NCBI GenBank assembly: GCA_965240325.2
Contig: OZ251222.1
Coordinates: 2,046,001 to 2,110,000, forward strand
Source of the DNA: Rebecca billardiae RCC1528
Lineage: Eukaryota > Protista > Haptophyta
Length of the DNA stretch: 64,000 nucleotides
Reading direction: 5' to 3'
Shown: positions 1-64,000 of the stretch, piece after piece
Position numbering within the stretch: position 1 is the stretch's first letter
How the letters are laid out: every line of letters starts with the position of its first letter
Notes under the pieces: model-generated
Databases searched by the model: none
Seen by the model: only the letters and a program-made list of their open reading frames with translations
Told to the model about the DNA's origin: nothing
Position numbers and translations under genes: made by a program

Positions 1-57
1 TGCTCTGCCCGCACTGCTCGCAGCAGCGCGGCTCGCCGCGCGAAGCACGAGCGCCAT
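1..57 (-). CDS. 5' end of a gene running off the window; mitochondrial presequence-like N-terminus
   Basis: ATG at 57 reads MALVLRAASRAAASSAGRA (Arg/Ala/Ser-rich, no acidic residues). Head-to-head with the protease gene, like other gene pairs here. Confidence 0.45.
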   Translation of the reverse strand, partial: MALVLRAASRAAASSAGRA

Positions 58-435
58 CGCCGAAAGGATCCTCCGCGGCTTCCGCGCGCCGACGTCGGGT
101 CCGCGAGATCGAGACTGTCCGGGGACGAGATGCCGCCGCTTTGGCGACTCAGCCGCTAAGGTGCCTCGGTCTGAGGTCGGTGCCGTGCCCGCTCGAGCCA
201 GCGCCGACGGCTCCGCAGCCCAGCAGCTCTCGAGCTCGCGCAACTGCGCTGGCGAGCGGCGAGGGTGCACACCTGCGCACCAGCTCAGCAAAAACCTGAC
301 GATCGAGAAAAAGCGCAGCAATGTATTCCCGAAAAGAAGCCACGGCACACGCGCCCTGCACGCAGCGTTTGAAGGCCCATCGCGTCATCCGCGTTGCGGG
401 TGACCGCGGCGCATTTCGGGTCGAGCGGCGCGCGC

Positions 436-2313
436 ATGGGGTCGGGCGCTGGCGTGATCACGCGTCTCGCGCTCGCAGTGACGGTCGTCGCGACGGCGTC
501 CGACGACGTGGCCCACTCTCACCCCGACGCGCGCGCGACGCACGATCTCCACGCGGAGCTCACCGCGCAGCTGCTGCACTTCCACCGCGTGCGTGCGCAG
601 CCAGCGCGCGCCGACGTGCATGCCGACGCTGCGTCACTCGCGCACACGGACTACTTGTGGCATCGATACGCGGCGCACCACCCGGCGCTCGATCCGCGCG
701 ATGCGCGCGCGCGCGCTGCCTTCTTCCACAGCGCGCGACGCATTGTGGAGCTCGACGCGAGCGACGCGGCGGGCGCGAGGTACGGCTTCACGCACCTCGC
801 CGCTCTCGACGCGGAGGGGTTTGCGGCGCGTCTCGCGAGCTGGCGGCCGCTGCCGCTGCACCACCCGGCCAACAACGCCAGCGCGCTCCCGCGCCTCGCC
901 GCGCGCGCGCCGCGCGGCGCGCTCGATCGCGTGGGCGGGCTCGTGGGCGCGGGCAGCGTGCCCGCCTCGTTCGACTGGTTCGGGCGTGGCGTGCTCACGC
1001 CGGTGAAGGACCAGCGCGACTGTGGCGCGTGCTGGTCCTTCACGACGGTGCAGACCATCGAGTCCGCCGCGGCCGTGATGGGCGGAGCGCTCGCGCCGCT
1101 CTCGGCGCAGCAGCTGCTCGACTGTGACACGTCTTGGAACCAGGGCTGCGTCGGCGGCAACGTCGCGGCGGCGGTGGGCTACCTGCGCAAGTTCGGCTCG
1201 ATGCGCGCGGACGACTACCCGTACCACAACGCGGACGGCGAGCTGTGCCAGTACGTGCCCGAGCTCGTCGCGCTGCGCGTGGGCGAGCTGATCCGCATCC
1301 CGCCCGGCTCGGAGCTCCAGCTGCAGCACGCGCTGCTGCAGTACGGGCCCCTGGCCGTCTCGGTCGACGCGTCCGGCTGGCAGCACTACACGGGCGGGAT
1401 CATCTCGGCGTGCGGCGACGGCGGCGTGAACCACGCGGTGCAGCTCGTGGGCTGGGGCACGGCGAGCGGCGGCGTGGACTACTGGAACATCCGCAACAGC
1501 TGGTCCACGGCGTGGGGCGAGCTCGGGTACGCGCGCATGCTGCGCGGCGTCGGGTGCAACGGCATCGTGGATGAGCCTGCGTACACGTTCGCCATCATGG
1601 GGCAGGAGTGCGTCGCGCTCGACTGCGGCCGCTGCGTGGCGGACACGCAGCGCTGCGGCTGGTGCGCGGGCGCGATGCGCTGCTACGAACGCGCCGCCGG
1701 CGAGGCGATGTGCGCGCGCGGCTGGCTCGACGCCAAGTGTCCGCCCACGCCCACGGTGCCGTCCGCGCTGCACGCGCTCACGTGCGGCCTCGCCGCGGCC
1801 GAGGCGACCGGCCAGCCGCCCGCCTACTTCAGCCTCCGCCTCGACCGCACCGACTGGCGGAACGGCACGGCCTGCCTGCTCGGCTTCGAGATGAACGTGC
1901 TGCAGGCACTCGGCGTGCTGCTCGCCGCGCTCACGCTGCTGTGCTGGGGCGTGCAGTCGCTGTGCGCGCTGTGCTGGCGGCCGCGCTCGCGCCGGCCGTC
2001 CCCGCGCGCGTCGCGTCGAGCGTCCGGCGCCGCCGACATGCTCACCGGCTCGGCCGCCGCGCCGCTGCTCGGCGGCGCCAGGCCCGACGTGCCGCCGCGC
2101 TCCGATCGGTCGGAGCAGCAGCCGCAGCGCATCGTCTCGCTGCCCGGCACCGACTACGTGGTCGACGCGCACACGCAGCGCGTGTACATTAGGCACACTG
2201 CGGCGGCCGGGGGCGCGCGCGGCGGGACGGCGCCGCTCCGCCCCGTCCCCGTGAGGAAGGCGGCGGTGTCGACTGGCGATGCGGGGCCCCAGGACCGTCC
2301 ACCGCCCTCGTGA
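436..2313 (+). CDS. Papain-family (C1A) cysteine protease with C-terminal PSI-like Cys module and transmembrane helix
   Basis: Signal peptide and degenerate I29 prodomain; catalytic motifs QRDCGACWSF, NHAVQLVGWG, WNIRNSW; then CVALDCGRCV...CGWC...RCY...C...CP and hydrophobic VLQALGVLLAALTLLCWGV. First ATG at 436. Confidence 0.92.
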   Translation: MGSGAGVITRLALAVTVVATASDDVAHSHPDARATHDLHAELTAQLLHFHRVRAQPARADVHADAASLAHTDYLWHRYAAHHPALDPRDARARAAFFHSARRIVELDASDAAGARYGFTHLAALDAEGFAARLASWRPLPLHHPANNASALPRLAARAPRGALDRVGGLVGAGSVPASFDWFGRGVLTPVKDQRDCGACWSFTTVQTIESAAAVMGGALAPLSAQQLLDCDTSWNQGCVGGNVAAAVGYLRKFGSMRADDYPYHNADGELCQYVPELVALRVGELIRIPPGSELQLQHALLQYGPLAVSVDASGWQHYTGGIISACGDGGVNHAVQLVGWGTASGGVDYWNIRNSWSTAWGELGYARMLRGVGCNGIVDEPAYTFAIMGQECVALDCGRCVADTQRCGWCAGAMRCYERAAGEAMCARGWLDAKCPPTPTVPSALHALTCGLAAAEATGQPPAYFSLRLDRTDWRNGTACLLGFEMNVLQALGVLLAALTLLCWGVQSLCALCWRPRSRRPSPRASRRASGAADMLTGSAAAPLLGGARPDVPPRSDRSEQQPQRIVSLPGTDYVVDAHTQRVYIRHTAAAGGARGGTAPLRPVPVRKAAVSTGDAGPQDRPPPS

Positions 2314-2643
2314 CGTGACTCGTGAGCGCCTGCTCAGTGCCGTCGCCAGGGCCCCGAGCCATTCGCTTAGCTCAGATCGCTGCCAACTTGTGTCATTGTT
2401 GAACTGAGTGGCGCGAAATCTGACGTCGGATCGATCTCGCCCGCGCTGCTCACCAGGCCTGCCCCCCGGCGGCCGTGCTGCCGTGCAGACCCACCGTGTC
2501 ACTCACTACAGGGAGATGTGACGTGACGACGATTCGACGATTCGTCAACGCTCGCGCCAGCCCTCTGCGGTTCGACGGTTGGTCACCTGAAAAGGCCGGC
2601 TCGGGCGGGGAACACGAGCGACGCGCGCGCCACGCCGAACGCC

Positions 2644-3090
2644 ATGTCGGCGCCACCACCGGGGAAGCGGCCCGCTGGACAAGAAGAAGCGGAAGATTTC
2701 GTGCCTGTGCCTGCCATCGACGAGGAAGATACGCTCATCGAAGAAGAGCGCCTCGCGGCGCAAGAGGGAGGGCCCAAGCCGGCTGAAGAGATTGCTTCAC
2801 TCGAGGCCGAAGCCACCCTGCCGATCGAGGAGGTGCTCAAGCGCATGCGGGAGCAGGCGGGGGAGGACGACGACGAGGACGACGATGATGACGAGGACGA
2901 CGACGACGAGGACGAGGGTGAGGATGACGAGGATGACGAGGACGACGACGGCGAAGAGGAGGACGGCGAGGAGGAGGACGGCGAGGAGGACGAAGGCGAG
3001 CAGGGTGAGGAGGGCGATGACTCGGAAGACGATGATGATGACGAACCAAGGCCTAAGCCTCCGGCTGCGAAGCGCAAGAAAGTGGCATAA
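2644..3090 (+). CDS. Small acidic nuclear protein, putative histone H2A-H2B binder/chaperone
   Basis: DEEDTLIEEE...EEIASLEAEATLPIEEVL motif, long D/E tract, C-terminal NLS PAAKRKKV; coding-like codon bias. Confidence 0.8.
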   Translation: MSAPPPGKRPAGQEEAEDFVPVPAIDEEDTLIEEERLAAQEGGPKPAEEIASLEAEATLPIEEVLKRMREQAGEDDDEDDDDDEDDDDEDEGEDDEDDEDDDGEEEDGEEEDGEEDEGEQGEEGDDSEDDDDDEPRPKPPAAKRKKVA

Positions 3091-3813
3091 GCCATCTGCG
3101 GCATGCCTGTGGTTGACGAAGCTCTCGCCTCGCTCTTTGTAGCCGCCCGACCACAGCCACCCCAGTGCCACGCGCTCCGCGCGTGAGCTCCGCGCGGAGC
3201 CGGGCAGCCCAGCGAGCCCGCTGGCACCGCTGACGTGCCACCAACCGGGCACCCGATGATGGCCGAAAACTAGAGTGCACTCAATGTCACTGGCGGACAG
3301 GTTGATTGATCGACTGTGTCACTACACATGACCCGGCGTCGGCCGGCGGCGTGAGACGTAGGATCGTGGCCCGGCTGCCAGGCCAGCAGGCAGCATCGGG
3401 CGCCGCATCGGGCCGTCGGCGGCAGTACGAGTCACGCGGGCACTCTGCCACTGGTGGGTCCGTGGGGGAGTGGCCAGTGGGGCCGCTCCGGCCTCCGCCG
3501 TCAGCGCCAGTCCGAGCCGCCGGCCCGCGGAGCCGCCAGTAGCGGCGTACTAGTCCTAGAACACTCGTAAGTAACAGGCCCAGCGGGCGCACAAGTGCCC
3601 ACAAGGCCAAGCCTGACAGACAGACGGGCCGCGTTGCCGTACTTGCCGTTGGCTAGTTGGCAGCACCGAGCACGACGCCGCGGCGCGGGCGGGCCATAGT
3701 GCCCGATACGAAGGTGTCAGGTGTGATCAGTCCGAGGCAGGCGAGCAGCTGCACTGCCCACTCCGCCTCCGGCACTCGCCGGCCACGCGGAAGGGAATGC
3801 GCTGCGCTCAGCC

Positions 3814-5778
3814 TCAGGGCCAGGCCCTCACCCGTCTGGCCATCACCACGGGTCGTACATGCGACGCCGGCGTCGATACGACGCTGGCTGTGACCAGCGG
3901 CGCGGGCAGCTGCGATGGTCGCGGCCGCCACGCTGCCACACTACTGTCCGAGGGTGTGGGTGTGCTCCTGGTGCGCTTCCGCTGTCGTTTGGCAGCGCTC
4001 ACTTCTTTGGTGCTCATCACGTCTTGTTCCTGCCCGCGCTTGTGCGCACCACTCCAAAGGCGCCTCATGCCCGCCAGCTTGTGCACTTCGCATCGGCTGG
4101 CGCGCGCATTGCCCGGCATGCCGAAGTAAGGCCGCGTGGTGCAGCCGGTGTGGTCACACTTGGGGCTCTTCAGGTCGACCATGCCGGCCAGCTTGTGCGC
4201 AGCGCACCGGCTGGCACGCGCGTCGCCCGGCATGCCGAATGAAGGCACCGTGGTGCAGCCGGTGTGATCACACTTGGGGTGCTTCTGGTCGACCATGCCG
4301 GCCAGCTTGTGCACAGCGCACCGGCTGGCGCGCGCGTCGCCCGGCATGCCGAAGTGAGGCCGCGTGGTGCAGCCGGTGTGATCACACTTGGGGTGCTTCA
4401 GGTCGACCATGCCGGCCAGCTTGTGCGCAGCGCACCGGCAGGCGCGCGCGTCGCCCGGCATGCCGAATGAAGGCACCGTGGTGCAGCCGGTGTGATCACA
4501 CTTGGGGTGCTTCAGGTCGACCATGCCGGCCAGCTTGTGCACAGCGCACCGGCTGCCGCGCGCATTGCCCGGCATGCCGAAGTAAGGCCGCGTGGTGCAG
4601 CCGGTGTGATCACACTTGGGGCTCTTCAGGTCGACCATGCCGGCCAGCTTGTGCGCAGCGCACCGGCTGGCGCGTGCGTCGCCCGGCATGCCGAATGAAG
4701 GCACCGTGGTGCAGCCGGTGTGATCACACTTGGGGTGCTTCAGGTCGACCATGCCGGCCAGCTTGTGCGCAGCGCACCGGCAGGCGCTCGCGTCGCCCGG
4801 CATGCCGAATGAAGGCACCGTGGTGCAGCCGGTGTGATCACACTTGGGGTGCTTCTGGTCGACCATGCCGGCCAGCTTGTGCGCAGCGCACCGGCTGGCG
4901 CGTGCGTCACCCGGCATGCCGAAGTGAGGCCGCGTGGTGCAGCCGGTGTGATCACACTTGGGGCTCTTCACGTCGACCATGCCGGCCAGCTTGTGCGTAG
5001 CGCACCGGCTGGCGCGTGCGTCACCCGGCATGCCGAAGTGAGGCCGCGTGGTGCAGCCGGTGTGATCACACTTGGGGCTCTTCACGTCGACCATGCCGGC
5101 CAGCTTGTGCGCAGCGCACCGGCTGGCGCGCGCGTCGCCCGGCATGCTGAATGACGGCTGCGTGGTGCAGCCCTCGTGATCACACTTGGGGCTCTTCACG
5201 TCGACCATGCCGGCCAGCTTGTGCGTAGCGCACCGGCTGGCGCGTGCGTCACCCGGCATGCCGAAGTTAGACCGTTTGGTGCAGCCGGTTTGATAACACT
5301 TGGGGTGCTTCAGGTCGACCATGCCGGCCAGCTTGTGCGCAGCGCACCGGCAGGCGCGCGCGTCGCCCGGCATGCCGAATGAAGGCACCGTGGTGCAGCC
5401 GGTGTGATCACACTTGGGGCTCTTCAGGTCGACCATGCCGGCCAGCTTGTGCACTTCGCACCGGCTGGCGCGCGCGTCGCCCGGCATGCCGAAGTGAGGC
5501 CGCGTGGTGCAGCCGGTGTGATCACACTTGGGGCTCTTCAGGTCGACCATGCCGGCCAGCTTGTGCGCAGCGCACCGGCTGGCGCGCGCGTCGCCCGGCA
5601 TGCCGAATGAAGGCCGCGTGGTGCAGCCCTCGTGATCACACTTGCGGGTCACCACGTCGACCATGCCGGCCAGCTTGTGCGCAGCGCACCGGCTGGCGCG
5701 CGCGTCGCCCGGCATGCCGAAGTAAGGCCGCGTGGTGCAGCCTGTGCGATCACACTTGCGGCTCTTGACGTCGACCAT
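3814..5778 (-). CDS. EsV-1-7 cysteine-rich repeat protein (15 x 38 aa); 5' end uncertain
   Basis: Repeat GMVDLKSPKCDHTGCTTRPxFGMPGDARASRCAAHKLA matches the EsV-1-7 CxxxGC...F...CxxHK pattern; NLS-like AKRQRKR follows. The upstream ORF extension to 6414 runs through transposon-derived DNA. Confidence 0.8.
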   Translation of the reverse strand: MVDVKSRKCDRTGCTTRPYFGMPGDARASRCAAHKLAGMVDVVTRKCDHEGCTTRPSFGMPGDARASRCAAHKLAGMVDLKSPKCDHTGCTTRPHFGMPGDARASRCEVHKLAGMVDLKSPKCDHTGCTTVPSFGMPGDARACRCAAHKLAGMVDLKHPKCYQTGCTKRSNFGMPGDARASRCATHKLAGMVDVKSPKCDHEGCTTQPSFSMPGDARASRCAAHKLAGMVDVKSPKCDHTGCTTRPHFGMPGDARASRCATHKLAGMVDVKSPKCDHTGCTTRPHFGMPGDARASRCAAHKLAGMVDQKHPKCDHTGCTTVPSFGMPGDASACRCAAHKLAGMVDLKHPKCDHTGCTTVPSFGMPGDARASRCAAHKLAGMVDLKSPKCDHTGCTTRPYFGMPGNARGSRCAVHKLAGMVDLKHPKCDHTGCTTVPSFGMPGDARACRCAAHKLAGMVDLKHPKCDHTGCTTRPHFGMPGDARASRCAVHKLAGMVDQKHPKCDHTGCTTVPSFGMPGDARASRCAAHKLAGMVDLKSPKCDHTGCTTRPYFGMPGNARASRCEVHKLAGMRRLWSGAHKRGQEQDVMSTKEVSAAKRQRKRTRSTPTPSDSSVAAWRPRPSQLPAPLVTASVVSTPASHVRPVVMARRVRAWP

Positions 5779-5790
5779 GCCGGCCAGCTT
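4068..5790 (-). repeat. 114-bp coding tandem repeat, 15 near-identical copies
   Basis: Period visible directly in DNA (gtcgaccatgccggccagcttg recurs every 114 bp). Confidence 0.97.
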
Positions 5791-5939
5791 GGCGCAGCGC
5801 CTTGGTACCGTCCTTGGCCTTGGCCGGCAAGGAGACCGTGACCGTGAGGACGGACCGCGAGGGCTCCTCTCAGGGGCGCGCCGGCCCGCCTTCCGCCGCA
5901 GGCTTCCGCGGAGCTTCGCGCACAACACGTCGCCGTGAG

Positions 5940-6881
5940 CAAGGGCGGCCGAAGCAACGTCAACTCCCAGTGGTGGCACCAAGTGACGGAGGTTGGGCGC
6001 CCCCTCAACTGCTGGCCGATACACACCCTTACCGCTCTGCGCATGGGGAACCCATGCTCGCAGAGCGGCCGGGGCGAATCTCAGGGGCCTGAGGCGGTCC
6101 CGGACGCGCGCCCCGCGGCCACACCTGAGGGTGCGGGCGGGCTCTTCGATCATGTTGGTGAGCTCTCCGCCATCGGGGCGCGCTTCATTGCGCCGCCTCG
6201 CCTCGCGTACGGCGTTCCCGTCGTGCTCGCACTGACAAGGCTGAGCAGAGCGTAGAGTGCCATCATGATTGCATTCGGTTCCAACTTGCTCGCCAGCCAC
6301 TTCCAGCCAGGTGCGCGCGGCTTGGGAGTAGACGATTAGTTCCGTGTGCCCGGGCTCGTCGTGACACCGGCATGCCGATCCCTCCCCAGCCGAGATGTCA
6401 GAGCGCGTGCGCACAGGCAGTCACAGGCAGTGCGCACTGGTAGCCAAGTGGACGCGTGTGAGCGACGACAAGCCACGACGAGAAAACGGCCGCATCCAAC
6501 CTTCTCACATACCACTAGACCACCGCGCAGAATGCGTCTGAGCCCGCCCATTCCCGCCCATAACGAGTTACAGCGGCTCGATTGTGAGGCGGGTGCAAAG
6601 GCGGCGGGTGAAAGCGAGCCCCGCGCGGGCGGCGAGAGAGACGCGCGTGCATAGACCTGATGCGGGAGTGCCCGAACAACGTGAAGGTGCGTCCATCTTC
6701 CAAGCGCGCGACCGGTCCGACACCGCGCCACGCCAAACGAGCACCACGCGTGTCGCCCCCAGCGCCGGCCACGCGTCCCGAGGCGCTGCCATGTTTCGTC
6801 ACGGGCCCGATCTCTGAGGTTAGCCCCGGCCGCTCTGCGAGCGTGGTTCCACCACGCGCAGAGCGGCCGGGTGTGTATCGG
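5940..6881. mobile_element. Older, diverged member of the CAAGGGCGG foldback family, interrupted by the element at 6882
   Basis: Starts caagggcgg...gtcaactcccagtgg like the younger copies. 6011-6087 is the reverse complement of 6812-6881 plus 8019-8023. Confidence 0.6.
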
Positions 6882-8011
6882 CAAGGGCGGTAAGGGCTGT
6901 CAACTCCCAGTGGCGCCGAGTGGCGGAGGTTGGTTGCCCCTCAACTCGTGCGGCCTCGCGGCGCAGCGGCTAAGTCTCCTGGGGCGCCGCCCAGGAGGGC
7001 GCGTGGGGTGCGCACGCCGCGGGCTCCTGCGGCCGCGGCAGCGGCCGCGGACACGGCGCGCGTGGTTGGTCGCATGCTAGACAGTATGTAGTACCCTCCC
7101 ACGCCGCGCGCCGTGCTCGCCGGTGCCCTCGCCGTGCCTCAGGCCAGCCGCGCACGCGCGCCGCACCAATGGCCAGCCGTGGCCACGCGCCAGCCGCCGG
7201 CGCGCGCGCGGTGCGCGGTGCGGTCGGCGCGGGTCGGGCGCGCGCCCGGGGCGAGGCTTGTGTATGATGGGCGCGCGTCATGCCGCCTCGCGCCGCCGCA
7301 CACGAGCTTGATCACGTTCCACGCGGCTGCTGAAGGGTGCTCGTCGAGCATTCCTCGGCCATCAGAAATGAGCTTGGACAAGCGGCTGTGAGCGCACTGA
7401 GTGCGAGGAACGCGAGCACTTGGGGGCTCGCGTGCCATAGTATGATGCTAGTCGTGCTCATATCAGTGGTCTGCGCTTGTCTATCACGCGTCGCTGCCTT
7501 CCCATGATCGTCTCAACATGAGCATTTTCAAACATGGCAATGCACACTCGACAGCATGAGAACGCGTGCGCGCCGACCCATGCGGGCTCCAGCGCGGCGG
7601 CGCGAGGCGGCATGACGCGCGCCCAACATACACAAGCCTCGCCCCGGGCGCGCGCCCGACCCGCGCCGACCGCACCGCGCACCGCGCGCGCGCCGGCGGC
7701 TGGCGCGTGGCCACGGCTGGCCATTGGTGCGGCGCGCGTGCGCGGCTGGCCTGAGGCACGGCGAGGGCACCGGCGAGCACGGCGCGCGGCGTGGGAGGGT
7801 ACTACATACTGTCTAGCATGCGACCAACCACGCGCGCCGTGTCCGCGGCCGCTGCCGCGGCCGCAGGAGCACGCGGCGTGCGCACCCCACGCGCCCTCCT
7901 GGGCGGCGCCCCAGGAGACTTAGCCGCTGCGCCGCGAGGCCGCACGAGTTGAGGGGCAACCAACCTCCGCCACTCGGCGCCACTGGGAGTTGACAGCCCT
8001 TACCGCCCTTG
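6882..8011. mobile_element. Non-autonomous foldback DNA transposon, 418-bp TIRs, 7-bp TSD (P/Galileo-like)
   Basis: 6882-7299 and 7594-8011 are near-perfect inverted repeats (ends CAAGGGCGG / CCGCCCTTG) around a 294-bp spacer. GTATCGG is duplicated at 6875-6881 and 8012-8018. Confidence 0.88.
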
Positions 8012-8099
8012 GTATCGGCCAGCCTCAACTGATAAACAGCGCGTCAGCGCGGCCCACGCCCAGACTTGATGCCAGATGTCGCACACATGACCCCCTCCG

Positions 8100-8724
8100 C
8101 AAGGGCGGTAAGGGCTGTCAACTCCCAGTGGCGCACTGGCGCCGAGTGGCGGAGGTTCCGTGCCCCTCAACTCGTGCGGCCTCGCGGCGCAGCGGCTAAG
8201 TCTCCTGGGGCGCCGCCCTGGAGGGCGCGTGGGGTGCGCACGCCGCGTGCTCCTGCGGCCGCGGCAGCGGCCGCGGACACGGCGCGCGTGGTTGGTCGCT
8301 TGCTAGCCAGTATGTAGTACCGGCATGACGCGCGCCCATCATACGCGAGCCTCGCCCCGGGCGCGCGCCCGACCCGCGCCGACCGCACCGCGCACCGCGC
8401 GCGCACCGGCGGCTGGCGTGTGGCCACGGCTGGCCATTGGTGCGGCGCTCGTGCGCGGCTGGCCTGAGGCACGGCGAGGGCACCGGCGAGCGCGGCGCGC
8501 GGCGTGGGAGGGTACTACATACTGTCTAGCATGTGACCAACCACGCGCGCCGTGTCCGCGGCCGCTGCCGCGGCCGCAGGAGCACGCGGCGTGCGCACCC
8601 CACGCGCCCTCCAGGGCGGCGCCCCAGGAGACTTAGCCGCTGCGCCGCGAGGCCGCACGAGTTGAGGGGCACGGAACCTCCGCCACTCGGCGCCACTGGG
8701 AGTTGACAGCCCTTACCGCCCTTG
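8100..8724. mobile_element. Internally deleted second copy of the same foldback element
   Basis: Same termini; truncated left arm 8100-8321 joined directly to right arm 8322-8724; flanks CCCCTCCG / CCCTTCCG (imperfect TSD). Confidence 0.82.
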
Positions 8725-9886
8725 CCCTTCCGCCTCCATAGATAGCGGCACGAGTGAAACACAGGCGCCTCACTGCTCACCACTGCCAGTGGCCCAGACC
8801 CCAGCCCAGCTACTAGTGTTGGTCACAAGGTGGTAAACTTCGAAACGTCTTTTTTGCTTATAAGCAAAGAAAGGCCAATCGTGAGATCGGGGCGGGAAAC
8901 CCTACCGAGCTAATTAGGTAATCTCATATTGACGAGGACACTGGCTATCCGCAAGTAAGCGCGTGTCTTTGGGTGCCAATAATGGTTCCAAGGTGGGTCC
9001 AATGGTTCCGGGAGAGGTAATACTATTTCTCTCCCGGTACTTATAGAAATCTTATAGGAAATGTCTTGATGCATAATCAAACTGCCATGTAAACGGGTGT
9101 GGTTCCATGGTTCCAATATTTTGGAGTTTGCGCTGAGGCTTGGACTCCAAATATTGCAGAAGTCTCCATTGGTCTTTGGTGAATCTACTAGTGAGACCGG
9201 GCTCGGGCTTACGCCAAGTTCGCCCTTCTTCGTTACCCAGGGGAATAGGTGGTAACACCTTTTCCTTATAGGGTTCGGCCCCTCCGCTATCGCTTCGGAA
9301 GGTTACGCTCGGTGCAGTTGCTCCTTCGCTACCCTCACCCTATTTTTCGCCTGCGGCTGGCTGGCCTGCGGCTGCTTTCATTATTGGCCTTTGTCTGTTT
9401 CGAGTTTTGGCACTCTGGGGCCGACACTAGTAACTAGGCTCGCTGTGACAGCCCCCTCCGTCCCCTCCCCCGCGCAGGGATCAGCTAGTGGCTGGCCCTC
9501 TGCCCACACTGGGGCACCCTAGGGGGTGCCCCTTCTGCCGACTCATCTCACACTCGATGATCACGAACTGCAAGGCAGTGCACTCTTGTACGGCAGGGAT
9601 CACCCCGCAGTGTTGGGCTTGTATGCTGTTGGCAATGGCACACACCCGCCTCCTCTGGAGGCGGGCTGTCCACAGTGGAGTGGTGTCAGGGCACTAGGTG
9701 TCTCGGTCAGTGGTTTGAGGTTGGGTGGGGGTGGTGGTTGGTTGGGGGGCTGGCCAGGGTAGGGCTGGAGGCTTCGGCCGCCAGTCAGTGCCGATCCGAC
9801 CCGGATATAAATAAAGGGGAATTTATTATGATTAGTCTGAGCCATAATAATATTTAAATAAAGTATAGTACTCCGACAGTGCAGGC

Positions 9887-9990
9887 TATGCTCTGCCACC
9901 AACGCCGACTTCGTGTCGACGATCGGGCACTGCCGCCGACGAATCAGGAGACCCGCGTCGTCCTACCTGCTGTGTCGTTAAATCATAGAA
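9887..9990 (-). repeat. Dispersed repeat family copy (TATGATTTAA terminus)
   Basis: Reverse complement of 59171-59272 (ctcctgattcgtc...gtgcccgatcgtcgacacgaagtcggcg...ggcagagcata). Confidence 0.8.
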
Positions 9991-10527
9991 TGAGTCTCTG
10001 ACGTCTTGACTGAACTCGCGTCGTTCTATATCGGATACTGGTATAGGCGGAGCGTGCTTGCTGCGAGCGGGCCCGCCTGCTCGCCGCCCGGATGAACGCC
10101 CGATTGAGTAACGATTCGCGAACGACCCGGACTCCGGAGGCCGGACCAATGCGGTCTGCGGACGACATGATGTCTATTGTCTAGATCTGTGACGGTCTGA
10201 AGACCGTACTCTGCGACGTCAGTCTTACTCAGCTGGGCAGCTGGCCGACTCACGTTAGGCGAGTAACTAGTTATTACTGCTATTGATAGCTTATTAGTGT
10301 GCGAAAGGGACGATATATGTGCTGAATGCTGACGGAACTCGTGTCGGACCTGAGATGAGGAATGGAATCGTCCATGGTGAAGTCGGCTTGTGAGTGTCGT
10401 GGCGTTGTTCGCGGCACAGCGAGCCCGCCGCCCACTGTCGTTGCTGCGTCAGGACCATCGCGCGCTCCGAGCGCCGCGAGCCAGGGCGCGTCAGTAGGCC
10501 ACATGTCGTTGCCGTGCCGGCGCGCGC

Positions 10528-12232
10528 TCACTGCTGTTGCGACTGCATTGGCCGGGAGGAGATGCCACGCGACACCGTGATGGACATGCGCATGCCCTGC
10601 GCGCGACATCTCGAGATGAGGTCCGAGAGGCCCGACTCCTCGCCGCCGGGCGCCCCCTCGGCGCCGCCCGCGGAGAAGGCAGACGTGTCCGGGGTCTTCT
10701 CGACCGACAGGTTGCTGCCGTTCGGGCGCACGGGCCGGACGGTCGAGGGCTCGCCCGCCAAGGCCGCCATGTTGTTGCACGACATGCTGCCGCGCCCGCG
10801 AGACATGCCAGCTCCCATCATGCCACTGCCCATCATTCCGCGCTTGGCGCCGCCCATCCCGCGCGGGGACGGGACCGCGCCGCGCGGCGACTGGAGCTCC
10901 GCGTTCGACACCGCATCCTCGCTGATGCCCTGGCTCGAGCCGACCGCGCTGAGGTCCTTGGAGCTCGGCTTGCGGTACGAGCGCAGCGGCAGGCTGCGCA
11001 CGAGGGGCGGCATGGGCAGCGCGGGGAGGGAGGTGGTGAGCGCTTGGACCGGGGCGCTCGGCCGCGCGGGCGCGTGCGCGCCGCGTGCGCGCGGCCGCCG
11101 ACGCGCGCGCGCCCTCTCACGCACCGATTGCTGCTCTGCGACATCTGGCCCATACTCGCGACGGGGTGGAGCGGCGGCGGCGCGACGGGCGGCGGCAGGC
11201 GCGACGGGTCGACGCTCGCGAGCCACGCCGAGTCAATCACGTCGTCGAGCGTCGCGCGCTCGGAGGTGTTGGGCGTGAGCATCGCCTGAATCAGGAGCTT
11301 GGCCTCGACAGAGATGTTCCACCATGCCGCGTTCGAGAAGTCGAGGTACTGCGAGGAGGAGTGGCGGCCGCGCGAGTCGTCGAAGGGGAGGTAGCCGCCG
11401 AGCATCGCGTACAGCACGACGCCGAGCGCCCACACGTCCGCCTTGGGCGTCCACGCGCCGGGCGCACCGCCGCCGATCTCGGGCGCAGTGTAGCCGTTCG
11501 TGCCGCGGAAGTTGTTTGTGGGCGGGCTCTCGACGAGCATGCTGTTGCCAAGGTCGCACACCTTGATCACGGCCGGGCTCACCGTCTGGTCATACAGCAC
11601 GTTCTCCAGCTTGATGTCGCGGTGCAGCACGCCGTTGGCGTGCAGGTGGTCGATCGCGCTCACGAGCTGAGTGAAGGCGGCGCGCGCGACCTCCTCGGGA
11701 AGGCAGCGCTGCCGAGTGAGCACGGTGTGCAGGTCGCCCCCGTTGACGAGCTCCATGACCATGTAGAGCCGGGTGGACTCCTTGTACAGCGCGGCCAGCT
11801 GCACCACGTTGGGGTGGCCCTGCACCCGGCGCAGCAGCTTGGCCTCGCGCTCGTACATGTCACTCACGTGCTTCCACGGCCACTTGCAGTCCTCTGCGCG
11901 GGACACCTTGGCGGCGAACATGCGCCCGGCCGAGCGATCGACGCATTTGAAGACAGACGCCGAGCTGCCGCTGGCGAGCGCGCCTTTGAGATCGAACTGC
12001 GCTCGACAGCGCGAGCCCATGTGCACGCGAGGGGGCGCGACGCGTCAGAGCGCATGCGCGCGATCCACCGCAGGGCGCCGCGCCCGCAGCACGGGCCTCG
12101 AGGTGGGCGAGCGTGCGCAGCGGATTTTGCGCTGCGTATCCACTCTCGCGCACCGCCACACACACCCGCGCCCGCGCGCACCGACTGCTCGAACGTGCCC
12201 GAGGCTGCGACCGAGGTCGGGGACGACGACAT
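10528..12232 (-). CDS. CAMK-group Ser/Thr protein kinase, 3 exons (introns 12181-11997 and 11124-10994)
   Basis: FAAKV, HRDIKLEN, DLG, GTNGYTAPE, DVWALGV motifs. Phase-consistent GT-AG introns give ...TFEQS|FDLKG... and ...SSNR|LPLRSY... Confidence 0.88.
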
Positions 12233-12525
12233 TGCCGGCTGCCAGGGGCTCCCGATAGATGCGCGGCACAGTCTGTGAAAGATGCGCGTCGCTCAGCCTG
12301 GACGGCCCGCCGCCCGGGCACCCAACATGATGAACCACTCACCTCTACTGGGTAAACAAATTGTGATGCCCAATGAGGTCTCGGCAAAGCTGCTCAAACC
12401 TTGACTGCATTGGATCCTGTGCCGAAACAGAGCGCCAGGCGATTGTCGTGGACGCGGGAATCTCGGGAATCGCTCACAGGAAAGGAAGGTTCGGGCGAGC
12501 TCTCCTTTTTTTCCGTGACCGCAGC

Positions 12526-13070
12526 ATGGCGTCCGTCACACTCCCTGGCGCTTTCCAGCTTGGAGGCTTTCTTCGGAGGACTCCAACAGAGCGCAGTTGG
12601 GTTGGGGGGCTGGAGGTCATCACCTTCGGGCCTCAGCCGACGGCAGTGCGATGGACTACTGCGTCGCGCTGGCCCCATCGGAGCAGCGGCGCTGGCCCAC
12701 AGCACGCTTCCGGCTTCGACGATGCGGATGCACCGGCTGGAAGTGGCGATGAAGCTTGGGTCCGCCCACGCTGTGCGCCGGGGGTCCCGCGCGCCACCCG
12801 GGGCACGGAAGGTATCGGGCGCGTTGTCTCTCCCTCCAACCGCCAACCGATGACTCCTCCCCCGGGCCCACCTCTGCGACCTTGCCGGTTGCGTGCACCC
12901 ACGCGCGGGGCCGCCTGTCTGCTGAATGTGGCGGGCTGCATCATGTAGGCAGGATCGGCCGTGATCTGGGAGAGCAGCTGATCATGCGCAGCGGACAATG
13001 CCGAAGAGTATGGACAGCTAGTGCAGGGTCGCCCGCACGGCGTGTGTGCACGGCTCGCCCACGAGCATGA
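12526..13070 (+). CDS. Possible small spliced hypothetical gene
   Basis: ATG at 12526 (MASVTLPGAFQLGG...) divergent from the kinase, preceded by GGGAATC motifs; probable intron from about 12760. No recognisable domain. Confidence 0.3.
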
Positions 13071-13193
13071 GCTTGTAGTGCTCTCCAGCGCGCACGTTTA
13101 GGGCGGTGCGCCGGCGCCATCGTGGAGGAATCAGGAATCCTGGAATTTCGATTTCCCATTTTTCGTGATGTTTCGCCACGCCGCGTTGCGACG

Positions 13194-14981
13194 ATGGCGT
13201 CGTCGCACCAAGGCAATCTGGACGGCGTCATCGGTCACTCGTCAGCAATCGCGCGCGTGATGGAGACCGTGCTCACGCGCATACGAGTAGATGGGTGTGG
13301 CGAGGCTCTCCTACTGCACGGCGCCACCGGCACGGGCAAGTCCACGGTTGCGCTCGCGATCGCCCACGCTCTTCCAGTGAGCACACATCACGTTGCAGGC
13401 CGCGTGCCAGGGGCGGTCGAGGATGCCATGGCGGCGATGGGCCGAGCGGCGCGCGCATCGACCTCTGCGAGCATTCGTACGCCTCCGACCCTTCTCGTCC
13501 TCGATGACGTTGACGTCCTAGCGCCGGCCGACGCCCCGGCGCACGAGCCCGAGGCGCGCGCAGTCGCCAAGCTCGCTGTGCTGCTGGACGCAGCGCTGGG
13601 CCGGAGGGTGAGCGAGGGCGCGATCTTTGTGCTGGCGTGCTGCACACACCCTGCTCGCGTGTCCCCGCTGCTCTGCCGCGCCGGCCGCCTCCACGCCAAG
13701 ATCGAGCTGGGGCTGCCCACGCCGGCGGAGCGCGAGCAATTCGCGCGCGCGTGGTCTGTGCGAGCGTGCGCTGCCGGCCTGCTCGACGAGGCCGCCGTCC
13801 TGGCCGCCGCGGCGTGCGCGCACGGCCTGACGATCGCGCAGCTGGAGGGCGCGCTCGGCGGCGTCGTGCGCGCGCGCGTAGCTGCCGAGTCGCCGCACGC
13901 AGAAGCGGGCGCGCCGCTTGGCAGCAGCGCTGCGTCGGCACGGCCGATCGCGCCGCGCGAGCTGCTGCGCGCGGTGCGCCGCACGCGGCGCGAGCAGCTG
14001 CTGCACGCGCACGAAGCGGATGGTGCAGCGGCGTCCGCGGCGGCAGGTGGCGCCGAGCCCAGCTACGAGGGGCCCGCAAGCTCCGACGACGAGCGCGACG
14101 GCACGCCGCCTCCGCGCCAGCAGCCTCCGGCCGCGGCCGCCGCGCCGCTCGACCGGCTGCCTGGGTTGCACGGCGCGGCGGCGCGGCTGCGGCTGCACGT
14201 CGTCCGGCCGATCCTGGAGCCCGAGCTGCTCCGGGCATGGGGCGCCCCGCCGCTGCGCGGCGTGCTGATCTACGGGCCCGCCGGCTGCGGCAAGAGTGCC
14301 CTTGCGCACGCCGCCGCTGCCGAGAGCACCGCCAACGTGCTCTCTGTGCAGGCAGCCAACGTGCTGGGCGCGGTGGTGGGCAGCTCTGAGGCAGCGGTGC
14401 GCGCGCTCTTTGCGCGCGCGCGCGCTGCGGCGCCGTGCATCCTCATCCTCGACCACATCGAGGCGCTCGCGCCCGTGCGCGGCCACGACACGTCGAGCGC
14501 GCGCTCGCTCGACCGCACACTCTCCGTGCTGCTCAGCGAGATGGACGGCGTGGGCACATCCAGCGGCGACCTCGGCGCCACGGGCGCACTCGGGCGGCAG
14601 GTGGTCGTGATCGCCATCGCCGAGCATCGCGACGCGCTCGATCCGGCCATCCTGCGCCCGGGGCGGCTGGACGAGCACATTGAGCTCGGGCTGCCGGACT
14701 CGAGCGCGCGGGAGGCCATCTTGCGCTGGCACGCACGGGCCATGCCGCTCGCCGCGGACGTCGACATGCGCGAGCTCGCGCAGCGCACGCACGGCTTCTC
14801 CGGCGCCGAGCTGCAGAACGTGGTCCGGGAGGCGGGCGTGTGCTGCCTGCGCCGTGCGATCGACGAGGGCCGCGACGGCGGGGTCGACGCCGGTCCGGTG
14901 GGGCGGAGCCACTTTGTGCACGCCCTTGCGCGTTGCCACGCGCTCGCCGCACATTGTCCGCAGCGCAGCGGCCCCTACTAG
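13194..14981 (+). CDS. CDC48/AFG2-family tandem AAA+ ATPase (divergent)
   Basis: Two Walker A motifs (GATGTGKS, GPAGCGKS), SRH LDPAILRPGRLD, THGFSGAEL; Walker B motifs LVLDDVD and LILDHIE. Confidence 0.9.
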   Translation: MASSHQGNLDGVIGHSSAIARVMETVLTRIRVDGCGEALLLHGATGTGKSTVALAIAHALPVSTHHVAGRVPGAVEDAMAAMGRAARASTSASIRTPPTLLVLDDVDVLAPADAPAHEPEARAVAKLAVLLDAALGRRVSEGAIFVLACCTHPARVSPLLCRAGRLHAKIELGLPTPAEREQFARAWSVRACAAGLLDEAAVLAAAACAHGLTIAQLEGALGGVVRARVAAESPHAEAGAPLGSSAASARPIAPRELLRAVRRTRREQLLHAHEADGAAASAAAGGAEPSYEGPASSDDERDGTPPPRQQPPAAAAAPLDRLPGLHGAAARLRLHVVRPILEPELLRAWGAPPLRGVLIYGPAGCGKSALAHAAAAESTANVLSVQAANVLGAVVGSSEAAVRALFARARAAAPCILILDHIEALAPVRGHDTSSARSLDRTLSVLLSEMDGVGTSSGDLGATGALGRQVVVIAIAEHRDALDPAILRPGRLDEHIELGLPDSSAREAILRWHARAMPLAADVDMRELAQRTHGFSGAELQNVVREAGVCCLRRAIDEGRDGGVDAGPVGRSHFVHALARCHALAAHCPQRSGPY

Positions 14982-15358
14982 CACCAGCAGCTCGAGCACT
15001 CTGCACTGCGGACTGCCGCGCACTAGCTGCTGACAGTGCTGAGCCGCCGCTTTGGGCCGCTGCGCAGTTCATATTCGTCAACGTGATCGCCGTCTTGATG
15101 TCGGCCATAACGGTCCGCTGCTAGCATCATGTGGTATTTCCCAGATGACGAAGCTCTATATATAGCCATTGGCCGATATGACTAGTGTCATCACAATCGA
15201 GGTCCGACGGTCCGACGGCGACGCGGTCCGACTGCTGGCAGCACGTAGACACGTAGTCCGCCAGCCAGTGCGACCGCTCGGCTGGCCTCCAGCCATCAGC
15301 TGGACGAGCACATCAGGCGGTAGTCGTCACCACGCACGAGAGGCACCTGGCGCCGCGT

Positions 15359-15970
15359 CTAGCCCTTCAGGGCGCTGAGCACTGATGGCGCGTACGTCAC
15401 CTCGGAGACCTTACTTCCGTCCGCCTGCGTGGCGGGGAGAAAGCTCGTCACGACCCCGTCCTTGACGACCATCGCGTACCGCTCGCTGCGCACCATCACG
15501 TCCGACTCGGACGCGACGCCGAGGGCGCGGCAGAGCTCGGCGTTCTTATCGGAGAGCATCTTGATCGTGCCGTCCTTCACCCCCGAGGCCCGGCCCCAGG
15601 CCTCCATCACGTACGGATCGTTGGTTGCCGTGCAAACCACGTGGTCGACACCGCTCGCGACGAGCTCGTCGTACTTCTCGACGAAGGACGGGAGGTGCGA
15701 CTTTGAGCAACCCGGCGTGAAGGCCCCCGGAACGGCAAAGATCACGGCCGTCTTGCCCGACGTGAGCTCGCCAAGCTTGACCTCCTCAGCCTTGGCGTAC
15801 TCGGGCTGCCCTTCGAACAGCGTGACGTCCGGGAGCTTGTCGCCCGCCTTCACCACGGCGCGCACAGCCGCGCGGCTGGCCAGCGGCCGCCGGATCGACG
15901 ACACGAGAGCGCTCCCCGACCGCGACATCGCAGCGGACGACACCATCGCAAGCGACGTGAACGCAAACAT
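15359..15970 (-). CDS. PRDX5: Type II peroxiredoxin (PRX5-like), probably plastid-targeted
   Basis: FAVPGAFTPGCSKSHLP, NDPYVMEAW, RSERYAMVV motifs; signal peptide plus Ser/Arg-rich transit peptide. Confidence 0.93.
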   Translation of the reverse strand: MFAFTSLAMVSSAAMSRSGSALVSSIRRPLASRAAVRAVVKAGDKLPDVTLFEGQPEYAKAEEVKLGELTSGKTAVIFAVPGAFTPGCSKSHLPSFVEKYDELVASGVDHVVCTATNDPYVMEAWGRASGVKDGTIKMLSDKNAELCRALGVASESDVMVRSERYAMVVKDGVVTSFLPATQADGSKVSEVTYAPSVLSALKG

Positions 15971-16160
15971 GTGAATTACGCGGACGCGATGTGCAGCCAC
16001 AAGCTGAACGATCCGTGAGCGTGATGAGTCGTTGAGAGTGCTTGCGTGAAGACTCCGGAAACCAGTGGCATGGCCGCCATTTCGCGCGACGCCCGCCTTG
16101 CGAGTGAATCTCGAGGCCGTCTGACCAAGCGGTCGGGAGCGCGCCGCTGCGCCGACGTTA

Positions 16161-17837
16161 ATGACTGGCGCGCGCCTCGTGCTCATGCTGCTCGCCTGCG
16201 GAGGGCGCGCTGCGCTGCGCACGGTGCGTGTCGTTGGCGGCCGTGAGCTCGCCGCCATCGCCGTTCCCACGTCCGCCGGCGTCGAGGCGGGCTCAGCGCT
16301 CTGGCTGCGACGACGGCGGCCGCCGCGCGCGCGGCCGCTGATGTCGCGCCGGCTCTACTCCGTGCGTGGGGGCGGCTCGGATGAGGGCGAGGAGCACGCG
16401 CTCGTCCGGCAGCTGTACGACGCGTACCCCGCGCCGCAAGTGGTCGTCTACTCCACCGGTGCCGGCGGCCACCTCGCGCACTGGATGCTGACCGAGACGG
16501 GCGCATCGGCCGTGCTGCTCGAGCTGAGCGTTCCGTACGGCCACCAGGCGGTGGACGAGCTGATCGGCGGCGAGCCTCCGGGCGGGTATTGCTCCGGCGA
16601 GACCGCGCGCGCGCTCGCCCGCGCGGCCCACCGCCGCGCCGTCGCGCTGCAGCTCAGCGGCGCGGGCGCGCTCAGCGGGCTCGCCGCGTCAGCGCTGCCT
16701 CACGTCGGCGTGGGGTGCACCGCCGCCATCATCACGGGCCGGCCGAGGCGGGGGGAGCATCGCGCGTACATCGCGAGCTGCACGGAGGACACGGAGACGC
16801 TGTTCGAGATCACGCTGGCCAAGGACCAGCGCTCGCGCGCCGAGGAGGACCGCGTGGTCAGCGCGGCGACGCTGCGCGTGCTCGCCGATGCCGCGCTCGC
16901 GTGTGTGAGCGCCCAGCCTGGCAGGCGCGCGCGCCCGGACGGGGTCAGCGCACGGCTCGCGGCGCAGGTGCTCGGGCTGAGCGGCGACCGCGTGGCGGAG
17001 CCCGTCGTCACGCGCCGCCCGCCCCCGCTCGACCGCATGCAGCGCGGCGACGCCAACCTCGTCCTGTACGTCCCTCACTCGCCGTCGCCGCCCGGCCGGC
17101 CGCGCGAGCGCCCGCGCCGCGGGCTGCACTGGCCGACCGCCAAGCGCGCCGAGTCGCTCGATGGCGACGCGTCGCACGTGGCGTGGTGCGACGCGCCGAT
17201 CCGCGACGCGATCGTGTTCCCCGGCTCGTTCAACCCGCTCCACCACGGCCACGAGCGCATGGCCGCCGCCGCCGTCGAGCTCGTCGGGCCGGGCAGCAGC
17301 GGGCGTGACCCGCGTGGAGGCAGCCTCGGAGTGCGTGAGCGCGGCGTTGTCTTCGAGATCACCACGCGCAACGCGGACAAGGGCGCGCTCGACGCGCGCG
17401 AGATCGAGCGGCGCGCGCTTCAGTTCGTCGGGCGCGACGGCATCGGCGCGCCCGTCGTGCTCACCCGCGCCAAGCTCTTCGTCGACAAGGCACGTCTCTT
17501 CTCAAACTGCACGTTTGTCGTCGGTGCGGACACGGTCGCGCGGCTCATCGACCTGTCCTACTATGGCGGCTCGGCGGCGGAGATGGCCGCGTCGCTCGCG
17601 TCGATCCGCGAGCGCGGGTGCGACTTCCTCGTGGCCGGCCGGCTGGTCGACGGCGCGTACACCACGCTCGACGGCCTGATCGAGCGCGTGCCGCCCTCGC
17701 TCCGACCGATGTTCACGACGCTGCACGAGGACGGCTCAGCGTTCAGAGTCGACGTGTCCTCGACCGAGCTCCGCGCGGCGGCGGCCGCGGCACACAGGGA
17801 CGAGGGCGCGGAGGGCGCGGAGAAGGGCGGGGCCTGA
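16161..17837 (+). CDS. CinA-like domain fused to an NMN adenylyltransferase-like (HIGH) nucleotidyltransferase
   Basis: TGAG...GASAVLLE..VPY N-terminal domain; FPGSFNPLHHGH, FVVGADT and VSSTELR motifs; N-terminal targeting-like segment. Confidence 0.85.
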   Translation: MTGARLVLMLLACGGRAALRTVRVVGGRELAAIAVPTSAGVEAGSALWLRRRRPPRARPLMSRRLYSVRGGGSDEGEEHALVRQLYDAYPAPQVVVYSTGAGGHLAHWMLTETGASAVLLELSVPYGHQAVDELIGGEPPGGYCSGETARALARAAHRRAVALQLSGAGALSGLAASALPHVGVGCTAAIITGRPRRGEHRAYIASCTEDTETLFEITLAKDQRSRAEEDRVVSAATLRVLADAALACVSAQPGRRARPDGVSARLAAQVLGLSGDRVAEPVVTRRPPPLDRMQRGDANLVLYVPHSPSPPGRPRERPRRGLHWPTAKRAESLDGDASHVAWCDAPIRDAIVFPGSFNPLHHGHERMAAAAVELVGPGSSGRDPRGGSLGVRERGVVFEITTRNADKGALDAREIERRALQFVGRDGIGAPVVLTRAKLFVDKARLFSNCTFVVGADTVARLIDLSYYGGSAAEMAASLASIRERGCDFLVAGRLVDGAYTTLDGLIERVPPSLRPMFTTLHEDGSAFRVDVSSTELRAAAAAAHRDEGAEGAEKGGA

Positions 17838-18580
17838 GCGCGCGGGCGCGTGCGGCCGGCGCGGCCGCTGGACGACGGGCGCGCGGGCACCAACGCACAA
17901 GCTCCGGGTGCGCTCGGCCTGCGCGAGCCGCGCACGCGCGCGCGCGGGCACGCGCGCGCGCGGTTCTCTGGCCCGTTGCGCCTGCTGGATGGGCCTGGCT
18001 CCCGGTGAGGGATCTGTTCCGGGTTTGCTGATCGCAGCACGCGCCTGGCGCGTGCGGCATGCTGAGGCCACCGCGGCGTGCTCACGCCTGGCACCGAGCC
18101 CGACAACCGTCGGCTCGGTGCCCCTGAGGGATCCAGTGTGCGCTCTGGCACGAGCAGGCGGGCGGGCGGGCGGGCGGGCAGCGAGACACGACGGCACGAA
18201 CGCCCGCGCTGTGCTGGCGGCCACCGTCACACCGCGCTGTGACCACCCCCGGCCTGAATGCCGGCGTTTCGGTCCCTGACCAGTGATCCCGGACGCGCCA
18301 CTCCCCTGCTCGTGGCTCCCACCCTGCAGGCAGCTTGGCAGCGTGCGCACGCCGGCCGGCGCGCACGGCCGCGGCGTTTGTCAGTCCCAGTGCTGCGTCA
18401 ACCGTCACTGACTAACTACAGACGTACAGACTACAGTTTACTATGATTTAACGTGCACACTTGGTCAAGGCGTGATCTGAGTAGTATTCAGTGTGCATGC
18501 ACGGTCCGTCCGCGGCGGCGGATATGTCTCCGCCAGAGACCGCGCGCGGGCGCGGACTGCGCGCGCAACGGAGGAGATCT

Positions 18581-18730
<150 letters not shown>

Positions 18731-18895
18731 CAGCGCTATGCATGCTGATGATGATGATGACGTACTATCTATCTACTACTTTCTACCCCCATACTGCTAC
18801 TATATGATCCTGGCTCATCAAGACTCATCACTGAGTGCGCGCAGTTATTCCCCTCTGACCTGGTCACTGGTAGGAGTCACTCGGTGACTCACAGT

Positions 18896-21800
18896 TCACT
18901 GCACGCGCTGGCGCTTGGCCGACGAGAGCTGCGCGGCCATGTCCACGGCCAGTGCCTCCATCAGCTCGAGCGCCTCTGCCGGGTCATTGCGCTTGAACGC
19001 CGACCACTGCTCCTGCTTCACGATCAGGTCGATCTGCTCCTTCGCCAGCTTGCGCACGCCCTCCACCACACGCGCGCACCCGCCCGCCGCCTTGGCGTGC
19101 CGCAGCAGGTCGAGGCAGTTGTCCACGTCCAGCCCGGCGAGCAGCACGTCCTCGCACCGCTTCACGACGCCGAGCAGCACGTCGCCCTCCGCACGAGCGC
19201 GCGTGCCCACCGAGCCTGCACCGGGCGGCGGCTGCAGCTTGCTCGCCAGCCGCAGCAGCTCGAGCACCACCGACGGCTCGGCCGGCAGCTGCGCCACGCC
19301 CGCCGAGTGCAGCTGGCGCAGCAGCGCCTCGTGCGCCGCCGAGCTGAAGTCCGGGTCGGCGTCCACCTCGCGCTGGCTGCCCTCAGACAGACCGCCGCAC
19401 AGCTGGCGCGCGTAGTACTGCGAGTGCTGCGCCAGCAGCAGCCGGCTCGCGCCCAGCTCGGTGCCGTCCGCGCACCGCAGCACCACGTCGTGCTGCCGCA
19501 AGGGCGCGCCCACCGCGTCGCCCAGCGAGCACAGCCGCGCGTGCGCGCCGCGCAGCTCCGCATCGCTGTCGGACAGTCGCGCGTGCGTCTCGCCCGCCGA
19601 CGCAAGCGCACGCTCACGCACCTCCTCGCTGCCGCACAGCAGAATCTTGAGGGCCCACAGCGCAGCCGCGCGAGCGCGAGCGCCGCCGTCGGCATCGCCC
19701 TCCACAGCAGCGCAGCTGTGCACCAGGCCTTGCAGCGCGCTGACCAGCCCAGGCGTGCCGGCAATGGCAGCGCGCTGCGCGGTGCAGTGGGTGACGATGG
19801 TGTGCACGGTGGCCGCCGCATGCGCTGCGATGTGGCGTGATGCGGCCGAGCCGTCACGCACGCGCAGCAGCGGCACGAGGGCGTCGCACCCGCCGTCAGC
19901 AATGAGCGAGGCGCGGCACCGCTTACTCGCTTCCGTGCAGAGGCGGATGACGGCGGCTGCGTTGCCGACCACGTCGACGTTGGCCGAGCGCAGCTGCGAC
20001 GCGAGCGCAGGCATGGCGCCCGCCTCCGCAATCCGTGCGCACAGTATGGGGCCGGAGGCGAGCCAGCTGAGCGCAACTGCCACCTGGAACTGCACGCGCT
20101 CATTGGCCGATCGCAGCAGCGGCACGAGCGCTGGGATGGCGCCAGCCTCGGCGATCGGCGGACGCAGCGTGTCCGTATGGCAGAGCCAGCTGAGCGCAAG
20201 TGCCGCCTCGTGCTGCACGTTCTCGTTGGCCGACCGCAGCAGCGGCACGAGCGCAGGGATGGCACCAGCCTCGGCGATCGGATCGCGCAGCGTGTCCGTA
20301 TGGCAGAGCCAGCTGAGCACAGCTGCCGCCTGGCACTGCAAGTTCTCATTGGCCGACCGCAGCAGCGGCACGAGCGCTGGGATGGCGCCAGCCTCGGCGA
20401 TCGGCGCGCGCAGCGTGTCCGTATGGCAGAGCCAGCTGAGCACAGCTGCCGCCTGGCACTGCAAGTTCTCATTGGCCGACCGCAGCAGCGGCACGAGCGC
20501 AGGGATGGCACCAGCCTCGGCGATCGGATCGCGCAGCGTGTCCGTATGGCAGAGCCAGCTGAGCACAGCTGCCGCCTGGCACTGCAACTTCTCATTGGCC
20601 GACCGCAGCAGCGGCACGAGCGCAGGGATGGCGCCAGCCTCGGCGATCGGCGCGCGCAGCGTGTCCGTATGGCCGAGCGAGGTGAGCATAGCTGCCGCCT
20701 GGAACTGCATGCCCTCATTGACCGACCGCAGCAGCGGCACGAGCGCAGGGATGGCGCCAGCCTCGGCGATCGGCGCGTGCAGCGTGTCCGTACGGCTGAG
20801 CAAGGTGAGCGCAGCTGCCGCCTGGAACTGCACGCGCTCATTGGCCGAGCGCAGCAGCGGCACGAGCGCAGGGATGGCGCCAGCCTCGGCGATCGGATCG
20901 CGCAGCGTGTCCGTATGGCCGAGCAAGGTGAGCGTAACTGCCGCCTCGAACTGCAAGTTCTCATTGGCCGACCGCAGCAGCGGCACGAGCGCAGGGATGG
21001 CACCAGCCTCGGCGATCGGATCGCGCAGCGTGTCCGTATGGCCGAGCAAGGTGAGCGCAGCTGCCGCCTGGAACTGCACGCGCTCATTGGCCGACCGCAG
21101 CAGCGGCACGAGCGCAGGGATGGCGCCAGCCTCGGCGATCGGATCGCGCAGCGTGTCCGTATGGCCGAGCAAGGTGAGCGCAAGTGCCGCCTCGAACTGC
21201 AAGTTCTCATTGGCCGACCGCAGCAGCGGCACGAGCGCAGGGATGGCACCAGCCTCGGCGATCGGATCGCGCAGCGTGTCCGTATGGCCGAGCAAGGTGA
21301 GCGCAGCTGCCGCCTGGCACTGCACGCGCTCATTGGCCGACCGCAGCAGCGGCACGAGCGCAGGGATGGCGCCAGCCTCGGCGATCGGCGCGCGCAGCGT
21401 GTCCGTATGGCCGAGCGAGGTGAGCATAGCTGCCGCCTGGAACTGCATGCCCTCATTGACCGACCGCAGCAGCGGCACGAGCGCAGGGATGGCGCCAGCC
21501 TCGGCGATCGGCGCGTGCAGCGTGTCCGTACGGCTGAGCAAGGTGAGCGCAGCTGCCGCCTGGAACTGCACGCGCTCATTGGCCGAGCGCAGCAGCGGCA
21601 CGAGCGCAGGGATGGCGCCAGCCTCGGCGATCGGATCGCGCAGCGTGTCCGTATGGCCGAGCAAGGTGAGCGTAACTGCCGCCTCGAACTGCAAGTTCTC
21701 ATTGGCCGACCGCAGCAGCGGCACGAGCGCAGGGATGGCACCAGCCTCGGCGATCGGATCGCGCAGCGTGTCCGTATGGCCGAGCAAGGTGAGCGCAGCT

Positions 21801-22774
21801 GCCGCCTGGAACTGCACGCGCTCATTGGCCGACCGCAGCAGCGGCACGAGCGCAGGGATGGCGCCAGCCTCGGCGATCGGATCGCGCAGCGTGTCCGTAT
21901 GGCCGAGCAAGGTGAGCGCAAGTGCCGCCTCGAACTGCAAGTTCTCATTGGCCGACCGCAGCAGCGGCACGAGCGCAGGGATGGCACCAGCCTCGGCGAT
22001 CGGATCGCGCAGCGTGTCCGTATGGCCGAGCAAGGTGAGCGCAGCTGCCGCCTGGCACTGCACGCGCTCATTGGCCGACCGCAGCAGCGGCACGAGCGCA
22101 GGGATGGCGCCAGCCTCGGCGATCGGATCGCGCAGCGTGTCCGTATGGCCGAGCAAGGTGAGCGCAGCTGCCGCCTGGAACTGCACGCGCTCATTGGCCG
22201 ACCGCAGCAGCGGCACGAGCGCAGGGATGGCGCCAGCCTCGGCGATCGGCGCGCGTAGCGTGTCCGTATGGCCGAGCAAGGTGAGCACAGCTGCCGCGGT
22301 GCACTGCACATCCTCATTGGCTGACCGCAGCAGCGGCACGAGCGCAGGGATGGCGCCAGCCTCGGCGATCGGCGCGCGCAGCGTGTCCGTATCGCCGAGC
22401 CAGCTGAGCGCAGCTGCCGCGCCGCACTGCGCATCCTCATTGGCCGAGCTCAGCAGCAGCACAAGCGGTGGAATGGCCCCAGCGTCCGCGAGCGCACTGC
22501 GCACGTCCGGATGCACAGCGATGCCCATCACGGCACGCGCCGCGGCGGCCTGCACGCCGGCAGTACGATCGGGCGCGAGGAGCTGCACAAGCTCCGGCAG
22601 AGCCTGCGAGCCAATGATCACTCCCGCGTCAACATCCTTCTCGCCATACTCGGCGCCAAACGGCTCGAGCGCGACGATCAGAGTCTGTGCGCTCGGCTTC
22701 TCGGAGCGCATGGCCTTGACCAGGTTGGCGATCGCCTCCTGCCCGACCGACGCGCAGGCCCGCTCGATGGCCAT
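18896..22774 (-). CDS. Armadillo-repeat plus C-terminal BTB/POZ protein (ARIA/ABAP1-like architecture) with an expanded, homogenised repeat array
   Basis: 41-aa ARM repeats AGAIPALVPLLRSANE..Q..AA..L; BTB signature HDVVLRCADG...ASRLLLAQHSQYY...LCGGLSEG; NLS-like AKRQR at the C-terminus; intronless. Confidence 0.9.
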   Translation of the reverse strand: MAIERACASVGQEAIANLVKAMRSEKPSAQTLIVALEPFGAEYGEKDVDAGVIIGSQALPELVQLLAPDRTAGVQAAAARAVMGIAVHPDVRSALADAGAIPPLVLLLSSANEDAQCGAAAALSWLGDTDTLRAPIAEAGAIPALVPLLRSANEDVQCTAAAVLTLLGHTDTLRAPIAEAGAIPALVPLLRSANERVQFQAAAALTLLGHTDTLRDPIAEAGAIPALVPLLRSANERVQCQAAAALTLLGHTDTLRDPIAEAGAIPALVPLLRSANENLQFEAALALTLLGHTDTLRDPIAEAGAIPALVPLLRSANERVQFQAAAALTLLGHTDTLRDPIAEAGAIPALVPLLRSANENLQFEAAVTLTLLGHTDTLRDPIAEAGAIPALVPLLRSANERVQFQAAAALTLLSRTDTLHAPIAEAGAIPALVPLLRSVNEGMQFQAAAMLTSLGHTDTLRAPIAEAGAIPALVPLLRSANERVQCQAAAALTLLGHTDTLRDPIAEAGAIPALVPLLRSANENLQFEAALALTLLGHTDTLRDPIAEAGAIPALVPLLRSANERVQFQAAAALTLLGHTDTLRDPIAEAGAIPALVPLLRSANENLQFEAAVTLTLLGHTDTLRDPIAEAGAIPALVPLLRSANERVQFQAAAALTLLSRTDTLHAPIAEAGAIPALVPLLRSVNEGMQFQAAAMLTSLGHTDTLRAPIAEAGAIPALVPLLRSANEKLQCQAAAVLSWLCHTDTLRDPIAEAGAIPALVPLLRSANENLQCQAAAVLSWLCHTDTLRAPIAEAGAIPALVPLLRSANENLQCQAAAVLSWLCHTDTLRDPIAEAGAIPALVPLLRSANENVQHEAALALSWLCHTDTLRPPIAEAGAIPALVPLLRSANERVQFQVAVALSWLASGPILCARIAEAGAMPALASQLRSANVDVVGNAAAVIRLCTEASKRCRASLIADGGCDALVPLLRVRDGSAASRHIAAHAAATVHTIVTHCTAQRAAIAGTPGLVSALQGLVHSCAAVEGDADGGARARAAALWALKILLCGSEEVRERALASAGETHARLSDSDAELRGAHARLCSLGDAVGAPLRQHDVVLRCADGTELGASRLLLAQHSQYYARQLCGGLSEGSQREVDADPDFSSAAHEALLRQLHSAGVAQLPAEPSVVLELLRLASKLQPPPGAGSVGTRARAEGDVLLGVVKRCEDVLLAGLDVDNCLDLLRHAKAAGGCARVVEGVRKLAKEQIDLIVKQEQWSAFKRNDPAEALELMEALAVDMAAQLSSAKRQRVQ
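20060..22450 (-). repeat. 123-bp coding tandem repeat (19 near-identical units) containing a 738-bp higher-order duplication
   Basis: Diagnostic unit VNEGMQFQ occurs at 20701 and 21439 (738 bp apart); units 3-8 repeat as units 9-14. Confidence 0.97.
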
Positions 22775-23083
22775 CGCCTCCCGGGTGCCGCGCAAGCCTC
22801 GTCGTTGGGTCCTGTCCGCTTGCGCTTGGCGAGCGCCGAGCGGGCGGGAGCGGGGGGTGTGCTCGTCGCCGGACTCTCAACTCGTTGCTCGGTACCTCTT
22901 CTTGCACTCCTTATGTAGTCACTTTCCAAGATGAGATTGATGATGGAGATTGACGATTGTCAACCGTCGACTGCTGTGTGTGTCAGAAGGAAGAGCGGGG
23001 GCGCCGCCGCCGTGCCCCCCTGACTGACCGCGCCGTCGCCGAGGCCACCGATCGCGGGTGAGGCGCCGGGGACGCACGTGACG

Positions 23084-24883
23084 ATGGCCACCGGCCCGGC
23101 CCCAAGGAACACCATCAATATCAATGGTAACGACGGAGTGATCGAGCTCGACCAGGACGAGCCACTCCCGCGGCAGCAGCTGAACACGGGCCCCCCGCGC
23201 GAGAATCTCGAATCGCTGCTTGAAGCGCAGAGAGTCGCCCTCATCCGCCGCAAGAAGGAGGCACGGGACTGCCGGGCCGATACGGAAAAGGCCAAAGCGG
23301 AGCTCAAGGCTGCTAAGGACCAGCTGCGCGAGGAGAGGGCGGCTGCTCGGGACCAAGTCGATGCGGCGCAGAAGAAGCAGCGCACCGCGGAGATGCAGCT
23401 CGAGTTGGCAAAGACGGAGCGGAGGAAGAGCCTTCAGCTCGGCGACTCGGGCGGCGTGCGCAAGACCGCCGGCTACCGGCTGCAATATGCCGCGCTCAAG
23501 CAGTACGGCGAGAGCCTGCGGGAGAACCTGCTGCGACGGCACAGCAAATGCAATGCGGTCAAAGGGGTTGAGATTGTGTGGAACGATGTCCCCTCCTGGG
23601 GCATCGGCGTGGAGCGGACGGACGTGCTCGGCTCGATGCTGCACGCGTTCGGTCTCAGCCTGACCAACCCGTCCGCCTTCGCCCGCTGGCCGCAGTTCGT
23701 CTTCGTCCGCGAGGAGGGCGTGGACGCCGGCGCGCTGCGGGTGGAGGCCTACCGGCTGCTGGCGGAGCAGCTGCACCAGCTGGGCGCGCGCAAAGTCGCC
23801 GAGCTCGGGCCGGAGGAGCGGCCGCTGCGGCTGCTCGAGAGGCTCGGCGGGAACGCGGCCGCGATGTACTGGCCCGTCGAGGACGCGTCGTACGACGCCG
23901 GCCCCGCCGACCTGAGCGCCGACCCGCGCCGGATCCTCGGGCGCATCCTCGCGAAGGAGCTGCTCGACCGGATCGACGACGACTCGGCCGCGGCGCTCTC
24001 GCTGCAGCTGCCGACCGCGGTGTTGCTCGGCATCGTCAACAAGCCCTCGAGGACCGGGAACGGCCCGGACTTGCTCAACGCACAGAGCCCGGCCTTCGAG
24101 TGCGTCGACACCGCGCTCGAGCTCGCGGCGGAGGTGGACTCCGTCGCGGCGGAGTGGCGGAAGACGTGGGAGAAGGCGAGGGAGACGCCAATCTCGTTTG
24201 ACTTCGAGATGCGCAACTGGTCGATGAACGTCGCCATGTTCACCGACGTGGAGAAGGACGAGGGCGTTCCTCTCTCGCTGAGCAACGTGGCGGACGCGCT
24301 GCGCCGGGGCTGCGCGCGCTTGTGCCGCTCTGCGCTCGAGCCGAGGAAAGCCGGGTTGGCCATGATGCGCGAGGGCTTTGCGGAGATGACGGGTGATGGG
24401 CTGCGGGCGCAGCTCGCGAGCTGGCACGTGCTGCACCTGCGCGCGCTCTGGCCGCTGAAGCGCACCCCGCGCGGGGAGGAGGTCGCGGCGGTGCTTGAGC
24501 TGAAGGTCCAGGACAACGAGGCGCGCACGATCGCACGCGAGGAGCCGCCGCCCAAGATCACGGACCAGGCGGAGCTCGCGCTGCGCGAGGAGCTCTTCAC
24601 GCATCTGCGCCAGATCGTCAGCGACGAGCTGACGGACAGGCAGCGCAGGATGCTGCTCACCTTTGCCACGGGGCACGAGCTTCTGCCGGAGGCTGGCGAC
24701 CTGATCGAGGTGAACTGGTACACCGTGAACCACAAGGACCTGTGGATGGGCGCGCTCGTGGCGTCGGCGTGCCAGAAGGCCATCACCGTGCCGCGGAAGA
24801 TCAAGACGCGCGACGACCTCAAGAACGCGCTGCTGCTCGTCTGCCACGAGAACTCCGTCGACGACGGCTTCACCACGGTCTGA
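23084..24883 (+). CDS. Coiled-coil plus divergent HECT-type E3 ubiquitin ligase
   Basis: FVREEGVDAGALRVE (HECT N-lobe GEEGxDxGGxxRE), RRMLLTFATG...LP, catalytic-Cys-like ASAC...VP, terminal GFTTV with the -4 Phe. Confidence 0.78.
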   Translation: MATGPAPRNTININGNDGVIELDQDEPLPRQQLNTGPPRENLESLLEAQRVALIRRKKEARDCRADTEKAKAELKAAKDQLREERAAARDQVDAAQKKQRTAEMQLELAKTERRKSLQLGDSGGVRKTAGYRLQYAALKQYGESLRENLLRRHSKCNAVKGVEIVWNDVPSWGIGVERTDVLGSMLHAFGLSLTNPSAFARWPQFVFVREEGVDAGALRVEAYRLLAEQLHQLGARKVAELGPEERPLRLLERLGGNAAAMYWPVEDASYDAGPADLSADPRRILGRILAKELLDRIDDDSAAALSLQLPTAVLLGIVNKPSRTGNGPDLLNAQSPAFECVDTALELAAEVDSVAAEWRKTWEKARETPISFDFEMRNWSMNVAMFTDVEKDEGVPLSLSNVADALRRGCARLCRSALEPRKAGLAMMREGFAEMTGDGLRAQLASWHVLHLRALWPLKRTPRGEEVAAVLELKVQDNEARTIAREEPPPKITDQAELALREELFTHLRQIVSDELTDRQRRMLLTFATGHELLPEAGDLIEVNWYTVNHKDLWMGALVASACQKAITVPRKIKTRDDLKNALLLVCHENSVDDGFTTV

Positions 24884-25985
24884 GGCTGAGCGCAGCTTCG
24901 ACGACCCTTCCCTTGTCAATTGTTCCGGCGGCCACGTAGGCCTTTCCTATTATCAGCCTGACGCCTATGCCCCGACGGTCCAGCCCGGTGGGAGCAGTGA
25001 TTCGTCTTCAATGTGCCGACGCGGTTGGCACTAGGCGGTCGCGGGTGCTGGTCGCTGGATGTCGACGCGCGGACGCAAGGCACGCAACGTCGCAAGCGCG
25101 GATGAGCGGCCAGCGGGAGGAGCAGGTCGTAGCCCGCCGGCGCGCATTATCATATTTTCCGGTTTTTGACCACGACCGGCTTGCGATCCAAGCCCCCCCA
25201 AGGCCTGGCTCAAAGCCAACGGTGACACAGGGGGTATACCCCCCTGTGTCATCCGGGAGCTTTTTGAATACAGTTTGCGCGTGCGCGGGCACTCACGGAC
25301 AGCCGCCGCCAAGAAGGCCAGCCTGCGCGCGCCCTGCTCGTCGTCAGCCGCGGCGCGTGCGCGTCGAGGCGCATGACTGGCTTTGTCGTGCAAGTCGTGC
25401 CCGTGCTCGCGGCTCATGCACGCCTCACGACCGAGATGCATGTCTTGCGCGCCCTACTTTTGCTCGCACTGCGGTCTCCTCGTCGACAGCCTTGTGATCA
25501 CGCGCGCCGCCATTTCAACCGGATGTTGGCCTGCCAGCTGTCGCGCGCGTGTGTGCGGTCTGATCGATGTCGGCATGGCGGCCAGCGAATCAGTGATGTT
25601 AAGTACACCCATACCCATCTCGCAGAAGCGAAAAAGCCGACCTTTGAATGCCCCAGGGGCGCACGCGTGCTCATCACGCTCGTCGGACAGGCCTTCTCCA
25701 GAACTGCGCCTGCCATTCGGCAGGTCTCTGCGCGCGGAGAGGGCGGCGAGGGCGTCGACGAGGCGGCGCGATTGCTGCCTACGGGTCTTCTTACCCCCAC
25801 AAAGCGCCCGCGGACGGCTGTCACGCCCGCATGCGGCCTTGGGAGCGCTGCGCAGGCGGGCCCTCGCGTCGCCCAGTGCTCGGCTGCTCGCCATCCCGTT
25901 TTGGGGGGCTTGGTTCGCAAGCCACCGGACGGTCCTGGGCGCGCAGCCGCGCACGGCCGCGGACCCGCTCCGATCTCGCGACGAC

Positions 25986-28054
25986 ATGGCGAAGCGCGGC
26001 GGCGGCCCGCCGGCGGGCGCAGCACGCGCGGCTAAGAAGGGTGGTGGCAAGCAGGGCAAAGGCGGCGGCGGCGGGCTCTTCACGCAGCCGCTCGTCTACG
26101 CAGCCGTCATGGTGGCCGTAGCTGTGGCGATCGCCGCCGTGTACTCGCCGTCCGCAGACGCACCGCGTCGGCCAAAGGGCGCACCCACGCGCACCGCAGA
26201 CTCCAAGCAGGCGCGCACGCGCTTGGCGCCGGAGTTGGCCGCGTCCGTCATCGCACTGCAGGCGCGGCTCCTGCGCGACGTGTCCGGCGACCCGCCCCCG
26301 CCGCCCAGCACGCCGTCGTCGGCCTGCAAGGACACGTCCGAGTCGTGCCCGGCGTGGGCGTCCTCAGGCGAGTGCGAGTCGAACCCGGGCTTCATGCACT
26401 CGGGGTGCCCGCTCTCGTGCGGCGTGTGCGGCCCGTCTCCGACGGCCTCGCGCACCAAGCGCCACTGGCTCCTGCCGCCCACGCCGGGCGTCGACTGGGC
26501 CGCGCTCGAGGCGCGCGCCGAGCGCGAGCAGCCGAGTGCCGATGAGGTGAGCTCGTGCGGGGCGGCGCCGTTGCTGTCGCCGCAGCGCATCCCGGGGCTG
26601 CACGTGATTTGCCGGCTGCCTCCGAAGGGCGGCGAGGCGGGCCCAGGCCTCTCGCACGCACGCCTGGCCGTCTGGCACGACGCGGACGCCAGCGCCAACG
26701 CGGGCAAGCCGACCAACGTGATGACGCTGCCGCGCGTACGAGCGTCGCCCGCGGACGGCGGTGCGGGTGATGCCGGCGGCGCGCTCACGTCGATGGTGGA
26801 GATGCTCGCGGTGCTCGGCGCGCGTCTGCGCTTCGAGTTCCGCGGGCCGCAGTGGCAGGACCCGGCGCTGTACACGTGCGACGGCGGCCACCGCATCATC
26901 ACCCTGGCCGCGCTCGACGCCGCGTCCGCGCGCGCACCCGTCTGCTTGTTTGAGGGCGGTGTCTTCATCTGGCCGCCGGCCGCGCCGGGCTCGAGCCGCT
27001 CGGTGCGGCTGCCCGACGGGCGCGACGCGATCATCCGCACGCTCTCGCTGCAGCCGGTCGTGCTCTCCGTCGAGAACTTCCTCCTCCCCGCGGAGACGGA
27101 GCACATCATCTCGCGGGCCGAGCCGCACCTCAAGAAGTCGGGCGTTGCGCTCAAGGTGCGCGCACCACGAGGCTGGCCGGCGCGCTCGCGCCGCGGGCGC
27201 TGGCTGGGTCGCGCGGCGGCGCGTGCGGCGCGTGCCGCGCGTGCCGCCGGCCGGCGCGCCGCGCGGCGCCTCACGCGCGCGCCCGGCCGCGCGCGGCCGC
27301 AGGACGTGGACAAGGGCCGCGAGGCCAAGGAGTTTCGCACGTCCTCGCAGTACTTCCTGCCCACCGTGGGCGACGAGAAGCTGGAGGAGATTGACGCGCG
27401 CGTGCAGGAGCTGATGCGCGTGCCCATCACGCACGCCGAGTACATCCAGGTGCTCCGGTACAACCACCTCGAGCACTACTCCGCGCAGTGCGCGCGCGCG
27501 CGCGCCACGCGCGCGGCGGGCTGCGCGCGCGGGCGCCCGTCGCGAGCGCGCGGCCCCGCACCGTGCGCGCGCTGCGCGGGCTCTGCTGCCTGACGCGCGC
27601 GCGCTGGCTGGCGCCTGCCCGGCGGTGCCCCGGTGCCGCGCGCCGCAGCCACGACTACTTCGACCCGAAGGACTACGCTTCCAACGTGCAGATGCGCCAG
27701 GAGACAAAGGAGGGCGCGAAGAACCGGCTAGCGACTGTCTTCTTCTACCTCTCGGACGTGGCGGAGGGCGGCGCGACCAACTTCCCGCGCGCCAACGGCG
27801 GCCCGCCGCCGCGCGACTTCTTCGACTGCTCGCGCGGCCTCTCAGTCTACCCGCAGAACGGCAAGGTGATCGTCTTCTACTCGATGCACCCCTCGTCCGA
27901 GCTGGACCCGTACTCGCTGCACGGCGGCTGCGACGTGGTCAACGGCACCAAGTTCAGCGCCAACTTCTGGCTGTGGAACGAGCCGTACCACTTCGCCTCC
28001 GCGCCGCGCGTGAGGGCGTTGGACGACTTCAAGAAGCGCACCTACCTGCACTGA
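25986..28054 (+). CDS. ShKT-domain prolyl 4-hydroxylase (2OG-Fe(II) dioxygenase), 3 exons (introns 27156-27302, 27488-27648)
   Basis: Type II TM anchor, ShKT CKDTSESCPAWASSGEC..., RTSS, spliced YSAHHDYF, RLATVFFYLSDVAEGGATNFP, SLHGGCDV..GTK. Confidence 0.9.
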
Positions 28055-28593
28055 GTCGACGGAGGGGTCGGACGACTGGTGGCGGTGCGCGGCGCGAACC
28101 ACTCCGAACCAGCCGTGCGGCGCAGGGCGCGGCCGCGGCTGCTGTGCGACGGCAGTGGGCGCCACTGGGGGGGAGGTGCCAAAGTTCTGCTGGCAACCAA
28201 TACCTACCGCAGTGTCCGTGTCAGTGTCGCAGCAGGCCGTGCAGCGCAGCGCGCGCCGCCGGTCAGCTGTGACGCCAGCGAGCTGTCAGTCAGGCCAGTT
28301 TTGGCGTTGCCATCGAGTTGCTACAATTATTATTTTAATAAGTCGTACTGGCCGTTGATAACGTCCAGCTCAGTATCGGAGGGGCGGGTACCCACAAATA
28401 TCGGAAAAGCCGAGAAGTCGTTGACCGTTTGGAACTTCCTGGGTAAAAACGTGCTCGAGTTCACGAGTTGTCGCTTCACTCGCTCGTAGCTAGGAGCCAG
28501 AAAAAGCGCGCCTCGTGATTGGCTGATCCAAGGAATGAAGGGGCTACGTCAGCAAATCACAATGCGCGAGTCAGCCGGTCCAGAACTGAGCAA

Positions 28594-30144
28594 ATGCCGC
28601 CGTCCAACGTCGCCGCAACGCCTTCCAAGTCCCTCACAAAGGGCCCCACGCACCGCCAGCTCGGCGCGGTGGCCGCCGTCGTCGCCAGCGTGCTGGCATA
28701 TCACACCTTCAACGGCAACGCGCCCACCACTGCCTCTGCACCCGCCGACGTGCAGATCATCAATCGCGTGTTTGGCGGAGAGTTGCCGACGCCCACAGTC
28801 GCAGCCGCGCCTGGCGTGAGCAAGGTCTCAACGCCGTCGGTGAGCGCGCCTGTGCCGGCGTTGAGCGTCAACGATGTTGGTGCAAGCTGCACCGATCTCT
28901 CCCGCGATTGCACGCACTGGGCATCGGCGGGCGAGTGCACAAACAACGCAGACTTCATGCGCACAAACTGCCCGGCAGCGTGCGGCACGTGCGGTGCGGC
29001 CTCTGCCGCAGACAACGCGGTGCCGTGGAGCGACGCAGCACGCGCAGCGCGGCAACGGGCATACCCAAAGTGCCGCGACAAGGCACCCGAGTGCCCGCTC
29101 TGGGCCGCCAGCGGCGAGTGCAAGAAGAACCCGACCTACATGCAGGTGTCGTGCGCTCTCAGCTGCGACACGTGCGACTGGGCGGTGTTCGAGACGCGGT
29201 GCAAGAAGGACCCGAGCGTGCCGCTGACGGTGAAGCCGGGCGAGCTCGACGCCATGTTCCGCGAGATCGAGACCAAGTTCGCGCACTTCAAGCCGCGCGT
29301 CCTCTCGCAGCCTCCAGAGCCATGGTGCGCGCCCGCGCGCGGCGCGCGGCGCGCGGGGCCGCCGGGGTGACTCAGCGCGTCGCGCCCGCCCGCGTGTGCC
29401 TCCTTCGCAGGCTGGTCGTATTCGACGAGTTCCTCGAGCCCGAGGTCGCCGACGCCATCGTCGAGGTGTCCACGCGCGAGGCGGGCAAGTTCTTCACGCC
29501 GTCGCACGGCACGGGCGGGCTCGACAGCGAGGGCCAGCTCATCCCAACCACCTCGAGCTATCGGACGTCGTCTACGAACTGGTGCCAAGAGGGCTGCCTG
29601 GACACGCCGCCCATGAAGCACCTGCGGGAACGCGTCGTGTCGGTGACCGGCGTGCCCGACGAAAATCACGAATACCCACAGGTGCGTGTGCGCGCGCGCG
29701 CGCGCGGCTGCCACGACGGCGGACCGCCGCCTGTGCGCGCGGCGCCACGCTCGCTGACAAGCCCGCGCGCTCGTCGCGTGCGCATCCTGGTGACGCACGC
29801 AGATGTTGCGATACTACGATGGGCAGTATTACAAAATCCACAGCGACTACATCCCAGCCCACAAGGACATGCCATGCGGCCCTCGGATCTACACGCTCTT
29901 TGTGTACCTGACGGACGTCGAGGAGGGCGGGCACACGAGCTTCCCGCAGCTCAACATGAGCGTCAAGCCCAAGAAGGGGCGCGCCGTCCTCTGGCCGTCG
30001 GTGTTCGACGACCAGCCGACCAGCTGCGATATGCGCACCCAGCACATCGCCGAGCCTGTCGTGAATGGGACCAAGTACAGCGTGAACTTTTGGCTGCACC
30101 AGCACGACTTCAAGGCAGCAAACGCGATCGGCTGCACGGGATGA
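28594..30144 (+). CDS. Second prolyl 4-hydroxylase with two ShKT domains, 3 exons (introns 29325-29410, 29682-29802)
   Basis: Two ShKT motifs; spliced PWLVVFDEFL, RTSS, YYKIHSDY, FVYLTDVEEGGHTSFP, TQHIAEPV..GTK. Confidence 0.9.
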
Positions 30145-30717
30145 AGTTGAACTTGAAGCAGAAGCGGCTTGATGCCGAACGCAGAACCCGTGTCCGTGAA
30201 CAGTCGGTCCGAACGCGTGGTGATCAGTCCGTCATCTCATCCGAGACCGAAGGCGGTCTCAAGACGCAGACTCAGATTCAGAATGTATTGCGATCGCGAT
30301 TCTAGATCTAGGGGGGGCAATCCAGGGTTCTATTCATCATCATCATAGCTCTGCCGGTGCCGGTGGCTGGTCGGGCTGGGCCTGGCGGCCTCGGCCACTG
30401 CCACTGGCACTGCCCAATCGCCAAAATGGCCCGAATGGCAACGCCTGGCGAGTGGCGGAGCGGGAGGCACTGAGGCGCGGTCTGCGAGGACTGCGTGTCG
30501 TCTCACAGACAGGACCGCCCGCCTCCGAGACTCGAGCGAGCGGAGCGAGCGGTCCCAGTACGGCACATCATGAAATGTAGTTGGCACACATCGCCAACGG
30601 CCTCGGCGAGCTTGCCCTGCGGCTGGATGGGCCAGTGGGCGCGCACTCGCGATGCGCTCGGCCGGGCGGGGAATGAGCGTGGCGCCCGCTGGCGCCCTCC
30701 GTGCCGATGCGGCTCTG

Positions 30718-33477
30718 TCAGTCCTCCACCATGTCGTCGGCGCCGCTGTCGCCCTCCTCCACGTCGGCGGCCGCGTCTTCGAAGTGCGCGTCTGCGCCCT
30801 CCTCCTCCTCCTCCTCCTCCTCCTCCTCGTCCTCCTCCAGGTCGAGCACGACGACGCGCTTGCCACCCGAGACGCACGCGAGGCCGCGCGGGCCGCTCAC
30901 CGCGAGCCGGGCCGCGTGCACGTGCGCGAGCTGCCGCTCGCGCGGCGGCTGCGCGGCGGCGCGCACGTCCGGAGCGAGCGCGCGCGCGCGCGCCGTCGCG
31001 GGCTCGCTGCTCGAGGGGTCAAGCGCGGGCGCGCGCTCGAGCTGCTCGTGCGCGTACGGCACGACGCGCAGGCACGAGCCGTCCGCCGTGTGCTGCACGG
31101 CGGCGAGCCGGCCTGTGCGGTACAGCGCGCACTGCGCGTGCGCCGCGCCGAGCGGCACGCGCGCGAAGCGCGTCGTCGGCGGAGCGGGCAGCGGCGGCGG
31201 CGGCAGCGCGCCCAGCCCGGCCTCCTCCGCGCGCTCCTCAACCTCGAGCTCGTCGTCGTCCGAGCCGCCCGGCTGCTCGCCATCGTCCTCGACCAGCGCA
31301 AGGCCGAGCTCAGTGACCGCGCCCGGCGCGCCGTCGGCGGGGAAGAGCAGGAGCACACCGGGAGACGCGCTCGTGTCGGCGGCGGCCATGGCTGTCGCCG
31401 CGGCCGCTGGCGCGGCGCTGCCGGCGCACGCGCAGTCAACGTGCGCGCTCAACGTCCGCGCAAGGGCGTCAAGGTCCGCGCCGGAGCCCGCCGCGCCCGA
31501 GGCGGGCAACGAGCACAGCGGCTGGAGCGCGCGCAGCCGCACCGACGCCGAGATGGCCGCGTGGCACGGGCCGAAGAGCAGCCCGCTCGGCTGCACGCAC
31601 TGCTCGAGTGCGAGGCACGCGGCATGCAGTGGCGGCGCGCCGGCGCCCGCCGCCGCGTCCACGCCGCCGGTAGCGGCGGCGGCGGCGGCGCTGGCGCTGG
31701 CGGCGGCGGCGGCGCGAGCGCCGCCGGCGCCGCCCGCCCCAAAGTGCGCCGTGACTGCGTCGAAGGTGAGCCGGCTGCGCAGGCAGCCGAGCACCTCGCG
31801 CGGGTCAACCGGGCCGACGCCGCCCGCGGCCGCGCCCTGCGGCGCCTCGGAGCGCACGCGCGCCGCCGCGCGCGACAGCCACGCGCACAGCGCAAGCAAC
31901 TGCGCGCACGCGCCGTGAGCGGCCGCCCCGAACGTGTCCGAAGCGTTGCGCACCGCGGCGGCCGCGGCGAGCGCGTGCAGCACCGCCGGCTCCGACAGGC
32001 CCAGGGCGCCGAAGCGCTCGTCCCAGCGCGCAAGCCCGAGCAGCGAGCTCAGCCTGTGGTGCACCATCTCGGCGGCAGGCGCGAGGTGCGCAGCGCACAG
32101 CTCGCGCAGCTGGTCGCGCGCGCCGCCGATGGCCTTGGCGATGCGAGCGAGGGACACGTCGGTGAGCTCGAGGGTGAGGAAGACGCTGAGGGCGTCGCTC
32201 GCCTTGCCGGACAGCAGGAGCTCGAGCAGCGCGCCCTCGACGTTCGCCAGCGCGCTCGGCGTGCCCGCGCCCGCCGCCGGCGGCGGCGCGGCGCCGCCAG
32301 CCGGCACGGCCTCCGCTGCCTCCGCGGCCAGCCGCTTGCTCAGCGCGACGAGCTTGCCCTCGAGCGGCGAGAGTGCCTCGTCCCAGCAGCGCGCCGCCAG
32401 CCGCGTCGCGGCGTGCAGGCGCTCGACGAGCGCGCCCAGCTGCGTCGCGTGCAGCGCGAGCTGCTGCACCTCGCGTGCGCGCGCGCCGAGCAGCCACGTG
32501 CGCAGCACCAACGCATGCAGGCCTGCGCGCACCACGCGCGCGCCGCCGCCGCCGCCGTCGCGCGCCGCGGGCGCGACGGCGGCGGTGAGGGCGTCCTCGG
32601 CGCACACGACGAGGACGAGCTGGGTGAGCGACGGCGAGAAGCACGCGCGCAGCACGCGCAGCGCGCCCGCGCCGCGCGCGCCGAGCACCAGGCCGGCGCA
32701 CTCGGCGAGGTCGACCGCAGCCACTTCAAACTCTGAGCCCGCCCAAACCGCCACGCGCGCGCCGCTGTCGGCGGCGGCCATGAGGCTGAGCGGCTCGGCG
32801 GGCTCGACGCCGTGCAGCAGCGCGCGGTCCGCCGCCGAGGCGAGCGCCGCCGGCTGCGGCTCCTCCAGCAGCCGCCCCGGCTGGCGCGGCAGCGGCGGCA
32901 GCGGCGCGAACAGAAGCCGAAGTTCATTCAGGTACGCAGTGGCCGCGCCCGCGTCGCGGCGCGCGCACGCGGAGCTGGCCTGCTGCCAGCTCATCGAGAG
33001 GACGGCGCGCGAGCCCATCTGCACGGTAGCAAGCAGCTCGCCGTCCTCCACGGTGTGCAGCGCGATCGTGCCGTCGGTGAGCCCCACGGCGAGGGTCTTG
33101 CCTGAGGCAAGCAAACCGGCGTAGTCGTATTCGCGCGCGCGCGCGTGGGCGCGGTCAGACGAGAGCTCGCCTCCGCGCGCGCGCGGCGCGAGCACGCGTG
33201 CAAGCGATCGTGTCGAGCGAGGTCTGGCGTCGAGGCGCACGGCGGGGATGGCGCGTCGCGCGAGCGCACCGTCGGGACTCCACGCGATGGTCGCGGCCTC
33301 ATGCTCAAGCCGGCCGAGTGTGAAGAGCCGCTGCCACGACAGGCGGTGCACGGGCACGTGGCGCCCGTCGACGACAATCGCGAGCAGATCCATCGTCGGG
33401 CACCATGCGAGCACGCCGGGATCAGAGGCGAGCGAGCGCTCCTGGCTCACGGTGAACGCGCGCCGCGCCGACGCCAT
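30718..33477 (-). CDS. APC4: Anaphase-promoting complex subunit 4 (intron 33269-33102)
   Basis: LAWCPTMDLLA, VHRLSWQRLF and spliced IAWSPDG|KTLAVG match the APC4 WD40 N-terminus; helical domain with LLLSG..S and LARW..RF..LGL. Confidence 0.88.
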   Translation of the reverse strand: MASARRAFTVSQERSLASDPGVLAWCPTMDLLAIVVDGRHVPVHRLSWQRLFTLGRLEHEAATIAWSPDGALARRAIPAVRLDARPRSTRSLARVLAPRARGGELSSDRAHARAREYDYAGLLASGKTLAVGLTDGTIALHTVEDGELLATVQMGSRAVLSMSWQQASSACARRDAGAATAYLNELRLLFAPLPPLPRQPGRLLEEPQPAALASAADRALLHGVEPAEPLSLMAAADSGARVAVWAGSEFEVAAVDLAECAGLVLGARGAGALRVLRACFSPSLTQLVLVVCAEDALTAAVAPAARDGGGGGARVVRAGLHALVLRTWLLGARAREVQQLALHATQLGALVERLHAATRLAARCWDEALSPLEGKLVALSKRLAAEAAEAVPAGGAAPPPAAGAGTPSALANVEGALLELLLSGKASDALSVFLTLELTDVSLARIAKAIGGARDQLRELCAAHLAPAAEMVHHRLSSLLGLARWDERFGALGLSEPAVLHALAAAAAVRNASDTFGAAAHGACAQLLALCAWLSRAAARVRSEAPQGAAAGGVGPVDPREVLGCLRSRLTFDAVTAHFGAGGAGGARAAAAASASAAAAAATGGVDAAAGAGAPPLHAACLALEQCVQPSGLLFGPCHAAISASVRLRALQPLCSLPASGAAGSGADLDALARTLSAHVDCACAGSAAPAAAATAMAAADTSASPGVLLLFPADGAPGAVTELGLALVEDDGEQPGGSDDDELEVEERAEEAGLGALPPPPLPAPPTTRFARVPLGAAHAQCALYRTGRLAAVQHTADGSCLRVVPYAHEQLERAPALDPSSSEPATARARALAPDVRAAAQPPRERQLAHVHAARLAVSGPRGLACVSGGKRVVVLDLEEDEEEEEEEEEEGADAHFEDAAADVEEGDSGADDMVED

Positions 33478-34118
33478 CGTCGTATCGAGTCGCGAGCGCA
33501 ATCCGCGCTCGCAAGGCGCCTGGCGCCAGCGACTTTCAAGCGGTGGCCACTGGCCAGTCAAAAACAGTCCGGCTCGATCACGAACGCCGGCGACGGCTGG
33601 ACGCGCCGAGGCGCGGTTGCTCAGGACTCACCGACTCAGGACTCGGGCCGCCGGCACGGCGCACATTCTGATTCTGAACATGAACGCAGTCGACGGCAGT
33701 CGTGCCAGTCTGCCAGCCACTGGCAGCTAGTCATTGGGCCATCAGTGCCAATCCGAATAATGATATCGCCAATGGTGACTACTGCTGTGAACCGAGCTCT
33801 GAGTCCGCTGCCGCATCGGCTCGCGCAGCGGCGCAGCGCGGGCTGAGGCCGCGGCCGGCGGCGCCGCAGCGCGGCCGCAGACGTTCGTCCGGCAGCGTGC
33901 TCGGTCCAGGGATGGGGTCTGCCCGAGCACGCCTGCGCGAGGTCGACACGTGTGCGTGTCCATTCCAGCCGTCGCGCCTGCCCCCCCCCCCCCCGGGCTG
34001 TCCCATTATCCAGACGGAGCATCGCCCCCCAGAAGATCTCGGGGCAAACTGCATCCACAGATGCATTCGTCCGAGGATATCCCTCCTTCGCGGAGAATGC
34101 GATGCTTGTCGCAGGCGG

Positions 34119-34391
34119 TCAGAACTTGAGGCTGTTGTACGCGTTCTGTGCGCGCTGTATGAGGTCCGAGATGAGGTCAAGCTCGTCATCAGCTTTGTGC
34201 TGGCTGTAGTCCATGGCATGCACGCTGCGGAGTGCAAGGCGGTAGAGCAGCATCTGCGAGATCAAGAAGACAACCAATAGTCCGACGATCACACGCACCA
34301 TGGTCGACTGCCACATCCCGCGAGGCTGATGACGCCGGTCATACGCGGTGAACTCACGCCTGGGAGGCGTGGTGGCATCGCTTGTCGCCAT
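34119..34391 (-). CDS. Small single-pass membrane protein, hypothetical
   Basis: 90 aa with TM VRVIVGLLVVFLISQMLLY; GGAAATC motifs upstream of the ATG. Confidence 0.55.
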   Translation of the reverse strand: MATSDATTPPRREFTAYDRRHQPRGMWQSTMVRVIVGLLVVFLISQMLLYRLALRSVHAMDYSQHKADDELDLISDLIQRAQNAYNSLKF

Positions 34392-34545
34392 CGTCTTCAA
34401 ATAACAGCGGAGATCCGCCGTCCGCGTGGCTGTCCGGGCGGAAAACAAAAACCGGAAATCCGGAAATTCCGCCTACTGTGTCTGTTTGGACTGTTGCCTG
34501 AGCTGTGTGCGTCTCTTATTCTTAGTAAACTGTGGATTGGACTTC

Positions 34546-35454
34546 GGGTAGATCGACCAAACCGAGCTCAGAACCGGAGTGTACCGAGCTAAGCGGATGT
34601 ACCATGGTACACTTTGGTACATAATTGGTACACTATTGGTACACTATTGGTACATGTAAAGATGTACCAAGTGTACCAATAGTGTACCAATAGTGTACCA
34701 ATAGTGTACCAATGGTGTACCAAAGTGTACCAACGCATCCTGACAATGTACCAAATGTCATTGGGTGTACCATGTACACTTTGGTACATAAATGGTACAC
34801 TTTGGTACATTTCATGAGTGTACCAACGTGTACCAACCATGTCGTACCAGTTTGCACACAAAAGTGTACCAAGTGTACCAACTCCTCCCTGAATGTACCA
34901 ACTGCTCCCCAAAGTGTACCAACTTGTCCCAGGGGCAGGGTGTACCAAAAAATGTACCAACTCGTCCGCGCCTGAAAATGTACCAAGTGTACCAAATAAT
35001 TTCCGCGGAATGTACCAACTTGGTGGGATTCTGGGTGTACCAGGTACACCCAGGAAAGTGTACCACTGCTCTGAATCGCCGACGATGGTGTCACACTATT
35101 GGTACATTCATGAAAAGTTGGTACATTGTAATGGTACATTGGGGGACGGTTGGTACACATGGTATGGTACATTTGGTACATCGTTGGGACACATTGGTAC
35201 ATTCTTCGCGGACGAGTTGGTACATTTGGGAGGAGTTGGTACATCAGGTAATGTACCAACATGTGCTATGTGGATGTACCAAAATGTACCATGGTACACC
35301 CAATGGCATTTGGTACATTGTCAGGATGCGTTGGTACACTTTGGTACATAATTAATTGGTACACTATTGGTACACTTGGTACATCTTTTGTACCATGGTA
35401 CATCCGCTTAGCTCGGTACACTCCTCATTTGAGCTCGGTTTGGTGACACCTCCC
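34546..35454. mobile_element. 909-bp non-autonomous Mutator/foldback-type element saturated with TGTACCA/TGGTACA repeats
   Basis: Perfect 10-bp TSD ATTGGACTTC (34536-34545, 35455-35464); GGG...CCC ends; inverted blocks accaaaccgagctca and ggagtgtaccgagctaagcggatgtaccatggtaca at both ends. Confidence 0.9.
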
Positions 35455-35470
35455 ATTGGACTTCCCCAAC

Positions 35471-36193
35471 ATGATGCGCTTACCTCGCACGCTGTCGGTC
35501 CTCTCTCGCGCGACGGCCACGGCGCTCGTCGCGTCGGCGCCGGCGGCATGCTATGCCTCGACGATGGACAAGCGCGAGCTGGAGGAGAAGCTCTCGCGTA
35601 CCGCCATGCCTCACAAGGGGCGCACCCTGCTGAGCACTCCTTCCGCGTGGACAACAACCTCCCTCGTGCGTGTGCACGAGTCCTCGCGAGGTCGGCATCT
35701 CGCTGAGCTCGCCACGAAGCTGGTCGGGGAGCGGCTGGGCGCATTTTACCAATCACGCACCACCGCCGGCCTGCCGCCTCCGCCACCGATCATGGTGCGG
35801 CAGTCTGACGGAGCACAGCATTTCACAGCACGATTCTCCCTTCCGCCAGGTGAGCACCACGCGTTTCTGCTGCAGGAGGCGCTGGCACGGGTTGTGTTGC
35901 CCGACTCGGTGTCAGTTGAGGAGGGCAGGGTTTCGGATAAGCTGCGTTTTGCGCGTGACGACCTCCTCGTCGTGCTCACTCTCCCGCGTGATGGCGGCAC
36001 GGCAGCAGGTGCCCGCCGATGCTGTGTGCTCGAGGTGAGTGGGACAGCGGAGACAGCCGCTGAGGCAGCGGCACTCATCGCCGATGCGTACAGTATCGCG
36101 CACACGCTCGCTCTTCACGCCGACGGCTCGAGCGCGTACGTGCCACCAGCAGCCTTGCAACGCCAGGCAGACCGACGTACCTCGCGCGAGTAG
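35471..36193 (+). CDS. Hypothetical protein with organelle-targeting-like N-terminus
   Basis: 240-aa ORF starting MMRLPRTLSVLSRATATALVAS; globular-looking composition; no recognised motif. Confidence 0.6.
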   Translation: MMRLPRTLSVLSRATATALVASAPAACYASTMDKRELEEKLSRTAMPHKGRTLLSTPSAWTTTSLVRVHESSRGRHLAELATKLVGERLGAFYQSRTTAGLPPPPPIMVRQSDGAQHFTARFSLPPGEHHAFLLQEALARVVLPDSVSVEEGRVSDKLRFARDDLLVVLTLPRDGGTAAGARRCCVLEVSGTAETAAEAAALIADAYSIAHTLALHADGSSAYVPPAALQRQADRRTSRE

Positions 36194-36799
36194 AACTTTC
36201 AGGCGGCGGCAGCGTACTGCGTAGCCGCGCGCGTCGCCGCGGAAGATAATCATCTCATCATAATGATAATATCATTAAAATTATGATTGTATCGTCAAAA
36301 TAACGGAATGCGGACGTATATTGAGTACGGACATATATCTCAGTGAGTACTGTTAGTAGTCAGTACGCGTACGGCTGCTAGGCTCATCATGTCTTTTCAC
36401 TTTTGACGAGTCGTCAGACGTTTATGCATAATCAGATCAATAATAATAATAACTGCTATGACCGCGTTCCGCGGTCCTTCCGTAGAACCAACGTAGTTAG
36501 AGGCCCGCGGTGCACCCTCCGTTGCGCCTCGTGCCGGCAGAGCGAGAGCGCGCGCCACTGCTGCGGCCCCGCCCCCCGGGCCCGTGCGCTCACTCACGGC
36601 GCTGCGCAGCCGCGCACCGAGAGGCGAGACCGAGCGCGGAGCTCGGGGTGGAACGAGGCGAGCGGCGGGTCGCGCCTGCCGCCGCGCGTGCGCGCCTGCT
36701 CCACCGCGCCACCGTGCAGCGTGCTCGCCCGCCGCCTCCTCCGCCGCGTCGGCCTCGAAGCAGCGGCGGCCAGCCAGCCGACCGAGGCTGAGCCCGTGC

Positions 36800-37270
36800 G
36801 TGCTCACTCACCCGGCGCGGTGGCGCCCTCGAGTCGACGGCCGTCTACTCCACAGCTGGCTGCTCGAGCTGCTGCACGGGGCGTCGCGACGAGGGCGCCG
36901 CGCGCGCCCAGCCAGCGCGTCCGTCGCCGCGTCGCGCACGGCGCAGCGCGTCGAGCTCGGCGCCGCGCTTCCGGGCCAGCTCGGCGCCCAGCGCCTGCGC
37001 GCGCACGTGCTCCGATGCACGGCCCGAGTCAGCTGGGCGCCCGGCTGCGCGACCGAACGGGAACCGGCGCGCGTTCCACGACTGTCACTGCTCCTGCTCG
37101 TCCTCACGCTGCTGCACCTCCACGCCGCCGTCGACCGAGTTGCTAAGGAGGAGCTCGCGCTCGACGTCACGAGGAGCGAGCTCGCGTGCTCGAGCTCGCC
37201 CTTCAGCCGCGCTAGCTCCGGGCGCATCCGTTGCGTGCTCGCGGCGCGCTCCTCCTCTAGCAACGAACGA
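36800..37270 (-). pseudogene. Possible decayed coiled-coil coding fragment
   Basis: Coding-like stretches (LEEERAA..PELARLKGELEHA; DVERELLL..EVQQREDEQEQ) switch frames and hit stops. Confidence 0.3.
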
Positions 37271-37479
37271 GCTTACGCGTAGTGCTCCGGACTCGGCTCG
37301 CCCTTGCGCGCTCCTCCTCGAGCGACGAACGCGCCCGCGCGGGCAGAGCCCGCGCCCGGGTAAAAAACCTGCTGTGTTCGGCCTCGGCCCTCGGGCCGCC
37401 ATCCAATACCGGGTGCCGTTCGTCATAGTTCAGACTCGGCCAATCGGTAATCGGATGCGACGCATCATACTCGCCGGGA

Positions 37480-37720
37480 GCGCAAAGCTTCGTCGTCAGT
37501 AAAGTTGAGTACTTGACGGATTTTTGTTAGGACCTCCATGCATCACTGCGCTTGGGTCTCGTCCCATTTGGCAGCGCGCAAAGGTTCGTCGTTAGTAAAG
37601 TTGAGTAATTTGGCAGCGCGCAAAGGTTCGTCGTCAGTAAAGTTGAGTACTTGACGAGACTTTTTGCCAGGAGCCCAGGACCTCCATCGCACGCGCTTGG
37701 GTCCTCGTCCTATTTGGCAA
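37480..37720. repeat. Local tandem repeat (A-B-A-A-B, units about 40-45 bp)
   Basis: gcgcaaag(c/g)ttcgtcgt(c/t)agtaaagttgagta three times; aggacctccat...gcttgggtc..cgtcc.atttggca twice. Confidence 0.85.
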
Positions 37721-38987
37721 CATTATGGTCGTATGAAGATTTACAACAAATCGCAGATTCGTTCACCCAGATATACTGACAAATGCACGTCCACAGGCTC
37801 ACGTCCGTCCGTAGATACGGAATTGGAGCGGGCGCGGCTATTTCGTCAATCGAGTCTTGCTAATGCAAAGCAATGGGCCAATGTACCCCTCGAAAAAGCG
37901 AAAACTCACCCTCCAACAGCCCTCAAAATCGTCCCCCGTCCCCTTTTCTTTGATCAAAAGATCTTTTTGACAACGTAGTGAGGGCCCCCGGCGGGGCTCC
38001 ACGCTACGCGCTCCGCCCTGCACCGCGGGCCATGATACTACTACTTACTAGTAAAGCTACGACCAATCGTCTGTGCTGTCGACGACGACGCCGCGTGAGC
38101 CGTGCCCGTGACTGGCGTGACGCGGACCCGTCCGCTCCGCGCTCGCCGCTGGGGGCTAAGCTGATCAGTCACTCAGGCTATGGGGGTACTGCTCCCGCGT
38201 CAGCTCGGTCTTAACTACTATTATCCGGCGAATATACCGTGCCAGACCGTCCTATCAGGCATCAGCGCCTGTGTCTTAGTGTGTGCCCTGTGTCTGTGAG
38301 TGTGAGTCGTGTCTGCTGAGTGCTGTGACGACGGAGTACTCGGACGGCTGGCGCATCAGTTATGAGTTATTCAGTATCAGTCATAGTACGTTACCGAACG
38401 AATACCGGAGTTCGGACGATGCCCCTCGTGGCAGGAGTCGTGCGGCTCGTGCGCCGCCCGGCCTGCCGTCAGAAGTGTCGCTAATCACAGTTTATTTGTT
38501 TTAACGTGCGTAAGGCTCACGGTGGCAGGTTGCCGCGCCATCCTTCATCGCACGCTCTCCGAAGAGAGACCTGGAAACTGGTTTTGAACCCATGACCTCA
38601 GACGCAAGAGCACGCCGCCAGTACTCCCACTCGGCCACAGACCGGCGTCACAGTACAGTAACGTTCGCCAGCGGATCCGGTGAGTGTCCGGTCCGTGCCT
38701 CATCTCACCACCGTGCAGCTTTGGAAGTTACTCGATCCCGGAGGCACCGACGCACCGTCCTCCCAGCGACCGTCTCGGCCTTGATTCCCTGGAATCTAAT
38801 CACACTTGCTTCCTTGCTGTCCCGTCCAGCCTCATTGATCAGCGCTCGCGAAGCAGAATCAAGCCGACATCACGTGCTGCTGTTTTGTCCTCTCTGTCAC
38901 AGCGGCGCGTCGAGCCCCCTCGCGATCTCGGTCATCACCTCCCTCCCACGGCTACCAGCAGCGCCAAGCCGCGAGGTCTCCAGAGAA

Positions 38988-41261
38988 ATGAACGAGCACC
39001 TGCTCTTTCCAAACCCTGTGTCGCCGGCCACCCGAGACGAGATCATTGAGTGGCACCGCTGGCTCCACGGCGTTCACGACGGCGGCGGCCTCACCGCTTA
39101 CGAGATCATCAACCTGCGCAAAGACCATGCGACGGTGTTCCACGAGAACGTGGAGGAGTTTGTGCGGCAGCAAGTCCACAATCTGCGGCGTAGCTTTCAC
39201 CCCGACAGGCACGGCCAGGCTGGAGCCGATCTGCTCGAGATGTGCAACCAGATCACGAGCCTTGTCAACGAGGCGGCGCAAACTCTCGCCACGCCAGCGA
39301 GCCGGCAAACATACAACGTCGCGGTCGGATTGCAAACTTTCGATGGGAGGGACGCCACGATGGGCGCGCACGGCGGGATCAACCACGCGCTCCTGGAAGG
39401 CGCCTACGGCAGAGTGCGCCGGGCTCTGGACCGCGTGAGCGCCAACCTCGAGCTCGAGCTGCCCAAGATTGTCGTCGTCGGGCTGGAGTCGTCCGGCAAG
39501 AGCTCCACGCTCGAGCGATTGGCGATGCGGCAAGCCTTCCCGCGGGGCGAGCTGTTCACCACGCGCATGCCCATTTGCATGAAGCTGCGCCACCGCACGC
39601 ACGAGAACATTGTCATCCTCAGACACGTCCGGCTGGCCCAGCACGGCATGCCGCGCGAAACCTTGCAGGAGCTGCATGTCGAGCAGCCGTCCGCGTTTGA
39701 ATCCGCAGACCGTGCCGCACAGGCTGTGGTGCAGGATATCGTGCCTGTGGGCGTGATCGCCAGGGCGATTCAGGACTTCGTGCTCCACCAGCACCCCAAC
39801 GACACGGGGCGCAGCATCCTCACCGACGAGGTGATCGAGATCGAGATCCGCGCTCCGAATGTGCCCGAGCTGGAGCTGGTCGACTTGCCCGGCATCGTCG
39901 AGGTGCCGCAGGAGACGCGCCGCGCCTCGCTCGAGTGCACGCGCCGATATTTGCGCGACCCCAGCTGCCTCGTCCTGTGCGTGCTCTCGGCGGGGCCGGA
40001 CACGCTGCGCTCGAACGGCATGCTGCGCATCTTGGAGGAGGAGGCATCGCCGCAGAATCGCCTGTGGGAGCGCACGATTCTGGTGCTGACTAAGGTGGAC
40101 ATGCAGCACGGCGCCGGAGCCACCGCGCACTGGCGAGCCAGGCTCGGCGGTCGTCTGACCCCGGGTGCGGATGAGCTTGAGGACATCCCGGTGCGCCGGA
40201 TCGTGCCGTTGGTGAATCGCGACGCGGGCGCAGGCGCTGAGCTCGCTGATCTCCTGGCCGCGCTCAACGCCGAGAGAGCGTGGATGCAGCAGTGGTGCGC
40301 GGGGCATCCGCATCTCGGCTTCCGTGCGGATGACATGGGCATCAAAGGCCTTCTGCAGCACCTCTCTCACCTCGCGAACCTCCACATCCAGACGAGCTGG
40401 GTGCCTGCGAATCGGCAGCGCTTGCAAGGCATGCGCGAGAACGAGCTTCTCGAGAGGCGCAATCTTGGCGAAGCACCCGGTCGGCTGGAGCTGCTAGCTG
40501 TGCTGCGCGAGGCACAATCGGCGTCGGTGTCGCATCTCGTTATGGGTGACCGCCGGGACCGTCGGGACCGCGGCCACGAGGGCGTCTCGTACATCCGATG
40601 GGACGGCTGCTTTGAATGGTTGCCGAAGCAGCTGGACGCGTGCATGGACCTGGCGACACCGGCTGCGCAGCGAATGGACGAGCTGCTCGGGCAGTCCTCT
40701 CGCGATAACGACTGGGCATGTGTGCTGCTGCTGTCGCACGCGACCTCGAAGCTCCTGCAGGAGCATCTTCGCGCGGGTATCGTGGACACGCTCAAGCGAG
40801 TCGTCGACGAGGCGGCGGTGAACAGTCATGCGCTCCCCATCAAGCTCTCGCGATTTGCACGCCTTCGAGCGGCTTTGGTGCGGCGCGTGGAGACGAGTCA
40901 GGCTCTCGCCGATTCGATCATCCGACTGCGCTCCCTGATCGAGAACCACCCCATGGTGAGCGACTTGGCTGCAGCGAGCCTGGAGTCGGCGGGGGGCCGG
41001 ACGGAGCAGAGGATGAGCATCACGCAGGGCCAGATTCTGAGCCTCATCAGGCGCATGGCTATGCAGCACTGCCTGCTGCCAGTGCTCCAGGATGATCGTG
41101 GCGAGCTCTTCGAGACCGCCACGGTGACGGGAGACGGCGGCGATGTGGTCCTCGAGGAGGATGGAGAGCACGCGCGTCTCCGCGAGGCGCGCACAAACCA
41201 GATCGCGAGCCTCGACGACGCTCTTGCCGTCATCGAGGATCTGGCCGGCGGGCAAGCGTAG
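38988..41261 (+). CDS. J-domain-fused dynamin-family (Mx-like) GTPase
   Basis: RRSFHPDR...VNEAAQTLATPASRQTYN (J domain); LPKIVVVGLESSGKSS (G1), TRMP (G2), DLPG (G3), TKVD (G4); GED-like LEEDGEHARLRE...LDDALAVI; intronless; likely ATG at 38988. Confidence 0.88.
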   Translation: MNEHLLFPNPVSPATRDEIIEWHRWLHGVHDGGGLTAYEIINLRKDHATVFHENVEEFVRQQVHNLRRSFHPDRHGQAGADLLEMCNQITSLVNEAAQTLATPASRQTYNVAVGLQTFDGRDATMGAHGGINHALLEGAYGRVRRALDRVSANLELELPKIVVVGLESSGKSSTLERLAMRQAFPRGELFTTRMPICMKLRHRTHENIVILRHVRLAQHGMPRETLQELHVEQPSAFESADRAAQAVVQDIVPVGVIARAIQDFVLHQHPNDTGRSILTDEVIEIEIRAPNVPELELVDLPGIVEVPQETRRASLECTRRYLRDPSCLVLCVLSAGPDTLRSNGMLRILEEEASPQNRLWERTILVLTKVDMQHGAGATAHWRARLGGRLTPGADELEDIPVRRIVPLVNRDAGAGAELADLLAALNAERAWMQQWCAGHPHLGFRADDMGIKGLLQHLSHLANLHIQTSWVPANRQRLQGMRENELLERRNLGEAPGRLELLAVLREAQSASVSHLVMGDRRDRRDRGHEGVSYIRWDGCFEWLPKQLDACMDLATPAAQRMDELLGQSSRDNDWACVLLLSHATSKLLQEHLRAGIVDTLKRVVDEAAVNSHALPIKLSRFARLRAALVRRVETSQALADSIIRLRSLIENHPMVSDLAAASLESAGGRTEQRMSITQGQILSLIRRMAMQHCLLPVLQDDRGELFETATVTGDGGDVVLEEDGEHARLREARTNQIASLDDALAVIEDLAGGQA

Positions 41262-41524
41262 CCTGACAATATTGCCATTCGATATCAGTTACACGACCGC
41301 GTATGAGCTATTATATATATTTATATAATAATAACAATACTAATACTAATAGATTATGAGCGCTCTGAGACTGCTCTGCTGTTCACTTTCGGCAGCGACC
41401 GCAGCGAGGTCATGGGCTCATGGTCCATTGGTCATGCGCAGCTCATCGTCACTCAATTCGTCCCTCATCATTATTATTCGATCACTTTATTCATCAGCAT
41501 AGTAAAACTGTCGTAGCAGTCCGA

Positions 41525-41525
<1 letters not shown>

Positions 41526-41559
<34 letters not shown>

Positions 41560-41576
41560 GACTCTCTCTCTCTCTC
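41526..41576. repeat. (CT)n microsatellite
   Basis: Direct observation. Confidence 0.95.
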
Positions 41577-41614
41577 GAACTAGCTAGTAACTCAGTCACA
41601 CAGTTAGTGACTCA

Positions 41615-41808
41615 GACTAATTCTATGATTTAAAGACACAGGTACGAGGGCGCAGCTCTCCTGATTCGTCTGTCGAAGTACTGATGATTGGAGGCGGAGC
41701 AGGATGTCCGCGGAGCGCGTTGGCCGTGGGTGAGGGAGTCGTCGCCGATGCTGAATGCTGATCACACGGAGGTAGTGGGCGCCCAGGGATGCTCAGCCGT
41801 CGTCGGTG
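41615..41808 (+). repeat. Dispersed repeat family copy
   Basis: Aligns with 59359-59570 (gactaattctatgat...gttggccgtgggtgagggagtcgtcgccgatgctga...ggaggtagtgggcgcccagggatgc). Confidence 0.88.
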
Positions 41809-41960
41809 GATCTCTTCTTCGACAATTCTCGTGATCCACAAGACGGCACGGCTGATTCTCGGCTGCCGCAGCTAGAGTATTGCCAGATGTAGTTATAAGT
41901 AAACGGTCGTCACTATTATTATAGTCATCATATACGAGATCGCATGATCGAGAATACTCG

Positions 41961-42368
<408 letters not shown>

Positions 42369-42657
42369 CGGTAGTAGCAGGCTGATGTAAGGCACTACTC
42401 ATACTTCATAGTGTCAGTGTCGATCCGTTCTGACAGCATGCAGTATTTAACGCGGTAATAATCCCGTGACGAGCCGGCCGTCGGGCTAGTGCCTAGTCGG
42501 GCTCCGCCTCAGCGACGGTCCTTCGAGCCGTACTGTGCCAGCGGCCAGCCAGCCGGGCCACGGGGCCCCGTCGGCCGCATCAGATTCAGGGGGAAGCCGT
42601 GGTCGTCTGAGAGTCTGAGACGCCCAAGGCCCAGTGCGAGGCATCGCGCCGCGCGCG

Positions 42658-45374
42658 TCAGCCGCTCGACGCCAGCTTGTCCGCCATCTCCTGCCGCTTC
42701 GCCTCGCACAGAGCCTCGACGACCTCGGCCTCGAGCGCGTCCGGCTTGAGGCAGCGCTCGTGCGCGCTCGTCATCACCTCGTCGACGAGCGCCTGCAGCG
42801 AGATGCCGTCCTCGACGCAGTCCTGCATCGTCCAGCGCAGCATCGTCATGTCCACCTGCAGCTGCTGGTACCCGTGCTGGCTGAGCGTGCACAGCCGCAC
42901 GAGCTCGTACAGCGCTTTGAGCGCCAGCGTGAGCACGCGCCCGGCCGCGGCGCGCGTGCTACCGACCGCGTGGGCCAGGATCGGCACCTGCGAACGGCCG
43001 GGTGGCGCGGCGGCGGGGCGGGACGAGCGCGCGGCGGCGGGTTGGCACACACGCGCGCGCCGTTCGCCCGCGGCGCGTGCCACGCGCGGCGCACCTTCTG
43101 CGAGAACATCCGGTCGATGTCGGACTGGATGACGGAGGCGGACATCTGGCCCTGCCGCAGCCGTGACGCGTACACCTTTTGCGCAGGCAGCGCGCCCGTG
43201 GGCGACCAGAGCTGCTTGGCTGTGGTCGGCACGCTGGGCGGGACGGGCGCGCCGCCCGGCGTCGCGCCGCTCGGCTGCGCGGCCTCCGGGTACAGCCGCT
43301 CGAACGTGCCAAGCACGCGCGCCACGTGCCGCACGACCGTGTCCACGCACGCCGACACGGAGCGCGGGCGCGGCAGGCCGAGCCAGTCGGTCTGCACAAA
43401 GAAAGAGCGCATCTCCTCGGCGAGATCGCCCGCGAGCAGGTCGACGCACTGGATGTTGAGCGCCTCCGACGCGTCCTCCAGCTGCAGGACGACCGAGCTC
43501 ACCTGCGCCACGTGGGCGCGCGGCGCGCGCGCGCGCGCGCACGCGCCAGCACGATTGTCGGCCACGGGTGCGAGGGTGCACGCAGGGGCAGCCACCGCGC
43601 GTCTTGTCACGCGCACGGCTCAGCTGCGCATCGCGCAGCGGGCGCGCGCGCGTACCGGCAGCGGGGCAGCGAACTCGGCCTGGGCGAACATGAGGTGCCC
43701 GGACACGATGCGTTGCATGTCCGTGCGCACGCGCGTCGCCAGCTCCGTGCACAGCGCGCACGAGAGGAACGCGGCGGACGCAGCGCGCCACGCCTCAGCG
43801 CGGCCGTCGGCAGCGCCGCTCGCGGCGCCTGCGCGCTCGGATGGCGCGCCGCGCGCCGGCGCGAGGTCGGCTCGGCGCAGGCTCAGGACAAAGTCGCGGA
43901 GGCTGGCGAGCAGCTGGTTGACCGCCTCGCGCACCAGGCCCTGCCCTGGCAGCGCGAGCAGCAGCGGGCGGGTCGACTGCATCGTCGAGTCGATGAGGCC
44001 CATCACCGCGCCCGCCGCCTTGCCGACCGCTTCGTGAACCGCATCGGCGAGCACGAGCGCCTCGCCGCCCGACGAGGCGGCCGAGGCGTCGGCGCAGAGA
44101 TCGGACGCTGCGGCGAGGCTGCGCTCGCCGAGGAGCGCCATCTCGCTGCTGATCCCCGCGCGCGCGAGCCCCGCGCCCAGCGCGCACGCGCGCGGCACGA
44201 GCGCGTCGAGCGGCGCGGACGCCTCTGCGCCGCCCTCGGCAATGGTGCGCGCCGCGTCCGTCAGCGCGCGGATCGCGCACGTGAGGGGCTCGATGTCGGG
44301 CGAAGGCCCGACCTGGGCGGCCTTCACCGCGTCGGTCGTCATCTGCGCGAACGTGTCGAACGTCTCGTGCACGCTCTGCTCCAGCGCGCCCCGCTTGTGC
44401 TCGGTGCCCGCGCTGTGGTGCGGGGCGTCCGAACCGCCGGCCGCCGCCGCCGCCGCGCCGCCGCCGCCGAGGAAGAGCATGGCAAAGGCGCGCACGTACT
44501 CGAGGGTCGCGGGCACGTACTCGGCGGCGACCTGCGCGTAGTACGCCTCGAACTCGTCCGCGCTCGCGCCGGCGCCGGGCTGCGCAGACGCCGGCAGCGC
44601 CGCGAGCCGCTTGAGCACGAGCGCGCGGGAGCGCGAGACAAAGCGGTGCAGCAGGTCGTCCTCGTTGCCCTGCAGCTGCAGCAGCAGCCGCACGCTCTCG
44701 GCGAGCTTGGGCGCCGGGGTGCTCTCGGCGCCGATCAGGTCGGAGAGCTTGTGCTTGAGCCGGCCCATGATGTCCACCGCCTCGTCGTGGATCGGCTGGA
44801 ACGACGCGAGGTGGCCGTAGTGCTTGAGGATGTTGGTGGCGGCGTGGTAGAAGTGCACCGCCTTCTCGTGCTCGCCCGCCTCGATGCACTCCTGCAGCTT
44901 GGTCGGCAGGTCGAAGAGGAACTGGAGCTTGACGAGAAGCTTGCGCACCCCGTTCAGCTGCTCGAGCTGCCCGCGGCGGCCGGTCACGTTGGACGCGATC
45001 GCGCGGTTGGACTCGATGATCGTCTCCATGTTGGTCGCGAGCTGGTTCATCTGCTCCTCCATGCCCTCGACCTTCTGCTTCATCGCGCGGATGGTGTCGG
45101 TGGCGGAGATGAACTTGTTGTAGTTCTCGTACACCAGCATCTGCATGTCCGAGTCCAGGCTCTTGATCTCCGTCACCATGTCGTTGCCCTTGCGCACGAG
45201 GTCCGAGAGCGACTGATTCTCGAGCAGCTGGTTCACATACTTGTCCGCGTTGAAGTTGGGGCCGTCCACGTCGAGGGGGTCGGCTGAGCTGCCACCCACG
45301 CCGTAGTACGAGCTGAGCAGGCCGCGCGTGCGGCGCTCGCGAGGCCGCTCGTCCCGCGAACGCTCGTCCGCCAT
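42658..45374 (-). CDS. VPS51: GARP/EARP complex subunit Vps51, 3 exons (introns 43655-43503, 43094-42988)
   Basis: LLSSYYG, EIKSLDSDMQMLVYENYNKFISATDTIRAMK, KLQFLFDLP; C-terminal DIDRMFSQK and LKALYELVRLCT...QQLQVD. Confidence 0.95.
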
Positions 45375-45624
45375 CCGCCCCACCGCCGAGGCGCCGATCT
45401 CCTGTTGGAGCGAGGCGCCGCCGAGCTCTCGCTGGTCGTCGATCGCTCGGCGCGGCAAATTCCGCCGCGGCCGAAAATGATGGCGGCGCGCTGAATCTCT
45501 TGCACGGCATTTCCGCCATTTAGAAACTAGCACGAGAAAATACGCCATCATCATCATCGCGAGCGGGTGCCAGGCATCTCGAGTCGTCGTCGTCGCCGTT
45601 GGGGCGCGCGACGAGCGCGCCGCG

Positions 45625-45894
45625 ATGGCGAACTCGTGCACGAAGCAGAGGGAAGCGCTGCTGAAATGCCTCTCCCAGACGGAGTGCATGGCGAAGGGTG
45701 GCACTGTGGAGGAATGCCTCAACCTGACCGACGAGGAAGGGGGATGCATGTCCGCGCGTATCTCGTACATGCAGTGCAAGCGAGGTCAGCTTGACATGCG
45801 CAACCGCTTCAAGGGAAACAACATCGCGGGCCTCAGTATTCCCACCACCGCGAAGCAAGCGAGCGAGGCAGACAGCGGCTCTGCCAGGGAATGA
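45625..45894 (+). CDS. PET191: Cytochrome c oxidase assembly factor PET191/COA5
   Basis: Twin Cx9C-type pattern and CKRGQLDMRNRFKGN signature. Confidence 0.93.
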   Translation: MANSCTKQREALLKCLSQTECMAKGGTVEECLNLTDEEGGCMSARISYMQCKRGQLDMRNRFKGNNIAGLSIPTTAKQASEADSGSARE

Positions 45895-46474
45895 CAACAA
45901 GATCGTTCGGGGGAGTGCTAGCCTTTGGATACCATGTTCGCCTGCGGAGCAACGATGTGCACGCACGGAGCTGGGCTTCATCTGTTGCTGCCAGGTCGCT
46001 TGATGCGGCTACGATGGCGTCGACAATTGCACTCGAATCATCTGTTCTGAATGGAGCACGCGTGCCGGTCCAAACAACGCATCGGGACTCCCCACAACTC
46101 ACTTCACATGGTGGGGGATTGTGCCGTCCCGCGTCCGGGCCGGCGCGGCTTGTTGAAGTTGATTGAACCGAGTCCAGAGATGATCGACTGAAGGGTGCCT
46201 GTGCTGCATGTGCGCCTCATGTGATTCGCAGTCGCGTACATAACGAATGTATCTCCTAGCTGAATGAATCCTGCGCTACGACTACAGTAGCTAATAATTA
46301 AAATAAATGCAGCAACCCTCCCCGGGCCTCGTCACTCGTCAGTCGACAGTCGTCGTCACAATCATCAAGGCTCTTTCGAATTCGGAAAGGTCCGCGGTAC
46401 TGCGGTACTGGCTACTGCCGGTATTTAGCTACCCGGGTCCCCGCGGAGCCGCGGCCGGCCGGGCGGGCCGGCCG

Positions 46475-46705
46475 CGCCCGCCGCGATCGACCGAGTCAAT
46501 CGCGAGTCAAGCTGTCAGGCTCGGAAGTCCGATGACGGGCCGTCACGCCGAGATGACTGTCAGACTGATGTCATCACTGATGAAGCCTCGCCCGCCGCGA
46601 TCGACCGAGTCCGACTGGCGAGTCACTGTCAGGCTCCGAAGTCCGATGACGGGCCGTCACGCCGAGCTGACTGTCAGGCTGATGTCATCACTGATGAAGC
46701 CTCGC
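46475..46705. repeat. Approximately 115-bp tandem duplication (2 copies)
   Basis: ccgccgcgatcgaccgagtc...gaagtccgatgacgggccgtcacgccgag...ctgatgtcatcactgatgaagcctcgc occurs twice. Confidence 0.9.
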
Positions 46706-47595
46706 GTCGCCGACCTTCTCGTATTGGCGAAACTCAGTCTAAGCTAACTATATGTACTCAGTCTAGCTGTGTACAGTAGTCAGTACTGTAGTGTGTCTGT
46801 CTGACAGCTAGACTGTCTGTACTACGACTGACTACCTGCTCATCGATCGGCCTAGCTGCCAGTGTGTCAATCGGCGGACACGAGTTCACAGCTAGGCTAC
46901 AAGTGGCTCTGGTCCCAGACGGTGCTGCGGGTGCACTGTGTCAAGGTGATGCTGATGAGTATTCACAGACACAGCCTGACAGTGATGATGACTGTGATCA
47001 TCAACGGTGTAGCTACCTCCGTATATTACCACAGACAGTAACACAGTTGCCAAGTCGCTGCGGAGTCCGGATCGATTCACTGCATGAGCAGCTTGCCAGT
47101 ATCGATTCGGTACGATGATATGATGCGATGATGAGTGTGACGAGTGAGTAGTACTAGTAGTAGCAGTAGACAGTAGTCCCGGTCCTCGGCCGCCCTGCTG
47201 ACGGACGAGCAGCACTTGGCGAGGACGCGGACCCGCCGTCAACTACGCCAACTGTGGCCCGGTCGCTCCGCCCCGGCCCCGCACCCAGCTTCGGACAGCT
47301 ACCACCCAGCTGCTAGTAAGCTAACTGGCTGCTGCTTCACTGAGACTTTAGAACGCGGACTGGTCTAGCTTGACGAGAGTGAGGGCTATATATATATATA
47401 CGATGATATATATGCGCTAATTGATGCGCGCTGCCGCGGCCGTGCTCAGGGCCAGGCGGAGCAACTGCTGTTCACGGTGAGTCTGCCGCGCGTCGCTCAG
47501 AGCGTAACCTCTCGCGCGTCGCCATTCGTCGTCATGTAGTGAGCTTCTGAGCTCGGCACCAGCATGCTGATGGCAAGCAGCAGGAGATTGGAAGC

Positions 47596-49341
47596 TCAGC
47601 TGTCAGCAGCGAGTGAGCCGGCGGCGCGAGCAGCAGCCGTTGGGGCCTCGGTACCTGCCAATGGTGGCGAGGCTGCGAGCACGTTCTCGCCTCCGTCTAG
47701 GAGGCTGTGGGTGAGCTCAGGCCGCGGCTGCCACGAGCGCAGCCTCTGCCTCGTCGGGATTGTCGAGGCGAGGGCCCCCGTTACTCGCATGCATGCACAG
47801 CGAAGTGAGGTCGTGAGCTCGGATCGCCTGTACGCTGCCGTCACCACAGCTGCGATGACCACCACGCGTGCAAGGGCAGCAGCCGGCAGCTGGCATAGCA
47901 CGGCCGTGTTGATGACGACCGCCGCGACGGGCAGTAGCGGCACAAGTGGGCACGCGAACACCCCGGCAGGCGCATCATCGTACAAGTGGCGCGAGCACAG
48001 CGCGATGGCCGCGCCGAGTGCTGCTGAGCCGCCGATCAGGATGCACGGGAGCGGCCACACGCCCGCGCGCGGCAAGCCCGACGCTGCTGCGGTCGATGCG
48101 ACGGCCGCGACGAGCGTGCCGTGCATCTCGTTGCTGCGCCCGCCACTCACCAGGCCGTGCGCGCGCAGCAGCAGCAGAGACACGGCGGTGAGCAAGTACG
48201 AGAGAACGACCCCGGCGCTCAGGAGCGAAGCCAGCGCGCTCACCTCAAGGGCGCCGCTGAGCACAACGGCTACGGCGCCGCACCAGAGCTGCGCATGCAC
48301 GGGCGTGGCCGCCGCGCCGCGCACCTGCATCAGCCAGCGCGACCACCACGCCCGGCCGCCGTCTGTGCGCGCCATCGAGAGGTACAGCCGCGCCTGCGCG
48401 TACAGGCCGACGAGCCCGCCCGTCGCGATACCGATGGCCGCGCCAGCGTCCACCAGGGGTGCGACCCAGGTGGCGGACGCGCGGCCCGCAAAGAGCTGCG
48501 CCATCGGCGCGGAGACGTCGATTCGGTCGTACCTGGTCGCCCCTGTCAGCAGCGCCGACACGGCGACGTACAGCACCGCGCACGTCAGGATGCAGACGCA
48601 GATCCCTATGGGCACATCGCGCTGCGGTCGGAGGGCTTCCTCCGCCGCAAAGGCGATGCAGTCAAAGCCCGTGAAGGCGAAGAAGACGAGAGCCGTCGCC
48701 TCGGCGACGGGTGCTGGCCCGCACGGCGCGAACGGCAGCCAGTTCGTGGGGCGCACGAGCCCCGCGCCCGCGGCGATCACGATGGCCACGATGCCGAGCT
48801 TGAGCGCGCACAGGCAGTTGTTCAGCCTGGCGCTATGCTGGACGCCGCAGCACAGCACCGCGGAGGCGACGACGTTGAGGGTGGGCGCGAGCACGCTGAG
48901 CGAGAGGACGCCAGCCACCGGCCACGCCGCCAGGACGGCTGGGACACGAAAGCCTGCCGGAAGCATCGCTTTCACAGCTGCAACCGCATAGACGGCAAAC
49001 GAGCGGCTGCCCACCGCCGCACCGACGTGGTAATCAGCGAGGAGGTTCGCCGCGCAGATAGTAGCCGGTATCTCGCCGAGCGCCGCGCGCACGTACACGT
49101 ACGCCCCGCCTGACACTGGGTAGCGCCCACTCAGCTCGGCGAAGCAGAGTCCGTTCAGCAAGCAGGCACCTGCGGCGAGGGCAAACGCAAGCACAACTGC
49201 TGGGCCAGCGTCGCGCGCGGCGATGCCTGTGATGAAGAAGATGCCCGAGCCGACAGACGCGCCGATACCGAGCAGGCACATGGAAACCAGCCCGAGATGC
49301 GGCTTGAGCGCTCCATCGCCGCCATTCAGCGCTGGCGTCAT
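47596..49341 (-). CDS. APC-superfamily cationic amino-acid transporter (CAT-like)
   Basis: LGIGASVGSGIF, AGPAVVLAF, CFAELSGRYPVSGGAYVY, FFAFTGFD, EEALRPQRDVPIGI, C-terminal FACPLVPLLP; start uncertain. Confidence 0.92.
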   Translation of the reverse strand: MTPALNGGDGALKPHLGLVSMCLLGIGASVGSGIFFITGIAARDAGPAVVLAFALAAGACLLNGLCFAELSGRYPVSGGAYVYVRAALGEIPATICAANLLADYHVGAAVGSRSFAVYAVAAVKAMLPAGFRVPAVLAAWPVAGVLSLSVLAPTLNVVASAVLCCGVQHSARLNNCLCALKLGIVAIVIAAGAGLVRPTNWLPFAPCGPAPVAEATALVFFAFTGFDCIAFAAEEALRPQRDVPIGICVCILTCAVLYVAVSALLTGATRYDRIDVSAPMAQLFAGRASATWVAPLVDAGAAIGIATGGLVGLYAQARLYLSMARTDGGRAWWSRWLMQVRGAAATPVHAQLWCGAVAVVLSGALEVSALASLLSAGVVLSYLLTAVSLLLLRAHGLVSGGRSNEMHGTLVAAVASTAAASGLPRAGVWPLPCILIGGSAALGAAIALCSRHLYDDAPAGVFACPLVPLLPVAAVVINTAVLCQLPAAALARVVVIAAVVTAAYRRSELTTSLRCACMRVTGALASTIPTRQRLRSWQPRPELTHSLLDGGENVLAASPPLAGTEAPTAAARAAGSLAADS

Positions 49342-49667
49342 CCACACCTTGTCGGCCACCTTTGCGGCCGGCCGTCCGGTCGCCTCGATCGGCGGCGCTC
49401 GTCGTTCGGGCAGACGGGCACTCGTCAAAGATGCCCAGCGAAATACTGTAGCGCTTTTAAAAGCATTGTATTTAGGAGAACGGCATCATCTTCCTGGTCA
49501 TCATCAAGAACTCGCACGCGCGGTGTGGGCGTGTGGCACAGTGTCATGCAGCGAGCATCTCGTCAATCATCATCCCGGGAGGCCCCGGAGACCGCCATCA
49601 CTAGCACCGAAGTATGGCAAACTAGTGAGTGCTGCACGGACCAAACGCGGCCAGCCCCCGTGAGCAC

Positions 49668-52600
49668 TCACACCAGACCGCCCCCGGGAAAGTTGCGCAC
49701 TCCGCCGTCCTCGACAGCAGCCTCATCCCCCGCGTCGTCCTCGCTCTCGTCATCTTCCGCCGCGGCAGCGAAGCCGTCCGCGGTCTCAGCACCATACTTC
49801 ACGCTTGAGCACAGCGAGGACAGAGTTACCACCTCGTCGAAGTCAACGCTATGCTCATCGCTGTGCTGCGCCTCTGCGGCCCGCAGCGCGCGCACCGCGC
49901 GCCAGACGGGCCGAGGGCCGAGGGCAAGGACACGGCTCGGCGGCTCGACCCGGGCACGGCGCAGCACTTCGCGCAGCAGGTAGAACGCGCGCGCCCCGAG
50001 CGCATCCAGCTCGGCAGCAGCCATCGCATGCGCCGCGCTCACCGGCTCGTCGCCGTAGAACAGGTCCCCCTCGTGCACGAGGTGGACGATGCGCTTCGCC
50101 AGCGCGTGCTCAGTCACGCCGAGCTCCGCGGCGATGCGCTGCCGGAGCCGATTGACGATCTCGCCGGCGCCCTGGTCGGTGGAGAGTGCACACGTGAGCG
50201 CAAGCGTTGGCGCGTCGTGCGCAAACTGGCGCGGCGCATCCCTGCCTGCCGGGTCGAGCAGCAGCCCGTCGAAGAAGGCGACGGTGCGGCCGTCCCGAGC
50301 CTTGAAGGCATCCAACCGGGAGGCGCCGCCCTTGGCCGCGCTCACTCGCTTGCGGCCCTGCAGCTTGAGCTCGCCCTCTGCCTCCAGCACCAGCAGCGCC
50401 GCGCCGGCGCAGCTGGCGCGCAGTCGAGCGCCCGCGAGCCTCGCGCTCTCGAGTGCGCCGGTGCTCGCGCAAGCCGCTGTCCGCGCCTCTGCGGCAGCCG
50501 AGGCCCTCATCGGCTCGAGCGTGTCGCGCCGCACCTCGCGCAGCCAGTCGCCCCACGGAGCACGTGGCGGCTCGGCGCCCGCAGCAACGCCACCCGCCAT
50601 CCTGCGGGCGAGCGCGTCGGCGTCGAGCAGCAGCCGCGTTCGCTCGCCCACGAGAGCGGCGAGCGCGGGCAGCCGATCGCGCACGCCGAGCGTGGCCGCG
50701 AGCATCTGGCCGTGTGTCGCGCTGCAGTCCACCGCCCAGATGCCCGCGAACGTCTCCGCCAGCGTGGGCGGCTCAGTCTCGCTCGCGAGCTGGCCGAGCA
50801 CGCGCGCGAGCCCCGCGGCCGAGGCCGCAGCTGAGGGCTCGGCGGTCGCTGAGGTCGCGTCGAGCAGCACGAGAAGCACGGTCGAGCTGTCCGCGCGGCC
50901 CGGAGGAGGCGCACAGGGTTCGTCCTCGAGCACCGGCGTGAGCGAGCTGTCCGAGTCGACGAGACGCGCGCCGTCTGCTCCGCTCATCGCTCGGAAGATG
51001 AGAGCGTGGGGGCGCTGATTGTGCAGGGCCAGCCGGCCGCACTCGGCGAGCAGCCATGGCTCCGGCAGCGCGCCCGGCCGCGGCTGTGGCCGGCCAGGCG
51101 TGGGCGCGCGGCGGTTGACGAAGCTCAGACCAATGGCCGCCCTCGCTGCCGTGAGGGTCGAGTCTTTGGGCTCCGCCTTGAGCGGCAGCGGCCCGTCGCT
51201 CCCCGGCACCAGGAGCGGCCGGTAGTACCGCAGGCTCTGGAGCTCACCAAACGGGCAGACGAGGAGCAGCGCGCTCTGCGCGAGCGCGCGGCAAGCCTCG
51301 CTGAGCACGCGGCGCGCGGCGCCGACGGCGAGCAGCGCGTCCTCCGTGGCTTCTGCGGGCCCTGTGCCGCGCTCGACGTGCGCCACCATCTCTCTCGAGT
51401 ACGGCAACTCGCGCGGCAGATAGCTGCGCAGCGTGCCGGGGGCAAACGGCTGGTCAGCGCGGCGCGGCCGTCGCGCGTGGCAGCTCGCGGAGGGCAGTGA
51501 GGGGGCGGCGCATGCGCGCGCGCGCGCGCGTGTGCGCATGCGCGCACGGAGGCGGTGGCGCGTCCACACGCAGCCGCATCGGCAGCGCCACGGCACGGAG
51601 CGCCTCGCCACTCAGCAGCACGCCCAGCTCGTAGTTCATCACACGGATGCCCCCGTAGCACGGGCGGCCCATCGCCGCGCCCGAGAGGTTGGCCGAGCCA
51701 GCTAGCGCCCACACAGGCACCCCGTCCGCGCCAACCCCGACGGCCATCTTGCAGTGTGAGAGCGCGCTCAGCCGGTGCCCCCACGGCTCCAGCTGCACGA
51801 GCCGACCCCGCAGCGTCTTGTGCGGCATGGGGCCCATGCGCATGCCCGCGTAGAGCTGCCGGCTCTTCCCCTCGAGGAGCGGCCGCACCACGCACAGGTA
51901 GTGGCGCATGCTCGGCCACGCCAGGCTGATGTTGGGCTCGACCGCGCGCGCGACGCCCCGGCGCACCTCCGTGTCCGGCTGCCCGGCCTCGCGCGCCTCC
52001 GCCTCCGCCTCGCGGCCGAGGGAGCAGCCTCGGCCCAGCGCCGCCCAGACCGCTTCCATGTCCGCGCGGCCGTTGCGCCCGGTGGAGGACGAGAGGAGCA
52101 GCACGCTCTGCGCGAGCTGCTCTGCAGGCAGCTGGCCGAGGTGCTCGGCGAGCGCGCGCTGCGCGTACGCGCGCCCCCTCTGCGGCGAGTGAAAGCCTGG
52201 CACGGACGGGACAAAATGCACGCCCGGCGGCAGGCGCATGTCGAAGCGGTCCAGCGTCGCCATCCAGGTGGCGCGCAGCGTCGCCGCGGCGCCGCCCTCG
52301 TCCTCGGCGGCGTGCACAGCGAGGAGGCTGAGCACGAACGCGCGCAGCTCCTCGCAGCCGCCGCCCGCCTCGGCGCCGCCCGCCCCGCAACCGCCCGCCT
52401 GCTCCTCGCATGCGCCCGCCTCGCCGCCGCCCTCCGGCTGCAGCCCAAAGTCCATGACCCAGAAGTTGTTGTTCACGCCGTCCATGTCGTACCGCCCGAT
52501 GTTCGCGGAGGAGACGACCACGCGCAGCGAGTGCGCGTACTCCAGCAGCCACAGCTTCGAGTGCTGCGAGCCCTTCTCTGCCCGCTGGAGCTGAGCGTAG

Positions 52601-53511
52601 TTGGTTGCATTTGGCGCGAGCGGCGGGTACACGACCACGACCTGCCGGTCGTCCGTCCATGCCACGCGCCCGAGGTCGTACGAGCCGTCGTGGGTGTCGA
52701 CGACTGCGATCTGGCCCCGCTCGAACCCGCAGCCGCCGAGCATCTCGTCGCGCAGGAAGCGGAAGTCGACCCCGAACGAGGAGAAGAGCGCGCGGCGCAG
52801 CTGCCGTGGCCGCACGAGCGACACCGGGTCGAGCTCGAGCTCCTCCTGCTCGCGCGGCCGCGGGCCCGTGCTCGGCGAGATGCGGTTGAGGTAGATGCGC
52901 GTGCCGTCGAATTCAAGCTGGCAGCCGCCGCCCACCGGCGCGGCAGCCACGCCGCGCTCGCTGCCTGTAGTCTCGCCGGCGCGTTCGGCGGCGAGCGCCT
53001 CAGTGCGGCCGTCCAGCTTCTCCGCCTGCGTGGGGAGCCGGACGCGCTTGCTCGGCGGCTCCGCCTCGCCATGCGGCGACACCTCGCCCTTCCCCAACCC
53101 GCCAGCCGCGCTCGCGGGGCGTCTTGTGCACGCGGACGCCGGTGCGTGTGCCGACGGCAGCAGCTTGAAGCGCACGCGCTGTTCGCTTTTGAACAACCCG
53201 ATGCTCTCGCCTAGTTGAAGCTCGGCCGTGTCGCTCGTGGCCAGCTCAGCGCGCTGCTGGTCAAGCGCGTCATGAATATGCACGCACAAGCGCGATGAGG
53301 CCGGGTCATGGCCGCTGCGGAAGAAGCGGACGCGCAGTGTCGTGCCTCCATCGGCGAGGGTGACCTCGAGCTGCTTGCGCGAGACGTGTTTGCGAACCGC
53401 GCTGTCCGGCCTCGTGTGGAGCCGACCAAGCATTATCGTCTGCCCCGCAGTGAGCACTAGGTGTTCACCCGTTGGGAGCTCGAGGCCAGCGATCGACGCG
53501 TCGGCCGGCAT
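49668..53511 (-). CDS. TDP1: FHA-like plus tyrosyl-DNA phosphodiesterase 1 domain with a long C-terminal extension (intron 51547-51424)
   Basis: LGR...VSRKQ (FHA); HSKLWLLEY..LRVVVSSAN, SHCK, GSANLS.AAMG, NYELGVL. A phase-consistent intron joins DAPPPP|YLPRELPY into the 49668 ORF. Confidence 0.82.
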
Positions 53512-53669
53512 AATACGAGGCGCGACCCGCCCGGCGCCGGGCGCCGCCGATCTGGCCGTCGCCTGCGGCTTGTGAGCATCACCGGCCAACTCGACAGACT
53601 TGTTCACCGTGTCCGGCGCGAGCAAAGAAAAGTCCGTTGCTGACTTGCTGCCGCCGAAACCGGGCAAGA

Positions 53670-54962
53670 ATGGCGGCTGCGAGCTCGGCCGTGCGCGCGA
53701 GGCCCCGCGTCGTCTTGTTGGTCGTCTCAGCGATGATGGCGTGCGTGTCCTTGACGGCCGGTGAGCAGTGCTCGGTGGTCACCTTCCTGCACCTGCGCAA
53801 GTGCGCTGGCTCAAGCATCCGTGACATGTTTGCATACAGCAGTCATCCCAACAACTGGCGGCGGCTCTACTACTGCCTGGACCTTGCGAAGGTATGCGAT
53901 GCGTGGGGATGCGAACCGCTCAAGGCTGCGCAGGCCGGAGGGTCTGGCGCTTTCGCCACGCATCGTGGCCGTCGGCTTCGCAAGCACGACGGACACATGG
54001 CACGCATTCCGCCATTCAACGCGAGCTCTCGATGGCTCCTCGAAACGCACTGCCACACAAACATTGCCAAGTTTGTGGCCGATTCGGGGCGGCTTCGAGC
54101 CTTTGCGCGCGCCCGGGGCTGCTCATTCGCGTCCGTGACGATGCTGCGCGAGCCCATCTCGATGCTCATCTCGGATTACGCCTACTTCAACAACACGGAC
54201 GACCCGCTTCACGCGGGGCGCACAGTGTGGGCGTTGGGCCGTCCCGAGTACCTTCTGCTTGGCTCCGGCGTGCAGCTCGGCCATCGCCATCTGGACCTGC
54301 TCAAGCAGATGCACGCGCTACGCCTCACGGAGGAGGGCACGTATCCGCCCTCCCTACCACAGCCGCAGGCCGACGCCCTCGAGCGAGCGCGTGCGGCGAT
54401 GCTCGCCGCACGCAACGAGTTGCACGAGTGGATCAAGCGCAGGCGCGACACTGGAAGCGGCGGCACCATGACGCTCGAGCAGTGGCGGCATCACTGGGAT
54501 GAGCTTGCGCTCGAAGCATCGGCAGCGCGTGGACGCTGGCTCCTCTCGCTCCGCCACGCAGGGCTCCTCCCGTGCGACGCCCTGCTGCGTGAGGCGCAGG
54601 AGTGGCTGGGCCGCGTTGATGTGGTGGGCTTTGTCGAGCGCTTCAACGCGAGTGCGCTGCTGGCCTTCGAGGCGGTCGGCGCGCAGCGCCCGCCGACGCT
54701 GCTGTACAAAAACCCGCCGAAGCTCGCGGGTACGCGCGCCGAGAATCGCGCGGCGGCGCTGACCCTCGACGCAGACGCACGCCACCCGTCTGTCCCTATG
54801 GACGAGCTGCGGCTGCTGCGATCGCTCAACACGTGCAGCGTCCGACTGTTCGAGCAGCTGCTGCGCAAATTCGACAACGACATCGCCGCGCGGCCAGCCG
54901 ACTTCCACGCCAAGCTGGCGGGCCTACACTACTCGCATGGCACGTCCCAGCGTCGCAGATAA
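53670..54962 (+). CDS. Golgi-type sulfotransferase family protein
   Basis: Signal anchor; FLHLRKCAGSS (5'-PSB loop), TMLREPISMLISDY (3'-PB), VVGFVERFNAS. Confidence 0.8.
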   Translation: MAAASSAVRARPRVVLLVVSAMMACVSLTAGEQCSVVTFLHLRKCAGSSIRDMFAYSSHPNNWRRLYYCLDLAKVCDAWGCEPLKAAQAGGSGAFATHRGRRLRKHDGHMARIPPFNASSRWLLETHCHTNIAKFVADSGRLRAFARARGCSFASVTMLREPISMLISDYAYFNNTDDPLHAGRTVWALGRPEYLLLGSGVQLGHRHLDLLKQMHALRLTEEGTYPPSLPQPQADALERARAAMLAARNELHEWIKRRRDTGSGGTMTLEQWRHHWDELALEASAARGRWLLSLRHAGLLPCDALLREAQEWLGRVDVVGFVERFNASALLAFEAVGAQRPPTLLYKNPPKLAGTRAENRAAALTLDADARHPSVPMDELRLLRSLNTCSVRLFEQLLRKFDNDIAARPADFHAKLAGLHYSHGTSQRRR

Positions 54963-55187
54963 CGACGCTCGCAGCGACTCAGTCTCAGCGTTTTACGTAT
55001 ACTGAACGGTTTTACACGCTGTTACCGGCTACTCGGACTGAGGCGTGCGGGGATGATATGGTTGCTAGCTGGCGTTCGTATCGACGCGATCATGATGTGC
55101 TGGTAGTGCTGATGACTTCTGACGTAGTCATCACGCCGACGAGACGCGACGTCCGACGACGCCGACAGATAATGATATCGACGACTA

Positions 55188-55189
<2 letters not shown>

Positions 55190-55228
<39 letters not shown>
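55190..55228. repeat. (AT)n microsatellite
   Basis: Direct observation. Confidence 0.95.
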
Positions 55229-55230
<2 letters not shown>

Positions 55231-56112
55231 ATGGCGTTATTGGCACGACAATAACTGACTACTGAGTGTATATAGTCTAAGACTAAGAGCGACACCAAGA
55301 TCCGGCTCGCTTGGCATCATCAACCAGCTGTCCGGCCGGGGCGCCCGCCGCCCAGCGCGCGCAGTCCTGGTCGGACCCCTTTTCGGCAGCCAATGCCCAA
55401 TCCGGTCGGCACCGGGCAGGCGGGCACCCGCGCCTGCAGGACTTGCTCGGCGACTCTTGTTTCAATCATTCGAGGCGACGGCTCTTCTGGCTTCGGCGTG
55501 GCTCGGCCCAAGGTTCGGGGGCGTCACGACACAAACAAGGCGCCGAGCTGGGCAGGGGGCCCACGACACCGCACGCTACACTCTCCTCCGCCGACCACTC
55601 TTGTGAGCTCTGCACACAGGAGGTGTACGCCTTTGGTAGTCCCTTCTGCTCGGTGAGGTTGCTGCTGTCAGCGCCTCCGCCCTGCAGCGCCACACCGCAG
55701 CCGCGTCGTCGCTCGTCCGGCATCACATTCTCGTCCAGCAGCTCACGTCACACGTGCTGCCGCGTCAGCTCCGCGGCGGCGGCGGTTCACTGTTTGCCCA
55801 CCCTCCCACCCTCTGTCTGGGATAACGGTGCTGTGCAACCTGTGCTGTCTGGTCAGCCAGATCGGCCGTCGACCTCCGTGACTGACGGACCTCACGGGCG
55901 CCCTCTCGACCACGGGCAGCTGCGCCTCCGCACTGCCCGCGCCCGTCGTTCGTTGGTAAAATCCCGACCTATGTATCATAACATGATCGTGTCCCAATCA
56001 TGATCATCGCGTGGACTGTCTCAAGACGCAGTTCACGCCACGACCATCCAGCTCTCGGTCGTTCTCGACGCTTCGAGCAATAAGCAGGGCATGGCGGAGT
56101 GGTTAGACAATA

Positions 56113-56114
<2 letters not shown>

Positions 56115-56150
<36 letters not shown>

Positions 56151-56157
56151 AGAGAGA
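56115..56157. repeat. (AG)n microsatellite
   Basis: Direct observation. Confidence 0.93.
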
Positions 56158-56286
56158 GCTAATATAATAATAATGATCGTCCGCGTCATCGTCATCAGAC
56201 GATCAGCTAGTGCGGCGCAGGCTTGCGCAGTTCGGCAGCCACCGGCACGTGCACTTGCTCGACCATGCAGCAGAGCCGGCTCGTCG

Positions 56287-57960
56287 TCAAAAAATGCTGC
56301 TGAGACTGGATCTCCCCCCGGCTGTGAGGCTCGCGTCTCCTGACCCTGTGCCGCCTGATGCTCGACGCCACACTGTGGAGGCGGCAACTGCCGCAGCGCA
56401 CAGCCCGCCGCCAACAATGGCCAGGCCGTACAGGGCACGGCGCCATGCGGCTGTGCGCCCAGTCCACCGCCCACCGACTGCGTACGGCCCTTCAGAGCGC
56501 AGTCCGCCCCAGCGTGCTCGTGCACCATGGCTCCTGGGGCTACCTCGCGGCCTCTGCGCGCGCGCGGCGATGAGTTCATCAGCGAAGCGCACGAGCCGTA
56601 TCCGCGTCGACGCTGCAGCCTCGGCGCCGACAGCGCGGAGCAGCTCGACATTGCGCGCGTCGCCGCCGAAGCTGTCGGAGTGCTCGAAGCGCGAGAGGTC
56701 CACCTGTACGCGCATGTAGTTCTCCACGGCGCCGTTCGCGTGGAAGACTTTCCGGAAGAACTGGTCAGTCAGCTCCTCCTGCCCGCGGATGGCGGCGCCC
56801 AGCAGCTCAAGCCGCGGCACGGTGAGCGGGAGGAAGACCCACTTGAGCGTGCCCCACTGCGTGTCCCACCACGTCGTGTCGTTGAACTCGAGGAACTGCA
56901 CCACGGTCTTGAACGCGCTGCCGAGCATGTTGTTGCGCAGGTCGACGTTGCCGGAGGCGTATAGGTCGGAGCGCTCGCGGCCGGTGCCGAGCGAGAGCAT
57001 CAGCGAGCGGTCGTGCGTGAGCTGGCAGCCGCGCCGCTCGACGGCCATCTTCTCGGCGAGCTCGTACGCGATGAGCGACGGGTTGTTCGCGTACAGCGCG
57101 CCGTCCACGCCGAGCAGCCTGTCCCCGTCCTCCGAGCAGCCCACGCACGTCATGTTGTGCGGGTTGAAGAAGGTGGGCGCCGCGCTGGTCGCGAGGACGG
57201 CGTCTGTCAAGTAGTACGTCGAGGCGGGCGTCGCGCCGAGGTTGGAGAAGGTGACGGGCGAGCCGCGGAGCAGGTCGTATGTCGTCATCCCGAGTACGCG
57301 TCCGCCGAAGTCGTCCGCCGTCGTCATGTCGCCGAGGTAGCTGCGCGCGACCGCCTCGATCCCGCTCGAGTCGTACACGGGGTACGACAGATAGCAGTGC
57401 GCCACCGCCGGCAGGCAGTCGTACAGAAGCCCGAGCAGGTCGTACAGGTTGAGCGAGCAGTGCTCGCGGATCTGCTGCTGGTAGTGCGGCTTGCAGTTGC
57501 GCGTGTCGTTGTTGAAGATCTTCGCCCCGTCCCGCTCGTAGATCTCCGCGAGCTGCCGCGCTCGGTGACCGAGCGCCAGGCTCGCAGCCTGCAAGCCGCC
57601 AGTCGACGTGCCGACGACCACGTCGAAGTAGTCGCCCACCGAGACCGGCTGTCCCTCCTTCTCGCTCAATATGGCCTCTAGGTCCTCCAGGACCGTCGCG
57701 CCGATCAGGCCGCGCATCCCGCCGCCGTCAAGGCTGAGGATGGACACGGGCTCGGCGCACATGGGGAGCCGGTCCTCTTCTCCGCGCACGTGCACGCCGC
57801 TGGCAGCCGGCGCCTCGGCGAGGATGCGAGGGCTGCGCAGGGGCGCATTCGTGCGGTGGGCGCCCCGTAGCTCTGGAGCAACAAGGACGCCAATTGCCAC
57901 GCCCACTAGCACGCACACGAGCGGCAACCCCAGCCGCTCGGCGGCCGGCGAGTGCGCCAT
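56287..57960 (-). CDS. Patatin-like phospholipase with N- and C-terminal hydrophobic anchors
   Basis: ILSLDGGGMRG, GTSTG, TSAAPTFF, DGALYANNP, LSLGTG motifs. Confidence 0.92.
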   Translation of the reverse strand: MAHSPAAERLGLPLVCVLVGVAIGVLVAPELRGAHRTNAPLRSPRILAEAPAASGVHVRGEEDRLPMCAEPVSILSLDGGGMRGLIGATVLEDLEAILSEKEGQPVSVGDYFDVVVGTSTGGLQAASLALGHRARQLAEIYERDGAKIFNNDTRNCKPHYQQQIREHCSLNLYDLLGLLYDCLPAVAHCYLSYPVYDSSGIEAVARSYLGDMTTADDFGGRVLGMTTYDLLRGSPVTFSNLGATPASTYYLTDAVLATSAAPTFFNPHNMTCVGCSEDGDRLLGVDGALYANNPSLIAYELAEKMAVERRGCQLTHDRSLMLSLGTGRERSDLYASGNVDLRNNMLGSAFKTVVQFLEFNDTTWWDTQWGTLKWVFLPLTVPRLELLGAAIRGQEELTDQFFRKVFHANGAVENYMRVQVDLSRFEHSDSFGGDARNVELLRAVGAEAAASTRIRLVRFADELIAARAQRPRGSPRSHGARARWGGLRSEGPYAVGGRWTGRTAAWRRALYGLAIVGGGLCAAAVAASTVWRRASGGTGSGDASLTAGGRSSLSSIF

Positions 57961-58148
57961 CGTCCGCTGAAAAAAGGCGGCCGCTCGCCAGGAATCCAGT
58001 CGAATCCCACAACATGGAGATCTGGATCCGCGTAGTCCGGGCGACTGGGCACACTCAAGCAAGGGACTCCCTTGACTCAAGGCTGGCGCTGCTTGAAGTC
58101 AATCGCCACGCGGCCGGCGAACTCGGAGATCCAGCCCGCATTCTCCGC

Positions 58149-58868
58149 ATGTCGCGCCGCGGCGGCCGTCTCATCATGCAGGCGCTGCTGCTCAAGGCGA
58201 TCACTGGCGCTGTCGTCATTCGCCGCGCGGTCCCGACAGACACTCCTGCGATGTCCTCGATCGTGCGCGAGGCGTTCCGCGGGCCGTGGAGCCTCGGCGA
58301 TGGCCCGCTGGTGTGGGCGGAGCAAGCTTCCGTGGAAGCTGACCTTCGCACCAAGATTGCGGCTAGGCTGCGGAAGCAGGCAAAGCTCGAGGCAGTCGGG
58401 CAGACGCAGATGGACGAAGTCCTCCTCGTCGCGTGCGACGGCGACGAAGGCGAGATGCTCGGATGCGCGGACCTCCGGGTGGAATGGTTCGACGTGGAGT
58501 CGCGCAAGCGAGCGAAACCGCCGTCGCCCAGAGACATGTTCCTCAGCCCCGAGGAGGAGGGGGACAGAGTGCAGCGGCCGTACCTGTGCAACCTCGCAGT
58601 AAGCCCGGTCGCGCGGAGACGTGGCATCGGAGCCGCACTCGTGCGCGCGTGCGAGGAGCAGAGCGTCTCCTGGGGCTACGAGGAGCTCTTCCTTGAGGTC
58701 GTCGAGTCGAATGAGGGCGCGTTGGCCTTTTACCGTGCGCTGGACTACTCGCTCGAGCCGTGCGACGAGCAGGCATTCGTCACAAAGCGCCAATCGTTTT
58801 GGTTCGCCTCTGAGTGGGAGGGCAAGCTGCGCCTATCAAAGCGCGATTTGGCTCCCATGGCGCCGTGA
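58149..58868 (+). CDS. GNAT family N-acetyltransferase
   Basis: PYLCNLAVSPVARRRGIGAALV and LEVVESNEGALAFYRALDY motifs. Confidence 0.9.
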   Translation: MSRRGGRLIMQALLLKAITGAVVIRRAVPTDTPAMSSIVREAFRGPWSLGDGPLVWAEQASVEADLRTKIAARLRKQAKLEAVGQTQMDEVLLVACDGDEGEMLGCADLRVEWFDVESRKRAKPPSPRDMFLSPEEEGDRVQRPYLCNLAVSPVARRRGIGAALVRACEEQSVSWGYEELFLEVVESNEGALAFYRALDYSLEPCDEQAFVTKRQSFWFASEWEGKLRLSKRDLAPMAP

Positions 58869-59170
58869 GCACCGGACCGGGAGTGACCCGAGTACGGCTC
58901 TGAGCTATCAGAATGCGCAACGGCGGTGGTGAGCCTTGGCACTGTCACAGAGTGCGCGGATGTCTCCCCTGAGGCCACATGATATATGACGGAGTGGAGG
59001 CCACATGATATGACGGCGTCGCAGGTCTCATCCAGTCTGATCACCCGGAGCCTGCTGTTATAATTTTAAAGGGGAAATTATTATTAGTCTTATTTATTAG
59101 TCCCTGCGGCGGCGCCGCCGCCGAGGTTATCATGCATGCGCTACTCCAACTTCTAACTATAGCTTAGCCG

Positions 59171-59570
59171 TATGATTTAACGACACAGGTAGGACTACGG
59201 CGCAGGTCTCCTGATTCGTCGTCGGCAGTGCCCGATCGTCGACACGAAGTCGGCGCTGGTGGCAGAGCATATATTATAGCCTGATGAACCGCGATCGAAT
59301 GGCTTGAGCGCGGCCTGTCATCGACATTCGGACCGAGCCAATATGAGTACCGCGGCCTGACTAATTCTATGATGTAAAGACTACACAGCAGCACGACTGC
59401 ACGAGGGCGCAGCCGCCTCCTGATTCGTTTGTCGAAGTACTGATTGGAGACGGAGGATGTCCGCGGAGCTCGTTGGCCGTGGGTGAGGGAGTCGTCGCCG
59501 ATGCTGATCGCACGGAGGTAGTGGGCGCCCAGGGATGCCGCTGTATTTGCAGTCGTCGGTCATCACGTAG
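59171..59570 (+). repeat. Two adjacent copies of the dispersed TATGATTTAA repeat family
   Basis: 59171-59283 matches 9887-9990 (reverse strand); 59359-59570 matches 41615-41808. Confidence 0.85.
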
Positions 59571-60122
59571 TTGCCCACGTGGCACGTCGGTCCGAGGCTG
59601 TTCAAGTTGCTGATCATGCCGTAGTGCAAATATGTAGTGCAAATATGTAGTGGATATGTGGTCGCCTTGGCCGGTGTGCGACTGTGCGTGGTCTTGGTCT
59701 TGCCGAGTTGAGGGAGCAGTCGCCCTTGCCGTTGACTGATTACGGCGATTGCGTGGTCTAATTATGTTTACCTTTGTCAGACGACTCGGTGTCAGTCAAT
59801 GTCATCCTGTGGCTGTCTTCAGAGTTACGTGTCGTCCGATATATAAGTCTGTGCTATCGTCTAGTTCTGTTATAATAGCGTATAGCAGATTATTGATCAG
59901 TCGACGTCATCGTCATCATCATTAGCAGTCTCAGTCCGAATCTACTCTGATATAGACCCATGCGTCACTGTACCCGGTTCATAAAGTAGTCACTTCCTTG
60001 GACGCCCTTAGCACCAGACCGCTCGATCATCGTCAATAGCTAGCTACTACCGCCGAACTTCACGGACATCAATAACGACGACGCGTCGGGCGCGCGCCCT
60101 CCGACTTCTCCATCCACCTGCC

Positions 60123-62393
60123 TCAGCGCGGGCTGCGGATGATCTGATCGTGCAGATGGTGGGGCACGACCACCTTGAAGCCATCGTCGAGGCGGACGAC
60201 GGTGAAGAACTCCTGCGCGCCGAGGTCTGCGTACCTCGGCGCGCCGAGGTCCATCACCGTGCCCAGCTCCCACCTGCCGTCCGATCCGCGGCAGCACTCG
60301 ACGCGCGCGCCAGCGGCAAAGCGGGGATGGCCACCGCCGTGCGAGGGTCCGCTGCCCGCGGCCGCGAGCTTGGGCGTGCAGCGGAACTTGTGCCCGCCGT
60401 GCTTCCAGTCACTGCGCTGGCAGTCCCTGGAGCAGTACGCGGTGCTCTGGCAGGCGCTGCACTTGAACGTCGCCACGCGCTCGGCGCAGCGCGCGCAATG
60501 CTTCGCCGGCGTGATTGCGCCATCGCCCCGTGCCTCGTCACGCGGCACCGTCCTGCACACGCGCGCACAGTCGGCGTCCGCGCACATGAGCGCGTGGCAC
60601 GCAGCGTGCTCGGCGCGGCAGCACGGGCCAAACTCAGCACCCGCGTCGACGAGGGCGTTGATCACGGCTTGCTTCACCACCACGCCATCGGCATCCGGCG
60701 CAGCGGCCATGCACAACGCGCGCTTGCCCCGCGCGTCGGCGAGCACGAGCGCGGCACGCACGCCATCGGCACCGTGCATCTTGCGAAGCGCGTCGAGCAG
60801 CTGGCGCACCACGCGCGGTGCGCAGCCGTGTGCGCACGCGAGCGCAAGCGGGTGCCGCCCGTGCCGATCGGGTACAGCTGGGTCGGCACCCGCCGCGAGG
60901 AGGAGCGCGATCATCTCGGCGCTGCCATTGATGCATGCGAGGTGCAGCGCTGTGCGGCCGCACTTCGGCTCAACGCGCAACGCCCACGCGAGCCGCACAC
61001 CTCCGCCCTCACCGCTGCCCGCCGCCTCCCACTCCTCTGCTGCGGCGAAGTCCGCGCTGCTGACGAACTTGTCGCGCTCGAGCTCGTCTTCTGCGCGCGC
61101 GTGCCCCTCGTGATACGGCTGGGCGTCCAAATCCACCTCATCGCCCGAAGAGCCAGCACGACGCCCTGGGCGCGGAGCAACCGCTAGCATGTCGAAAGCG
61201 TCGCTGCCGCGTGCATTTGGTAGGCGTCGCAGGTGAGCATGGCCCTCCTCCAGCAGCCACTGCACAAACTTGGTGGCGCCGAGTGCGACCGCCTCGCACA
61301 GCAGATGAATTGCGTCCTGCACGCGCTCGTGGCCTCCGCGCACGATCGCGCGCGCCGCCGCTTGGTCACGGTGGCGGAGGGCGATGGTGGCGGGCGTGAT
61401 GCGCCTGCAGAGGGCATCCGCGCGCGCGCCACACGGGCACGCGAGCGCGTCGCACTCGTAGCTCGGCTCGCGCGGGCATGGCAGCGAAATGAGGTCGAGC
61501 GCGCCTGGGTGCGCGGCTATCAGGTCCTCCTTCTGCAACCGGCAGCGCAGCTCGAGTTCGATCGCCCCTAGCTCGCTGCCCGGCGGCTCGCCGCCGAAGA
61601 CGGCGGCGACGGCGGCAGGTCGCGAATCGATCTGAGCAAGGTTGGCGCACAGCCGCAGGAGCTCCGCGCGCTCCGCCTCGGGCTCGGCGCGCAGGCTGAA
61701 GCGCACGAGCTCCTTGAGCCACAGGCGCGAGGCTTCGTCCTCGTCCTCGTCCTCATCATCATCGTTCTCTGCGGAGACCCCCTCGGCGCGCACCTCGGCG
61801 CGCTGCTGCGGCATGCACGGCCGCTCGAGCATCAGCGCCTCGCGTCGCACTCGAATGGGACGACTGAGCGTGCGCTCCCACGTGCACCAGAGGGTGGCCG
61901 GGCCGCGCCCGTCGAGAGAACGCAACCAGCAGGTGGTCGTCGACGCCTCGTACTTCAACACGCACCCGCGCGTATAGGGCCTGCGAGCGCTTACGAAAAG
62001 AGACCCCTGATCCGGCATGACTGTGGCCTCGCGGCCGACGACTTGCTGTTGCACGCGCTCGGCGCCACGGCCGCCGCCGAGCAGCACTCCTGGCCCGTAC
62101 CCGAAGTCGAGGCAGGCGAGGGGCGCTCCCATAGCAAAGCGGCCACACTCGGAGAACACGTTGAGATGCGGCGGCACCTCGCGCACCACGAGCCTGTCGC
62201 TACTCGGGTCATGCCCGAGCACGAGCACGCGCAGGCCGTTCAGCTCGGGCCGCGCTGACAGGCCGCGCAGACGCGCAAATCGGCCGATAGGGTGCACCAT
62301 GCGCGCGGGCTGGCACGCGCTGATGGTGAGCGCATCCATGTGGCGATGGCCCGCGGGGGCGCGCGTGTCGTGCGCATCGAGCGACGGAAGCAT
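60123..62393 (-). CDS. Ankyrin-repeat plus MYND zinc-finger protein with terminal SH3-like modules
   Basis: GRTALHLAC, GRHPLALAC (ankyrin); CARC...CSACQSTAYCSRDCQRSDWK..HK..C (MYND); N-terminal LRGLSARPELNG; C-terminal RFAAGARVEC..W..GTV..VRLDDG. Confidence 0.88.
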   Translation of the reverse strand: MLPSLDAHDTRAPAGHRHMDALTISACQPARMVHPIGRFARLRGLSARPELNGLRVLVLGHDPSSDRLVVREVPPHLNVFSECGRFAMGAPLACLDFGYGPGVLLGGGRGAERVQQQVVGREATVMPDQGSLFVSARRPYTRGCVLKYEASTTTCWLRSLDGRGPATLWCTWERTLSRPIRVRREALMLERPCMPQQRAEVRAEGVSAENDDDEDEDEDEASRLWLKELVRFSLRAEPEAERAELLRLCANLAQIDSRPAAVAAVFGGEPPGSELGAIELELRCRLQKEDLIAAHPGALDLISLPCPREPSYECDALACPCGARADALCRRITPATIALRHRDQAAARAIVRGGHERVQDAIHLLCEAVALGATKFVQWLLEEGHAHLRRLPNARGSDAFDMLAVAPRPGRRAGSSGDEVDLDAQPYHEGHARAEDELERDKFVSSADFAAAEEWEAAGSGEGGGVRLAWALRVEPKCGRTALHLACINGSAEMIALLLAAGADPAVPDRHGRHPLALACAHGCAPRVVRQLLDALRKMHGADGVRAALVLADARGKRALCMAAAPDADGVVVKQAVINALVDAGAEFGPCCRAEHAACHALMCADADCARVCRTVPRDEARGDGAITPAKHCARCAERVATFKCSACQSTAYCSRDCQRSDWKHGGHKFRCTPKLAAAGSGPSHGGGHPRFAAGARVECCRGSDGRWELGTVMDLGAPRYADLGAQEFFTVVRLDDGFKVVVPHHLHDQIIRSPR

Positions 62394-63480
62394 AGATCTC
62401 GTCGGCGGTAGAAAGCAGGGCGAGGTGGCGAGGGGTGCGGGCGCAAATGGGGGGTGGCGGGCTCTTCGGCGGGAATCTAATTAGTGATGGGTGTTCGATG
62501 GGCTGTGAGGCGAAGCGAGGCAATTTTGGGCCTCATAGTTAGCTACCCAGGCAATCAAGCTCGACGAATGAGCGCGCGGCTGATGGTAAGACAACATGCA
62601 TCACCGACTACACAACATGCACACGATACTATGCGTGATACGACCGCCAGCAACTACAGTATTTACTCACTGACTGGGTACCCCGCGTTACAACGGCCTG
62701 CTCGAGAGCTGTGTGCTAGGCGCCCGCGGGCATGAGACTAGGCAGCGGCCGTTACGGGCTGCCTACTGGGCAAATACTCAATTAGCCCGCATACCGAACT
62801 GTGCGCACGACACTCGGTCGATCGCGTTATTTAACGCCGTTGCTGGCATCGTCCTCGTCAAGGTCAGGCCGAGTGGCCTGACAGCTTACTGCTTACTACT
62901 GGACTTAAACTGGTCAATAGACAATACATCACAGTACACGTACAGCCAGACAGTACGTAGACACTCGACAGTCATCACAGTACCATTGGCGCACACGGCA
63001 TAGCTTGAGCTGGCTCGGACGCACCGGGGATGACCCGCATGCGGCATGACGGTCGCGCCCGGCCGGCTCAGAGTCAGACCAGACGTTAAGCTACTGCTAC
63101 TACGAGGCCTGAGTTAATATACTGACCGGATCACGTTAAGCTGCATGCTACAGTACCGACTACGATGGCGCCAATGAGTGAGCCACGGACCCTAGTAACT
63201 ACGGTCGGCACAGCGAAGCAGACGCGACGAGCCCGATCGAAGTCAACTGACCGCACATGGCACATGGGGCCCGCGCGGCAGGGCGGCGGGCGCCGGCGCC
63301 CGGACCCTGTGGCCTGTGTAACTGCTCGTCAATTACGGCAATAATCGATCATTCAATCGTGACTCGGTGGACTGCAATCGCGTCGATAATAATCATCATC
63401 ATGCATGCGCGCGAATATGCTCCGATGGCGGTGAGATTGCTCGTGATCGAGTCGTGCACGACTGAGACCGAAGGCGATCG

Positions 63481-63895
63481 TCATAATGATGCCAGCTCGT
63501 TCACCGGCGCGCTGTGGCGGTGGTGGGCTGGCATCGCCGCCACATTGCCTGCGGTCCCGCTGTGACCATCTGCCACCGCGCAGCCGCTGACACTGATAGC
63601 GGCGTCATCGACCGCATCAAAGTAGGTCGCGCTGTCAACCCGCCTGGGCTGCGCCTCATCACCGGCGGGCGCAGCCTCCGCGGCCTCGGCGCTGACAGGG
63701 ACGGGGCCCACCTCGGGCGCCTCGCAGCCACCTGCTTGGCATTCACTGCTCGTCTGACCGCACGTGTAGCAGAAGCCCGTGCCACACCTGCACGTGATCG
63801 TATCGCACCCGCCATTCTTCTCGACGGGCGTGGTGCACGTCGGGCAAGGCTTGGTGTTCCGCTGCGCCCACTCGTGGAACAAGCCCTCGCTGTCT
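63481..63895 (-). CDS. Last exon of an RBR-type E3 ligase (Rcat/RING2 domain); gene extends beyond the window
   Basis: EWAQRNTKPCPTCTTPVEKNGGCDTITCRCGTGFCYTCG. Confidence 0.8.
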
Positions 63896-64000
63896 GCGCG
63901 TGCGCACCCGCGCCACGATGGGAGCGGGAGGTCAGCCGAAGTTGGGGAGGGGTGTACTAGTAGCACGCCGCAGGGGACGGCTGGGCGACGCAGTGTGACG

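Follow-up and report, generated by a model that had tools for sequence, protein, structure and literature searches.

The ARM-BTB-BACK gene described here seems, on balance, to encode a substrate receptor for Cullin-3 in which diversifying selection acts on the binding face, the driver probably being a foreign target that keeps changing. It lies in the window, that is, the whole 64-kb stretch of DNA that was analysed, as a single unbroken ORF (22774-18896, minus strand) of 1292 aa without an internal stop, and its unbroken frame suggests that it is intronless. How haptophyte algae recognise viruses and parasites is, to our knowledge, largely unknown, and an adaptor diversifying like an immune receptor would be a concrete candidate for such recognition. 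Moreover, it would link two strategies known separately, namely repeat-shuffling sensors and expanded cullin adaptors.

Architecture of the gene and its armadillo array

The Pfam scan recovered 21 Arm matches and a BTB domain (aa 1095-1181, E 1.3e-5, above the gathering score) and no NACHT, NB-ARC or effector domain, with ARM and BTB-BACK accounting for the whole length. The features are the following (window positions):

18896..22774, minus strand: ARM-BTB-BACK gene, one ORF of 1292 aa (ATG at 22774, stop ending at 18896)
22496..22774, minus strand: N-terminal cap (aa 1-93) of degenerate helical repeats, from sequence
22373..22495, minus strand: ARM unit 1, an older flanking unit that departs from the core consensus by 7.5 silent and 15.5 replacement changes
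20036..22372, minus strand: core array, units 2-20, 19 x 123 bp with 12 distinct sequences and variable codons mostly at ARM 26-40
21389..22126, minus strand: units 4-9, copy one of an exact 738-bp six-unit duplication
20651..21388, minus strand: units 10-15, copy two of the six-unit duplication, 100% identical
20159..20650, minus strand: units 16-19, Ser36-Trp37-Cys39 type (polymorphism map, four-gamete test)
19913..20035, minus strand: ARM unit 21, diverged
19637..19912, minus strand: two more degenerate ARM-like repeats forming a solenoid cap (helices in the structure model)
19517..19627, minus strand: long helix (aa 1050-1086) connecting solenoid and BTB (structure model)
19232..19492, minus strand: BTB domain (Pfam, aa 1095-1181)
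19382..19390, minus strand: predicted phi-x-E Cullin-3-binding motif, Leu1129-Ser-Glu (family profile alignment to SPOP M-E-E)
18950..19132, minus strand: 3-box/BACK helices, about aa 1215-1275 (SPOP BACK profile match, Foldseek)
18905..18916, minus strand: KRQR, a monopartite NLS-like motif, from sequence
22775..23083, no strand: 309-bp intergenic stretch, head-to-head between the ARM-BTB-BACK gene and a HECT-like gene
23084..24883, plus strand: neighbouring divergent HECT-like E3 ligase of 599 aa, context only

The array comprises 21 ARM units spaced exactly 41 aa apart, and TRF reports a period of 123 with 20.4 copies, 91% matches and 0 indels over 19980-22491. The 19 near-identical 123-bp units described in the initial annotation (units 2-20, mean pairwise DNA identity 0.912) are thus real, but they represent only 12 distinct DNA sequences, because units 4-9 equal units 10-15 (738 bp, zero differences) and units 3, 6 and 12 are the same, so that raw column counts overstate the independent changes. 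Identical or near-identical units extend over 779 aa, which qualifies as high internal conservation of the HET-E type, taken as more than 85% identity over at least 100 aa. An eight-unit model (pLDDT 95.5) displays H1-H2-H3 in each repeat, helix 3 corresponding to ARM 25-38, and together with the 21 Arm matches it describes the solenoid of three-helix repeats of about 42 aa typical of armadillo proteins. Consecutive units follow one another every 123 bp exactly, within a single frame, and the one-repeat-per-exon arrangement of Ectocarpus-type receptors is absent.

Several observations point to recombination within the array. Besides the six-unit duplication, exact or near-exact shorter duplications are present at one- and two-unit period, and units 17 and 19 appear to be chimeric, joining unit-5/7-type markers with the Ser36-Trp37-Cys39 block. 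In the four-gamete test, 90 of 406 site pairs fail, with an Rm of at least 9, failures that can also arise by recurrent mutation. The gene had been called recombination-programmable; recombination is borne out by the duplication and the four-gamete failures, whereas "programmable" is unsupported, since ordinary unequal crossover and conversion suffice.

GC3 of the gene (0.83-0.90) is similar to that of its neighbours, the alga being GC-rich, and gives no sign of a viral or horizontal origin. Long overlapping ORFs in other frames and on the plus strand (1092, 1157 and 693 aa) were dismissed as by-products of the GC-rich repeat. The 64-kb window holds no tandem ARM or BTB paralog. It does contain an EsV-1-7 repeat protein that is variable and carries a basic motif; the near-identical array of this protein has many replacements. 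The HECT-like neighbour has Cys563 at the catalytic position and Phe four residues from its end, with Atlas features at 0.94 (177 shared) and a weak E6AP match (E 1.8). A sensor-executor pair with this neighbour is unsupported, as the Pfam scan gave it no match and the two genomic relatives examined have no called HECT gene next to them.

Variable positions and apparent selection on the groove

The ARM numbering of the array aligns residue for residue with designed armadillo proteins, in agreement with the standard numbering used in the initial annotation, and the residue sets listed there at 26, 27, 29, 30, 33, 34, 36, 37 and 39-40 were correct on recheck. The assignment of ARM faces (groove, convex and interface) rests on alignment with designed ARM proteins and on the position numbering in use for them. 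Published ARM work places 30, 33 and the Asn ladder in binding and 27, 32 and 34 at the interface. Codon variants in ARM 26-40 comprise 22 amino-acid-changing and 0 silent ones, against 1 changing and 6 silent in ARM 6-25 (Fisher p 1.5e-5, the stretch having been picked after inspection of the data), and the changes follow a 100-degree helical periodicity (permutation p 0.009). The suggested concentration of variation in ligand-facing helix 3 therefore holds as a clustering, but positions 4, 5 and 23 vary too, unit 20 diverges past position 38, and 27, 34 and 39 lie half buried between repeats rather than in the groove.

The canonical Asn37 is indeed lost in all 21 units, position 37 being L/W/S and position 33 A/L/V in the core; however, this loss is nothing special, as Asn occupies that position in just 17% of the roughly 4200 ARM units of the proteins compared. 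Groove residues are small or apolar, with few charged or aromatic ones, and the Asn37 ladder and Trp33/Glu30 pockets of importin-alpha/beta-catenin-type peptide binders are missing. A one-repeat-one-dipeptide code, which requires the Asn ladder, is unsupported.

Selection counts were made on distinct alleles only. In the groove, 17.5 replacements on 16.6 sites compare with 10 silent changes on 34.2 sites unit-wide, giving a count-based omega of 3.6-4.5 for kappa 1-4 (p below 0.001), or 3.6 (p 0.003) when each codon variant is counted once, a value suggestive of positive selection on the concave face, as in HET-E-type repeats. A local test confined to ARM 26-40 gives p 0.03, and omega in helices 1-2 is 0.09. 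Exposed convex positions show 1 change versus 14 in the groove (p 2e-4) and do carry silent changes. These counts draw on no more than 12 distinct unit sequences with 8-10 silent changes, and the groove excess becomes non-significant once silent changes are assumed to be undercounted about 1.75-fold or more. For the dN/dS check proposed in the initial annotation, the groove positions as a class give values above 1, whereas the whole-unit excess (omega 1.15-1.4) is not significant. Helix 3 shows no rise in silent changes (1.5 on 10.7 sites), which speaks against a local mutation hotspot or the import of a diverged tract.

Groove variability extends to other ARM arrays. The groove is generally their most variable face, scoring 0.88 in 217 diverged proteins and 0.62 in seven internally similar ones, where the convex face scores 0.78 and 0.36, respectively. 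The relative from Pavlovales sp. CCMP2436 gives a groove omega of 2.0 (p 0.009) and a Chrysophaeum array 1.9 (p 0.03), and four of the six other ARM arrays tested have no significant groove excess.

The BTB-BACK tail, the proposed mechanism and its alternatives

The suggestion of an ARM-BTB protein able to recruit CUL3 is upheld at the level of prediction, as BTB, 3-box/BACK and phi-x-E are all retained. The family profile matches SPOP BTB-BACK best (E 2e-10), then KBTBD2, KBTBD4 and KLHL, and the structure model (pLDDT 91) has SPOP and KBTBD2-CUL3 as top Foldseek matches, SPOP (4j8z) with probability 1.0 and a TMt of 0.78, in line with the above-cut-off Pfam BTB. The 3-box/BACK stretch matches the SPOP BACK profile (E 7e-5) and is helical in the model. 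In the alpha3-beta4 loop, Leu1129-Ser-Glu is in register with SPOP M-E-E, its Glu being the family consensus; the phi-x-E motif has a role in Cullin-3 binding (PMC3616122). The C-terminal end AKRQRVQ was confirmed on the translation, and 10 of 20 relatives have a basic motif near the C-terminus. A full HMMER search recovered a family of ARM-BTB proteins whose named members all come from Pavlovales (BTB identity 30-47%); in the Atlas, streptophyte Arm+BTB proteins make up the top clusters (0.94), with ARMC5 clusters among the neighbours.

Judging from fold and motif, the BTB-BACK tail would dock on CUL3-RBX1, the C-terminal basic motif may direct the protein to the nucleus, and the concave helix-3 face of the long solenoid would bind a target for ubiquitination. 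This target is probably a folded or helical surface rather than an extended basic peptide, because the Asn37 ladder is missing and the groove is mostly apolar. As its nested duplications and apparent chimeric units show, the array evolves via unequal crossover and gene conversion between 123-bp units, an exchange that keeps the framework uniform while reassorting helix-3 variants. The statistical signal suggests that novel residues are being selected for, both on the binding face and at the neighbouring interface positions 27, 34 and 39, which may tune solenoid curvature, and by analogy the likeliest driver would be a changing antagonist protein of a virus or another parasite.

It is unlikely that the gene is instead an ordinary adaptor with a recent, near-neutral repeat expansion, in which concerted evolution homogenises the units, folding holds the framework, the tolerant groove drifts, and omega is too high because GC-biased codon use or conversion has kept silent change down. 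The general variability of the groove in ARM arrays, a GC3 of 0.83, the fading of the signal at a 1.75- to 2-fold dS correction and the replacement-rich EsV-1-7 array of the same window all agree with drift. However, drift accords poorly with exposed convex positions that are almost invariant in sequence yet carry silent changes, and with the 22 to 0 ratio in ARM 26-40. Moreover, most silent changes in the ARM units run towards A/T, therefore third positions are not frozen, and silent changes amount to about 0.3 per site, versus 0.33 in the unrelated EsV-1-7 array, whose whole-unit omega is 0.86. If near-neutral expansion were true, the gene would be a clean case of concerted evolution in a coding repeat. 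The exact 738-bp duplication could also be an assembly error, leaving 13 core units in the true array, as its zero differences might suggest; the chance of this is slim, since frame and unit register are kept and the shorter duplications reveal a real process, and the selection counts, which use distinct alleles only, would be unaffected.

Two further alternatives concern the target and the output. A receptor removing an endogenous moving target via CUL3, such as a protein of a transposon or other selfish element, one of the alga's rapidly evolving repeat proteins or a determinant of mating or of self/non-self, would draw on the same sequence evidence as the foreign-target reading and on the NLS-like motif; HET-E-type genes function in allorecognition (PMC4986451), and the EsV-1-7 protein with its basic motif lies in the same window. 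We regard this as quite improbable, no linkage to such a locus having been seen. It is very unlikely that the protein is a sensor or scaffold instead of a degradation adaptor, with a BTB that serves oligomerisation and a role in nuclear regulation or signalling, possibly together with the adjacent HECT-like ligase. Plant ABAP1 works via protein interactions in replication and transcription (PMC13075204), the BTB is divergent and the HECT-like neighbour stands head-to-head; yet 3-box/BACK and phi-x-E are both kept, the best structural matches are CUL3 adaptors, and the two genomic relatives examined lack a called HECT neighbour. The Cullin-3 receptor facing a foreign target thus remains our preferred reading.

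Comparison with known systems

Diverged repeats are typical both of ARMC5, which is conserved and has a fixed substrate, and of plant ARM-BTB proteins. Like ARMC5, which in animals serves as an ARM-BTB adaptor between RNA polymerase II and CUL3 (PMC11758996), the present protein has its ARM array N-terminal to BTB, and a nuclear CRL3 adaptor would be its expected mode of action, but it carries 19 near-identical units with a diversifying groove. It shares the domain order of plant ARIA/ABAP1 (PMC13075204), although its BTB belongs to a distinct family with named members in Pavlovales.

Fungal NLRs with high-internal-conservation repeats (HET-E/NWD, TPR and ANK) combine more than 85% between-repeat identity, concerted evolution and selected concave sites (PMC4986451). 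The present gene has these three traits, but in ARM repeats, with no NACHT/NB-ARC or cell-death effector and an output that would presumably be ubiquitination. The Ectocarpus LRR-ROCO and NB-ARC-TPR candidate receptors, in which each repeat is an exon, are also algal genes with shuffled repeats and a binding face under diversifying selection (PMC3341825). Unlike them, the gene has one continuous reading frame, ARM repeats and a BTB tail. Expanded F-box and MATH-BTB adaptors diversify by gene duplication and point mutation, whereas this one seems to diversify also through recombination between repeats inside one gene. Those of nematodes and plants, proposed to target foreign proteins (PMC4063957), likewise join a constant ligase-docking part to a fast-evolving substrate-binding part.

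In other algae, internally similar ARM arrays sit on cell-death domains: the Chrysophaeum array mentioned above is joined to MLKL-N plus a kinase, and in Pleodorina the partners are HET domains. It is a tentative and rather doubtful idea that ARM arrays form a general sensor module of algal innate immunity, with recombining groove-selected cassettes on BTB-BACK (CUL3), MLKL-kinase and HET outputs, in which the ARM-BTB-BACK gene would belong to a strain-variable repertoire sending virus or parasite proteins to the proteasome. A literature search of incomplete coverage turned up no account of ARM arrays that are both near-identical and groove-selected, nor of this Pavlovales ARM-BTB family.

The closest solved sequences are designed armadillo repeat proteins (PDB 5mfm, E 6e-64), which also have a constant framework and variable helix-3 positions (PMC4756613, PMC11228518). 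The 41-aa natural unit differs from them in having no Asn37, no Trp33 and mostly no Glu30, so their modular dipeptide code need not apply. The array may be regarded as a natural counterpart to designed armadillo binder libraries, in which the selected positions, including 27, 34 and 39, would vary specificity without an Asn ladder.

The ARM-BTB gene and its neighbours

The ARM-BTB gene contains 21 armadillo units spaced at exactly 41 aa, and Pfam matches 21 Arm stretches and a BTB domain at aa 1095-1181 in its product, bearing out the architecture proposed in the initial annotation. The array has a period of 123 bp (Tandem Repeats Finder: 20.4 copies, 91% matches, 0 indels), and its core, units 2-20, is near-identical (mean DNA identity 0.91). 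The armadillo numbering adopted in the initial annotation agrees with alignment to designed armadillo proteins, its lists of variable residues are correct, and helix 3 spans positions 25-38 in an eight-unit structure model (pLDDT 95.5). In the tail, the best family-profile match is to SPOP BTB and BACK (E 2e-10), then to KBTBD and KLHL proteins, and a model of residues 914-1292 (pLDDT 91) has SPOP and KBTBD2-CUL3 as its top structural matches. The architecture is ARM-BTB-BACK, the tail contains all the parts expected of a CRL3 adaptor and would be predicted to bind CUL3, and the protein is very probably a CUL3 adaptor. The protein's final KRQR is compatible with a monopartite NLS, and a basic motif lies near the C-terminal end in 10 of 20 relatives.

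Features of the window
22774-18896, reverse strand: ARM-BTB gene, single ORF of 1292 aa (ORF reading)
23084-24883, forward strand: divergent HECT-like E3 ligase, head-to-head with the ARM-BTB gene (Atlas 0.94 to HECT clusters)
4072-5781, reverse strand: 15 EsV-1-7 cysteine repeats of 114 bp, ORF 3814-5790 (Pfam E 1e-197)
18585-18729: perfect (AT)72 microsatellite, ~165 bp downstream of the ARM-BTB stop codon
38988-41261, forward strand: dynamin-family GTPase (weak N-terminal DnaJ match)

The starts of the HECT-like and ARM-BTB genes are separated by 309 bp. The ligase, which has no Pfam match, retains a catalytic-position Cys563 and a C-terminal Phe and has a probable N-terminal coiled coil; no HECT gene was called beside either of two genomic relatives. 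Of the codon variants in the EsV-1-7 array, 25 change the residue and 9 are silent (whole-unit omega, or dN/dS, 0.86); past the array lies a basic motif, AKRQRKR, similar to the ARM-BTB protein end. The dynamin-family GTPase is possibly Mx-like. GC along the window is 54-75%; the low-GC stretch at 34600-35400, with many short GTAC-containing tandem repeats, is likely a small mobile element, and further long AT and TG tracts occur at 41963-42366 and 55190-55227.

Recombination within the array

The 19 near-identical units of 123 bp reported initially hold in count and period, but only 12 are distinct, because units 4-9 equal units 10-15 (an exact 738-bp duplication in the assembly) and units 3, 6 and 12 share one sequence; every allele was entered once in the selection and recombination statistics. 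The duplications are nested: at the lowest level single units, then a two-unit alternation across units 3-8, and finally the six-unit block. Among the distinct units, the four-gamete test fails for 90 of 406 site pairs, with a minimum of nine crossovers or recurrent hits, and in units 17 and 19 two features of the unit-5/7 type, the silent position-11 marker and Asn26, are combined with the Ser36-Trp37-Cys39 block seen in unit 16. Both nested duplications and such mixed-marker units are expected from unequal crossover and gene conversion, and recombination within the array can be accepted with high confidence. Nevertheless, the term "recombination-programmable" in the initial annotation overstates the case, since there is no sign of dedicated machinery or of somatic rearrangement, and unequal crossover and gene conversion suffice. 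No tandem paralog of the gene occurs in the 64-kb window.

Probable selection on the groove and the likely nature of the ligand

The concave groove (positions 26, 29, 30, 33, 36, 37 and 40) carries 17.5 replacement changes over 16.6 sites, against a reference of 10 silent changes over 34.2 sites in the whole unit, giving by counting an omega of 3.6, which rises to at most 4.5 when transitions are weighted (p <0.001). When each codon variant is treated as one event, which allows for multi-base mutations, omega is again 3.6 (p 0.003). The counts are small, and a 1.75-fold undercount of silent changes would remove the significance; for the whole unit, omega reaches only 1.15-1.4. Across positions 26-40, 22 codon variants change the residue and 0 are purely silent, while omega is 0.09 in helices 1-2, a purifying selection that implies that the protein is made. 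Exposure alone does not suffice to explain the groove excess, since exposed convex-face positions show 1 change versus 14 (p 2e-4). Across ARM arrays generally, the groove varies more than any other face, but groove and convex variability are 0.57 vs 0.02 here and 0.62 vs 0.36 in seven other internally similar arrays (one a designed construct), a far sharper contrast. The changes also show helical periodicity (p 0.009), centred ~35 degrees away from the textbook groove, towards positions 27 and 34, which influence inter-repeat geometry in designed proteins (PMC4756613). The groove has probably been under diversifying selection.

Asn37, whose loss had been singled out, is indeed absent from the array, but this is not special, as only 17% of ~4200 ARM units from the proteins retrieved have it. 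Without Asn37, a one-repeat-one-dipeptide code becomes less likely and a folded or helical ligand more so. The chance that the target is foreign seems to be about even.

Relatives, other algal arrays and known systems

Searches with the C-terminal region return an ARM-BTB and BTB family at 30-47% identity. Its named members come from Diacronema lutheri and Pavlovales sp. CCMP2436, which makes a pavlovophyte haptophyte the most likely host. The relatives' units are also 41 aa but older (30-50% alike). Several relatives lie on contigs hardly exceeding ORF length and one is an MMETSP transcript, which suggests that related algae express the family. Two Logan contigs from other runs match window positions 22750-25246 at 100% and 99.96% (0 and 1 mismatch), and both stop 24 bases inside the ARM-BTB gene, which might fit a 5' end that is repeated or heterozygous.

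Among the matches, the ARM arrays with the highest internal similarity include a Chrysophaeum taylorii protein with MLKL-N, a regulated cell-death domain, and a kinase. The same group holds two HET-ARM proteins of Pleodorina starrii, HET being likewise a regulated cell-death domain (PMC4986451). Of six arrays tested (p uncorrected), the Chrysophaeum protein has a groove omega of 1.9 (p 0.03) and one Pavlovales ARM-BTB relative a groove omega of 2.0 (p 0.009), and the excess is not significant in the other four; as a lead rather than proof, several algal lineages may use ARM arrays as sensors. The Chrysophaeum protein (P0048, L014 5001-8370) has 11 ARM units, including a three-unit block duplicated exactly at the protein level, and resembles a cell-death kinase with an ARM sensor. 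In the Pleodorina HET-domain family (P0032, L015 5001-13498; P0100, P0097, P0197) the ARM arrays are C-terminal, and two members have internally similar arrays. Effector domains on long arrays are varied, with a caspase-like domain (Parachlorella), a helicase (Symbiodinium), a RING finger or kinases in P0233, P0210, P0060, P0016 and P0189.

A literature search found no paper describing recombining, groove-selected ARM-BTB arrays. Cullin adaptors have already been proposed to act as receptors for foreign proteins, a hypothesis that has some backing from C. elegans (PMC4063957).

What the first reader, a model, noticed from the sequence alone, without database searches (positions are those of the whole stretch)
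38988..41261. J-domain fused to an Mx/dynamin-like GTPase
Seen: an HPD-containing J-domain directly N-terminal to a complete dynamin G domain, a highly divergent stalk and a GED-like end. The gene is intronless and sits in a repeat/microsatellite island. Known: J-domains recruit and activate Hsp70; Mx and related dynamins are antiviral; canonical dynamin, DRP1, Vps1 and Mx lack J-domains. Inference: a lineage-specific restriction factor that couples oligomerisation on a target to Hsp70-driven disassembly.
Basis: partly seen in the sequence, partly recalled or inferred. Interest (0 to 1): 0.75.

Follow-up and report, generated by a model that had tools for sequence, protein, structure and literature searches.

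The report
J-domain fused to dynamin-type GTPase
A GC-rich marine alga has an intact, intron-free gene that joins an Hsp70-recruiting J domain to a complete self-assembling dynamin-type GTPase; it belongs to a protist family I found in no paper, and its function is untested.

Summary
Window 38988-41261 (+) is one uninterrupted 757-codon gene. It has an N-terminal J domain with HPD (residues 71-73), a glycine-rich linker, a dynamin G domain with all five GTP motifs, and a helical stalk with a terminal bundle helix.

This copy's J domain is below Pfam's cut-off on its own. A profile of five relatives hits only J domains in the PDB, and the AlphaFold model (pLDDT 90) superposes on solved J domains (Z 8-9). 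Codon periodicity starts exactly at 38988, so the J domain is coded.

The fusion is not unique to this lineage. At least 20 clusters of relatives carry it, from a Pavlovales haptophyte, a dinoflagellate, a thraustochytrid and many uncultured marine protists. They fall into a single clade in G-domain trees, and HPD was lost or altered at least five times.

The protein is about as far from Vps1/Drp1 as from Mx, so "Mx-like" and "antiviral" are unsupported, though not excluded.

Best reading: a class-C J-protein whose scaffold is a GTP-driven polymer that brings Hsp70 to its assembly site. This is inferred, not shown. I found no paper on the architecture. The scan had already noted a paralogue 877 kb away in the same genome.

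The parts
38988..41261 (+). Complete coding sequence of the J-domain/dynamin-related protein (757 codons plus stop), no intron
   Evidence: ORF list. End-to-end alignment with relatives P0001-P0004 at 38-42% identity. GC3 of 0.82 matches neighbouring genes.
38592..38987 (+). In-frame upstream extension; not coding, probably 5' UTR or promoter
   Evidence: No codon periodicity (GC1/2/3 0.60/0.63/0.61). Not conserved in relatives, whose contigs have in-frame stops just upstream of the shared start.
38988..39086 (+). N-terminal extension (residues 1-33) with a helix at 16-27 and an invariant Trp22, packed on the J domain in the model
   Evidence: AF2 model mdf4d00c757e4, pLDDT 85-96. W22 is invariant in the five-member subfamily.
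39087..39323 (+). J domain (residues 34-112): helix I 37-40, an inserted short helix 45-50, helix II 52-69, HPD loop, helix III 80-99, helix IV 103-112
   Evidence: Profile search against the PDB hits only J domains. Pfam DnaJ is found in all five subfamily members, best E 2.7e-9. AF2 plus VIA-align give Z 8-9 to HscB, PFA0660w and DnaJ J domains.
39198..39206 (+). HPD tripeptide (His71-Pro72-Asp73), the Hsp70-activating motif
   Evidence: Read directly from the sequence. It sits between helices II and III of the model.
39324..39377 (+). Conserved glycine-rich linker (residues 113-130) joining the J domain to the first bundle-signalling-element helix
   Evidence: G114, G120, D122, G126, G129 and I131 are invariant across nine family members. 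pLDDT is low.
39378..40307 (+). First BSE helix (131-149) and dynamin G domain (about 155-440), with G1 39480-39503, G2 39558-39566, G3 39882-39893, G4 40089-40100, G5 40212-40220
   Evidence: Pfam Dynamin_N E 4.7e-24. PDB hits to Vps1, dynamin and Drp1 G domains at 1e-22 to 1e-17. Motif positions.
40308..41132 (+). Second BSE helix and helical stalk (residues 441-715), the most divergent part, with a disordered basic loop at 521-542 at the predicted stalk tip
   Evidence: AF2 helices 451-700. Foldseek alignment to full-length dynamin, Drp1 and Mx. Only 26-32% identity to the nearest relatives, against 54% in the G domain.
41163..41249 (+). C-terminal helix (residues 726-754), GED-like third BSE helix
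   Evidence: AF2 helix with pLDDT 78-89. Drp1 chain 4bej aligns to profile positions 144-698 of 704. No Pfam GED hit.
41525..42366 (.). Downstream microsatellite block: (TC)26, (AT)33, (TG)70, (AT)62
   Evidence: Tandem Repeats Finder. GC falls to 0.44 here.

Best explanation
The gene encodes a soluble, probably cytosolic class-C (type III) J-domain protein. Its non-J part is a complete dynamin-related GTPase made of a G domain, a bundle signalling element and a stalk.

Shown by computation: both modules are intact and lie in one reading frame, and the fusion is old and conserved in a clade of marine-protist proteins.

Inferred mechanism:
1. The stalk drives self-assembly and the G domains dimerise on GTP, as in other dynamins.
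2. Assembly therefore displays an array of J domains, each held next to the BSE by a short conserved glycine-rich linker.
3. The array recruits ATP-bound cytosolic Hsp70 and triggers its ATPase through HPD.
4. Many Hsp70s then clamp onto segments at the assembly site and pull the assembly apart.

I think it somewhat more likely that the substrate is the polymer itself (self-uncoating or turnover, about 35%) than a bound target (about 25%). Because the J domain hangs on the BSE, which swings during GTP hydrolysis, Hsp70 access could be gated by nucleotide state. That last point is speculation.
For: - The ORF is intact and shows the host's codon bias from 38988 onward.
- The G1-G5 motifs are canonical and Dynamin_N scores E 4.7e-24.
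- The full-length fold matches dynamin, Drp1 and Mx, including the stalk.
- The J domain is supported three ways: HPD is present, the profile hits only J domains, and the model superposes on the DnaK-bound DnaJ J domain 5nro_B at rmsd 1.8 A over 63 residues and on 6rzy_A at 1.8 A over 70.
- 20 of 39 N-terminal regions from relatives hit Pfam DnaJ, best E 3.4e-17. HPD is kept in 12 relatives' clusters as well as in this copy.
- All J-bearing members fall in one clade of the G-domain tree (SH-like 88 and SH-aLRT 84). The AU test does not reject strict monophyly (p 0.154). The fusion has therefore been maintained for a long time.
- The linker G114/G120/D122/G126/G129 is invariant.
- There is no TM segment, and the N-terminus is acidic.
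- A precedent in trans: the rice DnaJ protein OsDjA9 binds OsDRP1E and destabilises it in an HPD-dependent way (PMC7688324).
- From general knowledge: auxilin/GAK recruits Hsc70 to clathrin lattices and also binds dynamin.
Against: - There is no expression, localisation or biochemical evidence; no RNA run was listed.
- This copy's J domain scores below Pfam's cut-off. Two helix-II positions that I recall as basic in E. coli DnaJ (from memory, not tested here) read His and Asn in this copy.
- HPD was lost or altered at least five times in the family (HTD, HAD, QPD, HPN, an HPAD insertion, or deletion) while the GTPase stayed. Hsp70 activation is therefore dispensable for at least some members.
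- The full-length model rests on nine sequences (pLDDT 70.8), so the stalk geometry and the position of the J domain are uncertain.
Confidence: 0.55

Rival explanations
1. Antiviral or anti-parasite restriction factor. The dynamin part oligomerises on a pathogen structure such as a giant-virus capsid or factory, and the J domain brings Hsp70 to dismantle it.
For: - The stalk and its tip loop are the fastest-diverging parts: 26-32% identity against 54% in the G domain, with a variable insert at 521-542. In Mx, from general knowledge, such a loop determines specificity.
- The gene has a paralogue in the same genome, and unchecked notes from this scan describe other dynamin fusions there.
- Langley et al. 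2025 show Mx-like and virus-associated dynamin clades in haptophytes (PMC11789081).
- One relative, from Hondaea, is auto-annotated as 'Mx1'.
Against: - There is no specific Mx affinity: Vps1 114 and Drp1 104 bits against Mx1 98.
- No induction or infection data exist.
- No relative was found on viral contigs.
- Giant-virus dynamins match no better than cellular ones (12-16% identity).
- A divergent stalk is also expected from plain drift in a non-essential paralogue.
Confidence: 0.17
2. The J domain is structural or regulatory (J-like) and does not activate Hsp70. It would act as an N-terminal module that tunes assembly or binds a partner, much as Tim16/Pam16 or ARC6 keep the fold without the function.
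For: - HPD has been lost or mutated repeatedly in the clade, including QPD in the cluster that holds the Pavlovales protein and complete loss in the Hondaea and P0005-P0008 lineages.
- This copy scores below Pfam's cut-off.
- The subfamily has an extra N-terminal helix and an insert between helices I and II.
Against: - This copy and three of its four closest relatives keep an exact HPD in the right loop.
- R106 and Y109 at the helix III/IV turn are invariant across 23 sequences.
- Twelve clusters of relatives, spread through the clade, keep HPD, which argues for selection on it.
Confidence: 0.2
3. Housekeeping membrane-remodelling dynamin (organelle division or vesicle scission) that uses Hsp70 only for its own folding, recycling or degradation.
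For: - The G-domain motifs are canonical and the fold is dynamin/Drp1-like.
- Codon usage matches the host.
- The neighbouring gene has a Vps51/Exo84-type trafficking domain.
- The OsDjA9-OsDRP1E precedent concerns mitochondrial fission.
Against: - No PH domain, TM segment, targeting peptide or recognisable lipid-binding insert was found.
- The family is patchy and fast-evolving rather than universal.
- Classical Drp1-type proteins form a separate, well-supported outgroup (99*).
Confidence: 0.15
4. Silent or decaying gene copy in a repeat-rich region.
For: - No RNA run was listed.
- The word-index search returned no protein closer than 40% identity, although a neighbouring gene's product has a 99% match there.
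- The gene is flanked by microsatellites.
Against: - The 757 codons contain no stop or frameshift.
- Strong codon periodicity is maintained along the whole length.
- All catalytic motifs and HPD are intact.
Confidence: 0.05

Closest known systems
Classical dynamin-related proteins (Vps1, Drp1/Dnm1, dynamin-1) and Mx proteins
   Same: It has a G domain with G1-G5 motifs, a three-helix BSE, a helical stalk and no TM segment. The full-length model aligns to 5a3f, 8t1h, 4whj and 3szr over 640-790 columns. Profile scores run from 86 to 114 bits.
   Different: It carries an N-terminal J domain and glycine-rich linker. It has no PH domain and no Pfam Dynamin_M or GED hit. It belongs to a separate clade from Drp1-type outgroups (99*) and is no closer to Mx than to Vps1/Drp1.
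Auxilin/GAK (class-C J-domain proteins that recruit Hsc70 to a self-assembled lattice)
   Same: A J domain is attached to a module that sits on a polymeric lattice. The model's extra N-terminal helix aligns with the extra helix of the auxilin J domain (2qwn_B, Z 5.9, from model residue 16). From general knowledge, auxilin also binds dynamin.
   Different: Here the lattice-forming protein and the J domain are one polypeptide. The J domain is N-terminal, not C-terminal. No clathrin-binding or PTEN-like region is present.
DNAJC27/RBJ (small Ras-like GTPase fused to a J domain; PDB 6jmg)
   Same: It is a GTPase and a J domain in one chain. The J domain matches at Z 7.8.
   Different: RBJ has a Rab-like small GTPase at the N-terminus and the J domain at the C-terminus, and it does not polymerise. 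Here the order is reversed and the GTPase is a large, self-assembling dynamin.
OsDjA9-OsDRP1E complex of rice (PMC7688324)
   Same: A J-domain protein acts on a dynamin-related protein, and the effect depends on HPD.
   Different: These are two separate proteins. OsDjA9 is a class-A DnaJ with a mitochondrial targeting sequence, and the outcome reported is autophagic degradation of the DRP.
HscB/Jac1 J domains
   Same: These are the best sequence and structure matches to the N-terminus (4it5 at 9e-8; 3bvo_B at Z 8.9). They share long helices II and III and a long segment after HPD.
   Different: The C-terminal helical IscU-binding domain of HscB is absent, and the J domain is followed by a dynamin. 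I see no link to Fe-S assembly.
Database members of the same family: Hondaea fermentalgiana GBG25638.1 ('Mx1'), Pavlovales sp. CCMP2436 KAJ1633040.1 ('hypothetical protein'), a Prorocentrum cordatum EukProt model
   Same: Hondaea shares the clade and the N-terminal J-type region in the G-domain tree. The Pavlovales and Prorocentrum proteins were too short for the tree; they share the J-type region and rank among the closest kin in the profile search.
   Different: Hondaea lacks HPD, the Pavlovales cluster has QPD, and Prorocentrum has HPN. The window's copy keeps HPD and is only about 27-30% identical to them where they were aligned.

Membership tests
J-domain proteins (Pfam PF00226 DnaJ) | Four-helix J fold with an antiparallel helix II/III hairpin | tested here: met
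   AF2 model of residues 1-125 has pLDDT 89.8 and pTM 0.81. Nearly all of the top 50 VIA-align matches are J domains, at Z up to 8.9 and rmsd 1.8 A over 70 residues to 6rzy_A.
J-domain proteins (Pfam PF00226 DnaJ) | HPD tripeptide in the loop between helices II and III | tested here: met
   H71-P72-D73 lies between helix 52-69 and helix 80-99.
J-domain proteins (Pfam PF00226 DnaJ) | Significant sequence match to the family model | tested here: inconclusive
   This copy alone scores 16.3-21.2 bits against a cut-off of 27.8. At family level the match is clear: the profile hits HscB at 9e-8 and many DnaJ chains, and 20 of 39 relatives' N-termini hit DnaJ, best E 3.4e-17.
J-domain proteins (Pfam PF00226 DnaJ) | HPD-dependent stimulation of Hsp70 ATPase | not testable with these tools
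   Needs a biochemical assay.
Dynamin superfamily, classical DRP type | Large G domain with G1-G5 motifs (Pfam Dynamin_N) | tested here: met
   E 4.7e-24. Motifs GLESSGKS, TTR, DLPG, TKVD and VNR are present.
Dynamin superfamily, classical DRP type | BSE and helical stalk (middle domain plus GED) | tested here: met
   Met by predicted structure only. Foldseek aligns 640-790 columns to full-length dynamin, Drp1 and Mx at E 1e-17 to 1e-12. Pfam Dynamin_M and GED are not hit, and model pLDDT is 70.8.
Dynamin superfamily, classical DRP type | GTP-dependent self-assembly and assembly-stimulated GTPase activity | not testable with these tools
   Needs purified protein.
Mx / Mx-like clade | Groups phylogenetically with Mx to the exclusion of Dyn/Drp/Vps1 | tested here: inconclusive
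   Profile scores are Vps1 114, Drp1 104, Mx1 98, dynamin-1 88 and Mx2 86 bits. No Mx sequence could be brought into a tree with these tools. The family does not appear in the Langley et al. supplement.
Mx / Mx-like clade | Induced by infection and restricts a virus | not testable with these tools
   No RNA run was listed.
HscB/Jac1 Fe-S co-chaperones | C-terminal helical IscU-binding domain after the J domain | tested here: not met
   NCBIfam HscB models match only the J part (residues 59-113), at 14-20 bits against cut-offs of 47-198. A dynamin follows the J domain.
Auxilin/GAK | Clathrin-binding and PTEN-like regions with a C-terminal J domain | tested here: not met
   No such Pfam hits, and the J domain is N-terminal.
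DNAJC27/RBJ | Rab-like small GTPase N-terminal to the J domain | tested here: not met
   The GTPase is dynamin-type and lies C-terminal to the J domain.

The most novel reading that the evidence does not exclude
A two-engine machine. A GTP-driven dynamin polymer exposes its built-in J domains under control of its power stroke, through the BSE to which they are tethered by a conserved glycine-rich linker. Bursts of Hsp70 pulling are thereby fired on whatever the polymer has encircled. In marine protists this would act as a cell-autonomous defence that dismantles giant-virus structures. It would be one branch of a wider protist dynamin clade that swaps N-terminal effector modules (J domain here; RING- and U-box-type in others).
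Probability: 0.1. Interest if true: 0.85.

Novelty: new variant of a known kind. Interest (0 to 1): 0.6.

Why it matters
Dynamins and Hsp70s are two of the cell's main mechanochemical remodelling systems, and they are normally linked only through separate adaptors such as auxilin. A natural, ancient and repeatedly retained covalent fusion gives a direct, testable handle on two questions. One is how Hsp70 can be aimed at a self-assembling GTPase lattice. The other is what the poorly known non-classical dynamin clades of marine protists do. The family's natural HPD variants (QPD, HTD, HAD, HPN and loss) are ready-made controls. If the antiviral reading were true, it would extend dynamin-based immunity to ecologically dominant algae and their giant viruses.

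Tried and rejected
- **RNA evidence.** The look-up of sequencing runs (kind rna) listed no run, so read laying was never used.
- **Upstream start at 38592.** Rejected on codon periodicity and on the homologues' upstream stops.
- **tRNA in the 5' region.** By eye, 38575-38600 looks like the reverse complement of a tRNA T-arm. ARAGORN and Rfam found no tRNA. The Rfam hits at 41.9-42.4 kb are microsatellite artefacts.
- **Mobile-element carriage.** No inverted or direct repeats flank the gene; only microsatellites do.
- **Viral origin.** The viral-contig scan found no relative. Giant-virus dynamins match structurally no better than cellular ones.
- **Naming the organism through a conserved neighbour (AAA ATPase).** This returned only an unnamed 99% Logan hit. 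The nearest named relative of the J-dynamin subfamily is from Pavlovales sp. CCMP2436, but that locus has 55% GC and an interrupted gene model, so it is a different organism.
- **Second word-index search with a 15-sequence profile.** It found nothing new.
- **ESM Atlas feature search.** It returned only generic dynamin clusters.
- **Placement in the Langley et al. clades.** None of the accessions or taxa I could link appear in their supplement.
- **'Proteostasis-module' pattern in sister clades.** Only one sub-threshold RING (P0145) and weak ubiquitin and UBA hits turned up, which is too weak to build on.
- **HscB membership.** Rejected because the C-terminal domain is absent.
Full report
**The gene**

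Window 38988-41261 (+) is a single open reading frame of 757 codons. An in-frame ATG at 38592 could extend it by 132 residues, but three results argue against that start:
- The extension has flat codon-position composition (GC1/2/3 0.60/0.63/0.61). From 38988 onward GC3 jumps to about 0.8 and GC2 falls to about 0.4, and this pattern holds to the stop.
- Overall GC3 is 0.82, like the neighbouring genes at 0.81-0.92.
- The closest relatives start at the equivalent Met, and two of their contigs carry in-frame stops 60 and 42 nt upstream.

The coding region therefore begins at MNEHLL and includes the N-terminal domain. The ORF aligns end to end with its relatives without gaps that would suggest introns. 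The window holds only this one copy.

**The dynamin part**

Pfam Dynamin_N matches residues 161-370 at E 4.7e-24. phmmer against PDB sequences gives Vps1, dynamin-1 and Drp1 G domains at 1e-22 to 1e-17. All five GTP-binding motifs are canonical: GLESSGKS 165-172, TTR 191-193, DLPG 299-302, TKVD 368-371 and VNR 409-411.

Pfam's middle-domain and GED models are not hit. Even so, the AlphaFold2 model (nine-sequence alignment, mean pLDDT 70.8) is all-helical after residue 419 and ends in a long helix at 726-754. Foldseek aligns the whole model over 640-790 columns to full-length dynamin-3, Drp1, dynamin-1, MxB and MxA at E 1e-17 to 1e-12.

The stalk is the least conserved region, at 26-32% identity to the nearest relatives against 54% in the G domain. 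It contains a disordered, basic, length-variable loop at 521-542. There is no PH domain, no hydrophobic segment (maximum 19-residue Kyte-Doolittle mean 1.39) and no basic presequence (net charge -4 over the first 40 residues). I infer a soluble cytosolic protein.

**The J domain**

On its own this copy is marginal: Pfam DnaJ scores 16.3 bits in the full protein and 21.2 bits for the excised N-terminus, against a cut-off of 27.8. The case rests on four other results:
- All five members of the immediate subfamily hit DnaJ, best E 2.7e-9.
- A profile built from their N-termini retrieves essentially only J domains from the PDB: Vibrio HscB at 9.2e-8, a mitoribosomal DnaJ-like protein at 3.8e-5, and dozens of DnaJA/B/C J domains at 1e-4 to 1e-2.
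- A 23-sequence alignment of family N-termini shows the classic pattern: TAYEVLGV in helix I, x-AY-x-L-x-WHPDR in helix II and the loop, Q-x-I-x-EAYETL in helix III, and an invariant R106 and Y109 at the start of helix IV.
- AlphaFold2 on that alignment gives a confident model (pLDDT 89.8, pTM 0.81) with helices at 37-40, 52-69, 80-99 and 103-112 and HPD (71-73) in the II/III loop.

Foldseek's top matches are nearly all J domains (probability 0.93-1.00, target TM 0.6-0.84), although E-values are weak for so small a domain. VIA-align gives the following:

| Chain | Protein | Z | rmsd / aligned residues |
|---|---|---|---|
| 3bvo_B | human HscB | 8.9 | 2.8 A / 88 |
| 6rzy_A | Plasmodium PFA0660w J domain | 8.8 | 1.8 A / 70 (all) |
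| 5nro_B | DnaJ J domain bound to DnaK | 7.1 | 1.8 A / 63 |

The subfamily adds an N-terminal helix (16-27, with invariant W22) and a short insert between helices I and II. The extra helix aligns with the extra helix of the auxilin J domain at lower Z (5.9). The resemblance to HscB is confined to the J domain, because HscB's substrate-binding domain is absent.

**The linker**

Between the J domain and the first BSE helix lie 18 residues (113-130) in which G114, G120, D122, G126, G129 and I131 are invariant across nine family members, including those that have lost HPD. The J domain is therefore tethered, through a conserved element, to the part of a dynamin that moves during GTP hydrolysis. 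That conservation is observed. Any coupling between the two is my inference.

**The family**

The word-index search found eight relatives. P0001-P0004 are 36-40% identical over the full length. P0005-P0008 are about 34-37% identical in local alignment (30-31% across the full alignment) and have a shortened N-terminus.

The exhaustive profile search found 6017 dynamin-family hits, 205 of them below 1e-30. Among the best 150 are many more proteins whose match begins in the J region. Of 39 N-terminal regions of 90 or more residues preceding the P-loop, this copy's among them, 20 hit Pfam DnaJ, best E 3.4e-17.

The state of HPD in relatives' clusters:

| State | Members |
|---|---|
| HPD retained (12 clusters) | P0001, P0002, P0003, P0021, P0022, P0024, P0025, P0031, P0043, P0046, P0062 among them |
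| HTD | P0020 |
| HAD | P0023 |
| QPD | P0032, whose cluster contains the Pavlovales sp. CCMP2436 protein KAJ1633040.1 |
| HPN | P0037, Prorocentrum cordatum |
| HPAD (insertion) | P0004 |
| Lost | P0005-P0008, P0018, P0019 (an MMETSP transcript), P0027 (Hondaea fermentalgiana GBG25638.1, auto-named 'Mx1'), P0028 |

One cluster (P0025) adds C-terminal WD40 repeats.

In G-domain trees every J-bearing sequence falls in one clade:
- FastTree, 146 rows: SH-like support 88, with three non-J rows inside.
- IQ-TREE LG+C20, 46 rows: SH-aLRT 84, with two long-branched non-J rows inside.

The AU test does not reject strict monophyly (p 0.154). The window's protein groups with P0001-P0004 at 100%. Classical Drp1-type proteins form a separate outgroup (99*).

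The simplest reading is one old fusion, long retention, and at least five independent losses or alterations of HPD. The fusion is therefore neither a chance juxtaposition nor private to this genome.

**Organism**

The window averages about 68% GC and carries EsV-1-7, ARM-BTB, patatin, Ank-MYND, Vps51-type and amino-acid-permease genes. A neighbouring AAA protein has only an unnamed 99% match. Earlier notes of this scan call the genome a haptophyte. My only independent support is that the nearest named member of the subfamily is from a Pavlovales haptophyte. That locus is 55% GC with an interrupted gene model, so it is a different species.

**Is it Mx-like?**

The family profile scores Vps1 at 114 bits, Drp1 104, Mx1 98, plant DRP1A 89, dynamin-1 88, Mx2 86, Mgm1 77 and OPA1 70. 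Structure matches rank dynamin, Drp1 and Mx together. That is equidistance, not Mx affinity.

Langley et al. 2025 (PMC11789081) describe three Mx-like lineages and the virus-associated MADS and PADS clades, several with haptophyte members. They do not mention J domains, and their supplement contains none of the accessions I could link to this family. I could not bring Mx sequences into a tree with the tools at hand, so placement remains open.

No relative was found on viral contigs. Giant-virus dynamins match the model no better than cellular ones.

**Literature**

Full-text searches for J-domain or DnaJ together with dynamin terms found no description of this architecture. The nearest precedents:
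- Rice OsDjA9, a separate DnaJ protein that binds OsDRP1E and destabilises it in an HPD-dependent way (PMC7688324).
- RBJ/DNAJC27, a small GTPase with a C-terminal J domain, which turned up as a structural match (6jmg_B).
- Auxilin/GAK, from general knowledge.

**Mechanism**

What is shown: both modules are intact, fused in one frame, and kept together over long evolutionary time.

What follows from established knowledge of the two families: J domains with HPD dock on ATP-bound Hsp70 and trigger hydrolysis next to a client, and dynamin-type proteins polymerise through their stalks and dimerise their G domains on GTP.

What I infer: polymerisation produces a dense array of J domains, which is the arrangement that makes Hsp70 effective at taking lattices apart, as in clathrin uncoating. 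Hsp70 would then act at the assembly site.

- I give about 55% to Hsp70 recruitment being the function of this copy's J domain.
- Within that, I lean to the polymer itself as substrate (about 35%) over a captured target (about 25%).
- The repeated loss of HPD in relatives is the main counter-evidence. It supports the rival that the domain can serve a structural role (20%).
- The antiviral reading (17%) is a special case of target-directed action. At present it rests only on the divergent stalk, the paralogy and analogy.

**Surroundings**

Downstream lie four microsatellites at 41525-42366, and upstream are short tandem repeats. No terminal repeats enclose the gene.

**Earlier findings of this scan**

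The scan had already recorded a paralogous J-dynamin gene about 877 kb beyond this window in the same genome. Its follow-up reached the same broad verdict: real fusion, undescribed protist family, not specifically Mx-like, not mobile. My results on this copy agree. They add the single-clade result, the count of HPD losses, the named taxa and the conserved linker.

**Verdict**

This is a real feature and a new variant of known kinds, mechanistically suggestive but functionally untested. Interest 0.6.

Noticed in passing
window 38520-38650: By eye, the stretch around 38575-38600 (GGTTTTGAACCCATGACCTC) resembles the reverse complement of a tRNA T-arm. ARAGORN and Rfam report no tRNA there, so it may be a tRNA-derived relic or a chance match.
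   Followed up: partly
window 37470-37649: A 42-nt unit is repeated twice in tandem at 97-98% identity (37566-37649), with a third, 76%-identical copy 96 nt upstream. It lies in the gene-poor stretch 5' of the J-dynamin gene.
   Followed up: no
window 38952-40427 (-): A 491-aa antisense ORF overlaps the gene. Such long ORFs occur in several frames across this GC-rich window and look like composition artefacts.
   Followed up: no
window 43623-45779 (-): The next gene downstream has a Vps51/Exo84/COG1-type N-terminal domain (E 9e-26). An amino-acid permease lies at 47599-49428 (-).
   Followed up: partly
L006 716-3811 (protein P0025, JGI sample 3300045054): A relative from a low-GC (42%) organism carries J domain, dynamin and a C-terminal WD40 beta-propeller array in one 1031-aa protein. 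A Vps4-type AAA fragment lies just upstream.
   Followed up: partly
protein P0019 (MMETSP transcript, 1088 aa): This relative holds two dynamin G domains in tandem. The full J-less DRP is followed by a second P-loop and G domain starting near residue 800.
   Followed up: no
L007 6001-7883 (Pavlovales sp. CCMP2436, MU631407.1): The annotated 356-aa model KAJ1633040.1 is interrupted within the P-loop by a stretch that contains an assembly gap. The deposited protein is probably an incomplete model of a J(QPD)-dynamin gene.
   Followed up: partly
proteins P0145, P0058 and other 'otherN' rows: Other members of the wider protist dynamin clade carry different N-terminal pieces: a RING-type finger below Pfam's cut-off in P0145, and an elicitin fragment in the oomycete-like P0058. 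This hints at module swapping at the N-terminus.
   Followed up: partly
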